Assembly (NCBI GenBank): GCA_963532425.1
Contig: CAUSKK010000013.1
Span: 3,931 to 67,930, forward strand
Length of the DNA stretch: 64,000 bases
Direction: 5' to 3'
DNA from: an uncultured Cardiobacteriaceae bacterium
GTDB taxonomy: Bacteria > Pseudomonadota > Gammaproteobacteria > Cardiobacteriales > Cardiobacteriaceae
Below the pieces are notes generated by a model that was given only the letters and a program-made list of their open reading frames with translations, did not search any database and was not told the origin of the DNA. Positions within the stretch are counted from its first letter, which is position 1. Each line of letters opens with the position of its first letter. Made by a program: the position numbers and the translations under genes. Of this stretch, positions 1 to 64,000 are shown in pieces.

Positions 1-345
1 ATGGACGTGGACAGCCACGATGAAATTCTCGGCGCCACCAGCCATCTGCCCCATCTGCTCGCCTATGTGCTGGTGGACATGCTCGCCTCGGACCTGCAGC
101 ACGAGCAGATTTTTTCCTACGCCGCCGGGGGCTTTCGCGATTTCACCCGGGTGGCCTCCAGCCATCCCACCATGTGGCGCGACATCGCCCTGAACAACAG
201 CGACGTCCTTATCCAACTGCTGGAAACCTACCGCCAGCGCCTTGGCGACCTGCAGCAGCTGCTGCGCACGGGCCGGGGCGATGAGCTGGAAGCGCTTTTC
301 CGCCGGGCCAAAACCGCCCGCGACCAACACTATTCACAGGAGTAA
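1..345 (+). CDS. tyrA: prephenate/arogenate dehydrogenase, C-terminal part (5' end outside window)
   Basis: Frame is open from base 1. 'SHLPHLLAY' and 'GGFRDFTRVASSHPTMWRDI' are TyrA-family motifs. Lies directly upstream of aroA. Confidence 0.8.
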   Translation: MDVDSHDEILGATSHLPHLLAYVLVDMLASDLQHEQIFSYAAGGFRDFTRVASSHPTMWRDIALNNSDVLIQLLETYRQRLGDLQQLLRTGRGDELEALFRRAKTARDQHYSQE

Positions 346-347
346 CC

Positions 348-1664
348 ATGCTTAACTGGCAGAGCCACCCGGCGCAGCGCTTCGGCGGCACGCTGACCGT
401 GGCCGGCGATAAATCCATTTCCCACCGGGCCATCATGTTCGGGGCCCTGGCCGACGGCCCCAGCCATATCCGGGGCTTCCTCGAGGGCGAAGACTGTCTC
501 GCCACCCTGCGCGCCTTCCAGGCCCTGGGCGTGCCCATTGAGCGGCTCGGCCCCGGCGAAGTGCGGGTGCAGGGTGTTGGCATCGATGGCCTTAAAGCCC
601 CGGCGGCGCCACTGGATTTGGGCAACAGCGGCACCAGCATGCGCCTGATGATGGGCATTCTCGCCGGCCAGAAATTTGACAGCGTGCTGGTGGGCGATGA
701 ATCGCTGCAAAAACGGCCCATGCGCCGGGTCAGCGAACCGCTGGCCCTGATGGGTGCCGCCATTGACACCACGCCGGCGGGCACGGCGCCGCTGCATATC
801 CACGGCCGGCCGCTGCGGGCTCTTGATTACGTCCTGCCGGTGGCCAGTGCCCAGCTCAAATCGGCGCTGCTGCTGGCGGCGCTGCAGGCCGAGGGCACCA
901 GCACCATCACCGAACCGGCGGTGAGCCGCGACCACAGCGAACGGATGCTGCGCGGCTTCGGCGTCGAACTGCAGCAGGAGGGCCTGACCCTGCGCCTGCG
1001 CGGCGGCCAGCGCCTGCGCGGCCGGGACGTGCTCGTGCCCGGCGACATTTCCTCGGCGGCCTTTTTCATCGTCGCCGGCCTGCTGGCGGCCGAGGGCGAA
1101 ACCCGGCTGCCCAACGTCGGCATCAATCCCAGCCGCGCCGCCATCATCGACCTGCTGCGCGAGATGGGCGGCCACATTGAGCTGGAGAATGTCCGCGAGG
1201 CCGGCGGGGAGCCGGTGGCCGATGTCATCGTCCGGCCGTCCGCGCTGCACGGCATTGAAATTCCGGCCGCCGCCGTGCCCATTGCCATCGACGAATTTCC
1301 CATTCTGTTCATTGCCGCCGCCGCCGCCGCCGGCACCACCGTGGGCCGTCATCTGCACGAGCTGCGCGTCAAGGAAAGCGACCGGCTCCAGGGCATGGCC
1401 CGCAATCTGGAAGCGCTGGGGGTGCGCTGCCGCGTAGAGGGCGATGACATCTATATAGAGGGCCGGCCCGAGGGCAGCGCCTTCCGGGGGGGACGCGTCG
1501 ATAGCCTCGGCGACCACCGGCTGGCCATGAGCTTTGCCGTGGCCGGCCTGCGGGCGGCGGCTCCCATCGAAATTCTCAACTGTGCCAACGTGGCCACCTC
1601 CTTCCCCACCTTCTTCACCCTGGCCCGCAGTGGCGGCCTCGACCTGCGGAGCGTCGATGCGTAG
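348..1664 (+). CDS. aroA: 3-phosphoshikimate 1-carboxyvinyltransferase (EPSP synthase)
   Basis: 438 aa. Carries the EPSPS motifs 'GDKSISHRA', 'LGNSGTSMRL' and 'LGDHRLAMSFAVAG'. ATG at 348. Confidence 0.95.
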   Translation: MLNWQSHPAQRFGGTLTVAGDKSISHRAIMFGALADGPSHIRGFLEGEDCLATLRAFQALGVPIERLGPGEVRVQGVGIDGLKAPAAPLDLGNSGTSMRLMMGILAGQKFDSVLVGDESLQKRPMRRVSEPLALMGAAIDTTPAGTAPLHIHGRPLRALDYVLPVASAQLKSALLLAALQAEGTSTITEPAVSRDHSERMLRGFGVELQQEGLTLRLRGGQRLRGRDVLVPGDISSAAFFIVAGLLAAEGETRLPNVGINPSRAAIIDLLREMGGHIELENVREAGGEPVADVIVRPSALHGIEIPAAAVPIAIDEFPILFIAAAAAAGTTVGRHLHELRVKESDRLQGMARNLEALGVRCRVEGDDIYIEGRPEGSAFRGGRVDSLGDHRLAMSFAVAGLRAAAPIEILNCANVATSFPTFFTLARSGGLDLRSVDA

Positions 1665-2316
1665 GGTGATTAGCGTCGATGGCCCGGCCGGCGTCGGCAA
1701 GGGCACCCTCTGCCAGCGGCTGGCCCGGGAGCTGGGCTGGGCCTATCTGGACAGCGGCGTCTTCTACCGGCTGCTGGGCCGGGAAGCGCTTCGTCTCGGG
1801 GCGGGTGATGGGGATTTGCCGCTGCCGGCATTGCTGGATTTTCTCGCCACGGCGGCCATTGAATTTCGCCTGCACGAGGGGGGCTATGAGCTGCGGGTCA
1901 ATGGGGCGGCCGTGGGCGCCGAAATCCGCACGGAAACGGTGGCGGCACTGAGTTCCCAGCTGGCGGCCCGGGAGGAGATTCGTACGGCCCTGCTGCACAA
2001 ATTCCGGGCCTTTGCCCCCGGCCAAAACCTGGTGGCCGACGGCCGCGACATGGGTACGGTGGTCTTTCCCGAGGCCCGGCCGAAAATCTTTCTCACGGCC
2101 ACGGCGGAAATTCGCGCCCAGCGGCGCTGGCAACAGTTGAAAGCTCAGGGCGAAAACGCTAATATAAACAAACTTGTAGACGAAATTCGTCAGCGCGATG
2201 AACGCGACCAAAATCGGACGGTGGCCCCGCTGAAACCAGCTTCGGACGCGGTGCTTATCGATACCAGCGCGCTCAGCATTGACGCGGTTTTCCAACAAGT
2301 TTTAGGTCTAATTTAA
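1657..2316 (+). CDS. cmk: cytidylate kinase
   Basis: The ORF track starts at 1534, but the conserved N-terminus 'MRRVISVDGPAGVGKGT' (P-loop) begins at ATG 1657. This overlaps the aroA stop by 8 nt. Confidence 0.93.
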   Translation: MRRVISVDGPAGVGKGTLCQRLARELGWAYLDSGVFYRLLGREALRLGAGDGDLPLPALLDFLATAAIEFRLHEGGYELRVNGAAVGAEIRTETVAALSSQLAAREEIRTALLHKFRAFAPGQNLVADGRDMGTVVFPEARPKIFLTATAEIRAQRRWQQLKAQGENANINKLVDEIRQRDERDQNRTVAPLKPASDAVLIDTSALSIDAVFQQVLGLI

Positions 2317-2352
2317 TTTTTTAACCCTCAATTCCTACGAGAAAATTTATTT

Positions 2353-4017
2353 ATGTCAGAATCTTTTGCTGAACTTTTTGAAAAAAGCATTGAACAAACC
2401 GAACTGAAATCTGGCGCGATTATTAGCGCTGAAGTTGTGGCGATTAACAAAGATTTTGTGGTTTTAAACGCCGGTTTAAAATCTGAAGGTTTTGTTCCTG
2501 TCAGCCAGTTCACCGATGCCCAGGGCAATCTGAAAGTTGCCGTCGGCGATACGGTGGAAGTCGCCCTGAAATCCGTTGAAGACGGTTCCGGTAATATCCT
2601 CGTTTCCCATGAAGACGCCCAACGCCAACGCACCTGGGCCGAACTGGAACAAAAACACGCCTCCGGCGAAATCATCAAAGGTCTGGTTTCCGGCCGGGTT
2701 AAAGGCGGTTTCACCGTGGAAGTGGACGGCATCAAAGCCTTCCTGCCCGGCTCGCTGGTGGACATTCGCACCACCAAGGATGCCAGCCACATCGATGGCA
2801 AAGAGGCCGAATTCAAAATTATTAAATTAGACCAAAAACGCAACAACGTCGTGGTTTCCCGCAAAGCCGTTCTGGAAACCGAACACAAAGCCGAACGGGA
2901 TGAGGTGCTGAAAAACCTGCAGGAGGGCGATGTGGTCAAGGCCGTGGTGAAAAACCTGACCGACTACGGCGCGTTCCTGGACATTGGCGGCGTCGATGGC
3001 CTGCTGCACATCACCGACATGGCCTGGAAACGGGTGAAATACCCCTCCGAAGTGGTGGCCATCGGCCAGGAAGTGGAAGTGAAGGTGCTGAAATTCGACC
3101 GCGAGCGCGGCCGCGTTTCCCTAGGCCTGAAGCAGCTGAGCGCCGACCCCTGGGGCGACATTGCCTCCCGCTTCCCCATTGACAGCCAGCGGCGCGGTAA
3201 GGTTACCAATATTGCCGACTACGGTGCCTTCGTGGAAATCGAAGATGGCGTGGAAGGTCTGGTGCACGTTTCCGAAATGGATTGGACGAACAAAAACGTC
3301 AATCCACGCAAATTTGTTTCCATCGGCCAGGAAGTGGACGTCAAAGTGCTGGATTTTGACCCGGAAAAACGCCGCATTTCCCTGGGCATGAAACAGTGCA
3401 TTCCCAACCCCTGGCAGGAATTCGACAAGAACCACAGCAAGGGCGAAAAAATCAAAGGCCAGATTAAATCCATCACCGACTTCGGCATTTTCATCGGCCT
3501 GGAGGGGGGCATTGACGGCCTGATTCACCAGTCCGATCTGTCCTGGGACGAAACCAACGAGGAGGCCGTGCGCCACTACCAACGCGGCCAGGAAGTGGAA
3601 GCGGTTATCATCGGCATCGACCCCGCCCGGGAACGCATCTCCCTGGGCATCAAACAGCTGACCCAGGACCACTTCTCCAACTACGTAACCGCCCACGGCC
3701 GGGGTAGCACCGTGAAGGGTGTGGTGGAAAGCGTCGATGAGCGTCAGGCTACCATCAATCTGGGCGATGGCATCAATGGTTCACTGAAAGCCAGTGAGGC
3801 CGCCATTGAGCGCGTCGATGACCTGAGCAAGGTACTGAAGGTGGGCGATGAGATTGAAGCCAAAGTCATCAACATCGACCGCCGCAGCAAGGTGATTGGC
3901 CTGTCCATTCGGGCCCTGGCGGTGGCAGAGGAGAAATCGGCCATCAAGGAGTACACCCGTCGGGAAAACCAATCGGGCACCTCCCTGGGCGACATCTTCA
4001 AAGAACTGCAAGAATAA
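2353..4017 (+). CDS. rpsA: 30S ribosomal protein S1
   Basis: 554 aa with repeated S1 domains ('G..V.G.V..I.D.GAFV.I..G..GL.H.SE'). Canonical cmk-rpsA-ihfB order. Confidence 0.97.
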   Translation: MSESFAELFEKSIEQTELKSGAIISAEVVAINKDFVVLNAGLKSEGFVPVSQFTDAQGNLKVAVGDTVEVALKSVEDGSGNILVSHEDAQRQRTWAELEQKHASGEIIKGLVSGRVKGGFTVEVDGIKAFLPGSLVDIRTTKDASHIDGKEAEFKIIKLDQKRNNVVVSRKAVLETEHKAERDEVLKNLQEGDVVKAVVKNLTDYGAFLDIGGVDGLLHITDMAWKRVKYPSEVVAIGQEVEVKVLKFDRERGRVSLGLKQLSADPWGDIASRFPIDSQRRGKVTNIADYGAFVEIEDGVEGLVHVSEMDWTNKNVNPRKFVSIGQEVDVKVLDFDPEKRRISLGMKQCIPNPWQEFDKNHSKGEKIKGQIKSITDFGIFIGLEGGIDGLIHQSDLSWDETNEEAVRHYQRGQEVEAVIIGIDPARERISLGIKQLTQDHFSNYVTAHGRGSTVKGVVESVDERQATINLGDGINGSLKASEAAIERVDDLSKVLKVGDEIEAKVINIDRRSKVIGLSIRALAVAEEKSAIKEYTRRENQSGTSLGDIFKELQE

Positions 4018-4082
4018 CAAGAACTTGCACCCACGGAACCGCCACTTCGGTGGCGGTCTTTTCTTTTAAACCGGAGAATCTT

Positions 4083-4361
4083 ATGACCAAATCTGAACTG
4101 ATTGAACGCCTGAGCCTCAAATACGAAAACCTTCGCATTCAGGAGGTGGAAAGCGCGGTAAAACTCATCATCGACAAAATCAGCCAAAGTTTAGAGAAGG
4201 GCGACCGCATCGAAATTCGCGGTTTCGGAAGTTTCTCTTTGCACCAGCGCGACAAACGCAACGGCCGCAATCCCAAAACCGGCGAGGCGGTGAAGGTGGA
4301 GGCCAAATCCATTCCCTATTTCCGGGCCGGCAAGGGGCTGCGCGAAGATGTGGACCGTTAA
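4083..4361 (+). CDS. ihfB: integration host factor beta subunit
   Basis: 'MTKSELIERL' start at ATG 4083. 'GFGSFSLHQRDKRNGRNPKTGE' is the IHF/HU beta-arm motif. Confidence 0.95.
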   Translation: MTKSELIERLSLKYENLRIQEVESAVKLIIDKISQSLEKGDRIEIRGFGSFSLHQRDKRNGRNPKTGEAVKVEAKSIPYFRAGKGLREDVDR

Positions 4362-5076
4362 GTCAGGGCGCGCTCGAGCGCCTTTTTTTGTGGCCGAGGA
4401 TAAGCCCAAAACCCCGCGAAAATCCCCAGCCAAAACGACCGGCAAAACGCCGAGCCAGCGGGCCGCCCAGGAAAAACTCACGACCCAGGCTCTGAAAATT
4501 CTGCAGAAAAAAAATAAAACCCTGGCCGACTGGTTCAAACTGCTGGCCTTGGCCGGGGCCGCCATCGGTGCGACGGTCTTCGGTCTCGGCGGCCGTTCGG
4601 AGGCCCCGGCTGCAACTACGCCGGCGGCGGCGGTGAGCAAGGGCGCCCGGCTGAGCTGCCGGCTGGAACAGGTGCTGGACGGCGACACTGTGCGCGCCCA
4701 GTGCGGCGGCCAGACGGTGAAAATTCGTCTGGACGGCATCGACGCCCCGGAAAGCAAGCAGCTGCCCTGGGGCAGCCGGGCCCGGGAGGCGCTACAAACC
4801 CTGCTGCGGGGGGAGCGCTTCGAGCTGGAGAGCAAGGGCGCCGACTACTACAACCGCACCCTCGGCACCCTCTACGTGGGCAGTAAAAATATCAATCTAA
4901 CCCTGGTGCAGCAGGGCCAGGCCGTGGCCTATGACTTCGCCAAAAGCTGCAGCCGCAAGAAAAAGCCCAGCATCTACTGTGAGGCCCACGAGGAGGCCCA
5001 GCGCCGGGGCATCGGCCTGTGGTCGGAGCCCGGCGACCAGCAGGACCCGAAAAAATGGCGCAAGGCCAATCTCTAG
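4348..5076 (+). CDS. membrane-anchored staphylococcal-nuclease-like (thermonuclease/SNase) protein
   Basis: 'VLDGDTV...VKIRLDGIDAPE', 'YYNRTLGTLY' and 'LVQQGQAVAY' are SNase motifs. A lysine-rich N-terminus is followed by one hydrophobic helix. The start is uncertain: ATG 4348 lies inside ihfB and upstream of its terminator, and in-frame GTG 4390 is an alternative. Confidence 0.75.
   Translation: MWTVKSGRARAPFFVAEDKPKTPRKSPAKTTGKTPSQRAAQEKLTTQALKILQKKNKTLADWFKLLALAGAAIGATVFGLGGRSEAPAATTPAAAVSKGARLSCRLEQVLDGDTVRAQCGGQTVKIRLDGIDAPESKQLPWGSRAREALQTLLRGERFELESKGADYYNRTLGTLYVGSKNINLTLVQQGQAVAYDFAKSCSRKKKPSIYCEAHEEAQRRGIGLWSEPGDQQDPKKWRKANL
4366..4389 (+). terminator. putative intrinsic terminator after ihfB
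   Basis: GGCGC...GCGCC stem followed by a T7 run immediately after the ihfB stop. Confidence 0.6.
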
Positions 5077-5208
5077 GATTCTGGCCGGCCCGAGGGGGAA
5101 GCGCTTCGTTCTGAACCGACGGAACGGAGCGCTTTTTCTTGGGTACGCGGAAAATCCGCCCCGACCCGCCGGTGCTATGCTGTAGAAAAACGTTTCGGAG
5201 AACAGCCT

Positions 5209-6156
5209 ATGAACCTAGACCACCCCAGTATCCGCGCCCTGCTGACGGCAGCGATGGCGGCGCCCTCGGGCCACAACAGCCAGCCCTGGCTATTTCACCT
5301 TGGCCCCGAGACCATTCAACTGCGCCCGGATTTCCGCCGGGCCCTGCCGGTGGTAGACCCGGAACGGCGCGAGCTCTTCATCAGTCTGGGCTGTGCCCTG
5401 GAAAATCTCTGCATTCAGGCCAGCACCCTGCAGCTGGCGCCCCAGGTTAGCCTTAGCCCCGAGGCCATCACGGTGCGTCTGGAACCCTCGGCCCTGGTGG
5501 AACCGGACCCGCTGGCCGAAGCTATCTTTCGGCGCCAGAGCAACCGCAGCCTCTACGATGGCCGCCCCATTCCTCCGGCGCTGCTGGCGCCGCTGCTAAA
5601 ACCCTCGGCCGACACCACCATTCACGCCTATGGCCGGGGCACGGCCGATTTCCAACGGCTGGCCGATGCCGTTCGGCGGGGCAACGAGGCCCAGATGGGC
5701 GACCCGGCCTTCCGCGCCGAGCTCCTGTCCTGGATACGCTTCAACCGGGCCCACAGTCTGGCCACCCGCGACGGTCTCAGCAACGCCGTGCTCGGGGCTC
5801 CGAATCTGCCGCGCTGGCTGTCCCGGCTGATTGTGCGGAGCATGCTCAACGCCCGCACCCAGAACCGGGCCGACGCCCGTCAGCTGGCCCGCTGTTCCCA
5901 TCTGCTGCTGCTCAGCACCGCCGGGGACGACCCCACCAGCTGGATTAGCTGTGGCCGCAGCCTGCAGCGGCTGCTGCTGGGCCTGACCGCCGCCGGCATC
6001 GCCGCCGCCTATCTCAATCAACCCTGTGAGGTGCCAGCCCTGCGCGCCGAACTGGCCGACGTTCTGGGGGCCCGGCCGCAAATCCTGCTGCGCATCGGCT
6101 ACGGCCACAAACAGGCCTATTCGCTGCGCCGGCCGCTGGAAGCGCTGGTGGACTAG
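5209..6156 (+). CDS. nitroreductase-family FMN oxidoreductase
   Basis: 315 aa. 'AAPSGHNSQPW' is the nitroreductase N-terminal motif. GC3-rich codon usage. Confidence 0.7.
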   Translation: MNLDHPSIRALLTAAMAAPSGHNSQPWLFHLGPETIQLRPDFRRALPVVDPERRELFISLGCALENLCIQASTLQLAPQVSLSPEAITVRLEPSALVEPDPLAEAIFRRQSNRSLYDGRPIPPALLAPLLKPSADTTIHAYGRGTADFQRLADAVRRGNEAQMGDPAFRAELLSWIRFNRAHSLATRDGLSNAVLGAPNLPRWLSRLIVRSMLNARTQNRADARQLARCSHLLLLSTAGDDPTSWISCGRSLQRLLLGLTAAGIAAAYLNQPCEVPALRAELADVLGARPQILLRIGYGHKQAYSLRRPLEALVD

Positions 6157-6165
6157 GCCGTCGCC

Positions 6166-6984
6166 ATGGGGAAACGACTGCTGCTCCTGCTACTTCTGCT
6201 GCCGGCGGCCCTGCTGCTGCTCGGCTGCGCCCTGCAGGAAAAATTACTGTTCTACCCCCGGTCGCTGCCGGCCGACCTGACATTCAGCGCCCCGGCCGGC
6301 GCCCCCTTCAGCCTGACGGAAATCCGCCTGCCGGTGGCCGGCGCCGAACTGTCCGGTGCCCACCTGGCCCTGCCCCGGCCCCGGGGTGCCCTGCTCTTCC
6401 TGCACGGCAACGCCGGTGCCCTTGACGGCTGGCTGCCGACGGTGGCGCCGCTGACCGGCCTCGGCTGGGACGTCTACGTCTTCGACTATCGCGGCTTCGG
6501 CAAAAGCAGCGGCCACATCCGCAGCCAGGCCGAACTGCTGGCCGACAGCGAGGCCATGTTCGCCCGGGTGCGCGCCGATTTTCCCGCCGGACCCATCGTG
6601 CCGGTGGGCTATTCCATCGGCAGTGGCCTAGCCGCCCATCTGGCCCAGCGCGAACGGCTGCCGACGGTCATTCTCCTTGCCCCCTACTCCTCCCTGGCCG
6701 AGCTGGTCCGGGAGAAGGCGCCCTGGCTGCCGAGCTTCCTCCTGCGCTATCCCCTGCCCAGCGCCGACTATCTGGCCGCCGCCCCCGGCACGGTTACGCT
6801 TATCCACGGCACCGCCGACAGCCTCATTCCCCCGGCCCACAGCCAGCGCCTGCAAAAACGCCTCGGCGCCCGGGCCCGGCTGGTGCTGCTGCCTGCCGAC
6901 CATCAATCACTGCTCAGCGCCCCCGGCCTGCTGCCGGCCCTGGCCGAAGCGCTTCCCCCGGCCCCATCGTCCCCAACCCCCTAG
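6166..6984 (+). CDS. alpha/beta hydrolase, probable lipoprotein
   Basis: Lipobox-like 'LLLLGCAL'. 'LFLHGNAG' oxyanion region, 'GYSIGSG' nucleophile elbow, and late 'HGTADSLIP' and 'DH'. Confidence 0.8.
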   Translation: MGKRLLLLLLLLPAALLLLGCALQEKLLFYPRSLPADLTFSAPAGAPFSLTEIRLPVAGAELSGAHLALPRPRGALLFLHGNAGALDGWLPTVAPLTGLGWDVYVFDYRGFGKSSGHIRSQAELLADSEAMFARVRADFPAGPIVPVGYSIGSGLAAHLAQRERLPTVILLAPYSSLAELVREKAPWLPSFLLRYPLPSADYLAAAPGTVTLIHGTADSLIPPAHSQRLQKRLGARARLVLLPADHQSLLSAPGLLPALAEALPPAPSSPTP

Positions 6985-6993
6985 CTCCAGGCC

Positions 6994-7755
6994 GAAGCGC
7001 TTCGTTTTCGCCCACATTGTGGAGGGAAGCGCTTCATCAAAATCCGACTCCCCAGCCCGAAGCGCTCCCCTTTTTAGTACCCACCGCCGGACGGCGAAGC
7101 GCTTCCCCCTAGTCTAGGCAGCTGGGCTAGCTGTCCAAAGCGCTTCGGTTCGGCCGGCCTTTTCTTCCGAAGGAAGCGGTGGTTCCACTGCCTTGCCGCT
7201 CGCTGCGCTGAAGCGCTTCCCTCCCCTTAAATCTGGGCCCGCCAGAGGAAGCGCTTCGCTCTCACCGCCTGCTCCCTCTGAAATATTCTCGGCCCGGGCT
7301 TGAAACGACCGTTTGATTATCTTGGCCGATTCAGCGGGCTGGGCCGGGCGAAGCGCTTCGGGTGAAATGGCCTTTTCTTTCGCGATTGCGCCCCGTCGGA
7401 CGTTTTTACGAAGCGCTTCGGCTTGAACCGTCCCTTTGGTAGCTAAAGAAAGCGCTTCGCTCGGTTCTCACTCGTTTGAATTGGCGGTGGGAAACGCTCC
7501 CCTTTCCCAGCCCTAGCAAAGCGAAGCGCTTCGGCGTTTTGGCCCTTTGGGAAACGAAGCGCTCCCCTCGGCCCGGGTTTGGCCGTTCGATTGTCCCGAC
7601 TCATTTAGTGGGATTAGCAGGCTGAAGCGCTTCTGTCTGGACTTTCAGACCGAAGCGCTTCGGTTTCGCGGCCGAGGTTTAGAGGATGGGAAGGGGGCGG
7701 GAACCGGTGAAACGCTCATCCTGCCGATAGCGATTTAGCCAACCGAAGCGCTCCT
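6994..7755. repeat. array A of GAAGCGCTTC palindromes (10 exact plus 5 one-mismatch copies)
   Basis: Manual scan. Copies are spaced ~25-100 bp apart in a non-coding 3'-3' gap. ORF-track peptides here are KRF/EALR/SAS artefacts of the palindrome. Confidence 0.9.
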
Positions 7756-7908
7756 CTCTTTCAAATTAGACTGGAATTTTAAGGAAGCACTCGGCGGGCA
7801 GCGGGACGGCGGCCCGGGAGCAAAAGAGAGTTTTTTCCCATGACGTTTTCCCACATGAAAAAAGATTTTTAGCCATTGCTCCCTATTTCGGGGGGCCAAA
7901 ATGGGGCT

Positions 7909-8103
7909 CTAGTCCGTCGGTTCCTGTTTGTCCCAGCTCAGGTCCAGTTTCTTCTTCCGCCGCTGTTTAAGAGTGATGAGTGCCGGCGGCAGTTCCCGTA
8001 GCCGGTTCATGTCCAAATCCAGGGTTTCCAGATTCTCCAAATTGCCCAGTTCCGGCGGTACTTCCTGCAGCTGGTTACCACTCAGAATCGGATATCCAGA
8101 TAT
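7909..8103 (-). pseudogene. out-of-frame 3' continuation of the LRR gene
   Basis: A minus-strand frame open from 8103 to TAG at 7909-7911 reads 'LSGNQLQEVPPELGNLENLETLDLDMNRLRELPPALITLKQRRKKKLDLSWDKQEPTD*'. This is two more canonical LRRs plus a tail, shifted by -1 relative to 8082..9503. Confidence 0.8.
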
Positions 8104-9503
8104 CTAAGGTCTCGCAAATTCCCCAGTTCCGGCGGCAGCTGGGTCAGAGCATTGCATCTCAGGGTAAGCCACTCAAGCTCCGGTAAATTACCCAATTCCA
8201 ATGGCAGCTCCCGTAGTTCATTGCTTTCCAGATGTAACCATTTCAGTTGCTTCAAGCCCCCCAGCTCCGGCGGCAGCTGGGTCAGAGCGTTATGGCCTAA
8301 ATAGAGATGCTCCAATTGGTCGAGCTGACCCAGCGTTGGCGGTAGCTCCCGTAGTCTGTTCCAATCCAATTTTAGCGTTTTCAGGTTTCGTAAATTCCCC
8401 AGTGCCGGCGGTAATTTCTCTAGGCCAACATTCTCCAAACTCAAAAATTTCAATTTATGTAAATTGACCAGCTCCGGGGGCAGCTGCTTCAGCGCTTTGC
8501 AATAATCCAGACGAAGGGTCTCCAAGCAAGGGAGCTGACCCATGACCGGCGGCAGCTCCTGCAGCGGATTGCTTTGCAAGTACAACTCTGTCAAGTGTTC
8601 CAGTTTGGCCAGACTCTCCGGCAGAAAAACGATAGCGTTGTGGGAAAGGTTAAGGATTTTTAGATTCTGCAGCTCGCTAATTTCCGGCGGTAGATAGGTG
8701 ATAACTCGCTGTTTGTCGGCTTCATCGTCATCCGGGTCGGCTATATATTTTAGGTTGAGCTCCCTGAGCCGCTGCAGGGCGACCCGGTCGCGGGGGAACT
8801 TGTCCCAGCTGATGTTAAATTCATCGGCCCAGTCGTAGAGGGCCTGGAAATTCTCATCGTCTTCTCGAAACAAATCCTTGTCGTCCACCTTAATATCTGG
8901 CAGCCAGTTGCTCATACGGTGAAGCACTTTAATCCCCTCCGGCAGCTGCTCCAGCGGATTGGCACGTAGGTCGAGAGTAAGTCTGGCCCGCTTGGGCAGC
9001 TCGGCAATTCCAGCCGGCAGCCGGGTCAGCCGGTTGTTCGGCAGCAGGATATTTTCCAGCCGGGGCAGCCGGGGGCCAAAAATGGCCGGCAGTTCGACGA
9101 GCTCGTTGTGGCCGAGGTCGAGGGTCTCCAGGCGCAGCAGGCCGACCAGCTCTGGTGGCAGCCGGCCTAGCCGGTTATGGTTCAGGCGGAGAACCTGCAG
9201 CCGGTGCAACTGGCCAATTTCGGCGGGGATTTCCGTCAGCCGGTTATTGCTTACATCCAGCTCGGTCAGGGTTGACAGCTGGCCCAGTTCCGCCGGCAGG
9301 CTTTCCAAACCGCTATGGCTGAGGTTCAGCGTGCGCAGTTTCTTGAGCGCGGCCAGTTCCGGCGGCAGCGACGCCAGGACCAGGCCGGATAAATCCAAGA
9401 CGGCCAGCTTTTCCAGGGCCTCCGGGTCGCGGGGGAAGCGCTCGGCGGGCAAGCCAGCGGCATCGGCCCAGGAGCAGAGACTATCAAACGAAGCTTTTTT
9501 CAT
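8082..9503 (-). CDS. leucine-rich repeat protein, two LRR modules (C-terminally truncated by frameshift)
   Basis: 473 aa with ~23-residue repeats 'L..L..L.L..N.L..LP.E(L/I)G.L'. Each module follows a cap of the form 'W-AD....(W)..FPRD..AL..L..L(D/N)L'. Confidence 0.9.
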   Translation of the reverse strand: MKKASFDSLCSWADAAGLPAERFPRDPEALEKLAVLDLSGLVLASLPPELAALKKLRTLNLSHSGLESLPAELGQLSTLTELDVSNNRLTEIPAEIGQLHRLQVLRLNHNRLGRLPPELVGLLRLETLDLGHNELVELPAIFGPRLPRLENILLPNNRLTRLPAGIAELPKRARLTLDLRANPLEQLPEGIKVLHRMSNWLPDIKVDDKDLFREDDENFQALYDWADEFNISWDKFPRDRVALQRLRELNLKYIADPDDDEADKQRVITYLPPEISELQNLKILNLSHNAIVFLPESLAKLEHLTELYLQSNPLQELPPVMGQLPCLETLRLDYCKALKQLPPELVNLHKLKFLSLENVGLEKLPPALGNLRNLKTLKLDWNRLRELPPTLGQLDQLEHLYLGHNALTQLPPELGGLKQLKWLHLESNELRELPLELGNLPELEWLTLRCNALTQLPPELGNLRDLRYLDIRF

Positions 9504-9572
9504 GGTTTTTCCTTAATGGGAAGGGATTCACTCGATTAATACGGGATAAAACCGACCGAAGCGCTTCCCCCA

Positions 9573-9598
9573 TAAAAAAACCCGCCCGGGGGCGGGGT
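9573..9598 (-). terminator. intrinsic terminator after the AAA+ gene
   Basis: The minus strand reads CCCGCC-CCCG-GGCGGG followed by T7. It sits 8 nt after the TAA at 9606-9608. Confidence 0.75.
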
Positions 9599-9605
9599 TT
9601 GGGAT

Positions 9606-10685
9606 TTAGAGCATGTCCCGGGCGGCGCGGTAGAGGTCCTTCCAGTCGTCGCGGCCCTTGACCACCGTTTCCAGATACTCCTTCCAGACGATGGCGTCCT
9701 GTACCGGGTCCTTGACCACGGCACCGAGCAGACCGGCCATGAGGTCATCGGCCCCAAGGGCACCGTCGCCGAAGTAGGCACTCAGCGCCAGCCCGTTATT
9801 CACCACGGAAATGGCCTCGGCGGTGCTCAGGGTGCCGCTGGGGCTTTTCAGCTTGGTTTTGCGGTCGCTGGTCAGGCCGGCGCGCAGTTCGCGGAAGATG
9901 GTAACGATGCGGCGAATTTCCGCCAGGGCCGGCTTTTCCGCCGGCAGTTTCATGGTTTCCTCGTACTGTTCCACCCGGCTGCGCACAATCTCCACCTCCT
10001 CGTCCAGGGACGCCGGCAGCGGCAGTATCACCGTGTTAAAGCGCCGTTTCAGCGCGCTGGACAGGTCATTGACGCCCTTGTCGCGGTTGTTGGCGGTGGC
10101 GATGAGGTTGAAACCGCGAATGGCCTGCACCTCCTTATTCAGCTCGGGAATGGGCAAGGTTTTTTCCGAAAGAATGGTAATCAGCGTGTCCTGCACATCG
10201 GAGCCGATGCGGGTCAACTCCTCCACCCGGGCAATCTTGCCGTCCTTCATGGCCCGCATCACCGGCGTTTCCACCAGCGCGCTTTCGCTGGGGCCCTTGG
10301 CGAGCAGCTCGGCATAGTTCCAGCCGTAGCGCACGGCCTCCTCGCCGGTGCCGGCGGTGCCCTGGACCACCAGCGTGCTATCGCCGGCGACGGCGGCGCT
10401 GATGTGCTCGCTGACCCAGCTCTTCGCCGTGCCGGGCAGACCGTAGAGCAGCAGGGCCCGGTCGGTGGCCAGGGTGGCGACGGCGATTTCCATCAGCCGG
10501 CGATTGCCGATGTACTTGGGTTTAATTTGGAATTTATTGGCCAGCTTATCGCCCATGAGATAGCTCACCACCGACTGGGGCGACAGCTGCCAATTCTCGG
10601 GGATGGGGTGTTTTTCCTGTTTTTTCAGCTGGGCCAGTTCCTCAGCAAATTGCTGTTCGGCGTGTTGTCTCAGAATGTCAGACAT
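9606..10685 (-). CDS. MoxR/YehL-like AAA+ ATPase
   Basis: Walker A 'LLYGLPGTAKS', Walker B region 'IARVEELTR', 'ATANNRD' and 'LKRRF'. The 'MSDILRQ' ATG at 10685 overlaps the upstream stop (ATGTCTGA). Confidence 0.85.
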   Translation of the reverse strand: MSDILRQHAEQQFAEELAQLKKQEKHPIPENWQLSPQSVVSYLMGDKLANKFQIKPKYIGNRRLMEIAVATLATDRALLLYGLPGTAKSWVSEHISAAVAGDSTLVVQGTAGTGEEAVRYGWNYAELLAKGPSESALVETPVMRAMKDGKIARVEELTRIGSDVQDTLITILSEKTLPIPELNKEVQAIRGFNLIATANNRDKGVNDLSSALKRRFNTVILPLPASLDEEVEIVRSRVEQYEETMKLPAEKPALAEIRRIVTIFRELRAGLTSDRKTKLKSPSGTLSTAEAISVVNNGLALSAYFGDGALGADDLMAGLLGAVVKDPVQDAIVWKEYLETVVKGRDDWKDLYRAARDML

Positions 10686-12102
10686 GGTTTTTTCCTTGGT
10701 TAAAAAAATCGTCAAGCACTTGCAGTGCGTCATATTCGGCCCACAGCGGGGCCAGCGCCGGCCAATCGGCCAGCCGCCGCCGCCACTGGCGAAAAATCGG
10801 GCCCCGGTGCAGCCGGGCCGCCAGTTCCACCGCCGCCCCGGGGGCCGCCCCCAGCCGCAGCCAGCGGTGCACCATCAGCAGGGCGTAGTAGGGCCCCCAG
10901 ACCATTTCCGGCGTCAGCATGGCCGGCAAATCGTCGCGGGCCCGGCGGCCGGCGGCGGGCAGGGCTTCCAGCTGGGCCCGGGTGAACGGCGCCCCGGCGC
11001 CCAGCACCCGCTCCGGCTCGTTTAACAGGGTCAGCAGCCCCGGCACCCGGGCCGTCCAGTGCCGCACCAGGGCGTCCTGGCTGGCCGGCGGCAGCGTGCC
11101 GAAAACCCGGAGCAGGTCGCGGTTGGTGAAGAAATCCGGGGCTGTGGCGAAATAGGGCACGTGCAGGCTCGGCGGCAGCTGGCCGAGCCAGCGGTAGAAA
11201 CGGGCGGGGCTGGGGAAAATTTGGTCGCGCAGGCCCGGGTCGCGCTGCCAGAGCTGAATCAGACTAGGAATGTCCGGGCAGTGGCAGAGGGCCAGCCAGG
11301 TGGCCGGGTCCCTGACCCGGGCGGCCAGAATGCCGATGGCGTTGGGTCGGCCCAGGCCCGGTTCCGAGCGAAGCGCTTCCGGTGGCAGGGCCGCCACACG
11401 GAAGCCCACCTCGGCCCGCCGGCCGAGCCACCGGGCCAGCCCGGCCCAGCGGCGGGGCGGGTCGTAGTGGAGGGCAGCGCGTAGCCAGCGTTGCTGGCGG
11501 GCCGGGTCAAGCAGACCCACTTCGGCCCCCAGGCAGCGTTTCAGCGTCGCCCGTTCGGCCCGGTCGAGCCGGGGCCCGAGCCGCCGCAGCCAGCGCCGGT
11601 CGGCCCGGCTGAAAAAGCGGGCACTGGCAATGAGCCCAATCTGGCGCGGCTGGCCGGCCGACCGCTGCCGTTGCCAGAGGGCGTGCAGGGCCCGGCGCCA
11701 GCGGTCGCCATCGAGCCGGTGCAAAGCCCGGAGCTCGGCGAAACGTTGCGGCCGGGTCAAACCCGCGAGGCCGGCCAACGCCAGCGCCGCCGTCGACCGG
11801 GCCCGTTCCCCCCGCCGCTCGCGCTCCGGCGCCGCTAGCAGCGGCAGAAAAAGGCCGGGCCGCCGGTGAAGCGCTTCGCCGGGGCGGAAATGGAGCGTCT
11901 GCCAGTCGGCGGCGGTCAGCCGGTAGCGGTTACTACGCAGCAGCCGGGCGCCGAGCAGGCCAATGGCCGACCAGCCCCGGACCGCCTGCCAGCGCTGCCA
12001 GGCGACGCGCAGCGGCTCCGGCAGGGGTGGGGGCTCTGCTCGGCACCCGGCCACCGGGGGAAGCGCTTCGGTGCCGACGGCCCGGGGGCGGGAGGCATTC
12101 AT
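10678..12102 (-). CDS. hypothetical 474-aa Arg/Trp/Leu-rich protein (operon member, no recognisable motif)
   Basis: Long ORF that is start/stop-coupled to both neighbours. Contains in-frame copies of the palindrome as E-A-L. I recognise no domain. Confidence 0.6.
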   Translation of the reverse strand: MNASRPRAVGTEALPPVAGCRAEPPPLPEPLRVAWQRWQAVRGWSAIGLLGARLLRSNRYRLTAADWQTLHFRPGEALHRRPGLFLPLLAAPERERRGERARSTAALALAGLAGLTRPQRFAELRALHRLDGDRWRRALHALWQRQRSAGQPRQIGLIASARFFSRADRRWLRRLGPRLDRAERATLKRCLGAEVGLLDPARQQRWLRAALHYDPPRRWAGLARWLGRRAEVGFRVAALPPEALRSEPGLGRPNAIGILAARVRDPATWLALCHCPDIPSLIQLWQRDPGLRDQIFPSPARFYRWLGQLPPSLHVPYFATAPDFFTNRDLLRVFGTLPPASQDALVRHWTARVPGLLTLLNEPERVLGAGAPFTRAQLEALPAAGRRARDDLPAMLTPEMVWGPYYALLMVHRWLRLGAAPGAAVELAARLHRGPIFRQWRRRLADWPALAPLWAEYDALQVLDDFFNQGKNHV

Positions 12103-12110
12103 GGGGGCGG

Positions 12111-13793
12111 CTAGGCCTTCGCGGCCAGGGCGTCATCGAATTGCAGGCGCGATTCGTAGAAGGCCAGCACCCGGCCGAAGCTGTCGAGCAGCTGGCGCTC
12201 CTGCATCATTTGGCGCACCTGGGCGCTGTTACCCCCGCCGACCTCGGCCAGGTCGTCGGCGGGCTGGGGCGCCGGCGGCTGTTCCCGGAAGGCCACCGCC
12301 AGGGCGCGCAGGGTCGGGCTGGCGCTCAGCCGTAGGGCCGCATAACGCTGCTGGCTGTGCTGGTAATAGAAATAACTGTCGCAGTGGCGAACGGTATAGA
12401 GAACCAGCAGCGAATAGCGTTCACCCCAGGGCTCGCCGGTGTCGTCATTGAAATCCGTCAGCAGGCTAAAGTCCATATTTTCCCAGCGCCGGGCCGCCGC
12501 CGAGTGGCCGAGGAAAAACTCCTCGGGCCGCTGGAAGAACAGCTTCAGGTGGGGATTGTGTTCGGCCTGGGCGGCCAGCACCCGTTCACGCTGGGCGCTG
12601 TTGAGCTGCTTCAGGAGCCACAGGTTATTGTCCTTGTAGTGGCCCATCGTCGGCTGCCGGCTGAGATATTCCACCAGAAAGGCCGTGCCCAGTTCGCTGA
12701 GCCAGCCGTGGTAGCTCTGGCTGCTCGTCAGCCAGCCGTGTTCAAAATAGCGCTGGGCCAGCGGCGTGCGAATCAGAGTTTCGGCCAGTTCGGCCACGTC
12801 CGCGCTGTGGGTCATTTCCAGCCAGAATTCCAGCCGGTGGACGCGGTGAATCAGCTGGCGGCGCAGGAAGTTATCGTCGCTCTCATTTTTATCGCTGCTG
12901 ATTTCCTCCAGTCCCAGCGCCTTCATCTCCTTGCTGAAGGCCAGCGGCGTCATGTGCCAACCGGCCTTGTCATGGCTGAGCGTCTGCCGAAGCCAGCCCT
13001 CCAGCGCCCGGGTGCTGGCGCTGTCCGGCAGCCGGGCCAGCAGAAGGCCGGCCGTCTCGCGCACGTTGCTGGAACGGTCCTTCAGGCAGGCTTCGATGAA
13101 GGGAGCGTCGGCCGGACTAAGGTTGTTCCGCAGCAGCTCCAGATAGGCCAGCCGGTGATTGGCCGGGGCCCCCTTCCAAATCTCCTCCACCCGGAGCCGG
13201 GCCGCCTCGGGATTTTCCCGGCGCAGGCTGCTGAGATGGGCGCGGCGACCGCTGAAATCCAGCTCCAGCAGCGGGTCGGCGTCCGGGGCCGGCGTGGTGG
13301 GGGCGCTGCCCAGCTCGGTGCGCAGGTCGTTCGGCAGTTCGGCGCCAAGCTGGGTCAGCAGCCAGCGGCCCCGGTCGTCCAGCAGGTCGAGCCGACCCTT
13401 GAGCCGTTTCACTTCGCCGCGCAGGAGCAGCCGTTGCAGGCTGGCTTCGTCCAGACAATGGCCACTCCGTTTCAGGGTCGCCAGGGCGTAATCGAGATAG
13501 TCGCGCTCGTCCTGTTCGAGCCAGGCGGTCAGCACCCGTCGGGCCGGGGCCGGCAGCACCCGGCCGTCCGGGGCCGGGGCCGGTGGTATCGGCTGCCAAT
13601 CATCCTGATGGGTTTCCAGCCGGGCGCCGCTGCGGTCGGAGCCGTAGGCCAGGGCCAGCAGGTCATAGGCCCGGGGCAGCGCTTCGGCCGGGGGCAGCCG
13701 GGCCACGGCTTCGGCCAGCGGGGGCGGGGGCGGCGGCAGGGGACCGGCGTCGAGGCCCATCAGGGCAGCATTGAATAGTTGGGGATTAAGCAT
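12111..13793 (-). CDS. hypothetical 561-aa helical protein, possibly DUF5691-like
   Basis: ATG 13793 ('MLNPQLFNAALMG') overlaps the SWIM gene stop (ATGCTTAA). 'LKDRSSNVRETAGLLLARLPDS' is HEAT-like. The DUF5691 assignment is from memory of SWIM-adjacent genes only. Confidence 0.6.
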   Translation of the reverse strand: MLNPQLFNAALMGLDAGPLPPPPPPLAEAVARLPPAEALPRAYDLLALAYGSDRSGARLETHQDDWQPIPPAPAPDGRVLPAPARRVLTAWLEQDERDYLDYALATLKRSGHCLDEASLQRLLLRGEVKRLKGRLDLLDDRGRWLLTQLGAELPNDLRTELGSAPTTPAPDADPLLELDFSGRRAHLSSLRRENPEAARLRVEEIWKGAPANHRLAYLELLRNNLSPADAPFIEACLKDRSSNVRETAGLLLARLPDSASTRALEGWLRQTLSHDKAGWHMTPLAFSKEMKALGLEEISSDKNESDDNFLRRQLIHRVHRLEFWLEMTHSADVAELAETLIRTPLAQRYFEHGWLTSSQSYHGWLSELGTAFLVEYLSRQPTMGHYKDNNLWLLKQLNSAQRERVLAAQAEHNPHLKLFFQRPEEFFLGHSAAARRWENMDFSLLTDFNDDTGEPWGERYSLLVLYTVRHCDSYFYYQHSQQRYAALRLSASPTLRALAVAFREQPPAPQPADDLAEVGGGNSAQVRQMMQERQLLDSFGRVLAFYESRLQFDDALAAKA

Positions 13794-15090
13794 GGGCGGC
13801 CTCCGGCAGGAAGGACAGCAGCCGATTGCGGCCGTCGTTGAAGTTGTGCAGCACAAAGGCCGTGCCGGCCCGGCCGCCGCTGCTGGCCAGCAGCTGGATT
13901 TTTTCGTTTGGATTCAGGGCCAGGGGCAGGACCTGCTGGCCGTCGCTGAGGCCGCCGGCCTCGCCGCGCTGCACATAGTGCACGCCGCGCAGCCACAGGG
14001 GCCAATGGTTCAGAAAGGGATTGGCGGCGATGGCCTGCTGGGCCCCGGCCCAGGTTTCTTGCAGCGGCTCGGCCGGGGCGGCCAGGGGAAGCGCTTCCTC
14101 GTTGAAGTTCAGGGTTTTCGGCAGGGCGCGCAGCGGGTTGATGCCGGCATAGAAACACAGTTCGGCGTCATAGTGGGTGCCCACGGCCAGCGGCGGCAGC
14201 GCCGGCGGGACGTTGTTCATGGTGAAATCCAGCAGCAGGGCGAAGCGCTTCGTTTCCAGGCCGAAGAGATAGTAATGAAGGGAGGTGCCGCGCTGCTGTT
14301 CCAGTTCCAGCCGGCCCACCACCCGCCAGCGGTCGGCGACGGCAGCCCCGGCCAATATCTCCTCCTTGGCCTGCGGGAAGCCGAGGCGGGTTTTGATTTC
14401 CGCCTGCCAGGCCGGGCTCAGCTGTTCCTGGTTGGCATAGCTGCGCGCGAGCAGATGGAGCTTGCTCAGGCCGTAGAGCAATTCCTCCTGTTGGCCGGCC
14501 GGCAGCAGGGCCAGCCGTTGCAGCTCCTGGGCCAGCGGCGCCAGCTGGGCATCGACCAGCCGTTTGGCCATGGCCGGGAAGGCTTCGCCGCGCTGGTTGT
14601 CGGTGTGAATGATGCCGTTGCGCAGCAAATCCTGCAGCCACAGCTGCAAATCGGCGAGGCCGGCACTGACCTTCTTGGCCCGGGCGGCGGCGGTTTTCTG
14701 CTGCTGTTTCGGGTCGGCGGCCTTGCTGGCCTTGGCTTCGGCCCGGGCGGCCTTGGCCTCCTGGGCGCTGCTGCGTTTATCCAGCCAGGCCTGCACCCAG
14801 TCGGGGCTTTCCGCAGCCATGATTTTTTCCGGGTTGGCGCTGGCCACCTGGAGCAGGGAAAGGGCGTGTTTACAGGGGAATTTGCGGCTGGGACAGCTGC
14901 ATTTGCTCACCAAATCGCCGGCGGCGATAACGGTTTGATAGGGATTTTTGCCACTGCCTTTGCACAGACCCCAGAGGGCGGCGTCGTTGCCGCCGAGCAG
15001 CTGCCATTTGCCGGCCAGGCCCCGGGCGGCACTGATGGAGGCGCTGTCGGGCGCCAGTTGATTGATTTGTTCCGTACTTAAGCTAATCAT
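13786..15090 (-). CDS. SWIM zinc-finger protein
   Basis: 'CSCPSRKFPCKHALSLL' matches the CxCx(n)CxH SWIM signature. GAGGA RBS upstream of ATG 15090. First gene of the operon. Confidence 0.85.
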   Translation of the reverse strand: MISLSTEQINQLAPDSASISAARGLAGKWQLLGGNDAALWGLCKGSGKNPYQTVIAAGDLVSKCSCPSRKFPCKHALSLLQVASANPEKIMAAESPDWVQAWLDKRSSAQEAKAARAEAKASKAADPKQQQKTAAARAKKVSAGLADLQLWLQDLLRNGIIHTDNQRGEAFPAMAKRLVDAQLAPLAQELQRLALLPAGQQEELLYGLSKLHLLARSYANQEQLSPAWQAEIKTRLGFPQAKEEILAGAAVADRWRVVGRLELEQQRGTSLHYYLFGLETKRFALLLDFTMNNVPPALPPLAVGTHYDAELCFYAGINPLRALPKTLNFNEEALPLAAPAEPLQETWAGAQQAIAANPFLNHWPLWLRGVHYVQRGEAGGLSDGQQVLPLALNPNEKIQLLASSGGRAGTAFVLHNFNDGRNRLLSFLPEAAHA

Positions 15091-15204
15091 TTTTTCCTCG
15101 CTCTAAAAAACGCTTCATCCTTTTTCCTTACACTAAAAAACCCGGTTGAACTCGTTCCGGGGGCCTATTCTGCCATTAAAATCGGGGCTTTTTCGGAGGT
15201 TTTT

Positions 15205-16029
15205 ATGGCCGGAACGCTCTATGTGGTGGCCACGCCCATCGGCAATCTCAATGACATTTCGCCCCGGGCCCTGGAGGTGCTGCGCCGGGTGGACCTCATC
15301 GCCTGCGAGGACACGCGCCACAGCCAACATCTGCTCGGCCACTATGCCATTCGCCAGCCGCTGCTGGCCCTGCACCAGCACAACGAGCGCGCCAACGGCG
15401 AAGCGCTGCTGCGGCGGCTGGAGGCCGGCGAAAGTGTGGCGCTGATTTCCGATGCCGGCACGCCGCTCATCTCCGACCCGGGCCACAGCCTGACCGCCCG
15501 GGCCCTGGAACGGGGCCTCCGGGTGGTGCCGGTGGTGGGGCCGAGCAGCGTCATGGCCGCCCTCAGCGTCGCCGGCCTGCCGGCCGATAGCTTTGTGTTT
15601 GCGGGCTTCATTCCGAGTAAGGCCGGTGAACGGGAGCGCTTCCTCGCTGACTATCGCCGCGAAACCCGCACCAGCGTTTTCTTTGAAACCCCCCACCGCA
15701 TCGCCGCCAGTCTGACCGCCCTGGCCGCCGTCCTCGGTCCGGAACGGCTACTGGTCATCGGCCGCGAGCTGACCAAACAGTTTGAGGAAATCGTGCGCCT
15801 GCCCCTGGGCGAAGCGCTGCCCTGGTTGCAGGCCGACCCGAACCGCAGCCGGGGCGAATTTGTGCTGGTGCTGGCCGGCGCCGTAACGGTGGCCGAACCC
15901 TGGGAGGAGCTGGCCCGGGCGTTGCGGGCCGAGGGGCTGGGGGCGAAAACCATCAGCGCCCTGCTCGCCCAGCATCTCGGCGCCAACAAAAAGGCGGTCT
16001 ATCAATATCTGCTCGACCGGGCCGACTAA
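15205..16029 (+). CDS. rsmI: 16S rRNA (cytidine1402-2'-O)-methyltransferase
   Basis: 'LYVVATPIGNLNDISPRALEVL..VDLIACEDTRHS' is the RsmI/tetrapyrrole-methylase-fold N-terminus. GGAGG RBS. Confidence 0.92.
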   Translation: MAGTLYVVATPIGNLNDISPRALEVLRRVDLIACEDTRHSQHLLGHYAIRQPLLALHQHNERANGEALLRRLEAGESVALISDAGTPLISDPGHSLTARALERGLRVVPVVGPSSVMAALSVAGLPADSFVFAGFIPSKAGERERFLADYRRETRTSVFFETPHRIAASLTALAAVLGPERLLVIGRELTKQFEEIVRLPLGEALPWLQADPNRSRGEFVLVLAGAVTVAEPWEELARALRAEGLGAKTISALLAQHLGANKKAVYQYLLDRAD

Positions 16030-16112
16030 CGTTCCGTTTAAGCCCGGCTAAGCAATGGTCTGTCCATTTGGCGCTACAATCGCCGCCTGTTTTTTAACCA
16101 GGATTATTAATC

Positions 16113-16520
16113 ATGAACTGTCCCCTGAAACGTTTTCTCGCCCCCTACCAGGCCCAAATTCTGTCGCTGCTGCGCCTGGTGGCGGCCTATGCCTTCTTCC
16201 TCCACGGCACCGCCAAGGTCTTCGGCTTCCCCGTCAGCATGGGCAACGCCCCCTTCAACTGGGCCTCGCTGATGGGCGTGGCGGCGGCGCTGGAACTGGT
16301 CGGCGGCGCCCTGCTCTTCGTCGGCCTGTTCACCCGGCCGGTGGCCTTCCTGCTCTCCGGACAGATGGCCGTGGCCTACTTTATGGCCCATTTCTCCCTC
16401 TACCCGCTGGCCAAGGGCGGCGAAGCGGCCCTGCTGTTTAGTCTGGTCTTCCTCTATTTCGCCAGCGCCGGCGGCGGCGCCTGGAGCCTCGACCGGCTCT
16501 GCTGCCGCAGCCACGCCTAA
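16113..16520 (+). CDS. DoxX-family membrane protein
   Basis: 135 aa, four hydrophobic segments, 'LLRLV.A..F..HG..K.FG' DoxX-like N-terminus. Confidence 0.75.
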   Translation: MNCPLKRFLAPYQAQILSLLRLVAAYAFFLHGTAKVFGFPVSMGNAPFNWASLMGVAAALELVGGALLFVGLFTRPVAFLLSGQMAVAYFMAHFSLYPLAKGGEAALLFSLVFLYFASAGGGAWSLDRLCCRSHA

Positions 16521-16524
16521 ATAA

Positions 16525-16960
16525 AGAAGCGGTTGCTGCGCGGCGGTGCCGCTTGCCGCACTTCTTCGCCACTGCGTGGCTTCGAAGCGGTTGCTTCGCG
16601 GCGGTGCCGCTTGCTGCACTTCTTCGCCACTACGTGGCTCCGAAGCGCTTCGTTGGAAGCGCTTCGCTAACGCCCCCATTTTCAGCAACTGGGCCAGGGC
16701 CCGCTCTAGCCATTCCAGAATCGAAGCGCTCCCCCGGGGCCGCTTCCCAACCGAAGCGCTTCGGTCTAACCGGCCGAGCCGGTCGAAGCGGTGGCCGTTG
16801 CTAGGCAGCTACTCGACGAGGCCTCGTTGGCTTGCTGCATTTCCCTCTTCGCTAAATAACGAAGCCCTTCGGTTCGATGTTTAGGAGGCCGAAGCGGTTG
16901 CTGCGCGGCGTTGCCGCTTGCTGCGCTTCCTCGCCACTGCGTGGCTCCGAAGCGCTCCCC
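16525..16960. repeat. array B: 58-bp element (2 tandem copies plus 1 dispersed) mixed with GAAGCGCTTC copies
   Basis: Units at 16525-16582, 16583-16640 and 16891-16948 share 'GAAGCGGTTGCTGCGCGGCGGTGCCGCTTGC.GCACTTCTTCGCCACTGCGTGGCT'. Three exact and five variant palindromes. Confidence 0.85.
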
Positions 16961-16976
16961 TTCCCAGCAACCGGCA

Positions 16977-17000
16977 TAAAAAAACCGCCCGGAGGCGGTT
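16977..17000 (-). terminator. intrinsic terminator after the gldG/DUF4340 pair
   Basis: The minus strand reads AACCGCC-TCCG-GGCGGTT followed by T7, just after the stop at 17007. Confidence 0.75.
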
Positions 17001-17006
17001 CAGGGG

Positions 17007-17519
17007 TTAGGGCAATTTCTCCCGCTGTAGCGGCGACAGCTGATTCTTTTCCACAGGCAAAGGTAGCCAATCTTCCCGCTTTGTGCTCAGCACGCTGTAG
17101 AGCTCCGGCCGGCAGAGGAAGGCGTGCTGGCCGTCGCTGATGAGATAGCGCTGGCTAACCGGATTGTAGGCGCGCACCTCAAAGCGGCGCTCGTCGATGC
17201 TGAAGGCCAGCTTCGGCAGGCTGGCCTCGGGATTTTCCGTAATGGCCGCCAGCGGATAGCGGCCGTCGCAGTAGCTGCGCAGGCGCTCAAACAGGGTGGC
17301 GATGCGCTCGGCGTCCACCGGCGCCCCGTCCAGCTGCCAGCGGCCGTCGACGCGCTGGAAATGCAGGCTTTCGCCATTGTCCAGGGTCAGCGTCTGTACC
17401 AGCGGCGGCAGCTGCACCAGCGCCGTCGGGGCCGGCCAGAAAATCCACAGCCCATTAATCAGGGTCAGCAGCAGCAGCAGCAGGGCCAGCCGGGCCCAGC
17501 GGTTGGCGGGCCGCTTCAC
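17007..17519 (-). CDS. DUF4340-like membrane-anchored protein
   Basis: N-terminal anchor 'RWARLALLLLLLTLINGLW'. The probable GTG start at 17519 overlaps the gldG-like stop (GTGA); the ORF track starts at 17552, also GTG. The family call rests on position after a GldG-like gene. Confidence 0.55.
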   Translation of the reverse strand: MKRPANRWARLALLLLLLTLINGLWIFWPAPTALVQLPPLVQTLTLDNGESLHFQRVDGRWQLDGAPVDAERIATLFERLRSYCDGRYPLAAITENPEASLPKLAFSIDERRFEVRAYNPVSQRYLISDGQHAFLCRPELYSVLSTKREDWLPLPVEKNQLSPLQREKLP

Positions 17520-18844
17520 CGGGCCTCCCGCCACGGTCGGTCGCGCCACCACAGGCCCAGGGCCAGAACCAGCGGCGCCAGGCCGAGGCCGAACAGCACC
17601 AGGGCCAGGGCCAGCAGGGGTTCATCGCCCAGGGTGATGAACTGGTCGGGCCGTTCGCTGACGATGATTTTATTGACCGCCGCCGGCCGCAGCTCGGCAA
17701 TGAGATTGTTGAGCAGCTCGCCATTGCCGCCCAGGGGCAGATAGGCGGCGCTGGCCCAGTCGCTGTCGCCGAGAATGACGATGTGCTGCTGGCGGCCCGG
17801 CTCCCGGGGGTGGGCCCGGCTCAGCAGCCAGCCCAGGGGCAGGGGCCCGCGCCGGTCGCCCGCGTCGAATTTCACCGTGGCCGCGCCGACGTCGCCGCTT
17901 TCGGCCCAGCTTTTGTCGTCTGACCAGAGCAGCACCGTGCGCTGCCAGGCACTGTCGCCGTCCTTGAGCAGGGCCACGGCGCCGGGCAGCAGCGGCGAGC
18001 GGCTCAGACTGCGGGTGATGGCCGTGTCGCCGAGCTCCTCCACCACGAGAAACTGCGGATTGTCGAGGCCGAAGCCGGCGCTTTTGGCGCTGACCAGGGT
18101 GCCGGGCACGATGGTTAGGCCGCTGATTTTCCGGAGAAATTCCGGCAGGTAGCGCTTGCTGCTGTCGGTGCTGTAGAGCAGATTCACGCCCCGGTCGAGG
18201 GCGGCGGCCAGGCGGGCCTGGTCGGCGGCGGGAATGGGGTCGGGGTCGGCGATGACGAGCAGGTCGCTGTTGTCCGGCAGCGGCCCACTGCTGAGCTCAA
18301 AGGGGGCGCTGGCCACATCGCCATCGCGCAGCCGCTGGTAGAGGGCGCGCCAGCCGTCGGCGCTGTCGCTGAGATAGGCCCGTTCGCCGTGGCCCTGCAG
18401 ATGCACCACAAAGCCGGCGGCCGGGGCGGCGCTGTCGAGGAGTACGCGCAGCAGGGCCGGCAGGCTGGGAATTTCGATTTTCTGGCCGCGCTCCCCCACC
18501 TGCACATAGATTTGCCCCTCGGCGGTGATGTTGTGGGCGGCGGCGGCCAGCGGGTTCAGGTCGGGATTGATAAAAACTTCTTCCATATTCGGAAGATAGC
18601 CCTTCAGCGGCCGCAGCAGATTCTGCAGGGCCCGGCGCAGGGGCGGGTGATTGCGGGCGTAGATTTCCACCCGCACCGGTGGCAGAGCCCGAAGCGCTTC
18701 GCGCTGGGCCGGGGTTAGGGTCAGGCGCTCCTGGGCCCGCCATTCCCAGTGCTGGGACTGGCGCAGAATCAGATAGTTACTGCTGAGGCTGAAGAGGGCC
18801 AGAATCCCCAGAAACAGCCATTTTTTCCCTCGGGACATAGGCAT
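17516..18844 (-). CDS. GldG-like ABC-transport auxiliary protein
   Basis: 442 aa with N- and C-terminal TM helices flanking a large domain. 'V.IY......P......L..LL..Y' and 'HLQGHGE' resemble the GldG family. Confidence 0.6.
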   Translation of the reverse strand: MPMSRGKKWLFLGILALFSLSSNYLILRQSQHWEWRAQERLTLTPAQREALRALPPVRVEIYARNHPPLRRALQNLLRPLKGYLPNMEEVFINPDLNPLAAAAHNITAEGQIYVQVGERGQKIEIPSLPALLRVLLDSAAPAAGFVVHLQGHGERAYLSDSADGWRALYQRLRDGDVASAPFELSSGPLPDNSDLLVIADPDPIPAADQARLAAALDRGVNLLYSTDSSKRYLPEFLRKISGLTIVPGTLVSAKSAGFGLDNPQFLVVEELGDTAITRSLSRSPLLPGAVALLKDGDSAWQRTVLLWSDDKSWAESGDVGAATVKFDAGDRRGPLPLGWLLSRAHPREPGRQQHIVILGDSDWASAAYLPLGGNGELLNNLIAELRPAAVNKIIVSERPDQFITLGDEPLLALALVLFGLGLAPLVLALGLWWRDRPWREAR

Positions 18845-18903
18845 TTTCCAAATGGGCGGATTATAAGGGCTAGAATATTTTTTTCCGTTTTCATGAGGTT
18901 ACT

Positions 18904-19722
18904 ATGCCCGAATTACCCGAGGTGGAAACCACCCGTGCCGCCCTGGCGCCCAGCTGTCTGGGCCAGACCATCACCGCCCTGAAACTGCGTACCGACGCCC
19001 TGCGCGCGCCGCTGGCACCGGATTTGTCCCGCCAGTTCGTCGGCCGCACCATCACGGCCCTGGAACGGCGCGGCAAGCATTTGCTGCTGCACAGCGACGA
19101 CCCGCAGCTGAGCCTGCATCTCCACCTCGGCATGAGCGGTTCCCTGCGCATCTGCGCCCCCGGCGACCCGCTCGGGCCCTACGACTTCGTGCTGCTCAGC
19201 CTCGGCAACGGCCGGCAAATCCGCCTGCGCGACCCGCGCAAATTCGGCCACTGTGGCGCCATCGACCCGACTAATCCGCCGCCGGCCCTGAAAAACCTCG
19301 GCCCGGAGCCGCTGGGGGACGAATTCACCGGCGACTTTCTCTTCCGACAGACGCGCAAGCGCACGGCCCCCATCAAAAATCACCTGATGAATCAGGAACA
19401 TGTGGTGGGCATCGGCAATATCTACGCCGCCGAAGCGCTTTTCCTCAGCGGCATTCTGCCCACCCGGCCGGCCGGCAGCCTCGACGCCGGCGACTGTGAA
19501 CGGCTGGTGGCGGAAATCAAAGCCCTGCTGAAACGGGCCATCGCCGCCGGTGGCACCACCCTTAAGGATTTTCACAGCCCTGACGGCCGCGACGGCCATT
19601 TCATCTTCGCCCTCGACGTCTACGGCAAGGCCGGCCAGCCCTGCCCGCGCTGTGGCACAAGGCTGGAAAATGTGGTGCTGGGGGGCCGGGCCAGCGTCTT
19701 CTGTCCCCGCTGCCAACACTAG
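18904..19722 (+). CDS. mutM: formamidopyrimidine-DNA glycosylase
   Basis: 'MPELPEVETTR' N-terminus and C-terminal zinc finger 'CPRCG....V.GGR....CPRCQ'. Confidence 0.96.
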   Translation: MPELPEVETTRAALAPSCLGQTITALKLRTDALRAPLAPDLSRQFVGRTITALERRGKHLLLHSDDPQLSLHLHLGMSGSLRICAPGDPLGPYDFVLLSLGNGRQIRLRDPRKFGHCGAIDPTNPPPALKNLGPEPLGDEFTGDFLFRQTRKRTAPIKNHLMNQEHVVGIGNIYAAEALFLSGILPTRPAGSLDAGDCERLVAEIKALLKRAIAAGGTTLKDFHSPDGRDGHFIFALDVYGKAGQPCPRCGTRLENVVLGGRASVFCPRCQH

Positions 19723-19730
19723 GAGGAATC

Positions 19731-20351
19731 ATGCTCGGACAACTGTGGATAATTGCGGCGCCCTCGGGCGGCGGTAAAACCAGCCTGATTCGCGAGATGT
19801 GCCGGCGCCTGCCCTTTGTGGTGGAATCGGTCTCCCACACCACCCGGGCCCCGCGCAGCGGCGAGCGGGAGGGCCTGGACTATTTCTTCATCGACGAGGA
19901 CGAGTTCCAGCGGCGTATCGCCGCCGGCGATTTCCTCGAATGGGCCTCGGTCTACGGTCGCCACTATGGCACCTCCCGTTCCCAGGTGGAGGCCCGGCTC
20001 CAGGCCGGCCAGGACGTGCTGCTAAACATCGACTGGCAGGGCGCCCAGCAGGTGCGCCAGCTGCTGCCGGCGACGCGGACGGTCTTTCTGCTGCCGCCGT
20101 CGCTGGAAACGCTGCTGGAGCGGCTCCGGAGCCGGGGCGACGACCCGGAACACATCGAACGGCGCATGGCCGAGGCCGTGGCCGACATTTCCCACTACCG
20201 GGAATTTGAATTTGTGCTGGTCAATGAGGACTGGCGGCGGGCCTGCGACCAGCTGGAATTGCTGCTGCGCAGTGCCCAGCTGCTGCGCAGTCGCCAGGAG
20301 GCCGATTTGCAGCCGCTGCTCCAACGGCTGGGCCAGGGACCCCGAAACTAG
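19731..20351 (+). CDS. gmk: guanylate kinase
   Basis: 'APSGGGKTSL' P-loop, 'SHTTRAPR.GE..G.DY.F' and 'W.GA.Q'. Confidence 0.95.
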   Translation: MLGQLWIIAAPSGGGKTSLIREMCRRLPFVVESVSHTTRAPRSGEREGLDYFFIDEDEFQRRIAAGDFLEWASVYGRHYGTSRSQVEARLQAGQDVLLNIDWQGAQQVRQLLPATRTVFLLPPSLETLLERLRSRGDDPEHIERRMAEAVADISHYREFEFVLVNEDWRRACDQLELLLRSAQLLRSRQEADLQPLLQRLGQGPRN

Positions 20352-20357
20352 CCCCAG

Positions 20358-20385
20358 AACCCCCGTCCGGGGGTTTGCTTTTTTC
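20358..20385 (+). terminator. intrinsic terminator after gmk
   Basis: AACCCCC-GTCC-GGGGGTT followed by TGCTTTTTT. Confidence 0.75.
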
Positions 20386-20442
20386 TCGGCCGCTGGCCGC
20401 ACCGAGCACTGCAATTTTCCCGGCCGGTGCTACGGAAAAGGG

Positions 20443-20901
20443 GAAGCGCTTCGCTGGAACGATTAAATCCTGTCGCCGAGAGGGAAGCGCTCCCCCCGCC
20501 GGGCCGGATGGCCACACCAACTCTAAAAAGGGGAAGCGCTTCGTTTCCGGGGGCCAGCGACCGAAGCGCTTCTTCCGTCCCAAGGTTTTCCCACGACCCC
20601 GGCCCGATGGCTTAAACCGAAGCGCTTCGTTGTAAAAGACCCGGCGGGAGCGAAGCGCTCCCTCTCTAAGCCACGAGTTCGTTCCCTAGCTCAGCCATTG
20701 GCCATTCCAAAATCGAAGCGCTTCCCCCGGCTCGAGCTTTAAAACGCCGAAGCGCTTCGTTCTACCGGCCCATTCCCCTTCGCCTGCCGGCGGCCGAGCC
20801 GGAAGCGCTTCCTTCTGGGAAGCCAGTTAAAAGGGTCAGAGCGTGAGGGCATGCTAGTCGAAGCGCTTCAGCCGGGAAGTTTGCCCGGGGGGAAGCGCTT
20901 C
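20443..20901. repeat. array C of GAAGCGCTTC palindromes (9 exact plus 2 variant)
   Basis: Manual scan of the non-coding 3'-3' gap between gmk and the oxidoreductase gene. Confidence 0.9.
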
Positions 20902-20935
20902 ATTAATACAAAAGGGCGGCCGAACGGACGGGCCC

Positions 20936-21490
20936 CTAGGAATTGGGGGCGGCCAGAGCCTTTAGCCGTGCCACTAAGCCGGCGGCGCTGGCCTCCGCCC
21001 GGGCGCGAATGGTGGCCGCGTCGTAGAGGGCCGGCGAGGTGCCGTGGAAATAGAAGGGGTCCTGGTAGCGCATCTGGCAGTAATAGGCGGTCTGCTCCAG
21101 CGGTTTACACAGCTCGACGACACGGAAATGGGCGGCGCCATCGGCCCGGTAATCCTCGGCTGGCGCCCCAATGGTGATGCTGGGGAGAAAATCCTTGCCG
21201 CGCAGGGCGTCGCCGCCGCGGCCGTAGGCAAAGCCCAGGGTGAGCACCGAGTCGAAATACTGCTTCAACAGCGCCGGCGGGCTGTACCAGTAGAGCGGGT
21301 ATTGGAAAACGATGCTTTGGTGGCGCCGCAGCGCCGCCTGCTCGGCGGCCACGGCGATGCGGTAATCCGGGTATAGGGTGGCCAAATCACGGATTTCTAA
21401 ATCAAGACCGCTGGCCGTTAGCACGTCGATGACCGCCCGATTCGCAATGGACTGGGCAAAATTGGGGTGGGCGAGAATGATGAGGGCCAT
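20936..21490 (-). CDS. flavodoxin-like NAD(P)H oxidoreductase (KefF/MdaB/GSP14-like)
   Basis: 'MALIILAHPNF.QS..N' N-terminus and 'FQYPLYWYS.PALLK.Y.D.V' motif. Confidence 0.8.
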   Translation of the reverse strand: MALIILAHPNFAQSIANRAVIDVLTASGLDLEIRDLATLYPDYRIAVAAEQAALRRHQSIVFQYPLYWYSPPALLKQYFDSVLTLGFAYGRGGDALRGKDFLPSITIGAPAEDYRADGAAHFRVVELCKPLEQTAYYCQMRYQDPFYFHGTSPALYDAATIRARAEASAAGLVARLKALAAPNS

Positions 21491-21565
21491 GGTTACTCCT
21501 GTAAGTAAAGGCCGCGACTATAGGCCGGCCCCGCACCCCCCCACAAGAACTATCCCGGAGGATAC

Positions 21566-21943
21566 GTGAAGGAAATTAAGCCGGAATGCGCCAGCGAGCA
21601 CTTTGCCCTTGGCACCAAGACCTACCCCTGCCCCCTAAGCCTGGCGCTGGATTTAATCGGCGGCCGCTGGAAGGCGGTCATCATCTACCACCTGCAGGGG
21701 GAGCCCCAGCGCTTCAACCAGCTGCAGCGGCTGCTGCCGGGGGTAACGGCGGCGGTGCTGAGCCGGCGGCTGCGCCAGCTGGAAGCGGACGGGCTGCTGC
21801 GGCGCACGGTTATGGGTCGCCGGCCACCGCTGCACTGTGAATACGCGCTGACGGCCTTCGGGCGCAGCGTGCTGCCGGCCCTGGCCGGCCTGCTGGCCTG
21901 GGGCAACGAAGTGGTGCGGGAACGGGGCCGCTGCGTGGATTAG
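21566..21943 (+). CDS. HxlR-family transcriptional regulator
   Basis: 'CPLSLALDLIGGRWKAVIIYHL' is the HxlR signature. GTG start with a GGAG RBS. Divergent from an oxidoreductase, the usual pairing. Confidence 0.85.
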   Translation: MKEIKPECASEHFALGTKTYPCPLSLALDLIGGRWKAVIIYHLQGEPQRFNQLQRLLPGVTAAVLSRRLRQLEADGLLRRTVMGRRPPLHCEYALTAFGRSVLPALAGLLAWGNEVVRERGRCVD

Positions 21944-22033
21944 GGTCTAAATACATACAGAAGAAGCGCTTCCTCGTTTGTAAATACCCCCCCTTATCCA
22001 TTACAGTGAAAAGCCCCTAACCAAGGAGTTGTC

Positions 22034-23827
22034 ATGCGTAAATTAACCCTAATGATTCTCTGCGCCCTCGGCACCGCAGTGTTCGCCGGCCCCGGCACCG
22101 CCGTCGCCGAACCGACGGTTACGGCCAGCCCGACGCTGACCGTCAGCCCCACGGCCAGCCCCAGCCCGGCGGCGCAGGAGGCCATCTACTCGGATATGGC
22201 CATTCACCACCCGGTCTTCGCCCGCCACGGCATGGTCGCCAGCCAGGAGGCCCTGGCCACTAAAGTCGGCGTGGAAATCCTCAAGCAGGGCGGCAACGCG
22301 GTGGACGCCGGCGTGGCCGTCGGTTTCGCCCTGGCCGTAACCCTGCCCCGGGCCGGCAACATCGGCGGCGGCGGCTTCATGCTGATTTACGACGCGAAGA
22401 CCGGTAAAACCATCGCCCTGGACTACCGGGAACGGGCGCCAAAGTTGGCTGACCGGGATATGTTTCTGGATAAGGACGGCAACGCGGTGGAAGAACTGTC
22501 CCGCTACCACGGCAAGGCGGTGGGCGTGCCCGGCACCGTCGCCGGCCTGCTGCAGGCTCTGGAGGAACACGGCACCATGAGCCGGGAGCAGGTGCTGGCG
22601 CCGGCCATCAAGCTGGCCGAGGAGGGCTTTCCGGTGATGCCGGGCCTGGCCGCGTCGCTGCAGGCCGGCCGGGAGCGGCTGCTGAAGTGGCCGAGCACCG
22701 CAAAAATCTTCTTCAAACCCGACGGCAGCCCCTACGGCGAGGGGGAAATTCTCAGGCAGCCGGAGCTGGCCGCCAGTCTGAAGCGCATTGCCGCCGAGGG
22801 TAGCAAGGGTTTTTACGAAGGGGAAACGGCGGAAAAAATCGTCAGAGCGGTGAAAGAGGCCGGCGGCGTCATGGAATTGGCCGATTTACAAAATTATCGG
22901 GCGCTGAATCGGGAGCCGGTGCGCGGCAACTATCGCGGCTATGAAATCGTCTCCATGCCGCCGCCCTCCTCCGGTGGCATTCACATCATTCAGATACTGA
23001 ACCTGCTGGAGGGCTTCGACCTGAAGGCCAGCGGCCACAACACGGCCCAGACCATTCACCTGCTCGCCGAAGCCATGAAGCTGGCCTACGCCGACCGGGC
23101 CGAGTACCTGGGCGACCCGGACTTCGTTAAGGTGCCGGCCAAGGGCCTGCTCAGTAAGCCATACGCCGAGCAGCTGCGGGCGCAGATTGACCCGACCCGG
23201 GCGCGGCCGGCCAGCGAAATCAAGCACGGCCAGCCCCAGCCCTACGAGAGCGACCAGACCACCCACTATTCGGTGGTGGACAAGGACGGCAACGCCATTG
23301 CCAACACCTACACCCTGAACTTCAGCTACGGCGCCGGGCTGGTGGCCGAGGGCACCGGCATTCTCCTGAATAACGAGATGGATGATTTTTCCGCCAAGCC
23401 CGGCGTGCCCAACGGCTACGGCCTCATCGGCGGCGACGCCAACGCGGTGCAGCCGGACAAGCGGCCGCTGTCCTCCATGAGTCCGACGCTGGTATTTAAG
23501 GACGGCAAACCGTTTCTGGTTACCGGTTCGCCGGGCGGCAGCCGCATCATCACCACGGTTACGCAGATTATTAGCAACGTCATCGACCACGGCATGAACG
23601 TGGCGGAGGCGACCAACGCGGTGCGCATTCACGAGCAGTGGCTGCCGGAGGAAATCCGCGTGGAAACGGGCCTGAGCGCCGACACGGTGAAGCTGCTGGA
23701 GGCCATGGGCCACAAGGTGGAACGGAAGGCAACCATGGGTTCGACCCAGTCCATTTTGATTCAGCCGGAGGGACTCTACGGCAGCTCGGACCCGAGGATT
23801 GAAGATGCTCTTACCGCCGGTTACTAA
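22034..23827 (+). CDS. ggt: gamma-glutamyltransferase
   Basis: 597 aa. Signal peptide plus T/P/S linker. Autoprocessing site 'SDQTTHYSVVD' and 'GSPGGSRIIT' motif. Confidence 0.95.
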   Translation: MRKLTLMILCALGTAVFAGPGTAVAEPTVTASPTLTVSPTASPSPAAQEAIYSDMAIHHPVFARHGMVASQEALATKVGVEILKQGGNAVDAGVAVGFALAVTLPRAGNIGGGGFMLIYDAKTGKTIALDYRERAPKLADRDMFLDKDGNAVEELSRYHGKAVGVPGTVAGLLQALEEHGTMSREQVLAPAIKLAEEGFPVMPGLAASLQAGRERLLKWPSTAKIFFKPDGSPYGEGEILRQPELAASLKRIAAEGSKGFYEGETAEKIVRAVKEAGGVMELADLQNYRALNREPVRGNYRGYEIVSMPPPSSGGIHIIQILNLLEGFDLKASGHNTAQTIHLLAEAMKLAYADRAEYLGDPDFVKVPAKGLLSKPYAEQLRAQIDPTRARPASEIKHGQPQPYESDQTTHYSVVDKDGNAIANTYTLNFSYGAGLVAEGTGILLNNEMDDFSAKPGVPNGYGLIGGDANAVQPDKRPLSSMSPTLVFKDGKPFLVTGSPGGSRIITTVTQIISNVIDHGMNVAEATNAVRIHEQWLPEEIRVETGLSADTVKLLEAMGHKVERKATMGSTQSILIQPEGLYGSSDPRIEDALTAGY

Positions 23828-23946
23828 AGTAACCAATCGGCGCGAGCATCTCCCCCTGCGGGTGAAGATGCCCTTACGGCGGGTTATTAGCCCGCCGGCG
23901 GTCCTCTTCCCCTTTGGGTGAAGATGCCCTCACCGCCGGCCATTGA
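23798..23946 (+). repeat. three copies of the ggt 3' end including the stop codon
   Basis: 23798-23827 'ATTGAAGATGCTCTTACCGCCGGTTACTAA', 23861-23890 'GGTGAAGATGCCCTTACGGCGGGTTATTAG' and 23917-23946 'GGTGAAGATGCCCTCACCGCCGGCCATTGA'. Confidence 0.85.
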
Positions 23947-24113
23947 ACCCACGCTAAACCTTGCCCGGCCCCCAATTCGGGGGCTTTTTCGTGGCCGCCG
24001 AGTGGTAAGCACTTTCGCACAGCGAAGCAGCAAGCCGACGGCGAACGACCGCTCCCCCTCCCGGCCGGCGCTGAACCGTGTCAAACTGCGCCCTTTTGCA
24101 CCGGAGTATCGCC

Positions 24114-25205
24114 ATGACCTTGCAACTCAGCGCGCGCCACCGTCCCCGCTATGAACTGCTAACCTTCTATAAATTCGTGGATTTGCCCCCCCGGCTCCTG
24201 CCCCTGCTGGCCCAGGAACATCTGGATTTCTGCCGCGACATCGGCCTGCGCGGCCGGGTCTACCTGGGCAGCGAGGGCATCAGCGCCACCGTCAGTGGCA
24301 ATCGCGGCCAAACCCACGCCTACCGCCTCTATCTACAGGCCTCACCCTATTTCCACGACATTGCCGACATCGACAGCAAGGCCAGTCCGGTGGACGGCCA
24401 CCAGTTCCCGCGCATGAGCGTCAAGCTGCGCGAGGAAATCGTCGCCCTCGGCCACCGGGTAACGGCCGCCGAGGTGGAGCGCTTCCGCCGGGAAATCAGC
24501 CCGGGCGAATTCAAGGCAATCCTCGACGGCCCCGAGCGCGAGAACTACCTCATTCTCGATATGCGCAACGACTACGAATACCGCCTCGGCCACTTCAAAC
24601 ACGCCCTGCCGGCGGGGACGGTGAATTTTCGCGAGGTGCCGGCGCTGCTGGAACGCTACCGGCAACAGGCCGCCGGCAAGAAAATCATCTGGTACTGCAC
24701 CGGCGGCATCCGCTGCGAGAAGGCGGCGGTGCTGGCCAACCAGCTCGGCGCCGGCGAGTTCTACGCCCTGCAGGGCGGCGTGGTGAAGTATGTGAACCAG
24801 TTCAACGATGGCAACTGGCTGGGCAATCTCTACACCTTCGACGACCGGGTCTCCACGCCGGTGGGCGACGAGCACACCCACCGCACCATCGGCCGCTGCT
24901 GCTACAGCGACCAGCCCAGCGACCACTGCGAAAACTGCCGCCACGCCCCCTGCAACGCCCATCTCATCGCCCGGCCGCGCGAGTACCGCCGCCACGGGGG
25001 CTTCTGCAGCGCCGAATGCTACGCCGCCGCCCAGAAGGACGGGCTGGTGCGGGTCGTGGCCTGGGACGATTTCGACTATCGCGCCGCCCGCCGGGCCGGC
25101 CGCTGGGACGAGCTGCGCGCCCATCTACAGAGTCTAGTGCCGGCCAATCTGCGCTGGCGCCACGCCCATTCCCAGCGGGAGGAGTGTCGCCATGACGATG
25201 GCTAA
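24114..25205 (+). CDS. trhO: rhodanese-domain tRNA uridine(34) hydroxylase (YceA/UPF0176)
   Basis: 'LLTFYKF', 'GR.Y...EGI.AT..G' and rhodanese loop 'YCTGGIRCEKA'. Cys-rich C-terminus. ATG 24114 chosen over the ORF-track start 24078. Confidence 0.88.
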   Translation: MTLQLSARHRPRYELLTFYKFVDLPPRLLPLLAQEHLDFCRDIGLRGRVYLGSEGISATVSGNRGQTHAYRLYLQASPYFHDIADIDSKASPVDGHQFPRMSVKLREEIVALGHRVTAAEVERFRREISPGEFKAILDGPERENYLILDMRNDYEYRLGHFKHALPAGTVNFREVPALLERYRQQAAGKKIIWYCTGGIRCEKAAVLANQLGAGEFYALQGGVVKYVNQFNDGNWLGNLYTFDDRVSTPVGDEHTHRTIGRCCYSDQPSDHCENCRHAPCNAHLIARPREYRRHGGFCSAECYAAAQKDGLVRVVAWDDFDYRAARRAGRWDELRAHLQSLVPANLRWRHAHSQREECRHDDG

Positions 25206-25995
25206 TCCCGACGCCAGCCAGAAATACGGCCGCAGCCTGCACGCCCCCATCAGCCTGGGCACCACCTCCGACGACCGCTTCATGCCGCCGGGCTATCTGG
25301 CCAGCTTTGCCGATGAAGTGCTTGTCTTAACCGAGAAGTTAGATGGGCAGAACAACTGCCTCAGCCGCCTCGGCCTCTTCGCCCGTTCCCACGCCGCCCC
25401 CAGCGCCCTGCCCTGGGACCGGCCGCTGCGCGCCCGCTGGGAACGTATCCGCGACGACCTGGGCGACTGGGAAATCTTCGGCGAAAACCTCTACGGCGTG
25501 CATTCCATTGCCTACACGCGGCTGGAATCCTTCTTCTACGTCTTCGCTGTGCGCCAGCGGGGCCGCTGGCTCAGCTGGGAGGAGGTGAAATTTATCGCCG
25601 CCCTCTTCGACTTCCCCACGGTGCCGGAAATCCCCATCACCACCCCGCTGGCGTCGGTTCTGCAGGCCGCCCACGGCGAGGACGAGGCGCTGCGCCGCTG
25701 GCTCCATTTAAATCTGGGCCTGGACTGGACCGACTACGTGCAGACCGCCGGCCAGCTGGGCGGCCAGGACCCCCGGAGCGGCGCCCCGGCCTGTGAGGGG
25801 CTGGTGCTGCGGCGGGCGCGCAGTTTCCGGCAGAACGAGGGGCTCATTGCCGTGCAGCCCAACGAGTTCGACAGCCTGTTCAAGCTGGTGCGGGCCAGGC
25901 ACATCAAGACCGATGAACACTGGACGCGCCACTGGCGGCCGGCCAAATTAATCGATTACCAGCGTTACCACTGGGAGGCCCAGCAATATGAATAA
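25192..25995 (+). CDS. ATP-dependent RNA ligase family protein
   Basis: Nucleotidyltransferase motifs in order: I 'EKLDGQN', III 'FGENLY', IIIa 'FYVFAV', IV 'EGLVLR', V 'FKLVRARH'. GGGAGGAG RBS. ATG overlaps the trhO stop by 14 nt. Confidence 0.8.
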   Translation: MTMANPDASQKYGRSLHAPISLGTTSDDRFMPPGYLASFADEVLVLTEKLDGQNNCLSRLGLFARSHAAPSALPWDRPLRARWERIRDDLGDWEIFGENLYGVHSIAYTRLESFFYVFAVRQRGRWLSWEEVKFIAALFDFPTVPEIPITTPLASVLQAAHGEDEALRRWLHLNLGLDWTDYVQTAGQLGGQDPRSGAPACEGLVLRRARSFRQNEGLIAVQPNEFDSLFKLVRARHIKTDEHWTRHWRPAKLIDYQRYHWEAQQYE

Positions 25996-27097
25996 ACCGG
26001 ACTGGGCGGCGCTGACCGCCCGCCATAGCTGGCTGCGGGAACTGGCCACGGTACCGCAAGACCCCCTCTGGCACGGTGAGGGCGACGTGCTCACCCACAC
26101 GAAAATGGTGCTGGAGGCGCTGCTGGCCCTGCCCGGCTACGAAGCGCTGCCGGCGGCTTCCCAAGAGGAATTGCGCTGGGCGGCCCTGCTCCACGACGTG
26201 GAAAAGCGCAGCACGACGAAGGAGGAGAACGGCCGCATCGTCTCGCCGAACCACGCCCGCCGCGGTGAATTCACCGCCCGCCGGCTGCTCTACGTGGACG
26301 AAGCGCTTCCCTTCGCCCGCCGCGAACGCATCTGTGCCCTGGTGCGCTGGCACGGGGCGCCGCTGTGGCTGCTGGACCGGCCCCGGCCCGAACGGCTGCT
26401 GGTGGCCCTGAGTCTGCGCTGCGACCTGAACGCCCTGGCCCTGCTGGCCGAGGCCGACGTGCGCGGGCGCCTTTGTCCCGACCAAAAGGAACTGCTGGAG
26501 CGGGTCGAACTGTTTCGCCTGCTGGCCGCGGAGGCGGGAGTGCTACAGGGCCCGGCCCAGTTCGCGACCCCGGCCGCCCGTTTCCACTATCTGAACCACG
26601 ACGACAGCCCGCGCGACTACGTGCCCTATGACGATGGCCGTTCCTTCCCGGTCTGGCTGCTGAGCGGCCTGCCCGGCGTCGGCAAAGACCACTTTCTGCG
26701 TGAACACTGGGCCGGGCCGGTGCTATCTCTCGATAATCTGCGCCGGGCCGCCGGCATTGAGCCCACCGACAGGAAGGGCAACGGCCTCATCATTCAACGG
26801 GCCAAGGAGGAGGCCAAGCGGCTGCTGCGGGCGCGCCAGCCCTTCGCCTTTAACGCCACCAACATCAGCGCCGAACTGCGCGGTCGCTGGCTGGAACTCT
26901 TTCACGCCTACGGCGCCGCCACGGAAATTCACTATCTGGAGGTGCCCTGGCGCCAGCTGCTGGCCCAGAACCGCAACCGGCCGCACCCGGTGCCTGAGGC
27001 GGTCATTGGCCAGCTGCTGGGGAAACTGGAACTGCCGCTGGCCGCCGAGGCGTGGCAGCTGCACTATCACGTCCGGGACGAGGAGCCATCATGTTAA
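25988..27097 (+). CDS. HD-phosphohydrolase / P-loop polynucleotide-kinase-like fusion protein
   Basis: N-terminal 'WHGEGDVLTHTKMVLE' and 'ALLHDVEK' (HD, CCA-enzyme-like). C-terminal 'LLSGLPGVGKDHF' Walker A. ATGAATAA overlap with the ligase stop. Confidence 0.75.
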   Translation: MNKPDWAALTARHSWLRELATVPQDPLWHGEGDVLTHTKMVLEALLALPGYEALPAASQEELRWAALLHDVEKRSTTKEENGRIVSPNHARRGEFTARRLLYVDEALPFARRERICALVRWHGAPLWLLDRPRPERLLVALSLRCDLNALALLAEADVRGRLCPDQKELLERVELFRLLAAEAGVLQGPAQFATPAARFHYLNHDDSPRDYVPYDDGRSFPVWLLSGLPGVGKDHFLREHWAGPVLSLDNLRRAAGIEPTDRKGNGLIIQRAKEEAKRLLRARQPFAFNATNISAELRGRWLELFHAYGAATEIHYLEVPWRQLLAQNRNRPHPVPEAVIGQLLGKLELPLAAEAWQLHYHVRDEEPSC

Positions 27098-27275
27098 AAA
27101 CTGCTGGAACCTTAGGACCGGCCGGCGCCGGGTGCGGACACCCTGGCCTTCCGGCCGCTGCCGGCGGCCCCGGGGCAACGATTGACCGAGCGCTTCGGCC
27201 CGGAGAAAATCGACGGCCTATTTTTACCCCCGACGGGGGCCTCCCCCGTCCCAACCCTGAGGAGACCCAGACCCC

Positions 27276-27560
27276 ATGAAACCTTCGGAACTGCTGGCCC
27301 GGCACCGGGCCGCCGTGCTTGACCTTATTGGTCGCTACCACTTCATCAACCCCCGGGTTTTCGGCCCGGACGACCCCGACGCCGCCCTGAATCTGAGCGT
27401 GGAGGGCAGCGCCAGCAGCTCGCTGGAGGGCTACGGCGAACTGGCCACCGAGCTGGAAAATCTACTCGGTCGCACCGTCCATGTGGTGGTGGCCAACCAT
27501 TTCACCGAGTTTCTGAGCGACGAGCAGCGCGCCGCCCTCGCCGCCGCCCGCCCTTTCTAA
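27276..27560 (+). CDS. nucleotidyltransferase (MNT)-like small protein with degenerate catalytic motif
   Basis: The layout 'L...R..VL.LI.RY...NPRVFG......LN....LGRTV.VV' mirrors minimal nucleotidyltransferases. However, GS and DxD are replaced (GP, NLS). Confidence 0.5.
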   Translation: MKPSELLARHRAAVLDLIGRYHFINPRVFGPDDPDAALNLSVEGSASSSLEGYGELATELENLLGRTVHVVVANHFTEFLSDEQRAALAAARPF

Positions 27561-27581
27561 CCTTCCATTAAGGAGATTTAT

Positions 27582-29222
27582 ATGTTGAAAAAAGTCCTGA
27601 GCCTGAGCCTGGCCCTGGCCCTCGGCGTCGCCGGTGCCGCCCCCCAGCTGGGCCGCCAGCTGCCGGCGGATACGCTGTTCTACGGCCATCTGCCCTCCCA
27701 GTGGCAGCTGCTGATGCTGCAGAGCGACCGCGACCCGGCGCCGCTGCAGGAGCAGTTCCAACGGCTGCGCCAGCAGCTCCTCAGCCTGGACAGTCTGCCC
27801 AGTCTGGAAAAGCTGCAACTGCCGCCGGCCCTGCTGCCGCTGCTGCGCAATTTCGCCGCCCAGAACAATGGGCCGCTGGAGCTGCTGATTCGCGAGAACC
27901 GGGACGGCCTCTATCTGGGCCTGACCCTGGAACACAAGGACCCGAAGCGCTTCGCCGCCCTGCTCGATGATTTTGCCGCCGTCATCAAGTCCAAGCGCGA
28001 GGGCGACGACCTGAAGGGCGAACTGAAGGTGAACACCGACCGCACCTGCTACCAGTTCAACCCAGACAGCGGCGCCGTCCTGCTGGATTTCAACTGCCAG
28101 GGCGAATGGCAGCCCGCCGCCGAACTGCCCCTGGCCCAGGCGGCCACGAGGGTGGACGACAAAGAATTGCTGCTCTGGTGGAGCAACCGCGACAACCGGC
28201 TGTTCCAGAGCAGAAACGATAGAAATGCCGAGCTGGACAAGTTTATGAGTCGCTTCGGCGCCGCCCAGCTGCACTACAGCCAGGACAAGGAATTGACCCT
28301 GAGCCTGCTCAATGCCAACCCGGACAGCTCGCCGCGCTGGCCCCAGGTCAGCCTGCCGGCGGACTTCCCGGTTACGGAGCAGCTGGAGATGGCGGTGGGC
28401 TTCCGGCTGCCGACGGCCGACCAGTGGCAGCAGCTGGCACCGGAGTTCTACGGCCAGCTGAGCCAGAGTCTGGAGAAATCCGGCATTGCCCCGGCGGACT
28501 GGAGCGCCGCCACCGCCGGCGACTGGGCCCTTATCAGCGACCGCAACGGGGTTTTCCTGCTCCAGCCGGCCGCCAACACCGCCGCCCTGGATAGGCTGCT
28601 GGACCAGCTGGTCGCCAAAAATTACCTGAGCCGGGAAAGTCTGGGCGGCGGCCTCCAGCATCTGCATATCCAGTGGGGTCGCTTCCTGCCCGCCGACCAG
28701 GCCCTGGCCCTGAACCTGATGTTCCCGAGCCACCTCTACTACCGCGACGGCGACGGCCACCGGCTCTGGGCCGATTTGCCCCAGATACTGCAGGAGCGCA
28801 AGCAGCTGAAGTTCACGAAGAAACTCGGCGACTACTTCGGCGGCGAACCGGCCCTGCTGGTGGCCGGCCTGCAGCTGCCCCAGCTGGCCCGGGACAGCTA
28901 CTATCTGCGCCTGAAGTGGCTGCGGCTGTGGTCGGATTTGGGCACCCAGCCGGCGGCCCTGGCCGAACTGCCCACGGCGGCCACGCTGAAACTGCCGGAA
29001 CGGTCGCCGCTGCGGGCCCGGCTCCAGCGCGACGAGAACGGGGGCAGCTACCATCTCAGCCTGAAACTGCCCAACGGCATCACCGACACCCTGGCCCTCT
29101 ACCGCAGCAATGCCTTTATGACGGGCATGGCCGCCGCCATCGTGCTGCCGGCCTATCAGCAGTATGTGGAGAAGAGCAAGGCCAAAGCCGCCGCCCTCCA
29201 GGCCCAGTCGGCCGAAAAATAG
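27582..29222 (+). CDS. secreted 546-aa hypothetical protein with pilin-alpha1-like C-terminal helix
   Basis: AAGGAG RBS and signal peptide 'MLKKVLSLSLALALGVAGA'. The C-terminus 'GMAAAIVLPAYQQYVEKSKAKAA' resembles the type IV pilin N-terminal helix. Confidence 0.7.
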   Translation: MLKKVLSLSLALALGVAGAAPQLGRQLPADTLFYGHLPSQWQLLMLQSDRDPAPLQEQFQRLRQQLLSLDSLPSLEKLQLPPALLPLLRNFAAQNNGPLELLIRENRDGLYLGLTLEHKDPKRFAALLDDFAAVIKSKREGDDLKGELKVNTDRTCYQFNPDSGAVLLDFNCQGEWQPAAELPLAQAATRVDDKELLLWWSNRDNRLFQSRNDRNAELDKFMSRFGAAQLHYSQDKELTLSLLNANPDSSPRWPQVSLPADFPVTEQLEMAVGFRLPTADQWQQLAPEFYGQLSQSLEKSGIAPADWSAATAGDWALISDRNGVFLLQPAANTAALDRLLDQLVAKNYLSRESLGGGLQHLHIQWGRFLPADQALALNLMFPSHLYYRDGDGHRLWADLPQILQERKQLKFTKKLGDYFGGEPALLVAGLQLPQLARDSYYLRLKWLRLWSDLGTQPAALAELPTAATLKLPERSPLRARLQRDENGGSYHLSLKLPNGITDTLALYRSNAFMTGMAAAIVLPAYQQYVEKSKAKAAALQAQSAEK

Positions 29223-29294
29223 GCCCGGCATTGTTTTTGCGAAACCCGGGGAGCGCTGCGGCGCTTCCCTTAATTTTTTTCACGAGGAATGACC

Positions 29295-29555
29295 ATGAAA
29301 GACGACTATGACGACGAGCGCCCCTACGGCGACGATGACTTCGACGACCTGGAAGAGGGCGTGGAGAAGGACTACGGCGATTTGGACGACTACGAGCCCG
29401 AGGACGATGTGCATGAGCTTGGAACGGACGGCCTGAGCTGGGGCGACGGCGACGACGACGACGGCGGCTGGGCCTATGACGACCAGGACGACGGCGACAA
29501 CCCCGACGACTGGGGCTATGACGACGACGATAACGACCGCTACGACGACTACTGA
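29295..29555 (+). CDS. small (86-aa) extremely acidic D/E/Y/W-rich protein
   Basis: GAGGA RBS 6 nt before ATG 29295. GC3-rich GAC/GAG codons. Followed by a strong terminator. More than half of the residues are D or E. Confidence 0.65.
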   Translation: MKDDYDDERPYGDDDFDDLEEGVEKDYGDLDDYEPEDDVHELGTDGLSWGDGDDDDGGWAYDDQDDGDNPDDWGYDDDDNDRYDDY

Positions 29556-29570
29556 CCCCGTGGGGGTTTT

Positions 29571-29597
29571 GGCCGGGTGCAGAACCCGGCCTTTTTT
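29571..29597 (+). terminator. intrinsic terminator after the acidic-protein gene
   Basis: GGCCGGG-TGCAGAA-CCCGGCC followed by T6. Confidence 0.8.
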
Positions 29598-29662
29598 GTG
29601 GGCGCGGTGCCCCTTGGCTTTACTCCCCCGGGGGCGGAAAATGGCCCTTTTTGGAGGTTCCC

Positions 29663-30304
29663 ATGAAGAAAACCCTGCTGCTGCTCCTGCTCGTGGCCAA
29701 CGTCCGGGCCAACGAAGCCACCCCAACCCCGACGGCAACGACCGTGGAAGACCAAAGGTTTGCCGAGGCCCAGGCCGCCGCCGATAAAAAAGATTACGCC
29801 CGGGCTCTGACGCTCTACCGGGAGCTGGCCGCCCGGGGCCACGCCAAGGCCATGAAGGAAATCGGCCTGATGTATGTCTTTGGCCGGGGGGTTCCCCGGG
29901 ACTATGCCAGCGCCCGGCAGTGGCATGAAAAGCAGGCCGCCGCCGGCGACAACGACGGCTATTGGTATATGGGAAAGCTCTATGAGGAGGGCGGCCCGGG
30001 CCTCGAGTCGAACTATGCCACCGCCCTGGGCTGGTATGAAAAGTACGCCGCCAACGGCGACGGCAACACCTATTGGCACATGGGCGAACTTTATAAGAAG
30101 GGCGGTCCGGGCCTGGAAAAGGACTGGGGCGCCGCCAAGCGGAACTATGCCCGGTGGGTCGCCCGCACCGGCAGCGGTGAAGGCCTGATTGGCGAGCTCT
30201 ACGAACAGGGCGGGCCGGGGCTGGAAAAGGATTGGGCCGCCGCCTGCTACTACTACCGAAAAGCCGAATGGAAGGACAAGACCGACCTGGTTTGTCCCCA
30301 CTAG
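29663..30304 (+). CDS. Sel1-repeat (TPR-like) secreted protein
   Basis: GGAGG RBS and signal peptide 'MKKTLLLLLLVANVRA'. Repeated 'A..WY.K.A..G...A...(L/M)G.(L/M)Y..G.G(V/L).(R/K)D...A' units. Confidence 0.85.
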   Translation: MKKTLLLLLLVANVRANEATPTPTATTVEDQRFAEAQAAADKKDYARALTLYRELAARGHAKAMKEIGLMYVFGRGVPRDYASARQWHEKQAAAGDNDGYWYMGKLYEEGGPGLESNYATALGWYEKYAANGDGNTYWHMGELYKKGGPGLEKDWGAAKRNYARWVARTGSGEGLIGELYEQGGPGLEKDWAAACYYYRKAEWKDKTDLVCPH

Positions 30305-30324
30305 TCCCCCTTTAATTTTCACCC

Positions 30325-30353
30325 GCCGGGTTTCAGCACAACCCGGCTTTTTT
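30325..30353 (+). terminator. intrinsic terminator after the Sel1 gene
   Basis: GCCGGGT-(9 nt)-ACCCGGC followed by T6. Confidence 0.75.
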
Positions 30354-30408
30354 GCGCGCCCCGCCGGCCTATTCGCTGAAATCGTTCGCCCCGACCGGCC
30401 CCCTCACT

Positions 30409-31824
30409 GAGCGCTTCTAGCGAAGCGCTTGGTTTTGAATCTCCAGTCGAAGCGCTTCCCCTTGGCAGCCCAAATAAAACCGAAGCGCTTCGGTGTTCGG
30501 TGCAGGGGAAAGCAGGAAAGCCGGGCCGGGGCGAAATGGCCAACGCTGAAAACCGGTCGAAATCAACGAAGCGCTTCGGTTCCAGAATCAGCCCCGGCAC
30601 GATTCGGCGCACCGCTTCGGTGCAGCGCTCCCCCGCGTGGCTGGCCCCATTGACCGAAGCGCTTCGTTAGAACGCCAGCACCCGGCGAATGATTTCCTTC
30701 AATCCCCAAACCCCGATTGGGGCCGTAGCGTTAAACCCCGACTCGGGGGTCTTTGCTTCTACGAACGAAGCGCTTGGCTATAAAGCAAGAGCCTATCGGA
30801 CGAAAAACCCGAGCCCGCCCGTCGAAGCGCTTCTTCGGTGCAGGGGAAAGCCGGGCCGGGGTGAAATGGCCAACGCTGAAAACCGGTCGAAATCAACGAA
30901 GCGCTTCGGTCGCCGACTCGGGCCTGCTTTTTTGCCGCGCCCGGCCAGTTAAATCGAAGCGCTTCACTGGGCCCTCTGTTTCCCCTGGCTTTTCTGGCCG
31001 GCCCGCCCGAAGCGCTTCGGTTTAATCAGCCAACGGCTAGCGCCGCTTTCTCCCGCCGTCTCTTCGGCTGAAGCGCTTGGCTCGAAGAAGCCCCTAGGAC
31101 TCAAGCGCTTCGTTGCTTTCGAAAAAGGGAGCGCTTCCGGTGAAGCCAAATCAAAGAGGAAGCGCTTCCCGGCCTGGCCAACCGACCGCCCTTGGCGGCA
31201 CCAACCGAAGGACGGTGAACCGCAGCGAAGTAGCAAGCCGCTGGTGAAGCGCTTCTCTCATTAGTTCAGTGCGCCAGGCCGGAAGGTTTCCGCCGAATGA
31301 AGCGCTTCGGACGGAAATAAACGGTGGAGCATGCTTCGTTCGGTCGCTTTCCCATCCTGTCCAGCCAGCCGCCGGAAAGGGGGAAGCGCTTCGTTTTTCT
31401 TGGCTTCCGAGACCGAAGCGCTTCGGCTTCGGCGCCCATAGAAGGAAGCGCTTCGGTTTTGGAGGCTGGAAAAGGGGAATGCTTTGAGTAGGACGATTAA
31501 AACGAAGCGCTTCGGTTTGAGGGAGAAAAGGGGGAGCGCTTCGAGGGTCGTTCTAAACGAAGCGCTTCGCTTTGAGAAGGGACGCGGCTTCACCACCGGA
31601 AGCGCTTCGGCTCACGGGAGGAAGCGGGCCGAGGTCGATGTTTTCAAAGCCACCGAAGCGCTTCGTTATTTTTGGAAAAGGGGAGCGCTTCATTCGGGGA
31701 AGACGGGAAAGGAGGAAGCGCTTCGGTCGCGCCGGTGGATTTTTCCCCGGCCCGGCGGCGGCCATTGCCAGCCATCGGAAGGAAGCGCTTCATTCTGGAA
31801 AAGCCGGCAAAAAGGAAGCGCTTC
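30409..31824. repeat. array D of GAAGCGCTTC palindromes (21 exact plus at least 8 variant)
   Basis: Manual scan. Contains a ~90-100 bp internal duplication (30481-30580 vs 30833-30920). Confidence 0.9.
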
Positions 31825-31872
31825 GCTTTGAGGCTAAAAGGGGGCGGTGGATAGGGTGAAGGCGCCCGCCGG

Positions 31873-32160
31873 CTAGATGATGTCGTCCACATCCACCCGC
31901 AGCAGCGCCGCCAGCCGTTTTAGCACGGCGATGGAGCCGTCCTTGTGGCCGTTTTCAATATCCGATAGATAGGCCGGAGAAATACCCGCCGAAATGGCCA
32001 GCTGACGACCACTAAGGCCACGATATTCCCGCCACACCCGCAGGGGGTTTTCTGTGCACAGCCTTTTCACTAGGTCATGGGGCAGGCGCTCTTCGTGAGC
32101 CGGCCGGTAGCCGGGCGCCGGGGCTGGGGGTTTGGGCGGACGATGGGAAGATGAATCCAT
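31873..32160 (-). CDS. XRE-family helix-turn-helix protein
   Basis: 'GLSGRQLAISAGISPAYLSDIENGHK' is the Cro/C1-type HTH. Lies 45 nt downstream of tgpA on the same strand. Confidence 0.8.
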   Translation of the reverse strand: MDSSSHRPPKPPAPAPGYRPAHEERLPHDLVKRLCTENPLRVWREYRGLSGRQLAISAGISPAYLSDIENGHKDGSIAVLKRLAALLRVDVDDII

Positions 32161-32205
32161 GGGATTACTCCGGTTAAAAAGTGGCGGGGGAGCCGGGGGT
32201 GATGC

Positions 32206-34176
32206 CTAGAGTGGCAGCCGGCGCAGGGCGCGCAGCAGGGCGGTTTCTTCGCCCTGTTCGTAGTAGCGGTAGCGTTCGTAGTCCCGGGCCAGGGCCTGCC
32301 AGCGCTGGGCCCGTTCCGGCGGCTGCTGGGCACTGCCCCGGCGCAGCAGCTGGGCCAGGGTTTCACCGGTGGTCGCCCGTAGGCCGCGCCGTTCCAGCCG
32401 GGCCAGCAGCACCCGGGCCGCCCGTTCCACCCGGTCGCCGCCCACCGGCCGGCGCCGTTGCCAGAGCCAGGCCAGCAGCAGCAGAGCGCCCACCCCCAGC
32501 ACCAGCAGCGGCCCCAAAGCCGCCCGGCCGAAGCGCTCCAGGCCGAGCCATTGCAGCAGGCTGTCCTGGTCCTCCTGGCCGTAGTTCACCACATGCTCCT
32601 GCCAGAAGGCATTGCTGGCGTCCCAGGCGGCGCGCAGCCAGGAAACGGTTTCCACGTTTTCGGCCAGCCGCGACACCAGCGAACGGCTGTCGACGCCAGA
32701 CCGCTGCAGAGCGGCGCCGCTGAGCCGGGCGGCCTCGATGCGGTAGGGGGCGACGGCGGCGGTGGGGTCGAAGCGCTGCCAGCGGCCGTCGATGTAGAGT
32801 TCCGTCCAGGCGTGGGCGTTCTCCTCGCGCACGGTCCAATAGCCGTTCAGGGCGTTGCGCTCGCCGCCCTGGTAGCCGGTGATGACCCGGGCCGGAATGC
32901 CGACAGTGCGGGCGGCAATGGCCAGGGCGTTGGCGTAGTGCTCACAGAAGCCGATGTGGCCCTGGGGGGAAAAGAGAAACTGTTCCACGTCGCCCATGCC
33001 CGGCGGCGGTTCCAGCGAATAGTAAAACTCCCGCTGGGCCAGATAGTTGAGGAAACCCTGGGCAAAGCCGGCGTCGCTGTCGCCGTTGGCGGCGCGCAGG
33101 GACTGGGCCAGAGCCCGGGTCTGGGGATAGTCCCGGGGCAGGCGCAGGGCGTCGCGGCGTTCGTCCGGGTCGAGCTGGTTTAGCTCCGGCTGCAGAATGG
33201 ACAGGAGGCCATAGCGGCCCTTGACGTCCCGGCCCTCGGGCAGGCGCAGCTGGAAGGCCTTGCCCTGGAGGGCGACGGCATCGACGCTGACCGGCACGTC
33301 CAGGCCGGTGAGCCATTGAATGTCGCGTTTCACCGGGAACCAGTCATAGCGAATGGCCTGCTCCGGGCGGAAATCCAGCCGTTCCGGGGCGCTGTAGCCG
33401 TCCTGGGGCCGCTGGGTCCAGTTGAGGCCGTCGAAATGCCAGAGCACCGGCCCGCGCCAGTACATTTCGCGCGGTTCCGGGCGCAGGCCCTCGTCAAATT
33501 TCACCCGGAAGACCACCTCATCGGACTGGGCCAGGCTGGCCAGGTCGCCCATGGACATCTGGTCGCTCAGGCCGGTAACGCTGGCATTGCGCGGCTGGGG
33601 CACGGCCCAGAGCGGGGCAATGCGCGGGAAGAGGAAAAACAGCAGCACCGCCAGCGGTAGGGCCTGGAGCAGGGACCGGCTCAAATGGCGGCCGGCCGGC
33701 CAGCTCAGCCGGGCGCTCTGGTTATCGACGAGCAGATAGAGGCTGGCCCCGAAGACCGCAAACAGATAGCACAGCACCAGGGCACTGCGGCTGTACATCA
33801 GCGTCGCCAGCAGCAGCAGCAGCTGGATAAGGAAGAGCACGTTGCGGTCGCGCGGGTTGCGCGATTCCAGCATCTTGGCCACGGCGGTGGCGGTGAGGAA
33901 ATAGATAAAGGCCGTGGTGAAGCCGAGGCGCATCAGGTTGGCGGCGATGTAGAGGAAAGCCGCCAGCAGGGTGAGCCAGGCCAGCAGGGCCTGGAGCCGG
34001 TAGCTGGGGGAAAGGCGCGCCAGCAGCGGCAGCAGCAGCAGGAAGCCGAAGCCATCGGGCAGATTGAAACAGAGGGGCAGATAGACCAGCAGAAAGACCC
34101 CGAGGCTGTGGAGCCACTGGCGGCGGCTGATGCGCTGGTGGTAGTCGGCGGCGCTCAGCCAGAGAATTTTTTTCAT
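32206..34176 (-). CDS. tgpA: transglutaminase-like membrane protein (DUF3488 + TGase core)
   Basis: 656 aa. Multi-TM N-terminus. 'GFCEHYANALAIAARTVGIPARVITGY' is the Cys-protease/TGase core. Confidence 0.88.
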   Translation of the reverse strand: MKKILWLSAADYHQRISRRQWLHSLGVFLLVYLPLCFNLPDGFGFLLLLPLLARLSPSYRLQALLAWLTLLAAFLYIAANLMRLGFTTAFIYFLTATAVAKMLESRNPRDRNVLFLIQLLLLLATLMYSRSALVLCYLFAVFGASLYLLVDNQSARLSWPAGRHLSRSLLQALPLAVLLFFLFPRIAPLWAVPQPRNASVTGLSDQMSMGDLASLAQSDEVVFRVKFDEGLRPEPREMYWRGPVLWHFDGLNWTQRPQDGYSAPERLDFRPEQAIRYDWFPVKRDIQWLTGLDVPVSVDAVALQGKAFQLRLPEGRDVKGRYGLLSILQPELNQLDPDERRDALRLPRDYPQTRALAQSLRAANGDSDAGFAQGFLNYLAQREFYYSLEPPPGMGDVEQFLFSPQGHIGFCEHYANALAIAARTVGIPARVITGYQGGERNALNGYWTVREENAHAWTELYIDGRWQRFDPTAAVAPYRIEAARLSGAALQRSGVDSRSLVSRLAENVETVSWLRAAWDASNAFWQEHVVNYGQEDQDSLLQWLGLERFGRAALGPLLVLGVGALLLLAWLWQRRRPVGGDRVERAARVLLARLERRGLRATTGETLAQLLRRGSAQQPPERAQRWQALARDYERYRYYEQGEETALLRALRRLPL

Positions 34177-34225
34177 GTGGGAAGTCCTGAAAAAGGCGAA
34201 GCGCTTCGGCCGAAGCGCTCCCGGT

Positions 34226-35170
34226 TTAGAGCAGCTGTTCCTCGAAGAGGGCCAGGGCGCGGAGACAGCGTTCCCGGTGGGCCTCGTCGCTGCCGGGGGG
34301 AATTTCCCCGTGGGGCAGGCGCAGGCCGTAGCGCAGGCCCTGGCGCCGGGCCTCCTCTATCCACTGGGCCAGCTGGGACAGGCGCGTTTCCAGCGGGCCG
34401 CTGGTGTGCTCATAGGCCAGCAGCACCTGGGCGGCGCCGCTGCCGCTGAACTGTTTCAACAGCCATTCACCCCGGCCGACGTGTTTCCAGGCGACCCGGG
34501 CCAGGCTGTCGCCGATGACATAGGGGCGCAGCTGGCTGAGTTCCTCCTCGCCGGCGGTGCCGAGGCTCTGGGCGCCGGCCTGGGCCGCCGGGGCCAGCGG
34601 CAGGGGCAGCTGGCCGCGCGGGCTCGGATAGACCAGCACTTCGGCGTCCAGCAGCAGCCATTGCCAGCTGTGGAAGAGGCCGAAGGGGAAGACCGTGCTC
34701 ACCTCCAGCACGTCCAGGGGCAGCCGGCCCCGGCGCCGGGTGGGAATAAAGAGGCTGGCGCTGGCGGCCTGGCCCGGGGCCACTTCGGCAATCAGGGCGC
34801 TGGCGCGGCCGCTGCGCAGCTGGAGCAGGTGGCGCGGCTCCGGGCCGGGGTTGTGGACGTGGATATGAAAGAGCGCTTCCTCGCCGGCGAAGACCCCGGG
34901 GCCGCCGGCGGCGCTCAGTTCCAGGGCGCTGAGCTGGCGGGCGGTGGTGCCGGCCGAGAGGGTCAGCACCACGGCGACGAAGAAGGTCAGGGCGAAGCCG
35001 AGGCCGATTTGGTGGTTGGCCGACCAGACAAACATGGCCACCAGCGTGAGGAAGGTGGCCAGGCCGAAGCGGGTGGGAATGGTGGCCATGTGCAGCGCAC
35101 TGCGCAGGGCCCGCCGGGGCCAGCGCTGGGGATAGCGCCGGCGAAAATAGCGGAGCCAGTATTTTTTCAT
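34226..35170 (-). CDS. DUF58-family protein
   Basis: 314 aa. N-terminal TM hairpin and 'LRPY..GDSL.RV.WK...R'. Sits between moxR and tgpA as in the known moxR-DUF58-tgpA arrangement. Confidence 0.8.
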   Translation of the reverse strand: MKKYWLRYFRRRYPQRWPRRALRSALHMATIPTRFGLATFLTLVAMFVWSANHQIGLGFALTFFVAVVLTLSAGTTARQLSALELSAAGGPGVFAGEEALFHIHVHNPGPEPRHLLQLRSGRASALIAEVAPGQAASASLFIPTRRRGRLPLDVLEVSTVFPFGLFHSWQWLLLDAEVLVYPSPRGQLPLPLAPAAQAGAQSLGTAGEEELSQLRPYVIGDSLARVAWKHVGRGEWLLKQFSGSGAAQVLLAYEHTSGPLETRLSQLAQWIEEARRQGLRYGLRLPHGEIPPGSDEAHRERCLRALALFEEQLL

Positions 35171-36102
35171 TAGACCGGCACCGGCACCGAATCCAGCAGC
35201 CGTTGCAGCCGGTGGGCCTGCTGGCCATCGTCGCCGCCGCCGCCGAGCCGATGCCAGGCCACGGCCGGGAAGAGTGTCTGCACCTGTTCCGGCAGCGCCG
35301 CCCCCTCACCCTGAATCAGCGCCAGCGCCTGGGCCGCCCGCAGCAGGGCCAGGCCGGCCCGGGTGGACAGGCCGTGGGCGAAGTCGGCGCTGTGGCGGCT
35401 GGCCGCCAGCAGCTTCTGCACATACTGGCCGAGGGCGGCGGAAACGTGCACCGAGGCCGCCGCCGCCTGCAGCTGGAGAATGTCCTCGTGCTGGAGCTGG
35501 GCCGTGGCCGCCGCCAGCAGCTCCTCCCGCCGGTGGCCGCGCAGAATTTCCACCTCAACGGCGGCGCTGGGATAGCCCAGGGACAGGCGCAACATGAAGC
35601 GGTCGAGCTGGGATTCGGGCAGGGCGAAGGTGCCGGTTTGTTCCAGCGGGTTTTGGGTGGCGATGACGAAGAACGGCGTCGGCAGCGGCAGCGTCTCCCG
35701 TTCCACCGTTACCTGCCGTTCCTCCATGGCCTCCAGCAGGGCGCTCTGGCTCTTCGGCGAGGCCCGGTTGATTTCGTCGGCCAGCAGCAGCTGGGTGAAA
35801 ACGGCGCCCGGGTGGAATTTCAGGCCGCCATTTTCCAGCAGCGAATAGCCGACCACATCGGCCGGCAGCAGGTCGGAGGTGAATTGGATACGGCGGTAGT
35901 CGAGGCCGAGGGTGGCGGCGAAGGCCTTGGCCAGCGTGGTTTTGCCGGCGCCGGGCAGGTCTTCGAGCAGGAGATGGCCCCGGGCCAGCAGGCAGCCCAT
36001 GGCCTGTTGAATCAGCGTCTCCTTGCCCAAAACGATATGGTTGAGCTGTTCCAGGGCCCGGTTGAGTTTGGCACGCAGCGGTGCCGGCAGAAGGTCGTTC
36101 AT
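35170..36102 (-). CDS. moxR: MoxR-family AAA+ ATPase
   Basis: 'HLLLEDLPGAGKT' Walker A, 'LLADEINRASPK.QSALLEAMEE' Walker B/MoxR signature, 'ATQNP.E..G...LPE.QLDRF'. Confidence 0.93.
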   Translation of the reverse strand: MNDLLPAPLRAKLNRALEQLNHIVLGKETLIQQAMGCLLARGHLLLEDLPGAGKTTLAKAFAATLGLDYRRIQFTSDLLPADVVGYSLLENGGLKFHPGAVFTQLLLADEINRASPKSQSALLEAMEERQVTVERETLPLPTPFFVIATQNPLEQTGTFALPESQLDRFMLRLSLGYPSAAVEVEILRGHRREELLAAATAQLQHEDILQLQAAAASVHVSAALGQYVQKLLAASRHSADFAHGLSTRAGLALLRAAQALALIQGEGAALPEQVQTLFPAVAWHRLGGGGDDGQQAHRLQRLLDSVPVPV

Positions 36103-36117
36103 GAATATTCCTTGTGA

Positions 36118-37101
36118 TTAGGGGGCCGGCGGCGGCGCCAGCAGGGCTTTCACCTGCTCCACCAGTTCGCGCGGCAGCTGCAGGCTGTAGGACACCACCA
36201 CCAGATTGGGTCGATAGGGCAGTTTCACCGCGTCCTTGCTGGTAACCAGCAGGGTGCCGGCGCTGGCAAAGTCCAGGTCGGCCAGGCGGAAATGGCTGTG
36301 GTCGGGCCGGGTCTGCCAGCCGCTCAGCGGACAATCCAGCTGCTGTTCGAGCAGCCGGCGGAAGCGCTCCGGCCGGGCAATGGCGGTCAAACCATAGAAC
36401 GGCGGCGCCAGTTCGGCCCAGTCCACCGCCGTGCCATCGGCCCGGTGCAGCTGGATGAAGCGCTTCGTGCTGTAGAGCGGCCACACTTCGCTGAGCTGGC
36501 GCGCCTCGTCCTGGGGGCCGGCGGCGGTCATCACCAGGGCATCGGCCCGGCGGCTCGGCAGTTCGCGCAGCGGCCCGGCCGGCAGCAGAAAACCATTGCC
36601 CAGGCCAAAATCCGGCGCCAGGGCGATGATTTCCACGTCCCGCTGCAGCCGGTAGTGCTGCAAACCGTCGTCGCTGAGCAGCACCTGAATCTGCGGCTGC
36701 TGGCGCAGCAGCAGTTCGATGGCGGCCCGGCGCGAACGGCCCACGGCCACCGGCAGGCCGGTTTCCAGGGCCAGCAGCAGCGGCTCATCGCCAACCTGGT
36801 GGGGGTCGCTGTCGCGAAAAACCAGCCGGGGCGAACGGGTATGGCCGCCGGTGCCCCGGCTGATGATGCCGACCTGAAAGCCCTCGCTTTGCAAAGCCCG
36901 GGCCAGGGCACTGACCAGCGGGGTTTTACCGTTGCCGCCGACGCTGAGGTTGCCGACGATAATCAGCGGCCGGGGTGGCCGCCAGGCGAAGCGCTTCTGC
37001 CAGTGGCGGCGCAGGGTGCTGATTAAAAAAAAGAGCCCGGCGCCGGGCAGCAGCAGCCAGGACAGCAGGGTGCGCCGGCGCCAGCAGTTGGGAATGTCCA
37101 T
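36118..37101 (-). CDS. lpxK: tetraacyldisaccharide 4'-kinase
   Basis: 'IIVGNLSVGGNGKTP' P-loop of LpxK. 327 aa. ATG overlaps the plsY stop (TAATG). Confidence 0.9.
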   Translation of the reverse strand: MDIPNCWRRRTLLSWLLLPGAGLFFLISTLRRHWQKRFAWRPPRPLIIVGNLSVGGNGKTPLVSALARALQSEGFQVGIISRGTGGHTRSPRLVFRDSDPHQVGDEPLLLALETGLPVAVGRSRRAAIELLLRQQPQIQVLLSDDGLQHYRLQRDVEIIALAPDFGLGNGFLLPAGPLRELPSRRADALVMTAAGPQDEARQLSEVWPLYSTKRFIQLHRADGTAVDWAELAPPFYGLTAIARPERFRRLLEQQLDCPLSGWQTRPDHSHFRLADLDFASAGTLLVTSKDAVKLPYRPNLVVVSYSLQLPRELVEQVKALLAPPPAP

Positions 37102-37697
37102 TACTTCCGCCCGAAGGCCTGCTCTTTGCCCTCCCGCAGGCGTTTGATGTTGTCCCGGTGTTTGACCACCAGCACCCCCACCAGCAGCAGCAGCAGCAGC
37201 AGTTCCTGGCGGCTGGCCCCGAGCAGCACCGCCAGCGGCAGGGCGGCGAACATGGCCCCCAGGGCCGACAGCGAGGAAATGCGGGTTTTGTAGAAGATGG
37301 CGGCCCAGACGGCCACCAGCAGCAGGGCCAGCAGCGGTTGCAGGGCCAGCAGCACGCCACAGGCCGTGGCCACGCCCTTGCCGCCCTTGAAGTGGTAGAA
37401 GCAGGGGTAGAGATGGCCAAGGAAAGCGCCCAGGGCGGTGAGCACCTGGGCGGTGAGATTGTGGCTGAGGGCGCCGATGAGCAGCACCGGCAGCAGACCC
37501 TTGAGGGCGTCGCCGAGCAGGGTCAGGGCGCCGGCCTTTTTGCCGCCGAGGCGCAGCACGTTGGTGGCGCCGGGATTGCCGGAGCCGTGGGCCCGGGGGT
37601 CGGGCAGACCCAGCGCCGAAGAAACCAGGGTTGCCGAAGACAATGAACCGGCCAGATAGCCCAGCGCCAGGCCCAGAACAGACCAGAAATAAGACAT
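37101..37697 (-). CDS. plsY: glycerol-3-phosphate acyltransferase
   Basis: 'GSGNPGATNVLR..G' PlsY motif. ATG 37697 has a GGAG RBS; the ORF-track start 37727 has none. Confidence 0.92.
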   Translation of the reverse strand: MSYFWSVLGLALGYLAGSLSSATLVSSALGLPDPRAHGSGNPGATNVLRLGGKKAGALTLLGDALKGLLPVLLIGALSHNLTAQVLTALGAFLGHLYPCFYHFKGGKGVATACGVLLALQPLLALLLVAVWAAIFYKTRISSLSALGAMFAALPLAVLLGASRQELLLLLLLVGVLVVKHRDNIKRLREGKEQAFGRK

Positions 37698-37748
37698 AAA
37701 AACTCCAAAGAAACTATAATTGCCCATTCAATTTTTGAGTTCAAATCG

Positions 37749-38108
37749 ATGCAAGACACTATTTATATCAAGGGTTTAAAAGTTAAAACCACCATTGGTA
37801 TTTTGCCCTACGAGCGCCTGGCACGGCAAACGCTGCTGGTGGGGCTGGAGCTGGCCATCGACCTGCACCTTCCCGGTCAAACCGACACCCTCAGCGACGG
37901 CCTCGACTACCGTCAGGTGGTCCAGTGGGTGGAAGATTTTGCCGCCCGCAGCGAATTCCAACTGCTCGAAGCCTTCGCCGAAGCGCTCTGTGCCGGCCTG
38001 CTGCGGCAATTCCCCCACTGTCAGGGCATTACCCTCGATTTGCAGAAACCCGGCGCCCTGCGCCAGACCCAGCAGCTGGGCCTGCGTATCCACCGCGCCC
38101 GCGACTAA
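37749..38108 (+). CDS. folB: dihydroneopterin aldolase
   Basis: 119 aa. 'I.I.GL.....IG....ER...Q.L.V.L.L', 'D.L.D.LDY' and FolB layout. Confidence 0.85.
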   Translation: MQDTIYIKGLKVKTTIGILPYERLARQTLLVGLELAIDLHLPGQTDTLSDGLDYRQVVQWVEDFAARSEFQLLEAFAEALCAGLLRQFPHCQGITLDLQKPGALRQTQQLGLRIHRARD

Positions 38109-38132
38109 ACCCCATTTTTCAAGGAATTATCC

Positions 38133-39938
38133 ATGACGACATTTCGTAGCCACTACTGCGCCCAGGTCAATGAGAGCCTGATTGGCGAAACCCTGCAGAT
38201 TGCCGGCTGGGCCCGGCGCCGCCGCGACCACGGCGGGGTGATTTTCATCGACCTGCGCGACCGTTCCGGCCTGGTGCAGGTGGTCATCGACCCGGACACC
38301 GCCGAGGCCTTCGCCCGGGCCGAGCAGGTGCGCAATGAATACTGTCTCAGCATTCGCGGCCGGGTGCGCGCCCGGCCGGCCGGCACCGAGAATGCCGAAC
38401 TGACCAGCGGCAAGGTGGAGCTGCTGGCGCTGGAACTGGAGATTCTCTCCAAGTCCGAAGCGCTTCCCTTCCAGCTCGACGAGGACAATGTTTCCGAGGA
38501 AATCCGCCTGAAATACCGCACCATCGACCTGCGCCGCGAATCCATGCAGGCCAATTTGCTGCTGCGCGCCCGGGTGGCCTCGGCCCTGCGCCGCTATCTG
38601 GACGAGCACGGCTTCCTGGACATCGAAACGCCGATGCTGACCCGGGCCACCCCCGAGGGCGCCCGCGACTATCTGGTGCCGTCGCGCACCCACCCGGGCA
38701 AATTCTTCGCCCTGCCCCAGTCGCCCCAGCTGTTCAAGCAGCTGCTGATGATGAGCGGCTTCGACCGCTACTATCAAATCGTGCGCTGCTTCCGCGACGA
38801 GGATTTGCGCGCCGACCGCCAGCCGGAATTCACCCAGCTGGATATTGAGACCTCCTTCCTCGACGAGGAGGAAATCATGGCCCTGATGGAAACCATGATT
38901 CGCGGCGTCTTCAAGGAACAGCTCGGCGTTGAGCTCGGGCCCTTCCCGCGTCTGCCCTACAGCGAGGCCATGCAGCGCTTCGGTTCGGACAAGCCCGATT
39001 TGCGCATTCCGCTGGAAATGGTGGACGTGGCCGATTTGGTGCGCGACAGCAATTTCAAAGTCTTTGCCAGCGTTGCCAGCGCGCCCAACCACCGGGTGGT
39101 GGCCCTGAGGGTGCCCAACGGCGGCCAGCTGACCCGCAAGGAAATCGACGATTACACCGCCTACGTCGGCCGCTACGGCGCCAAGGGCCTGGCCTATATC
39201 AAGGTCAATGACGCCGGCAGCGTGGCCGGTCTGCAGTCGCCCATCGTCAAAAACCTGACCCGGGCCGGCGGCGAGGAGGGCGCGGTGGCCCTGGAAATCG
39301 TCCAGCGGCTCGGTGCCCAGAACGGCGATTTAATCTTCTTCGGCGCCGACCGGGCCAAAATCGTCAATGACGCCATCGGTGCCCTGCGCATCAAGCTGGG
39401 CCTGGATTTGAACCTGCTCACCGGCCCCTGGGCGCCGCTGTGGGTGGTGGATTTCCCCATGTTTGAATATGACGAGCAGGACGGCCGCTATTACTCCACC
39501 CACCACCCCTTCACCCAGCCGAAGGTGGACAACCTCGACGACCTGGACAGCAAGCCCGGCGAGGTGCTGTCCCGGGCCTATGACATGGTGCTGAACGGCA
39601 CGGAAATTGGCGGCGGCTCCATCCGGATTCACCGGGAGGACATGCAGGAGCGCATCTTCAAGTCCCTGGGCATCGGCCCCGAGGAGGCCCAGGAGAAATT
39701 CGGCTTCCTGCTGACGGCGCTGAAATTCGGCTGCCCGCCCCATGGCGGCATGGCCTTCGGCCTCGACCGGCTAATCATGCTGATGGCCGGCGCCAAGTCC
39801 ATTCGCGACGTGATGGCCTTCCCGAAAACCCAGACGGCCCAGGACCCGCTTACCGACGCCCCGGCCGAGGTCAGCGATGCGCAGCTGAAGGAGTTGCACA
39901 TTCGTCGCGCTCCTTCTCCCCTGAAAGGCGAGAAGTAG
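38133..39938 (+). CDS. aspS: aspartate--tRNA ligase (last ~11 codons lie in the first unit of a tandem repeat)
   Basis: 601 aa. 'GW...RRDHGG.IFIDLRD', class II motifs '[18 protein letters not shown]' and 'GGGSIRIH', 'GLDRL'. Confidence 0.96.
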
Positions 39939-40092
39939 CTTGACGGGGGGCGTCGCGCTCCTTCTCCCCTGAAAGGCGAGAAGTAGCTTGACGGGGGGGC
40001 GTCGCGCTCCTTCTCCCCTGAAAGGCGAGAAGTAGCTTGACGGGGGGCGCCGCGCTCCTTCTTCCCTCAAGGGCGAGAAGTTGCCCAACGGG
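39903..40092 (+). repeat. four tandem ~48-bp units, each containing a hairpin and a copy of the aspS stop codon
   Basis: The unit 'CGTCGCGCTCCTTCTCCCCTGAAAGGCGAGAAGTAGCTTGACGGGGGG' occurs at 39903-39950, 39951-39999 and 40000-40047, with a degenerate unit at 40048-40092. Inner inverted repeat CTTCTC..GAGAAG. Confidence 0.9.
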
Positions 40093-40105
40093 CTAAACCC
40101 CATTG

Positions 40106-40134
40106 AAACCGCTTCCCAGGGGAGCGGTTTTTTT
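40106..40134 (+). terminator. intrinsic terminator after the aspS repeat block
   Basis: ACCGCTTCC-CAGG-GGAGCGGT followed by T7. Confidence 0.7.
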
Positions 40135-40148
40135 ATGGGCGGCTGCCG

Positions 40149-41806
40149 GAAGCGCTTCCCCCTAAACCCTGGGCTCGAAGCGCTTCGCTCTGAACAACCT
40201 TAAAAGAAGCGCTTCGGTTTCTCCGGCCGCCGGGAACGAAGCGCTTCGTTGAAAGTCCTATTTTCCCAGTCAGAAGCGCTTTGCTCTAACCCCCGAGGCC
40301 GAAGCGCTCCCTTCTTCTAAGACAGCAGAAACACTTCCCCGGGCATCAAACCGAAGCACTTCGGTTGCTAGCGGCAAGAGGCGGAAAAAAGCATCGGGGA
40401 AGCGCTTTACTCTGGAAACCCACAAAAGCCGGAAGCACTTCACCGCTGAAAGTCCAAAATAAAGCCACTGGGCCGGCGGGCCGAAGCGCTCCCCTTTTCC
40501 CAAAGAATGAATAAAGGTTCCGGCTTAAAGCGCTTCGTTGAGAAATGTCCTTCAGAAAAGAAGCGCTTCCTGGGGAACCCCCGGCCCGGGCCATTACTTC
40601 CACAGACGACGAAGGCGAAGCGCTTCGGTTTCTCTGGCCGCCGGGAACGAAGCGCTTCCTTCTTTAACCGAGGCCAGCACAGCAATAGAACGTTTTGCAC
40701 TGGCTGCCTCACCCTTGGCAGTGATAAAAGCCCCGGCCCGGTTTTGGTTGGAAGGGAAAGAAGCGCTTCGCCTCTGGGCTTTAAAACGCTTCCTCGGCCC
40801 GAAGCGCTTCGATTTAATCGCCGACGCTGGCCGGGTCGGCAATTTATCCCCCGCCAGAAACTGAAAAAAACCCGGGCCGTCGGGGCGCCGCTATTTCCCA
40901 GCCGTCCGGGCGAAGCGCTTCGCTAAAAACGACTCGGGCCGGATAGCTAAAAACAACCGACGCCGGGTCGGGAAAACCACTGGCCCCGGCCGCAGCGCTT
41001 CGGCTGCCAGCGGCCGGAAGCCGAAAAAACCACCGGGGAAGCGCTTTACTCTGGAAACCCACAAAAGCCGGAAGCGCTTCGCCGTTGAAAGCCTCAGAAG
41101 GCCACTGGGCCGGGGGAACGAAGCGCTTTGAGTTCGGCCCGAAGAGAGGCTCTCTAGCTGAAAGCCGGTGAAAAACGAAGCGCTTCGGTGGAGCTTACTG
41201 CGAAAGTAAAGCCACGACCGCCCGCGCCCGGCCGGGGCCAATCGTGTTTTTGTGAACAGGGGAAGCGCTTCCAACGGGAAAGCCAGCCAGGGGACGAAGC
41301 GCTTCCCCTTCTGGCCGCAACTGATGAATAGGACTAGCCGGGCCAAGGGCCGCCGCCGAGCAATGCCGAAGCGCTTCCCTCGGGAAAGCCGCATTCAAAG
41401 TGAGCCGGCGGGCCGGGGCGTCATCGTTCCGGCGGCGAAGCGCTTCCTTCTCTAAATCTAGGGTCGGCCCGGCAATAAACCCTTTTGCGCCCGCTGTTTC
41501 GGTCAAAACGACTCGGGCCGTAGGAGCACTTCTCCCGGCTCGCAAACCGAAGCGCTTCATTAATTGGCCGGCGCCGGCTAAAGACGAGAAGAAGCGCTTC
41601 CCCCGGCGAAAAGGAAAGCCGGCCCCGGTCGCAGCGCTTCGGTTACAGCGTCGGTTCGGACGTTTTCCCGGGGCCCCGGGGCCGCGCTTTTTATCTGGCC
41701 AGCGGGACGAACGGCCGTCGCGCTTCCCCTTTTCCCAAAAGACAAATCAAGAGGCCCCGGCCCGAAGCGCTTCGGTTTTAGCTCGTGCGATGGTCCGAAG
41801 CGCTTC
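40149..41806. repeat. array E of GAAGCGCTTC palindromes (20 exact plus more than 10 variant)
   Basis: Manual scan. Contains a ~140-bp internal duplication (40351-40492 vs 40991-41130) and a ~50-bp one (40206-40250 vs 40617-40660). Confidence 0.9.
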
Positions 41807-41836
41807 GGTTTCAGCGCCCCGGCGGCGGCGCGGGCA

Positions 41837-41862
41837 CAAAAAAGCCGCCCTTACGGACGGCT
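41837..41862 (-). terminator. intrinsic terminator after the 237-aa secreted-protein gene
   Basis: The minus strand reads GCCGTCC-GTAA-GGGCGGC followed by T6. Confidence 0.75.
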
Positions 41863-41881
41863 TCGCCGGGTGGCGAGTGGA

Positions 41882-42595
41882 CTAATCGTCGATGCTCAGG
41901 CCGTTTTCGGTCAGATGGATTTTGTCCACCGGTACCTTGGTCATGTCCTCCAGGGCGTTTTTGGCGGCGGCCTGGGCGGCCGGGAAATTATCGTCGGGAA
42001 CATTGGGAATGATGCCCTGATGACCACCGAGCACCACCAGCATCTGGGTGCCAATCATGACGGCCTGCAAATAGGCCTCCTTCTTGGTGGCCGCGGCCAC
42101 CTGCTCATAGGCGCCGGGGTTGGCCAGCAGGGCCGCCGCAAACTGCTTTTCCACCTGCTCGGTGATTTTGTCGAGGGCGTCGGCCTGGCTCTGCGGGGTG
42201 AGCGCTGTGTTGTGGTAGGTGTGATAGTTGGCGATGAGGAAATGGGCGAAGGCCGCCGCCAGCGTCCGGTCGGAGGGCTTCTCCACATCGCTGTCATAGT
42301 AGTTGTAGAGCTGAATGTAGAGCTGCTGGGCCTGTTCCCGGTGGTCGGCGGGGAAATGCTGGGCCAGGGTCTTGGCCATGCTTTCCACCTCGGCGCTGCT
42401 GACCTTGATTTCCGGCAGCGTTTGCAGCCGTTCCGCTGCCTGGGGCGTGGCCGGTTCGGCGGCGGCACTCTGGGCCAACGGCTTGGCGTCGCCGCCGTAG
42501 GCGAAGGAACTGGTCATCATTGCGCCCAAATCCGGGGAGAACTGGGCGGAAACGGTGGTGGCGGCCAGGAAGGCCATGAGTAGCAGTTTTTTCAT
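41882..42595 (-). CDS. secreted hypothetical protein (237 aa)
   Basis: Signal peptide 'MKKLLLMAFLAATTVSAQ'. Helical, with GC3-rich codons. No motif recognised. Confidence 0.65.
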   Translation of the reverse strand: MKKLLLMAFLAATTVSAQFSPDLGAMMTSSFAYGGDAKPLAQSAAAEPATPQAAERLQTLPEIKVSSAEVESMAKTLAQHFPADHREQAQQLYIQLYNYYDSDVEKPSDRTLAAAFAHFLIANYHTYHNTALTPQSQADALDKITEQVEKQFAAALLANPGAYEQVAAATKKEAYLQAVMIGTQMLVVLGGHQGIIPNVPDDNFPAAQAAAKNALEDMTKVPVDKIHLTENGLSIDD

Positions 42596-42679
42596 CGTTT
42601 TTCCTTGATTTAGGGAAGGGGCGACCGGCGAACGCGGCCGGCCGCTGGGCCATTATGGCCCCATTACCGCAGAAAAGAT

Positions 42680-43939
42680 TTAGCCCCGCACCTGGCCGCT
42701 GCCGCGCACGTAGAACTTGCTGCTGGTCAGGGCCTCCAGCCCCATGGGCCCCCGGGCGTGCATCTTCTGGGTGGAAATGCCGATTTCGGCGCCGAGGCCG
42801 AAGACAAAGCCATCGGTGAAGCGGGTGGAGGCATTGACATAGACCACCGCCGCGTCCACCTCCTCCTGAAAGCGCCGGGCCCGGTCGAGGTCGCGGGTGA
42901 GAATGGCCTCGGAATGGCCGCTGCCGTGGCGGTTAATCCAGCTGATGGCGTCGTCCAGCTCGTCCACCACCGCCACCGCCAGCACGTAATCGAGAAACTC
43001 GGTGTCATAGTCGGCGGCCGTGGCCGGAATGGCCGTGGGCAGCCAGGCCCGGGCGCGGTCGTCGGCGCGCAGCTGCACCGGGTGCACCGCGTCCAGGGCC
43101 GCCGCCAGGCCGGGAAGGAAGCGCTCGGCCTCGGCCCGGTGCACCAGCAGCGTTTCCACCGCGTTGCAGACGCTGGGCCGCTGGGTTTTGGCATTGACCA
43201 CCACGCGCGTCGCCAGAGCCAAATCGGCGCCGGCGTCCACATAGATATGCACGTTGCCGACGCCGGTTTCGATGACCGGCACCCGGGCCTCATTTTTCAC
43301 CGTGGCGATGAGCTGGGCGCCGCCGCGCGGAATCAGCACATCCACCCAGTCCCGGGCCCGCATCAGCGCCGCCGCCGTGGCCCGGTCGCCGTCGGCCAGC
43401 AGCTGCACCGCATCGGCGGGCAGACCGGCCGCCGTCAGCGTCGCCCGGATAACCGCCACCAGCGCCCGGTTGCTGGCCTGGGCATCGCTGCCGCCGCGCA
43501 GAATGATGGTGTTGCCGGTTTTGAAGGCGAGGGCGAAGGCATCGACGGCCACGTTCGGCCGGCTCTCAAATATCATCGCCACCACCCCCAGCGGCACGCG
43601 TTTTTGCAGGATTTCCAGGCCGTCGGCGCTGGTGTGGCCGCCGAGAACGGTGCCGATGGGGTCGGCCAGGGCCGCCACCGCCTCCACGCCGGCGGCGAGG
43701 GCGTCGATGCGGCCGGCGTCGAGACGCAGCCGGTCGAGCATCACCGTTTCCCGGCCGTTGGCCGTGGCCCGGGCCAGGTCCTCTTGGTTGGCGGCCAGCA
43801 GGGCCGGGGTGGCGGCGCGCAGGGCCGGAGCCAGGGCGCGCAGCAGGCTATTTTTCGTGGCCGTGTCGAGCCGGGCCAGCTGGGGGGCCACCGTCCGGGC
43901 CCGTTGGCCGTACTGGGCAATCCATTTTTCCGGGGTCAT
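42680..43939 (-). CDS. proA: gamma-glutamyl phosphate reductase
   Basis: 419 aa. 'ESRPNV..DA.AL..K.GN..ILRGG', 'CNA.ETLLVH' and 'HGS.HSEAI'. Confidence 0.95.
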
Positions 43940-43940
43940 G

Positions 43941-44747
43941 TCAGTTCTCCTTGTTATTCACAAACCAGGTGCCGAGCGCTTCGCCGTCGAGGACGCGCAG
44001 CAGGTCGCGGGGCTGGGCGCCGTTGAGCAGCACCATCTGCCGATTCTCGGCCAGCAGCATTCGGGCACAGCGCACCTTGCTGGCCATGCCGCCGGTGCCG
44101 TGGCGACTGCCGCTGCCGCCGGCGGCCGCTTCGATGGCCGCGTCAATCACGCTCACCCGCTCCAGCCGCCGGGCGCCGGGCTCCTGGGGCGGCCGGTCAT
44201 AGAGGCCGTCGATGTCGGACAGCATCAGCAGCAGGTCGGCGTCGATGATGTGGGCCACCAGCGCCGAGAGCTGGTCGTTGTCGCCGAATTTGGTGCGATG
44301 GTCCATTTCCTCCACGCTGACGGCGTCGTTCTCATTGACGATGGGCAGAACGTCGAGGGCGCGCAGGCTGGCGAGGGCATTGCGGACGTTGGCCAGGCTG
44401 GTGGGAAATTCCACCACGTCCCGGGTCAGCAGCAGCTGGGAAACGCGCTGCTGGTAGTGGCCGAAGAGCTGGCTGTAGAGATTCATCAGCGCCACCTGGC
44501 CGACGCTGGAAATGGCCTGCTGCCGGGCAATGTCCGCCGGCCGCCGGTCGAGGCCGAGCAGATTGAGGCCAAAGCCCATGGCGCCGGAGGAGACCAGCAC
44601 CACTTCGAGGCCGCGCCGGCGCAGGGCGCTGAGGGCGAAGGCGAGGGCGTCCATTCGTTCCAGACGGATACTCTGGTCGGCCGCCACCAGGGTGCTGGTG
44701 CCCACCTTGACCACCAGCCGCCGCACCGAGGCAAAATCACGTTGCAT
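43941..44747 (-). CDS. proB: glutamate 5-kinase (short form without PUA domain)
   Basis: 'VVKVGTSTL', 'VLVSSGA' and 'FGDND.LSALVA'. The stop is 1 nt before the proA ATG. Confidence 0.92.
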
Positions 44748-44981
44748 GGGAATTCTCCTGAAGATTCGGCTCTTCAGCCTAGCACAGGCCGGGAAGCGCT
44801 TCCCCCTAATAAATAAGGACTTTCTCTCCGCCCCCGACGGCCGGCGGTTGGATGATTTTTCCGTAAATTGTGCTGGCCCGGCGCCACCGCTAAAATCCCT
44901 TCGGACAGGGCCCGCCCGGGCTAAAGGCGGCTGCCCCTGTCGCCCTTGCTTCTATAGCTTCGACAACTAAAGGATTTGGAA

Positions 44982-46019
44982 ATGACAATAGCGGTTGTGA
45001 TTACTACCCACGGTCAGGCGGCGCCGGCCCTGCTGGCGACCACCGAGATGATTATTGGCACCCAGGACAATGTGGCCTGCGTGGATTTTGTGCCGGGCGA
45101 GAATGGCGAGGTGCTGGCCGGCAAAATTCGCCAGCGCCTGGCCGACCTGGACCTTTCCCAGGGTCTGCTGCTGATGGTGGACCTGTGGGGCGGCACCCCC
45201 TTCAATACCGCCAACGGCCTGGCCCGGGAAAATGAGAATTTTGAAGTGGTTACCGGCGTCAGCGTGCCCATGCTGATTTCCGTGCTCTCCGGCCGGGACG
45301 AGGTCAGCGGCCTGGCCCAGCTGGCGGAAATGGCCGTCTGCGATGGCCGCGACGGCGTCCGCGCCCTGAAAACCCAAGTGAACAGCGAAACCAGTAGCCC
45401 GGCGGCCCCGGCCCCGGCGCCCACCCCGGCTCCGGCCGCCCCCGCTAGCGAAGGGCCAATCGACGAGGAGACCCAGCGGCTGCGCGCCGAGGCCTCGGCC
45501 CGGGTCAAGGACGGCCCGCACATGCAGTTCGGCCTCTGGCGCATCGACGACCGGCTCATTCACGGCCAGGTGGCCACGCGCTGGACCAAGGAAACCGGCG
45601 TCAATCGCATCATTGTGGTTAGCGACACGGTGGCCGCCGATAAAACCCGCAGCACCATGCTGAAGCAGGCGGTGCCGCCGGGGGTTACAGCCCACGTGGT
45701 CAGCGTGGACAAGATGATGCGCGTCTACAACAACCCAAGCTACGCCCACGACCGGGTCATGCTGCTCTTCACCAACCCCAGCGACGCCCTGGAACTGGTG
45801 CGCCGGGGCGTGCCCATTAAGTCCATCAACATCGGCGGCATGGCCTACAAGGAGGGCCGCACCATGCTGGACACCTCCGTGTCCGTCGATGAGAAGGACG
45901 TGGCCGCCTTCCGCGAGCTGGACAGCAAGGGCATTGAACTGGAGGTGCGCAAGGTGGCCTCCGACCGCAAGGTGCCGGTGCTGCAGCTCATCGCCGAAAA
46001 ATACCAACCCAAACCCTAA
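44982..46019 (+). CDS. manX: PTS mannose-family EIIAB component
   Basis: 'IAVVITTHG' (IIA His), Ala/Pro linker and 'RIDDRLIHGQVAT.W' (IIB His). ATG 44982 with an AAAGGA RBS; the ORF track uses TTG 44976. Confidence 0.92.
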   Translation: MTIAVVITTHGQAAPALLATTEMIIGTQDNVACVDFVPGENGEVLAGKIRQRLADLDLSQGLLLMVDLWGGTPFNTANGLARENENFEVVTGVSVPMLISVLSGRDEVSGLAQLAEMAVCDGRDGVRALKTQVNSETSSPAAPAPAPTPAPAAPASEGPIDEETQRLRAEASARVKDGPHMQFGLWRIDDRLIHGQVATRWTKETGVNRIIVVSDTVAADKTRSTMLKQAVPPGVTAHVVSVDKMMRVYNNPSYAHDRVMLLFTNPSDALELVRRGVPIKSINIGGMAYKEGRTMLDTSVSVDEKDVAAFRELDSKGIELEVRKVASDRKVPVLQLIAEKYQPKP

Positions 46020-46031
46020 CGGAGCTTTCCC

Positions 46032-46838
46032 ATGGAATTTTCAACGCTACAACTGCTGCTGGTCTTTCTCACCAGCTGTCTCATTGGCATGGGCGCGGTG
46101 CTCGATGAATTTCAGACCCACCGCCCGCTGATTGCCTGCACCCTCACCGGCCTGGCCCTGGGCGATATGACCAGCGGCATCATGGTCGGTGGCTCCCTGG
46201 AGGTCATCGCCCTGGGCTGGATGAACATCGGCGCCTCCATCGCCCCGGACGCGGCCCTGACCTCGGTGATTTCCACCATTCTCGTAATTGGTGCCAAGCA
46301 GGACATTAACGCCGCCATCGGCTATGCCACTCCACTGGCCGCCGCCGGCCAGGTGCTGACCGTCATCGTGCGGACGCTGGCCGTGGGGGTGCAACACGCC
46401 GCCGACCGGGCCATTAACCGCGGCAGCCTGCGCACCATTAGCTATCTGCACCTGGGCGCTCTACTGATGCAGGCCATGCGCGTGGCCATTCCGGCGCTGG
46501 TGCTGGCCCTAACCATCGGTTCCAACACCATTCAGCAGATGCTCAACAGCATTCCCGATGTGGTAACCAGCGGCCTGAGCGTCGGCGGCGGCATGGTGGT
46601 AGCGGTCGGTTACGCCATGGTCATCAATATGATGTGGGCGTCGCACCTGAAGATGTTCTTCTTCCTCGGCTTCGTGGTGGCCGGCTACTCCCAGTACAAC
46701 CTGGTGGCCCTGGGCATCATCGGCCTAGCCCTGGCCTATTTCTACATTCACATTCATCCCAAATACAACAGGGCCGCCGGCGGCGCCGCCGTGGCCCCCA
46801 GTCCAGCCGCCAACCGTCTGGACGACCAACTGGACTAG
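46032..46838 (+). CDS. manY: PTS mannose-family EIIC component
   Basis: 268 aa polytopic protein in manX-Y-Z order. Confidence 0.88.
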   Translation: MEFSTLQLLLVFLTSCLIGMGAVLDEFQTHRPLIACTLTGLALGDMTSGIMVGGSLEVIALGWMNIGASIAPDAALTSVISTILVIGAKQDINAAIGYATPLAAAGQVLTVIVRTLAVGVQHAADRAINRGSLRTISYLHLGALLMQAMRVAIPALVLALTIGSNTIQQMLNSIPDVVTSGLSVGGGMVVAVGYAMVINMMWASHLKMFFFLGFVVAGYSQYNLVALGIIGLALAYFYIHIHPKYNRAAGGAAVAPSPAANRLDDQLD

Positions 46839-46847
46839 GAGCGCCCC

Positions 46848-47696
46848 ATGGAAAATAAACAAGTAAAACTGACCAAAGCCGACATTAACGCCTGTTTTGT
46901 GCGTTCCAACCTGCTGCAGGGCTCCTGGAACTTTGAACGGATGCAGGCCCTGGGCTACGCCTTCGGCATGGTGCCGGCCATTCGCCGCCTCTATCCGGAA
47001 GGTAGCCAGGAACGCAAGGACGCCATTAAGCGCCACCTGGAGTTCTATAACACCCAGCCCTTCATGACCGCGCCCATTCTCGGCGTAAACCTGGCCATGG
47101 AGGAGCAGCGCGCCAACGGGGCCCCCATTGACGATGCGGCCATCAACGGCATGAAGGTGGGCCTGATGGGGCCGCTGGCCGGCGTCGGCGACCCGATTTT
47201 CTGGGGCACGCTGCGGCCGATTCTGGCCCTTCTTGGCGCGAACCTGGCGCTGGTGAAAGATGAGGCCGGCCGCGTCATCAGCGGCAATATCCTCGGCCCC
47301 ATCTTCTTCTTCCTCGCCTTTAACCTGGTGCGCCTCGGCTTCCGCTACTGGGGTATCCACTACGGCTACCGCAAGGGCATGGAAATCGTTTCGGACATGG
47401 GCAGCGGCATTCTGCAGAAACTGACCGAAGCCGCTTCCATTCTCGGCCTCTTCATCATGGGGGCGCTGGTGGTGCGCTGGACGACCATTAACATTGCCCT
47501 CAGCTTTTCCACCGCCGAGGGCCAGCCGCCCATCAAGCTGCAGGGGATGCTGGACAACCTGTTGCACGGTCTGCCGGCCCTGGGTCTAACCTTCCTCTGC
47601 ATGTACCTGCTGAAGAAGGGGGTGAACGCGCTCTTGCTCATCTTCGCCCTCTTCGGCCTCGGCATTCTTGGCTACTGGCTGAAAATCCTGGCCTGA
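46848..47696 (+). CDS. manZ: PTS mannose-family EIID component
   Basis: 'W.FERMQ.LG', 'H.EF(Y/F)NT.P' and 'GPLAG.GD' are EIID motifs. Confidence 0.9.
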   Translation: MENKQVKLTKADINACFVRSNLLQGSWNFERMQALGYAFGMVPAIRRLYPEGSQERKDAIKRHLEFYNTQPFMTAPILGVNLAMEEQRANGAPIDDAAINGMKVGLMGPLAGVGDPIFWGTLRPILALLGANLALVKDEAGRVISGNILGPIFFFLAFNLVRLGFRYWGIHYGYRKGMEIVSDMGSGILQKLTEAASILGLFIMGALVVRWTTINIALSFSTAEGQPPIKLQGMLDNLLHGLPALGLTFLCMYLLKKGVNALLLIFALFGLGILGYWLKILA

Positions 47697-47763
47697 TGCA
47701 CGGCAAACTTTTTAACGCCACGCCTTCCCCCTCGGGGAGGGCGTTTTTTTCATTGGAGTTACC

Positions 47764-48228
47764 ATGACTACCGTTCTCCTCTGGCTGCTGGTGGGCGGCC
47801 ATTTGCTTTTCTGGCTAGCCTATGACCGGCTGCTGACGAAGCGCTTCGGCCCGACCCTCCTGCGGGTGCGCCTGCGGCGGCGCTGGGTCGATGGCCTGTT
47901 CTTCGCCCTTATCCTCGGCGCGGCTCTGGCCAGCTGTGTCCAGTCCGGCCGCTGGGATTGGGCCCTGCCGCTGGCCCTGCTGCTGTTGCTGCTGCCGAGC
48001 TGGCGCCCGGCTTATTGGCAGCTGAAGGCCGACGGCTTCATCCTGGCCGGCCGCTACTGGCCCTACAGCACCCTGCAGCAAATACAGCTGGCCGATGACG
48101 GCGTTTTACATTTGACCTTGAATAATGGCGTGCAGCTGCCGCTGGCGGCGGTTAATTTGGACGAACTGGAGGCGGCGGCCTATTTCCTCGGCAGCGGTGA
48201 GCTGCCACCGACGGAGCAAAAACCATGA
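47764..48228 (+). CDS. yobD: YobD-like (DUF986) membrane protein
   Basis: 154 aa. 'YD......(F/N)GPTLL' and 'DDGVLHLTL' parallel E. coli YobD, which also follows manZ. Confidence 0.65.
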   Translation: MTTVLLWLLVGGHLLFWLAYDRLLTKRFGPTLLRVRLRRRWVDGLFFALILGAALASCVQSGRWDWALPLALLLLLLPSWRPAYWQLKADGFILAGRYWPYSTLQQIQLADDGVLHLTLNNGVQLPLAAVNLDELEAAAYFLGSGELPPTEQKP

Positions 48229-49430
48229 TTTACAAACTACACGGCACCCTTCAGCCCTATGACTGGGGCGGCTATGAATTCATTCCTAAACTGCTGGGCC
48301 AGAAACCGGGCGCGAAGCCGGCGGCGGAACTGTGGTTCGGCGACCACCCGGCGGCGCCGTCACTAATTGAAGTGGACGGCCAGCAATTACCTTTAAATGA
48401 ATGGCTGCCGGCCCATGCGGAAGAGGTGCTCAGCCCGGCCGCCCGGGAGCGCTTCGGCGACCGCTTGCCCTTCCTGCTGAAAATCCTCGACGTGCGTAAA
48501 CCCCTGTCCATTCAAGTGCACCCGGACAAGGCCCAGGCGGAAGCGGGCTTTGCCCGGGAGGAGGCGGCCCAAATTCCGCAAAATCTGCGCAACTATGTAG
48601 ACGACAATCACAAGCCCGAGAGCATGATTGCCCTCAGCGATTTCTGGCTGCTGCACGGCTTCGCGCTGCTGGCCACCATTGAAGAACGGCTGCAAGTGCG
48701 CCCCAGCCTGGCGCCGCTGCTGGCAATGCTGCAAAAGAATGGGCTGGAAGAGGCCTACCGCTGGGCCCTGCACGCGGCGCCGGAAGCATTGCGGCAGATG
48801 CTGGCACCGCTTCTAAAGGAAGACCCGAATCCCTGCGGCCCGGTGGACGCAGCCCGTGCCGCCGACCCGGACTACTGGCTGAATCGCACCGTCGGCGCCC
48901 TCAATCTACGGCTGGAAGCTCTCGACCCGGGCCTGCTCTGTTTCTATCTCTTTAACATCGTGACGCTCAAGCCGGGCGAGGGCATCTTCCAGGCGGCACG
49001 GCTGCCCCATGCCTATCTGTATGGCCAGAATGTGGAGCTGATGGCTGCGTCCAACAATGTGCTGCGCGCCGGCCTAACTAGTAAACACGTGGATAAGGAG
49101 GAACTGCTGCGGGTGGTGGATTGCACGCCGCTAACGCCGGCAATTATCCCCGCGCCACCGGACGGTAACCTTTACACCTACCCAGCGCCAGTGGCCGATT
49201 ACCGGCTGGAAAGTCTAACTTTGGCCGCTAACGCCAGTTCCACCTGGTCAAATCCGGAAGTAACGGTACTGCTGAGTCTAAGCGGCCGGCTGGAACTTGG
49301 CGCCGGCGCCACCCACCTAATCCTTAATCCCGGCGAAGCAGTCCTAATTTCCGCCGGCACTCCGGTTCAGCTCCGTGCTGACAGCGGGGCCGTTCGATTG
49401 GCACTGGCGAGCCTGCCGCCGCTAGTTTGA
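48225..49430 (+). CDS. manA: mannose-6-phosphate isomerase, class I
   Basis: 'YDWG', 'ELW.G.HP..PS', 'LPFL.K.L....PLSIQVHP', 'N.....HKPE' and 'H.Y..G...E.MA.SDNVLRAGLT.K' are type I PMI motifs. Confidence 0.92.
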   Translation: MIYKLHGTLQPYDWGGYEFIPKLLGQKPGAKPAAELWFGDHPAAPSLIEVDGQQLPLNEWLPAHAEEVLSPAARERFGDRLPFLLKILDVRKPLSIQVHPDKAQAEAGFAREEAAQIPQNLRNYVDDNHKPESMIALSDFWLLHGFALLATIEERLQVRPSLAPLLAMLQKNGLEEAYRWALHAAPEALRQMLAPLLKEDPNPCGPVDAARAADPDYWLNRTVGALNLRLEALDPGLLCFYLFNIVTLKPGEGIFQAARLPHAYLYGQNVELMAASNNVLRAGLTSKHVDKEELLRVVDCTPLTPAIIPAPPDGNLYTYPAPVADYRLESLTLAANASSTWSNPEVTVLLSLSGRLELGAGATHLILNPGEAVLISAGTPVQLRADSGAVRLALASLPPLV

Positions 49431-49452
49431 ACCGTTAGATTTTTTCTAAAAC

Positions 49453-49478
49453 AAAGCCCTTTATTAAGGGCTTTTTAA
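49453..49478 (+). terminator. AT-rich intrinsic terminator at the left edge of the low-GC islet
   Basis: AAAGCCCTT-TATT-AAGGGCTTT followed by TTAAT. Confidence 0.65.
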
Positions 49479-49568
49479 TACTTTTACGAATTATTTAAAA
49501 GATTTTTACTCCTGGCATAAAAAATGCTCCTGCTTAAAATTAATAAATTTATTAAGGAAATAAAAAAA

Positions 49569-49979
49569 ATGACAGAAACAAACAATAGTAAGTCAGATAA
49601 GGAAAAATTAGATGAAATTCTAAGCACAATAGAGGAGGAAAATTATCTACTAACTAAAGATTATTTTGAACTAGAAACAGAACTAGAAAAATATTTCCAA
49701 ATTTGCACTTCTATTGTTGATAAAAATTTAAATTTAAAAAATGAAGCAGAATATGTTGCTGGCTTAATAAATGAGTTATTAGGTAAAACTGAAGACGCAA
49801 TAAATTTATTTCAGTCTGTTGTTGACGATAAAAATACTTCTAGCTATCCATACAAAAATAGTCTAGTTCGTCTCTTTCTTCAATTAACTCGCTCTTGGGA
49901 AGAAAACTTCTCTATAAGAGTAAAAGAAAAAAAGAAAGAAGACAAATATCTGCCACTAACTAAAGAAGAGCTTTTTTAA
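49569..49979 (+). CDS. islet ORF1: helical/TPR-like hypothetical protein (possibly the N-terminal part of one larger gene)
   Basis: ATG 49569 has an AAGGAA RBS; the ORF-track start 49524 has none. K/E/N/L-rich helical sequence. Ends at TAA directly after a T6 run. Confidence 0.6.
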   Translation: MTETNNSKSDKEKLDEILSTIEEENYLLTKDYFELETELEKYFQICTSIVDKNLNLKNEAEYVAGLINELLGKTEDAINLFQSVVDDKNTSSYPYKNSLVRLFLQLTRSWEENFSIRVKEKKKEDKYLPLTKEELF

Positions 49980-50074
49980 TAAATCAAATTAAAAAACTAT
50001 TTCTTGAAATAAAAAATATATTTATTAGCCAAGAATTAGATATAAGTATTTCTTTTTCAGAAATTTTATTACGG

Positions 50075-51379
50075 ATGTCCAGCGTGGTAGCAATAGAAGA
50101 TTTATTAGATAATAAGAAAGTTACCAATGAAAGAAAGAAATATCTTGAAAAAATATTAGAAATTAACAACGACGATGATAAATATAAAACTATAGCTAGA
50201 CATCATTTGGCAATGAACTTGACCGAAGACATTATTGCAAATAATGAATATATGGATAGTAATAAACTTGAAGAAAGGATTAGACATATTAAAGAAAACC
50301 TTAAATCCATATCACACGACAATATCGTCCTAGAAAAAATTCTAGATGCTATTGGTATAAGTAATAAAATATTTTATTTTTTATTAAAGGCCTATTTTTT
50401 TGTTAATAAAATTAAAAATAATTTAAAAATTCCAAAACCCAAAAATATAATGGACTATCTAATACATGAAACAAAAGTAGCTCACTATACCTCACCGTTA
50501 ATTGCTTACGAATTAATACATCAAGATTGTTCAAGAGTAAGATTAAATACAATAAATTACGTAAATGATCCTACTGAAGGTGTAGTTATAAGAAAATATT
50601 TAGGATTAAATCCTAGCAAAGATCCTTCTTATAATATGGGAGTCTTTATTTGTTGCTTTACTTTTAATTATGACAGTTTAAATCAATTTAGATTATATGG
50701 AAAAAATAATGGAATCGAAGCATCTGGTGTAAGTATCATTTTTAATAATGACTTCTTCAATAATAGCCATTATGAAGATAATTCTTTGATATATTCTAAT
50801 GACAAAGAAAATAATAATCAAAAGATAAGACTATATAGATGCATTTATATTGAGCCTAATAGTAATTATTTTCGCCTATCTAGACGCGACGAAATTACCT
50901 TCTATAAACAGTATAGAGATGAATTAAAACAAAATGAAATTGATAAGTTATGGATAGATTATAATGATCAAATCAACGAAATAGAAAGTGATATAAAAAA
51001 CCATCTTTATAGTATAAATAAATGTATTGAAAATATAAAAAATATCATGGATAAGGAAAAATATAAATCTGATATAAAAGATAATATTTTTAATATTATT
51101 AACGCAATAATATTGCCTTTACAATATTTAGTAAAACACGCTGCTTTTCAAGAGGAGCAGGAATGTAGAGTTATATATCTAATAGATAAGACAAATGATA
51201 AAATAAAAAAGAATATAGATAAAAAACTGATCTATGTTGAATATGTATCAGATACAAAAAAATATATAGATAAAATTTATTTTTCTCCTGGTGCGAAAGA
51301 TTATAAAGATTTTTTTGTATCTAAAGACTTTCCTGAATCTAAATTAAAAGATTCTTTAAATCCCTTTCGGAATAAATAA
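50075..51379 (+). CDS. islet ORF2: DUF2971-like protein (434 aa)
   Basis: Motif order 'YVNDPTEG', 'FICCFTFNYDSLNQFRLYG', 'SGVSIIFNNDFF', 'KHAAFQEEQECRVIY', 'IDKIYFSPG' matches my memory of DUF2971. No SD before ATG 50075, and the frame is open back to 49964. Confidence 0.75.
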   Translation: MSSVVAIEDLLDNKKVTNERKKYLEKILEINNDDDKYKTIARHHLAMNLTEDIIANNEYMDSNKLEERIRHIKENLKSISHDNIVLEKILDAIGISNKIFYFLLKAYFFVNKIKNNLKIPKPKNIMDYLIHETKVAHYTSPLIAYELIHQDCSRVRLNTINYVNDPTEGVVIRKYLGLNPSKDPSYNMGVFICCFTFNYDSLNQFRLYGKNNGIEASGVSIIFNNDFFNNSHYEDNSLIYSNDKENNNQKIRLYRCIYIEPNSNYFRLSRRDEITFYKQYRDELKQNEIDKLWIDYNDQINEIESDIKNHLYSINKCIENIKNIMDKEKYKSDIKDNIFNIINAIILPLQYLVKHAAFQEEQECRVIYLIDKTNDKIKKNIDKKLIYVEYVSDTKKYIDKIYFSPGAKDYKDFFVSKDFPESKLKDSLNPFRNK

Positions 51380-51466
51380 TCTAAATTATAGCAATTAATT
51401 TCAAATTTTAATTCTGTTTTATGAGCTAGCCAGCGAGAAATAAGTTGGCGTCATTCTGCCAGGCTA

Positions 51467-51838
51467 ATGGGAGGCATCTGGCTTTTCGCTCTGGCCCTAT
51501 TTCTTCTCCAATTAATCCTACCGGATCGGGCCGGTCGCGGGCCGGTGCAGACGGTCTTCTTTCTTGTACTAATCCTGCTGACCCTGCCCAGCACGCTGCT
51601 GCTCCTGGCCGACTGGCTGCGCGGGCAGCTCCGGGGCCGGGCCGGCATTCTGGCCGCCTATCTGCTATTTGTCGCTGCCGTCGCTGGCATCGGTGCCCTC
51701 ATTGGTTCTTTGCTGCTCCAGCCGGTGCCACTGCTGCCGCTGAAACCGGTCATCTTTGTTCATCTGCTGCTGGCGTTGGGACTGCTGGTCTGCACGCTGG
51801 GCGCACCGCCGGCCAAATTGCCTTGGCCTTCCCGTTAA
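51467..51838 (+). CDS. truncated paralogue of the 53291..53942 membrane-protein gene
   Basis: 123 aa, ~85% nt identity by eye to 53414-53790. Homology starts exactly at the islet edge. Lacks the N- and C-terminal parts of the longer copy. Confidence 0.55.
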   Translation: MGGIWLFALALFLLQLILPDRAGRGPVQTVFFLVLILLTLPSTLLLLADWLRGQLRGRAGILAAYLLFVAAVAGIGALIGSLLLQPVPLLPLKPVIFVHLLLALGLLVCTLGAPPAKLPWPSR

Positions 51839-51877
51839 ATACAAACGCTAGAAGCGTTTTTAGCGTCGGTAAATGCC

Positions 51878-52615
51878 CTAGGGCTTACGGAAGGTGATGC
51901 AATAGAAGCGCCTGTCCCAGAGCAGTTCGGTTCGCCGCTCCTGCACGGTCGCGGGAATGCAGGCCTCAATGGCCGCCAAATCGACGGTGGCGTCGGTGAA
52001 ATAGCGCTTCGATAGCGCGCTCTTCTTGTACTGCTCCTCCACATAGTCGGCCGTCTCGTCGGCAATCAGCAGCTTCGTGCCAGGCTTGGCCACCCGCAGC
52101 ATCTCGCGCACCGCCCGGGCCTTGTCGCTGAAGAAATTAATGCCGCCCACGTGGAAGACCCCGTCGAAGCTATTATCGGCGAAGGGCAAATCCTCGGCGG
52201 CGCAGTTCACCAGGGTCAGCTGCGCCCGCTTGGCCCAGCGGGCCGCGCAGCGCTTGAGCATGCCCAGGGAAATGTCCACGCCCGTCAGCGCGATGGTTTG
52301 CAAATCCACCCCGGCGGGCAGGTAGGCCAGGTCGGCGCCGGTGCCGATGGACACATAGAGCATGGCGCTGCCCGGTACCCAGGGCAGCTGGCTCATCAGC
52401 TGCCGGCGCATCTCGGCAATGGAGTTGCCGTACTTAAGGCGGCCCAGCCAGCGCTCGGCGAAATCGTAGCCCAGCGCCATCCAGTTATACATCTTCATGT
52501 ACTTTCTATTGTCGCCCTGGAGATAGGCCGGATTCTCATAGATATAAATGCCCTGCTCCCGCCGCAGGCGGGCCCCGTCAATGTCCGCCCGCAATTTCTC
52601 CAGCCCGTTAGCCAT
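51878..52615 (-). CDS. class I SAM-dependent methyltransferase
   Basis: 'LYVSIGTGAD' motif I, 'GVDIS..ML', 'DLPF.D.SFD.V' and 'R.AKPG..L'. ATG 52615 overlaps the upstream stop (ATGGCTAA). Confidence 0.8.
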   Translation of the reverse strand: MANGLEKLRADIDGARLRREQGIYIYENPAYLQGDNRKYMKMYNWMALGYDFAERWLGRLKYGNSIAEMRRQLMSQLPWVPGSAMLYVSIGTGADLAYLPAGVDLQTIALTGVDISLGMLKRCAARWAKRAQLTLVNCAAEDLPFADNSFDGVFHVGGINFFSDKARAVREMLRVAKPGTKLLIADETADYVEEQYKKSALSKRYFTDATVDLAAIEACIPATVQERRTELLWDRRFYCITFRKP

Positions 52616-53150
52616 CACTTTTCTCTTTAACCTCCTTGTACTCGCCGTCCGCGTCGGGGCAGAAGGTCTGCGTGGCTTCCTCCCGGAATTGCTGGCCGTC
52701 CCAGACGTACTGGGTTTCGCTGGCGCAGCCCAGGCCGCCGGCCCGGCCGCCGCCCTCGATGACGCCGCGACCGTCCCTGTTGCTGTAGTCGTAGCCGTCG
52801 TCGATGGGCACCCGCTCCTTCAGCTGACGCTTTTCGTCCAGCAACGCGAATAAATCGGCGCCGTTGTAGCTGCTCGACCAGCAGGGCATCTGCGCCAGCC
52901 AGATTTTGTCGTTCAGTGGGTAGAGGGAAATGGGCGCTTCGGCGGCGGGGCGATTACATTTATAGTCCTCCTCCAGCGGCGCCTCTAGCCGCGTGCGCAG
53001 CTCCTGGTAATCATCGGCCGTGGGTTTAATGACCTCCGGGCTGGTACGGGGCACCGGCGCCGCTCTGACCGGCTTCTCCTGAGCCGTTGGCGTTGGTGTG
53101 GCAGCGCTGGCCACGGCGCTGATCAGGCATAGGGTGATTAGTTTTTTCAT
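52608..53150 (-). CDS. secreted Cys-containing hypothetical protein (possibly DUF1176-like)
   Basis: Signal peptide 'MKKLITLCLISAVASA', five Cys, 'CWSSSYNG'. The family guess is weak. Confidence 0.6.
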   Translation of the reverse strand: MKKLITLCLISAVASAATPTPTAQEKPVRAAPVPRTSPEVIKPTADDYQELRTRLEAPLEEDYKCNRPAAEAPISLYPLNDKIWLAQMPCWSSSYNGADLFALLDEKRQLKERVPIDDGYDYSNRDGRGVIEGGGRAGGLGCASETQYVWDGQQFREEATQTFCPDADGEYKEVKEKSDG

Positions 53151-53290
53151 CGAGTTACTCCTTAGAAAATCTACATTTTAGGAACTTTAGGCGCCGGCGG
53201 TCCCGGTGCTGCGCTTTTTTAACTCCCAATTCCTACGGGGAAGCGCTTCGTTGTTGATAAAGCCCCGGGAATTTTTGCTTAAATGGGGCC

Positions 53291-53942
53291 ATGAACACTA
53301 GAAACACTGCCCTAACATTGGCCACCCTCGGCTTCAGCGCCGCCCTCGCCGCCAACGACGACCCCAACCGCCGGACCCGGGCCCGCCGCCGCAAAGCAGC
53401 CCGCCGGCACCGTTCCGCCCGGCTAATCGGGGGCATCTGGCTGTTCACCCTCGCCCTGTTTCTTCTCCAATTAATCCTGCCGGCCGACGCCGGCCGCGCG
53501 CCGGTGCAGAATGTCTTCTTTCTCGTCCTAATTCTGCTGGCGCTGCCCAGCACGCTGCTGCTCCTGGCCGACGAGCTACGCGGGCGGCTTCGGGGCCGGG
53601 CCGGCATTCTGGCCACCTACCTGCTCTTCGTTGCCGCCCGCCGGCATCGGTGCCCTCATCGGTTCTCTACTGCTTCGGCCGGTGCCCCTGCTGCCACTGA
53701 AGCTGGTCATCTTTGTTCATCTGCTGCTGATACTGGGCCTGCTGGCCAGCACGCTGGTTGCCGGCCTGACCGCCCTGCTAGGGTGGCTTTACCTGAAGGT
53801 TTACGGCCGGGCGCCGGGGCCGCTGCTGGGGCTGTTATTGAACCTGCTCAGTCTGGCCGGCGTCTACACGCTGGCCCAGCTGCTGAACCACCGGCTGCCA
53901 CTGGATAGCTGGCTGAATTTCCTCTGGCTTTTTCGTCTCTAG
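53291..53942 (+). pseudogene. polytopic membrane-protein gene split by a frameshift near 53634-53645
   Basis: Frame 1 (53291-~53640) and frame 2 (53631-53942) together align to the paralogue 51467..51838. The copy here reads GTTGCCGCCCGCCGGCATCGG where the paralogue has GTCGCTGCCGTCGCTGGCATCGG, a 2-nt difference. Confidence 0.7.
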
Positions 53943-53953
53943 CCATTAGCGAG

Positions 53954-54413
53954 GAAGCGCTTCAACCGGAGCAGATTTAGAAAGGGGGAGCGCTTCGTTC
54001 TGGAACGCGGCTCCCGGCCGAGAAAACCAACTGGAGCAAATCCAGCCGAAGCGCTTCGGTTTTAGCCGGCTCGGGCCGGGGGGAAACGGCTTCAGAGGGG
54101 AAGCGCTTCGTTCTAGAGAGCCCAGCTTCGGCCCCGGCGCCCAGAAAAGCCATTGCCAACGAAGCGCTTCGGTTTAGCGCTGTAGATTGCTTAGGAGGGA
54201 GCGCTTCGACTGGTGGGGCCAATGGAGTGAAGCGCTTCGTTTGGGGAGACGGGAAACCCCGGCCCGATGGGGAACGGGGAGCGCTTCGGCAACCCCATTG
54301 GAGAGGAAGCGCTTCCCCAGAACGAAGCGCTTCGGTTTGAACCCAAAGAAGGAAGCGCTTCCGGCCGGCCCCGGGCAACGAAGGCTTCCGGCCGGCCCAG
54401 GGGGAAGCGCTTC
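53954..54413. repeat. array F of GAAGCGCTTC palindromes (9 exact plus 4 variant)
   Basis: Manual scan of the 3'-3' gap before ahpF. Confidence 0.9.
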
Positions 54414-54420
54414 TCTGCCT

Positions 54421-54446
54421 AAAAAAAACGCCGCCCGGCGGCGGCG
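54421..54446 (-). terminator. intrinsic terminator after ahpF
   Basis: The minus strand reads CGCCGCC-GCCG-GGCGGCG followed by T8. Confidence 0.8.
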
Positions 54447-54452
54447 CGGGGG

Positions 54453-56009
54453 TTAGCCCTGGCGTTGCAAATAGTCAAAGGCGCTGAGGGCGGCCTTGGC
54501 GCCCTCGCCCATGGCGATGATGATTTGCTTATAGGGAACGGTGCTCACGTCGCCGGCGGCAAAGAGGCCGGGAATGTTGGTTTCACACTTGGCGTTGATG
54601 ACCACCTCTCCGGCCGGCGTCCGTTCCACCTCGGCGCCGAGGAAATCGCCGTTCGGCACCAGGCCAATCTGGACGAAGACCCCGGCCAGGGGCAGCGACC
54701 GTAGCTGCTGGCTGGCCCGGTCGAGGTAGTCGATGCGGCTGACGGTGCCGTTTTCACTGTGAATGGCCTGCACCGCCGCCTCGGTGATAACGCGGATATT
54801 GGCGCGCCGGCCCAGCTGTTCCACCAGCACTTTGTCGGCCTTCAGCGTCGGCTGGAATTCCAGCAGGGTTACGCTGCCCACCATATTGGCCAGGTCCAGC
54901 GCCGCCTCCACGCCGGAGTTGCCGCCGCCGACCACGGCAATGTCCTTGCCCTTGAAGAAGGGGCCGTCGCAGTGGGGGCAGAAGGCCACGCCGCTGCCGA
55001 TGTTTTCCCGTTCGCCGGGCACGCCCAGTTCCCGCCATTTGGCGCCGCTGGCGACGATGACCGTGCGGCTTTCCAGCACCTCGCCGCTGTTCAGGGTGAG
55101 GCGGAAGCCCGGCCCTAGCGTTTCCAGCTTGGCCACGCGCAGGTTCTCGCGGCGGTTGATGTTATAGGCCTCGAGGTGGCGCTGGAGGTTCTGGGCCAGC
55201 TCGGTGCCGGTGGTTTTGACCGTGGCGATGAGGTTTTCAATGTCCACCGTGTCCTTGACCTGGCCGCCGATGCGGTCGGCCACTAGCGCCACCTTCAGGC
55301 CCTTGCGCGCCGCATAGATGGCCGCCGAGGCTCCGGCCGGGCCGCCGCCAATGACCACCACGTCCTGCAGGGGAAGCGCTTCGTCCGGAGCGCCGGCCGC
55401 CAGCTCCGGCTGCCGTTCCAGCAGCTTGGCCACCAGCGTGGCCGGGTCAATCTTGCCGTTGGCGAAGGATTCGCCGTTGAGGAAGACCGCCGGCACGCCC
55501 TGGATATTGCGGCGCTCGATTTCCTCGGGATAGAGGCCGCCGTCAATCATTTCGCTGCTAATCAGAGGGTTAAGCAGGGCGAACTGGTTCAGGGTCTGCA
55601 CCACGTCCGGGCAGTTGTGGCAGGAGAGGGAGACGAAAGTCTCAAAGCGCAGCGGCGTCCGGACGGCCCTGATGAGCTTCTGAATGCCCGCGTCCAGCTT
55701 GGGCGGGTGGCCGCCGGCCTGGAGCAGGGCCAGTATCAGCGAGGAAAACTCGTGGCCGCCGGGAATGCCGCTGAAGACGATGCCGGTGGGCTCGCCGTCG
55801 ACGATGAGGGCAAAGCTCAGCGGCGAGCGCAGGGGCAGGGCCGCCGCCGTAACGAAGAGGTGTTCCGAGGTGCTGGCCAGCTGCTGGAGAAACTGTTCCA
55901 AGGCCGGCCGCTGGGGGTGTTCGCCCGGAGCCAGAGCCAGGCTGACATCTTTCTGGAGCTTGGCCAGATGGCCGCGCACCGCCGCTAGCATTTCATTATC
56001 TAAAAGCAT
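54453..56009 (-). CDS. ahpF: alkyl hydroperoxide reductase subunit F
   Basis: 518 aa. 'CHNCPDVV' and 'CPHCDGPFF' redox centres. 'VIGGGPAG' and 'VVGGGNSG' Rossmann motifs. Confidence 0.96.
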
Positions 56010-56104
56010 TTTTCTATTTCCTTTGATTATTTAAATGGTAAAGGGGAAAAAAGAAGCGCCGAAGCGCTTCAAGGGTTTATCACAGAGGTATTTATTGAGG
56101 AAAT

Positions 56105-56674
56105 TTAAATTTTGCCGATGAGGTCGAGGCTGGGTTTCAGGGTTTCCTGGCCGGCCTCCCAGGCGGCCGGGCAGACTTCGCCGTCGTGGCTGGCCACATA
56201 CTGGGCGGCCTTGACCTTGCGCAGCATGTCCTTGGCACTGCGGCCGATGCCGTTGTCGTGGATTTCGGCCACCTTAATTTGACCCTCGGGATTGACCAGG
56301 AAGGTGCCCCGCAGGGCCACGCCCTCCTCCTCAATCATGACGTCGAAGAAGCGCGCCAGCTGGCCGGTGGGGTCGCCGAGCATGGGGTATTTAATTTTAC
56401 CGATGGCGTCGCTGTGGTCGTGCCAGGCCTTGTGGGTGAAATGGGTGTCGCAGGAGACGGCGTAGACTTCCACGCCTAGGCTTTTCAGCTCGTCATAGTG
56501 CTTCTGCATGTCCTCCAGCTCGGTGGGGCAGACGAAGGTAAAGTCGGCCGGATAGAAGAGGAAAATCGACCAGTGGCCGAGCACGTCGGCGGTGCTGACG
56601 GTGCCGAGCTCGTCCTTGCCGGCCAGGTAGGCCTGGGCGGTGAACTGGGGAAGGGTTCTATTGATGATTGGCAT
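56105..56674 (-). CDS. ahpC: peroxiredoxin AhpC
   Basis: 'FFYPADFTFVCPTE' peroxidatic Cys motif and C-terminal 'GEVCPA'. Confidence 0.96.
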   Translation of the reverse strand: MPIINRTLPQFTAQAYLAGKDELGTVSTADVLGHWSIFLFYPADFTFVCPTELEDMQKHYDELKSLGVEVYAVSCDTHFTHKAWHDHSDAIGKIKYPMLGDPTGQLARFFDVMIEEEGVALRGTFLVNPEGQIKVAEIHDNGIGRSAKDMLRKVKAAQYVASHDGEVCPAAWEAGQETLKPSLDLIGKI

Positions 56675-56815
56675 AACTGCTCCTAAAATGAGTTTCCGAT
56701 AAATTTTTCCGAATTATACCGCCGTCCGTGGCGGCTGCAAGCGGAAATTTTCGATTTTGTCATTCTGTTTTCTTTATATAGAATGGTTTGATGATTAATT
56801 TCTATAAATAGGAAA
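56675..56815. promoter_or_regulatory. divergent ahpC / oxyR control region
   Basis: AT-rich 140-bp spacer between divergent ahpC and oxyR. No OxyR site could be defined by eye. Confidence 0.4.
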
Positions 56816-57775
56816 ATGCCTATGATTACTCTCCGTCAGATTCAATTCGCCCTGGCCGTGGCCCGGCATAAACATTTCAAGCGCGCCGCCGACGAATGCA
56901 GCATTTCCCAAAGTGCCTTGTCCCTGGGCATCGCCGAAATGGAAAAGAACCTGGGCGTGATTATTTTCGAGCGCAACAACAAGCAGGTGGTGATTACGCC
57001 CATCGGCGAGGAGCTGCTGGCCCGGGCCCAGCAAATCTATCTGGACGCCCAGCAGCTGGTGGAACGGGCCCATGCCGGCCAGGGTGAGCTCTGTTTCGGC
57101 ATGCACATGGGCTTCATTCCCACCATCGCCCCCTATCTGCTGCCCAGCGCCCTGCCTCTACTGCGCGCCGAGTACCCGAAATTCCAGCTCAATATCCACG
57201 AGGACACCACCCAACGCCTGCTGGATTTGGTGCACAGCGGCAAAATCGACGGCGCCGTCATCGCCCTGCCCTTTGATACCAGCGGCCTGCACGTCTTCAC
57301 CTTCGGCGAGGAGCGCTTCTATGTGCTGCTGCGCGACGACCACCCGCTGAGCCAGAAGAGCAAAATCACCGTCAATGAGCTGCAGGATTTGCCGCTGCTG
57401 ATGTTGAGCGAAGGCCACTGCCTGAAGGACCACATCATGGCCATCTGCCAGTTCCACCGGGAGCTCGGCCGCGACACCTTCCGCCAGGCCTCGCTGAACA
57501 CGCTGGTGCAGATGACCATCAACGACATGGGCGTAACCCTGGTGCCGGAAATCGCCCTGCCCTCGCTGCGCGCCCAGCAGGGGGTCAAGGCCCTGCCGCT
57601 GGACAAGGGCGGCGTCCACCGCCAGCTGGCCCTGGTAACCCGGCCCAACTATCCGCGTCTGGACGAACTCAGCCTGCTGATGGAACTGTTCCAGCGCGCC
57701 ACCCTGCGCCTGAAGGAACAGGCCCAGGACGCCCCGGCGGAAACCCGCCCGGCCGAGGTCAGCAATGCCCGCTAG
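56816..57775 (+). CDS. oxyR: LysR-family peroxide regulator
   Basis: 'LRQ(I/L)QF..A.A...HF..AA....(I/V)SQ.(A/T)LS..I..(L/M)E..LG' HTH. Redox Cys context 'SEGHCLKDH'. Divergent from ahpCF. Confidence 0.88.
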   Translation: MPMITLRQIQFALAVARHKHFKRAADECSISQSALSLGIAEMEKNLGVIIFERNNKQVVITPIGEELLARAQQIYLDAQQLVERAHAGQGELCFGMHMGFIPTIAPYLLPSALPLLRAEYPKFQLNIHEDTTQRLLDLVHSGKIDGAVIALPFDTSGLHVFTFGEERFYVLLRDDHPLSQKSKITVNELQDLPLLMLSEGHCLKDHIMAICQFHRELGRDTFRQASLNTLVQMTINDMGVTLVPEIALPSLRAQQGVKALPLDKGGVHRQLALVTRPNYPRLDELSLLMELFQRATLRLKEQAQDAPAETRPAEVSNAR

Positions 57776-58652
57776 GGCCGCCTACCGGGCGCTGGAGGCC
57801 ATTCGTCCCCGGCTGCCCGCCGTCCGCAATCAACCCGACCACTACGAGCGGGTGCCGAATCTGCTCGCCCTGGCCGAGCGCTTCGACGTCTTCTGCTTCG
57901 ATGCCTTCGGCGTCCTCAACGTCGGCCAGACGGCCATTCCCAACGCCATCGCCACCGTGGCCGAGCTGCGCCGCCGGGGCAAACGGCTGTTTGTGGTCTC
58001 CAACGCCAGCGCCGTGGCCCGGCCCGGACTGGTCGAGCGCTACCGCCGGCTCGGCTACGATTTCACAGCGGAAGAAATCGTCTCCAGCCGCGATGCCCTG
58101 CTGGCCAATTTCAGCCCCGACCCGGCCAAAACCTACGGCCTCATCGGCCTACGCGAGGGCCAGGAGGATTTGGCCGGCCTGCGGCTGGTCTACCAGGACG
58201 AGGCCGATTTCTACGCCCGGGCCGATGAAATCCTGTTCCTGTCCAGCCTGAACTGGGACGACCACCGGCAGGAGCGCTTCCTCGCCGAAATGGCCGCCCG
58301 GCCCCGGCCCGTCTATCTAGGCAATCCCGACCTCATCGCCCCCCAGGGCGCCGCCACCAGCATCGAGGCCGGCACCTATGTGCTGCTACCCGAAGCGCTC
58401 CAGCCCCTGGTGCGCGTCTACGGCAAACCCTGGCCGGCCATCTTCGCAGAAATGGCCCGGCGGCTGGACCGCTTCAATCCGGCCCGCACGCTGATGCTCG
58501 GCGACACGTTGCACACGGACATTCTCGGCGCCAACCACTTCGGCATTGGCAGTGCCCTGGTCAGCGACTGGGGCTTCTTCAAAGGGCTGGACTGGGCCGC
58601 CGCCATCGCCGATTCCGGCATCGTGCCGCACTATGTGCTGCCGGCTCTTTAG
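57765..58652 (+). CDS. HAD-superfamily hydrolase (class IIA-like)
   Basis: 'FCFDAFGVLN' (DxxG variant of motif I), 'VSNAS' and 'LGDTLHTDI.GA'. Confidence 0.7.
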   Translation: MPARAAYRALEAIRPRLPAVRNQPDHYERVPNLLALAERFDVFCFDAFGVLNVGQTAIPNAIATVAELRRRGKRLFVVSNASAVARPGLVERYRRLGYDFTAEEIVSSRDALLANFSPDPAKTYGLIGLREGQEDLAGLRLVYQDEADFYARADEILFLSSLNWDDHRQERFLAEMAARPRPVYLGNPDLIAPQGAATSIEAGTYVLLPEALQPLVRVYGKPWPAIFAEMARRLDRFNPARTLMLGDTLHTDILGANHFGIGSALVSDWGFFKGLDWAAAIADSGIVPHYVLPAL

Positions 58653-59325
58653 GCGGCTACGGCCGGGCCTGCGCTTCTGGCACTGGTTTCTGTCCGGCCT
58701 CAGCCTGCTGCTGCTGGCGCCGCTGCTGCTCTACGGCTGGATTAGCTGGCGGGCGGCCCCCTACCAGTACGACGATTTGGAGGCGCTGCCGGCGCGCTCG
58801 GTGGGGCTGGTGCTGGGGACGAGCAAATATCTGGGCCACGGCCAAATCAACCTCTACTACCGGGGGCGCATCGAGGCCGCCCTGGCCCTCTACCGGGCCG
58901 GCAAGGTGCGCTATTTCATCGTCAGCGGCGATAACCGCAGCGTCTCCTACAACGAGCCCCGGCAGATGCGCCTGGATTTAATCGCCGGCGGCGTACCGGC
59001 CCATCGTATCCAGCCGGACTTTGCCGGCCTGCGCACCCTGGATAGCGTGTTGCGCGCCGCCGCCATCTTCGGCCAGGACGACTACATCATCATCAGCCAG
59101 CCCTTCCACAATGCCCGCGCCCTCTGGCTCGCCCGCGCCCGGGGCCAGCATCCCATCGCCTTCAACGCCCCCAACCCCCGGCGCTGGCGCCACCGGCTGA
59201 AAACCGAACTGCGCGAGGTCGGCGCCCGGCTCAAGGCCCTCTGGGATTTGCTCAGCCAGAAGCAGGCCCGCCACTACGGCCCGCCCATCGACTTCCCCCC
59301 GCCGCCGGAGCCCGACGCCCCATGA
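58633..59325 (+). CDS. sanA: SanA/YdcF-like (DUF218) membrane protein
   Basis: N-terminal TM then 'VLGTSKY.....N.YY..RI.AA..LY.AGKV...IVSGDN....YNEP..M...L...GVP...I..D.AG.RT.DS'. ATG 58633 chosen to minimise overlap with the HAD gene. Confidence 0.8.
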   Translation: MCCRLFRRLRPGLRFWHWFLSGLSLLLLAPLLLYGWISWRAAPYQYDDLEALPARSVGLVLGTSKYLGHGQINLYYRGRIEAALALYRAGKVRYFIVSGDNRSVSYNEPRQMRLDLIAGGVPAHRIQPDFAGLRTLDSVLRAAAIFGQDDYIIISQPFHNARALWLARARGQHPIAFNAPNPRRWRHRLKTELREVGARLKALWDLLSQKQARHYGPPIDFPPPPEPDAP

Positions 59326-60095
59326 ACCGCCGCGACTGGGGCCAGGCCCTGACCCTGGGCGCCCTGCTGGCCCTGGTGCTGGGCTACGGGTTGGCGCTGC
59401 TGCAGCCGGCCGGCGACCGTTTCGGGCCCTGGCTGCGGGCGATGATGACGCTGGTGCCGCTGCTGCTGCTGCTGCCCTTTGTCTGGCGCCGGGTGCCGAA
59501 GGCCTATCAGATTCTGGCCCTGCTGGCGCCCTGGCATTTCTTCGTCGGCGGGGTGATTTGGCTCTGGGGGGAGCCGGCCGCCGGCGCTTATTTCTGCCTG
59601 GGGGCGCTGCTGCTCCAGACCGGCACCATTCTGCACAACTACCGGCCGCGCCCACCCCGGCTACGCCTGCCGGCGCTGGTGCCGCTGGGCGCCGACGACC
59701 TGGCCCTGCTGGTGAGCCGCGACGATGCCCGCTACCGCGCCTGGGCCGAGGTCTGGGCCGGGGCCAGCTATGAGGGCCCGGGGCCGGGCCTGGGCGAACT
59801 GCTGGCCGACGATGTCTGGGCCACGGCGCCGGCCGGAGTGCTGCGCCTGGAGGACCGGGCCGGCCGCAACTGGTTTCGCCTGCCCCTGACGCCCAGCCAA
59901 CGGCAGATTTTGACCCGCCAGGGCCGGCTGCTGCTGCTGCCCCTGCCGAAGGAGGCCGCCACCCCAGCCCGGGCCGAGGCCCTGGCCACCCTCCCCCCCG
60001 ACGATGATGTCGCGCTGGCCCACTGGCTCAGCGCCGAAGGCCTGGAGGGGCTGGGCCTGACCTTCCGACCGACGGAAAGCGCTGCCGAACGCTAG
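59322..60095 (+). CDS. hypothetical membrane protein (257 aa)
   Basis: ATGA overlap with the sanA stop. Four hydrophobic segments followed by a soluble C-terminal half. No motif recognised. Confidence 0.6.
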   Translation: MNRRDWGQALTLGALLALVLGYGLALLQPAGDRFGPWLRAMMTLVPLLLLLPFVWRRVPKAYQILALLAPWHFFVGGVIWLWGEPAAGAYFCLGALLLQTGTILHNYRPRPPRLRLPALVPLGADDLALLVSRDDARYRAWAEVWAGASYEGPGPGLGELLADDVWATAPAGVLRLEDRAGRNWFRLPLTPSQRQILTRQGRLLLLPLPKEAATPARAEALATLPPDDDVALAHWLSAEGLEGLGLTFRPTESAAER

Positions 60096-60106
60096 TCCGC
60101 CGACCC

Positions 60107-61855
60107 GAAGCGCTTCGGACTCCGTAGAAGTCTGAAACGCAGCGAGCGACAGGCAAGCCACCGCTTCAAGCTCTACGGAAGCGCAGCGGCGGGCGAGCCA
60201 ACGGCGAGCACCCCAGCAACTGCTTCGCCCGCCGGCCCAATTAAGGAAGCGCTTCGTTCGTCCGCTGCCCCGCTGGCCGACCGAAAAGAGTGCCACCCCG
60301 AAGCGCTTCATTGGGAACGCCTTTCCCAGTCCGAAGCGCTTCCCCTTTTCCCGTTTTTCCTGAGCGAAGCGCTTCCCTTGGGTGCCGCTATCCCCAATGG
60401 CCCGAAGCCGGCATTGCTATTCCCTGTCGGACTTCAGAACGAAGCGCTCCCCCTGGTTAGAACCTAGGAAGCGCTTCGTTCGTTCACGGCCCCGAGGTTC
60501 AACCAAAAGGAGAGCCGCCCCGAAGCGCTTCAGTTTAGTCCCCCGAGGCCGAATTTATTTTTCCCGGCCTCTGAGGTCGAAGCGCTTCCCTATTTGAGCC
60601 GGTAATGATTGAACCGGGGCCAACCGGCCGAAGCGCTTCGCCCGCCTAACCCATAAGGAAACGCTTCCCTTGGGTGCCGCTATCCCCAATGACCCGAAAC
60701 CGGCATTGCTATTCCTTGCCAGACTTCAGAACGAAGCGCTCCCTCTGGCTAGAACCCAGGAAGCGCTTCATTCCGACTAGCGAAGCGCTTCCCTTTTGCC
60801 GGGCCGGTGATTATTTATGTCAGACCGAAGCGCTTCGTTGAGATTAGCCTTCGAGGGAGAAGCGCTTCCGGCTGGAGATTCAGAACGAAGCGCTTCCTCC
60901 TCCGGCTGTTAAAACCGAAACGCTTCGGCCCGGGCCGGGGCTAATACGACCGTTGAACGGTAGCGCTTCCTTCCCAACTTGGCCAATGGCGAAGCGCTTC
61001 GGCCCGGCCAGTTGCTCTAAACCGAAGCGCTCCCCGTTTTCCCAGCCGGAAGCGCTTCAGTTTTTTTTGAGCCGGCGGGGCGAAGCGCTTCCTGCCAATG
61101 GCTAGAGCTGCCACTGGGCCGGGGAAAAATCTACAGGCTAAGGCCGAAGCGCTTCATTCCTAGGATTTGGCGAAGCGCTCCCCTCTGTTGTCCTAGCCAG
61201 TCGAAGCGCTTCGCTGGGAAAAAACCTTGGGAAGGAAGCGCTTCCGTTGGATACGGCAGAAGGGAGCGCTTCGATTTAGAGCGGGGTCGAAGTAGAACGA
61301 AGCGCTTCGTTCTAACGGCCTGGCCAGAAGGACTTTAGACCAGCGGGCCGATTTATCTGGCTGCGCCGGGGGAAGCGCTTCGGTTCTGGCGTCCCAGTCC
61401 AGAGGGGGCGTTGCTCGTCCGGCAAACGCGCGGCGCTGAAGCGCTTCAGTTTTAAACGGCAGATTTTCGGGAAGCGCTTGGGCTTCCGGAAATCGCTCAA
61501 GGGGGGAGCGCTTCGTTTCCGGAGGCCAGATAAACCGAAGCGCTTCGTTTCGGCGGTTCGCAGAGATTAAGGAATCGCTTTAAGGGAGAACGCGCTTCAT
61601 TTTCCAACGGCTTTTAATCATCACGAGCCCCGGCCCGTCAGAACCAAAGCCCTTCGGCCGCTGGCCAGGTGTTGGCCGGGCCGATGATTTAAAGAGGGAG
61701 CGCTTCGCTTCGGCCTCTTAGGTTTGCTTTCTAGGCTGAAGCGCTTCGTTCGGCGGTAGAAGAAAACGGCTGGACATTGGCTTGGCACTGGGAGCGAAGC
61801 GCTTCGGCTCCAGGGGGATTGAACAATCCGCAAACGGCCGGCGGGGAAGCGCTTC
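60107..61855. repeat. array G of GAAGCGCTTC palindromes (27 exact plus more than 12 variant)
   Basis: Manual scan. Contains a ~118-bp internal duplication (60362-60480 vs 60657-60775). Confidence 0.9.
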
Positions 61856-61936
61856 GTTCCCGGAAGCCAGCTGGGAAAAGCATCTCCGGCCGCGCCAGCA
61901 GAGCAAAGCACCGAACCCCCGGCAAGCCCGCTGGGC

Positions 61937-62896
61937 TTAGGCCAGTGCCGTTAGCCGTTCCAGCAGGGCCAGAGCGTCCGGCGGTGGCGGGACGGCCAGC
62001 CCCAGCAGCTGGCCGGCATCACGCTGAAAGCACAGGCGCTGGGCGTGCAGCCACATGCCGTCATAGCCGTGCCGTTTCAGGGTTTTATTGAATTCGCGGT
62101 CGCCATATTTATCGTCGCCGGCCAGCGGGTGGCCGCAGTGGGCCACGGACAGGCGAATCTGGTGGGTGCGGCCGGTGGCGATGCGCACGGACAGCAGCGT
62201 GGCCTCCTCGTAGCGCGCCGCCACGGTGAAATAGCTCAGCGCCTCCTTGCCCTCCGGGTGCACCACCATGCGGTCGCCGTCCTCGCTCTGAATCTTCGCC
62301 AGCTTCAAACGCACCTCCTGGCGGGCCGCCGGCCAGTGGCCGCGCACCAGACAGAGATAGTGCTTTTCCACGGTGCCGGCCTTGAGCTGCTCCTGAAAAT
62401 CGAGCAGGGCCGCCCGGGTTTTGGCCAGCACCAGCAGGCCGGAGGTGTCCCGGTCGATGCGATGGCCGAGCAGCACCGCATCGGGGCCGCGCAGGGTCTG
62501 CAGCGCTTCCATCAGGCCATAGTCATTGCCGCTGCCGCCGTGCACGGCCAGGCCGGCCGGCTTATTGACGAGCAGGAAGCGCTCGTCCTCGTAGACCACC
62601 GCCCGCCGTACCCGTTCCAGCCAGTAGGGCGGCACCGCCGGCGGTCGCACGGTTTTTTGATAGAGCGGCGGCAGGCGCAGCTGGTCGTCGAGCTGGAGGC
62701 GGTGGCTGGCCGCCACCCGCTTTTTGTTGCAGCGCACTTCGCCCTTGCGCAGCATCTGGTAGAGGCGGCTTTTCGGAATGTGGGGATAGCGACGAAAGAG
62801 GAAATTATCGAGCCGCTGGCCGTCCTCGCGGGCGGTGATGGTCAGAAAATGGACGCCCCGGCGTTCCAGCTCGGGGGGCAGGTCGGATTCGCTCAT
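61937..62896 (-). CDS. rluC: RluA-family 23S rRNA pseudouridine synthase (RluC-like)
   Basis: S4 domain 'RLDNFL......PKS....(M/I)RKGEVR.N', catalytic 'HRIDRDTSGLL(V/L)LAK' and 'THQIR'. ATG 62896 with an AAGGAA RBS; the ORF track uses TTG 62923. Confidence 0.88.
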   Translation of the reverse strand: MSESDLPPELERRGVHFLTITAREDGQRLDNFLFRRYPHIPKSRLYQMLRKGEVRCNKKRVAASHRLQLDDQLRLPPLYQKTVRPPAVPPYWLERVRRAVVYEDERFLLVNKPAGLAVHGGSGNDYGLMEALQTLRGPDAVLLGHRIDRDTSGLLVLAKTRAALLDFQEQLKAGTVEKHYLCLVRGHWPAARQEVRLKLAKIQSEDGDRMVVHPEGKEALSYFTVAARYEEATLLSVRIATGRTHQIRLSVAHCGHPLAGDDKYGDREFNKTLKRHGYDGMWLHAQRLCFQRDAGQLLGLAVPPPPDALALLERLTALA

Positions 62897-62954
62897 GGCA
62901 GTTCCTTGTGGCGTTGTTCTCAAAGGGGAAAGCGCTTATAATGCCTGCCCTTTC

Positions 62955-63028
62955 GGGCCTATAGCTCAGTTGGTCAGAGCAGGCGACTCATAATCGCTTG
63001 GTCGGGGGTTCAAGTCCCTCTGGGCCTA
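62955..63028 (+). tRNA. ileX: tRNA with CAU anticodon, tRNA-Ile2 (lysidine-type) by similarity
   Basis: Cloverleaf folded by hand: acceptor GGGCCTA/TGGGCCT (two G-U pairs), D arm GCTC/GAGC, anticodon arm GGCGA-CTCATAA-TCGCT, T arm GGGGG-TTCAAGT-CCCTC. The anticodon arm and variable loop are identical to E. coli ileX as I remember it. Confidence 0.85.
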
Positions 63029-63030
63029 TA

Positions 63031-63600
63031 TCAGGAAGCGCTTCTCGCGGGAAGCGCTTCTTTTTTTATGCCCAGCAGCCGGCCATAGAAGGGCCAGCAG
63101 AAGGAAGCGCTCGGGTCGGTTTTGCGCCCCGGGGCGATGTGCTCGTGGCCGGTGATGGCGGCCAGGCCGGGATAGCGCCGCTGTAGGGCTTGGGTCAGGG
63201 CGGCCAGCCGTTGGTACTGGCGCAGCGTGTAGGGAAGATTATCGGCGCCGTTCAGTTCGATGCCGATGCTGAAGTCGTTGCAGTTGGCGCGGCCGTTGAA
63301 CTGGGAAACGCCGGCGTGCCAGGCCCGGGCCTCGGTGGGGACGAACTGGATAATGTCCCCGGCCCGGCCAATATAGAAATGGGCCGACACCCGGAGGCCG
63401 GCGAGGCCAGCGAAATAGGGGTGGGCGGAAAGATTTAAAGCGCCCGTGAAGAGCGCTTTAACGGCGTCGGCGCCCCAGACGGCCGGGGGCAGACTGATGC
63501 TGTGGATGACCAGCAGTTCCACCGGTGCCGGCCGTTCGTTATGGAACGGGCTCGGCCAGCGCTCGGCTTCGTCCAGCCAGCCGGCGGCGTCAATGTGCAT
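63031..63600 (-). CDS. ampD: 1,6-anhydro-N-acetylmuramyl-L-alanine amidase
   Basis: 'LLVIHSISLPP', 'VSAHF.I.R.G...QFV....RAWHAG.S', 'N..SIGIEL.G' and 'I.GH..IAPGRK.DP'. Confidence 0.92.
   Translation of the reverse strand: MHIDAAGWLDEAERWPSPFHNERPAPVELLVIHSISLPPAVWGADAVKALFTGALNLSAHPYFAGLAGLRVSAHFYIGRAGDIIQFVPTEARAWHAGVSQFNGRANCNDFSIGIELNGADNLPYTLRQYQRLAALTQALQRRYPGLAAITGHEHIAPGRKTDPSASFCWPFYGRLLGIKKEALPARSAS
63035..63067 (+). terminator. tRNA terminator built from two GAAGCGCTTC copies
   Basis: GAAGCGCTTC (63035-63044), TCGCGG loop, GAAGCGCTTC (63051-63060), then T7. The two palindrome copies can pair as a 10-bp stem. Confidence 0.7.
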
Positions 63601-64000
63601 TTTTGCGCGGCACCAGCAGCACGGTCAGCAGCAGCAGGCCCACAAAGAGAATCATCGACCAGAGGGGAATGCTCAGGCCCCAGAACAAATCCTTGGTGGC
63701 ACAGTCGCCGTCGCCCTGCATGGCCTGCCAGAGGCCGGAGAAGAGCTCGTTGCGTTTCATCAGGGCGTAGAAATCCAAACCACAGGCCGGCACCTGGTCG
63801 GGGGGCAGACTCTGGATATAGAGATGGCGGGCGGCCAGGCCCATGCCGAAGAAAATACTCAGCAGTTTGAAGAGGCGTATCAGCCAGCGGCCCACCGTGC
63901 CGCGCGGCGCCAGCAGGGCATCGAGCAGGAAAGCCAGCCCGGCGAGACCGAAGGCCAGCCGCTGCATCATGCACAGCGGGCAGGGATTCAGAAACAGGGT
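63590..64000 (-). CDS. dsbB: disulfide bond formation protein B (5' end outside window)
   Basis: The frame is open to the window edge and reads 'TLFLNPCPLCMMQR' (CxxC), then TM helices and a second Cys pair region 'C.....C'. Overlaps the ampD start by 11 nt. Confidence 0.85.
   Translation of the reverse strand, partial: TLFLNPCPLCMMQRLAFGLAGLAFLLDALLAPRGTVGRWLIRLFKLLSIFFGMGLAARHLYIQSLPPDQVPACGLDFYALMKRNELFSGLWQAMQGDGDCATKDLFWGLSIPLWSMILFVGLLLLTVLLVPRKNAH

Follow-up and report, generated by a model that had tools for sequence, protein, structure and literature searches.

The low-GC islet downstream of manA

The DNA analysed here, a stretch of 64 kb referred to as the window, comes from an uncultured genus with a GC content of ~62%, the nearest named relative being Cardiobacteriaceae. 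It includes a low-GC islet (24% GC; positions 49431..51420, forward strand) that, as defined by junction alignments, corresponds exactly to the interval between the stop codon of manA and the ATG of a membrane-protein gene. Across this interval the GC content falls from ~0.60-0.65 to 0.18-0.31, and every other 1-kb bin of the window is at or above 0.52. A first-pass annotation of the sequence had reported such a sharp islet after manA, and the values of 24.4% GC for 49431-51427 versus 64.4% for the rest of the window confirm this. The recovery of GC that it described is likewise real, but the position given, 51.43-51.46 kb, is slightly late, as recovery occurs at ~51421, the ATG of the downstream gene. 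The single gene that makes up the coding content of the islet has a GC3 of 17%, versus 70-85% in manA and the EIID, methyltransferase and DUF1176 genes. The islet is bordered by manA and by the genes for the membrane protein, the methyltransferase and the DUF1176 protein, and AhpF/AhpC, a LysR regulator and a HAD hydrolase are encoded 3-7 kb further away.

Two other assemblies, L001 (Logan SRR13363916) and L002 (ENA ERZ27284449), run across both junctions of the islet, and the same type of junction is found in five related lineages, which excludes an assembly chimera. In the range shared with the window, L001 differs by an indel in a T run and one SNP, and L002 is identical except for mismatches clustered at the end of its contig.

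As first annotated, the islet carries no sign of autonomous mobility. An ORF scan identified no integrase or transposase in it, the nearest tRNA gene is at 62955, Rfam and ARAGORN searches detected no RNA gene within or close to it, and a repeat search returned low-complexity AT-rich matches rather than convincing terminal direct or inverted repeats. Given the lack of an integrase, transposase, tRNA target and flanking direct repeats, and boundaries that consist of conserved host sequences, an integrase-mobilised genomic island was rejected.

Several non-coding features lie at the edges, all on the forward strand. A hairpin resembling an intrinsic terminator, AAAGCCCUU/AAGGGCUUU with a U run behind it, lies just 3' of manA (49453..49479; dG -14.8 kcal/mol, z = -3.7). 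An equivalent hairpin, in most cases the variant GCCCTCC-TTTT-GGAGGGC, follows manA at every related locus regardless of the cargo, and the hairpin marks the left recombination flank. The 5' UTR of the gene includes a TGGCAT-N5-ATGCT motif (49513..49528) that resembles either a sigma-54 -24/-12 element or a GCA-N7-TGC inverted repeat. All TPR-DUF2971 alleles have the motif at this position, in most others as CTAGCAC-N5-ATGCT. A sigma-54 promoter was considered and rejected, as the single match in the window compares with 0.65 expected by chance and the GG is AG in other alleles. The right recombination flank is made up of the last ~100 nt of the gene and the 3' UTR (51380..51420), which stays 90-93% conserved even where the alleles have otherwise diverged. 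Beyond it is a degraded copy (51421..51838) of a conserved gene for a 190-aa membrane protein that bounds the hotspot described below. This copy has an 8-bp deletion straight after the ATG, its 3' frame departs from that of the 190-aa orthologue, and the ORF stops at 123 aa.

A single gene disrupted by a frameshift

The two ORFs listed for the islet in the first-pass annotation, 49524/49569..49979 and 50075..51379, were found as described. However, they are not a gene pair but the two parts of one 603-codon gene (49569..51379) that the loss of 1 nt from a T7 run has split. The frameshift site is a T6 run at 49972..49977, which is T7 in the intact L001 allele, and addition of one T restores an ORF for 603 aa identical to P0002, the product of the unbroken gene that the near-identical strain L001 has at this locus. 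Over 6.9 kb, the P0002 source strain differs from the window at one other base. The 5' fragment (49569..49979, 136 aa, ORF1) covers the first part of a helical TPR-like domain, and the 3' fragment (50075..51379, 434 aa, ORF2) the remainder of this domain and a complete DUF2971 domain. The start codon is the ATG at 49569 (MTETNN..., common to homologues) rather than that at 49524, and no Shine-Dalgarno-like sequence was found ahead of the ATG of the 3' fragment. Being frameshifted, the window copy is probably non-functional in this strain. The L091 allele and all other alleles read through the region of the frameshift.

The N-terminal TPR-like half

The AlphaFold2 (AF2) model of the full-length protein has a pTM of 0.80, and residues 10-290 are modelled as all-helical with pLDDT values mostly of 76-97. 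The best PDB fold matches of this half are the TPR domains of LGN, Pex5, KLC, IFIT5 and Rap (probability up to 1.0, TMt 0.3-0.46, with E-values of only 0.04-0.3), and the matches obtained with the full-length model likewise come mostly from the TPR half. The model thus indicates an alpha-alpha hairpin superhelix, in agreement with the TPR-like helical part noted earlier. No Pfam TPR family is matched above threshold in the window allele (the best being TPR_12, E = 0.12), and no precomputed TPR matches exist for P0002-P0006, the repeats of the window allele being too divergent for any Pfam TPR model. Canonical repeats (TPR_1/TPR_2) are present in 68 of 82 more distant relatives, and 29 of the 82 match TPR-S, a 'sensor' TPR family. 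Reuse of the N-terminal domain in other fusions was not seen, as a search with this domain alone returned three fragments and no other effector fusion.

The C-terminal DUF2971 domain

Residues 290-603 (50435..51376) match Pfam DUF2971 (PF11185) with 23.9 bits (E = 1.1e-4) when the domain is searched alone, against a curated gathering cut-off of 22 bits, and the complete 434-aa ORF2 scores 21.5 bits, just below it. All four motif strings quoted in the first-pass annotation occur in ORF2, and 71 of 82 homologues match PF11185 at E < 0.01. On these profile matches the domain is assigned to DUF2971, as had been suggested. However, the statement that this family has no assigned biochemistry is outdated, since DUF2971 is predicted to belong to the ADP-ribosyltransferase (ART) superfamily, as a DarT-like group with an H-Y-ExE motif scheme and a large helical insert, and it is placed near DarT, AbiGi and Tox-ART-HYD1 (PMC12522546).

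Candidates for the three ART motifs can be assigned by analogy with that scheme (PMC12522546): H306-Y307 in VAHYTS (50483..50488) for motif I, Y377 in LNQFRLYGK (50696..50698) for motif II, and E530-x-E532 in QEEQECR (51155..51163) for motif III (ExE). These residues, and R325, are invariant across 82 sequences. A long and variable helical insert lies within the domain at residues 441-520, and in the AF2 model the ExE motif comes after the insert, where a beta strand begins.

The structural evidence supports a transferase fold only weakly. When the domain was compared with the PDB using Foldseek (12 matches at E <= 5), five of the top eight matches were DarT or DarTG structures. The top matches, 7omu, 7yk3, 7omv, 7omy, 7omx and 7omw, have E-values of 0.28-3.9, probabilities of at most 0.25 and TM scores of 0.13-0.27, none of which is significant, and the catalytic core of the AF2 model has low confidence (pLDDT 40-60). 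Sequence searches of the PDB with a whole-family profile, the single domain or a domain-only profile gave matches to TPR or designed coiled-coil proteins only, and no significant match was found among the viral structures in BFVD.

Allelic variation and alternative cargo in related lineages

Sampling via the flanking gene, with manA homologues, added TPR-DUF2971 alleles in L091 and L093 to those of the window and L084-L087, and in L084-L087 and L091 the reading frame of the allele is uninterrupted. Six of the eight lineages sampled have the gene at this site. All related islets have 21-29% GC and mosaic breakpoints. For the alleles of five related lineages, identity is 45-57% where full-length, compared with 86-98% for the flanking proteins. 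By region, identity is 32% for residues 176-290, 45% with large indels for the insert at residues 441-520, and 64-69% for the catalytic core. At the DNA level, identity with L087 is 92-96% into the first ~200 nt and that with L084 and L086 is 90-93% in the last ~100 nt and the 3' UTR, with 50-70% between these conserved ends.

In the two further lineages, represented by L094 and L095-L097, an FRG-domain gene occupies the site instead. It matches the PADLOC candidate PDC-S15 (E = 1e-56 to 1e-64), and in L095-L097 it is split into 92 and 245/270 aa. The manA terminator and the start of the membrane-protein gene are common to both cargo types. Together, the shared site with divergent alleles, the mosaic breakpoints and the alternative FRG cargo point to a recombination hotspot that acts through its flanks and has no integrase, tRNA gene or terminal repeats, in which two types of cargo, both candidate defence genes, occur. 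An empty site was not found, an exact-protein look-up of manA returning the same strain only. The nearest GTDB genome, L003, has a manA product 59% identical and other genes downstream, and is uninformative on the site.

The islet had been interpreted as a recent, un-ameliorated acquisition. This interpretation is not supported, as divergent alleles at the same site in five lineages indicate a gene that is either of long standing or subject to continual exchange at this position, and the low GC content is shared by the family.

The TPR-DUF2971 family

The family numbers 1867 hits at 90% clustering and at least 651 clusters at 50% identity, and those of its members that have names belong to the host-associated genera Rothia and Neisseria. 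Low GC was observed in 44 of 44 family loci, with a mean of 15.6 points under that of the respective contig. Low GC is therefore a family-wide trait, and for TPR-DUF2971 genes an extreme GC drop is not evidence of recent transfer.

The islet protein was not matched in NCBIfam or PHROGs. In PADLOC-DB v2.0.0, released in 2023, ORF2 matches none of the families and ORF1 gives noise-level matches only (E >= 0.006), so that the PADLOC check recommended earlier did not recognise the protein. Phage genomes yielded no tblastn match, and the only matches of the domain to plasmids in PLSDB were two weak ones to Streptococcus DUF2971 proteins. Among 84 neighbours of distant family members, the candidates PDC-S05 and PDC-S23 had matches with three members each (25 of 41 families listed), and these may be housekeeping look-alikes. 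They were the only such matches among the families listed, and the idea of a family-wide enrichment in defence islands gained no support from them.

Comparison with known systems

The closest functional precedent is Aristaios, a 316-aa DUF2971 protein encoded by the Lactococcus plasmid pUCCL641_199 and described in 2024, after the PADLOC-DB release. It has been shown experimentally to be an Abi-like system that blocks phage transcription (PMC11381338, PMC13064643). Like the islet protein, it belongs to PF11185 and is encoded by a single gene with no partner antitoxin. AlphaFold predicts an ADP-ribosyltransferase-like fold for Aristaios, and its abortive-infection-type phenotype resembles the role proposed below. 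However, Aristaios consists of the domain only, lacking the TPR-like N-terminal half, and is plasmid-borne in a Gram-positive host, whereas the islet gene is chromosomal; the two proteins are related at the family level only.

Among PDB structures, those matching the islet domain best in fold are of DarT from the DarTG system (7OMU, 7OMV, 7YK3), though the matches are not significant (E >= 0.28, TM <= 0.27), and the islet domain has a similar conserved His/Tyr/Glu-type motif set. Unlike DarT, the islet protein includes large helical inserts, an ExE motif in place of a single catalytic Glu, and the N-terminal TPR-like domain. DarT is paired with the macrodomain antitoxin DarG, whereas no macro domain was found in the islet or its neighbours, and membership of the DarTG toxin-antitoxin class was rejected for lack of an adjacent DarG. 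A PARG-like gene lies ~6.4 kb downstream in L084, and none was found among the window ORFs scanned to ~58.6 kb.

Like TPR-sensor immune proteins (TPR-S class, Avs/STAND-type and Craspase TPR-CHAT-type), the islet protein appears to join a repeat superhelix to a toxic effector, with most of the variability in the repeats. It differs from them in lacking a protease and any NTPase or STAND module, and a sensor role is assigned to it by inference. PDC-S15 (FRG-domain protein, PF08867) shares the site between the manA terminator and the membrane-protein gene, the single-gene organisation and a low GC content (mostly 25-39%) with the islet gene. However, it belongs to an unrelated family and is not homologous; the two genes are alternative cargoes that exclude each other.

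Proposed function

The islet is best interpreted as hotspot cargo that consists of one gene, T-deleted in this strain, for a candidate sensor-effector of abortive-infection type in one polypeptide, a reading with a probability of about 0.55. The fast-evolving TPR-like superhelix, perhaps together with the variable helical insert, would hold the DarT-like ADP-ribosyltransferase domain inactive until a phage-derived ligand binds to the sensor part and the transferase domain is released. With NAD+ as substrate, the released enzyme would ADP-ribosylate either nucleic acid or a core protein of host or phage, and phage gene expression would stop. Since domain-only relatives exist, the effector is modular. 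Homologous recombination through the conserved flanks would swap in new alleles and alternative cargo, so that an integrase would not be needed, and the lasting AT-richness would keep basal expression low. The anti-phage or abortive-infection role raised in the first-pass annotation thus appears plausible, given the Abi-like activity of Aristaios and the PDC-S15 candidate at the same site elsewhere.

Alternatively, the gene could be a decaying pseudogene with no present function in this lineage, the islet persisting only until it is deleted. The frameshift in the T6 run is shared by the window and L002, the adjoining membrane-protein gene is degraded too, and the FRG cargo of L095-L097 is likewise split. 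However, the sister strain L001 retains the intact ORF, from which the window coding sequence differs by one missing T only, all 46 of the 46 family-invariant residues are kept in the window sequence, and open alleles are found in L084-L087 and L091, making decay an unlikely explanation of the locus.

It is distinctly improbable that the product is an ADP-ribosylating toxin secreted into, or delivered by contact to, host cells or rival bacteria and not directed against phage. The family was found through Legionella effectors, and ~18% of DUF2971 proteins are predicted effectors (PMC12522546), which together with the host-associated origin of the Rothia and Neisseria relatives would favour delivery. 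However, inspection by eye shows a hydrophilic N-terminus, MTETNNSKSDKEKL..., in which nothing obviously resembles the hydrophobic stretch of a signal peptide, and genes for a secretion system, immunity protein or delivery domain are absent in and beside the islet. The fusion of a hypervariable TPR part to the effector would fit a sensor better than a delivery module, and the gene that takes its place in other lineages is a candidate for defence.

There is even less reason to favour a lineage-conserved regulatory or housekeeping TPR protein in which DUF2971 modifies an endogenous target and the low GC and divergence reflect relaxed constraint. Its presence at the same site in six of the eight lineages and its own terminator-insulated transcription unit would suit such a protein. 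However, the presence/absence polymorphism with an unrelated FRG gene as replacement, the low identity of the alleles relative to their neighbours (45-57% versus 86-98%), the mosaic breakpoints and the tolerance of a frameshift in the window strain do not.

The least likely of these readings is that the window copy is in a reversible OFF state, T6/T7 being an ON/OFF phase switch or the stop being bypassed by -1 ribosomal slippage at CUU-UUU-UAA: homopolymer length is the sole coding difference between near-identical strains, and if tRNA-Phe slipped by -1 on the UUU that precedes the UAA stop, exactly the P0002 protein would result, but a run of T6-7 is short for high-rate slippage, and the T6/T7 difference may be a sequencing or assembly error. 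Recurrent switching was rejected, as L002 is identical to the window at the T run and only two states, in effectively two strains, are therefore known.

Returning to the sensor-effector reading, its extension to the whole family is more tentative. TPR-DUF2971 proteins could form a large class of single-polypeptide immune sensors, in which a hypervariable superhelix sees phage proteins and frees a DarT-like transferase, with AT-richness as a built-in expression control in every host and, in this genus, manA-proximal allele swapping and possibly a T-tract ON/OFF switch. The tie of DUF2971 to ADP-ribosyltransferases is recent, and its tie to phage defence comes from a single lactococcal protein. 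The TPR-fused subfamily is much larger and is missed by PADLOC v2. The manA locus offers a clean two-cargo hotspot, a natural experiment in the form of near-identical strains with intact and frameshifted alleles, and a divergent allele series in which the variable regions point to the likely determinants of specificity. Elsewhere in the family, a link with defence is suggested by the Neisseria iguanae homologue, which follows Fic and type I R-M genes (hsdM, hsdS).

A single gene interrupted by a homopolymer frameshift

The low-GC islet downstream of manA had been described in the first-pass annotation as holding a TPR-like and DUF2971-like gene pair. Both ORFs (ORF1, 49569..49979, 136 aa; ORF2, 50075..51379, 434 aa) and all four quoted motif strings were found in the sequence, but the pair is replaced here by one gene. 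The top database match to ORF2, after ORF2 itself, is P0002, a 603-aa protein encoded at the same locus in a further assembly (L001); in this protein ORF1, read from the ATG at 49569, is joined to ORF2 through a 33-aa linker. The homopolymer at 49972-49977 is T6 in the window and T7 in L001, and addition of one T to the window run gives an unbroken 603-codon ORF identical to P0002. The frameshift point is read through in all orthologues from other lineages (P0003-P0006, and an incomplete gene in L091). As judged from these sequence comparisons, ORF1 and ORF2 are a single gene (TPR-DUF2971) broken by a homopolymer frameshift. No Shine-Dalgarno-like sequence is present ahead of the ORF2 ATG.

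The frameshift context at 49969-49979 is CUU-UUU-UAA. A tRNA-Phe slipping -1 at the stop codon would give exactly the full-length P0002 protein, so low-level read-through of the ‘broken’ window allele is conceivable. A second homopolymer of variable length, the A8 run at 49562-49569 between a Shine-Dalgarno-like AAGGA and the ATG (its final A being the A of ATG), is shorter by one A in the related lineage L087, and from its position its length could tune translation.

Composition and integrity of the islet

The sharp composition break reported after manA is real. In 200-nt windows, GC falls from ~0.60 to 0.25 right after the manA stop codon at 49430, lies at 0.18-0.31 throughout the islet and recovers at ~51420. 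Mean GC is 24.4% in the islet versus 64.4% in the remaining window, GC3 of the TPR-DUF2971 gene is 17% versus 70-85% in four neighbouring genes, and across the whole window in 1-kb bins the islet is the sole region below 0.52. The whole region including both junctions is present in L001 (Logan, SRR13363916), with one SNP and one indel relative to the window over 6.9 kb, and in L002 (ENA, ERZ27284449), which is the same as the window apart from the contig end. An assembly chimera is thus ruled out.

Domain structure of the TPR-DUF2971 protein

The C-terminal 314 aa scored 23.9 bits against Pfam DUF2971 (cut-off 22), which is also matched by 71 of 82 homologues, confirming the assignment to this family. 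In the full-length AF2 model, which used an input alignment of 82 sequences (pLDDT 78, pTM 0.80), residues 10-290 fold as a repeat domain made up of helices only, and the closest PDB folds of the model are TPR domains (LGN, Pex5, KLC, IFIT5, Rap), at E-values of only 0.04-0.3. The proposed TPR-like N-terminal part is therefore supported by its fold, but none of the Pfam TPR models matched the window allele. Canonical TPRs were found in more distant relatives (68/82), and the ‘TPR-S’ sensor family in 29/82. Residues invariant across the 82 sequences include H306-Y307, R325, N333-D334-P335-x-E337-G338, C363-F364-T365, Y377-G378-K379, K523-H524 and E530-x-E532-C533-R534.

DUF2971 has already been described in publications as an ADP-ribosyltransferase (ART)-like defence domain. 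A 2025 survey (PMC12522546) placed it in the ADP-ribosyltransferase superfamily, nearest to DarT, AbiGi and Tox-ART-HYD1, and described a Tyr conserved as motif II, an ExE as motif III and helical inserts of unusually large size; the AF2 model and invariant residues described here have the same layout. For a model of the DUF2971 domain only (pLDDT 71), five of the eight top PDB matches (12 at E ≤ 5) were DarT or DarTG, with E-values of 0.28-3.9 and TM-scores of 0.13-0.27, a weak agreement that would be consistent with this placement. No DarG-like or other partner gene was found next to the TPR-DUF2971 gene. Aristaios, a 316-aa DUF2971 protein from a lactococcal plasmid, was shown in 2024 to confer abortive-infection-type phage protection (PMC11381338), and according to a later review interferes with phage transcription.

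The family comprises 1867 matches at 90% clustering among the candidates scored, and at least 651 clusters at 50% identity, 230 of them with E < 1e-30. The few named members, from Rothia and Neisseria iguanae, are called ‘tetratricopeptide repeat protein’, and domain-only DUF2971 relatives of ~300 aa exist. The TPR-fused subfamily, its hypervariable hotspot alleles and its family-wide AT-richness were absent from the literature searched, in which six papers mention DUF2971.

A cargo hotspot downstream of manA

The closest homologues occupy exactly the same site in the related lineages L084/L085, L086 and L087, in every one of which islet GC is 21-29%. The full-length homologues P0003, P0004 and P0006 share 45-57% identity with the window protein, versus 86-98% for the flanking proteins. 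Because these loci had been recovered via the cargo itself, the site was sampled again via its flank, starting from homologues of manA with 75-92% identity. This gave TPR-DUF2971 alleles in two more lineages, L091 and L093 (gene start only in L093), and two lineages, L094 and L095-L097, with a different low-GC gene instead, encoding an FRG-domain protein for which PADLOC gave the candidate PDC-S15, with E-values of 1e-56 to 1e-64. For either cargo type, the left-hand boundary is the manA terminator hairpin and the right-hand one is the start codon of a conserved gene for a 190-aa membrane protein. Of the two outcomes envisaged for such a comparison, an empty site or other cargo, the second was seen, in the two FRG lineages.

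The alleles are mosaic. DNA identity between the window and L087 is 92-96% across the left junction and the gene's initial ~200 nt, that with L084 and L086 is 90-93% over the final ~100 nt together with the 3' UTR, and between these ends it is 50-70%. Mean pairwise identity among five alleles is 62% for aa 1-100, 43% for aa 101-175, 32% for aa 176-290, 64% for the core (aa 291-440), 45% for the helical insert (aa 441-520, with large indels) and 69% for aa 521-603. No integrase, tRNA or terminal repeat was found at the locus, as noted earlier, and the simplest mechanism of exchange would be homologous recombination via the flanks. The locus is a hotspot and not a recent one-off insertion.

The FRG-domain gene is split into 92 aa and 245/270 aa in L095 (7392-8488), L096 and L097 (2594-3690), and hence both cargo types occur in disrupted form; in L094 it is unbroken over the equivalent region, its 3' end being cut by the contig. 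A TGGCAT-N5-ATGCT motif in the 5' UTR (49513-49528), likened to a sigma-54 -24/-12 element or a GCA-N7-TGC inverted repeat, recurs at the same position in the otherwise divergent TPR-DUF2971 alleles of L084, L086, L087, L091 and L093, mostly as CTAGCAC-N5-ATGCT, and is missing from the FRG-cargo UTR. Taken alone, its occurrence in the window is not statistically significant.

Low GC content as a family trait

The TPR-DUF2971 gene has 46% GC in Rothia and 39% in N. iguanae, versus 61% and 49% in the respective surroundings. Of the metagenomic loci, 44 have 2 kb or more of flank, and in every one of them GC is lower in the DUF2971-coding part than in the rest of the contig, by a mean of 15.6 points (range 7 to 30). 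Low GC is thus a family trait, of which the window allele is the extreme case. Given this and the divergent alleles at the same site, the recent acquisition deduced from un-ameliorated composition does not follow.

Candidate function

The best-supported reading, with a confidence of about 0.55, is that the window carries a defence candidate of the single-gene sensor-effector kind, in an allele inactivated by the frameshift. On this reading a phage product would be recognised by the variable TPR-like domain, perhaps together with the helical insert, and toxicity would come from the ART-like domain as effector; the activity as an enzyme, its substrate, the trigger and the role in defence are all putative. 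That the frameshifted gene is a plain pseudogene without function is unlikely, though it is the strongest of the alternatives. A secreted effector toxin is improbable and an endogenous regulator slightly more so, and a reversible OFF state, set via the T-tract or ribosomal slippage, is the least probable.

Neighbouring genes

Outside the genus of the window, neighbourhood evidence is thin. In N. iguanae (L090 794-9629, PXYY01000060), Fic and the type I R-M genes hsdM and hsdS lie upstream of the homologue, from which they are separated by a 2.9-kb stretch without a called gene that may be a degraded hsdR. In the Rothia-like contigs L107 (7400-9310, 12362-12964) and L114 (8038-9084, 11197-13836), several mutually paralogous genes (241, 349, 201 and 452 aa; 32-54% identity to one another) that belong to no Pfam family flank the TPR-DUF2971 gene. 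When 84 neighbours of metagenomic relatives were scanned with PADLOC, the candidate matches among the 25 families listed, of 41, were to PDC-S05 and PDC-S23 alone (three members each), both unattributed.

A microbial PARG-like (PF10021) gene adjoins a Sel1/TPR gene in L084 (11652-12467), at a distance of ~6.4 kb downstream from the TPR-DUF2971 gene. A role as partner is unlikely, as the window ORFs scanned to ~58.6 kb (AhpF/AhpC, LysR regulator, HAD hydrolase) included no PARG-like gene.

The 190-aa membrane-protein gene bounding the hotspot is degraded in the window (51421-51838), with an 8-bp deletion (ACCCGCAA) directly after the ATG and a 3' frame that departs from the orthologue, the ORF stopping at 123 aa. 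A second copy 1.9 kb downstream (53291-53942; 85% identity over 348 bp, 53413-53757) is out of frame and fused to the N-terminus of a homologue of a 180-aa L084 gene. A GH6 glycoside-hydrolase gene lies between the membrane-protein and methyltransferase genes in L084 (6105-7160), L085 and L095 (9264-10319) and is missing from the window and L086; structural variation thus extends to the stretch directly downstream of the hotspot.

P0382, a 738-aa protein on another contig (9744 bp), falls in the same 90%-identity cluster as the 401-aa ManA of the window and may be a fusion or read-through call. Close relatives of the window all come from ENA or Logan metagenome assemblies. The GTDB species set searched holds no close representative of the organism, and in it the best match to manA is from a Cardiobacteriaceae MAG (59%), followed by Pasteurellaceae (45-49%).
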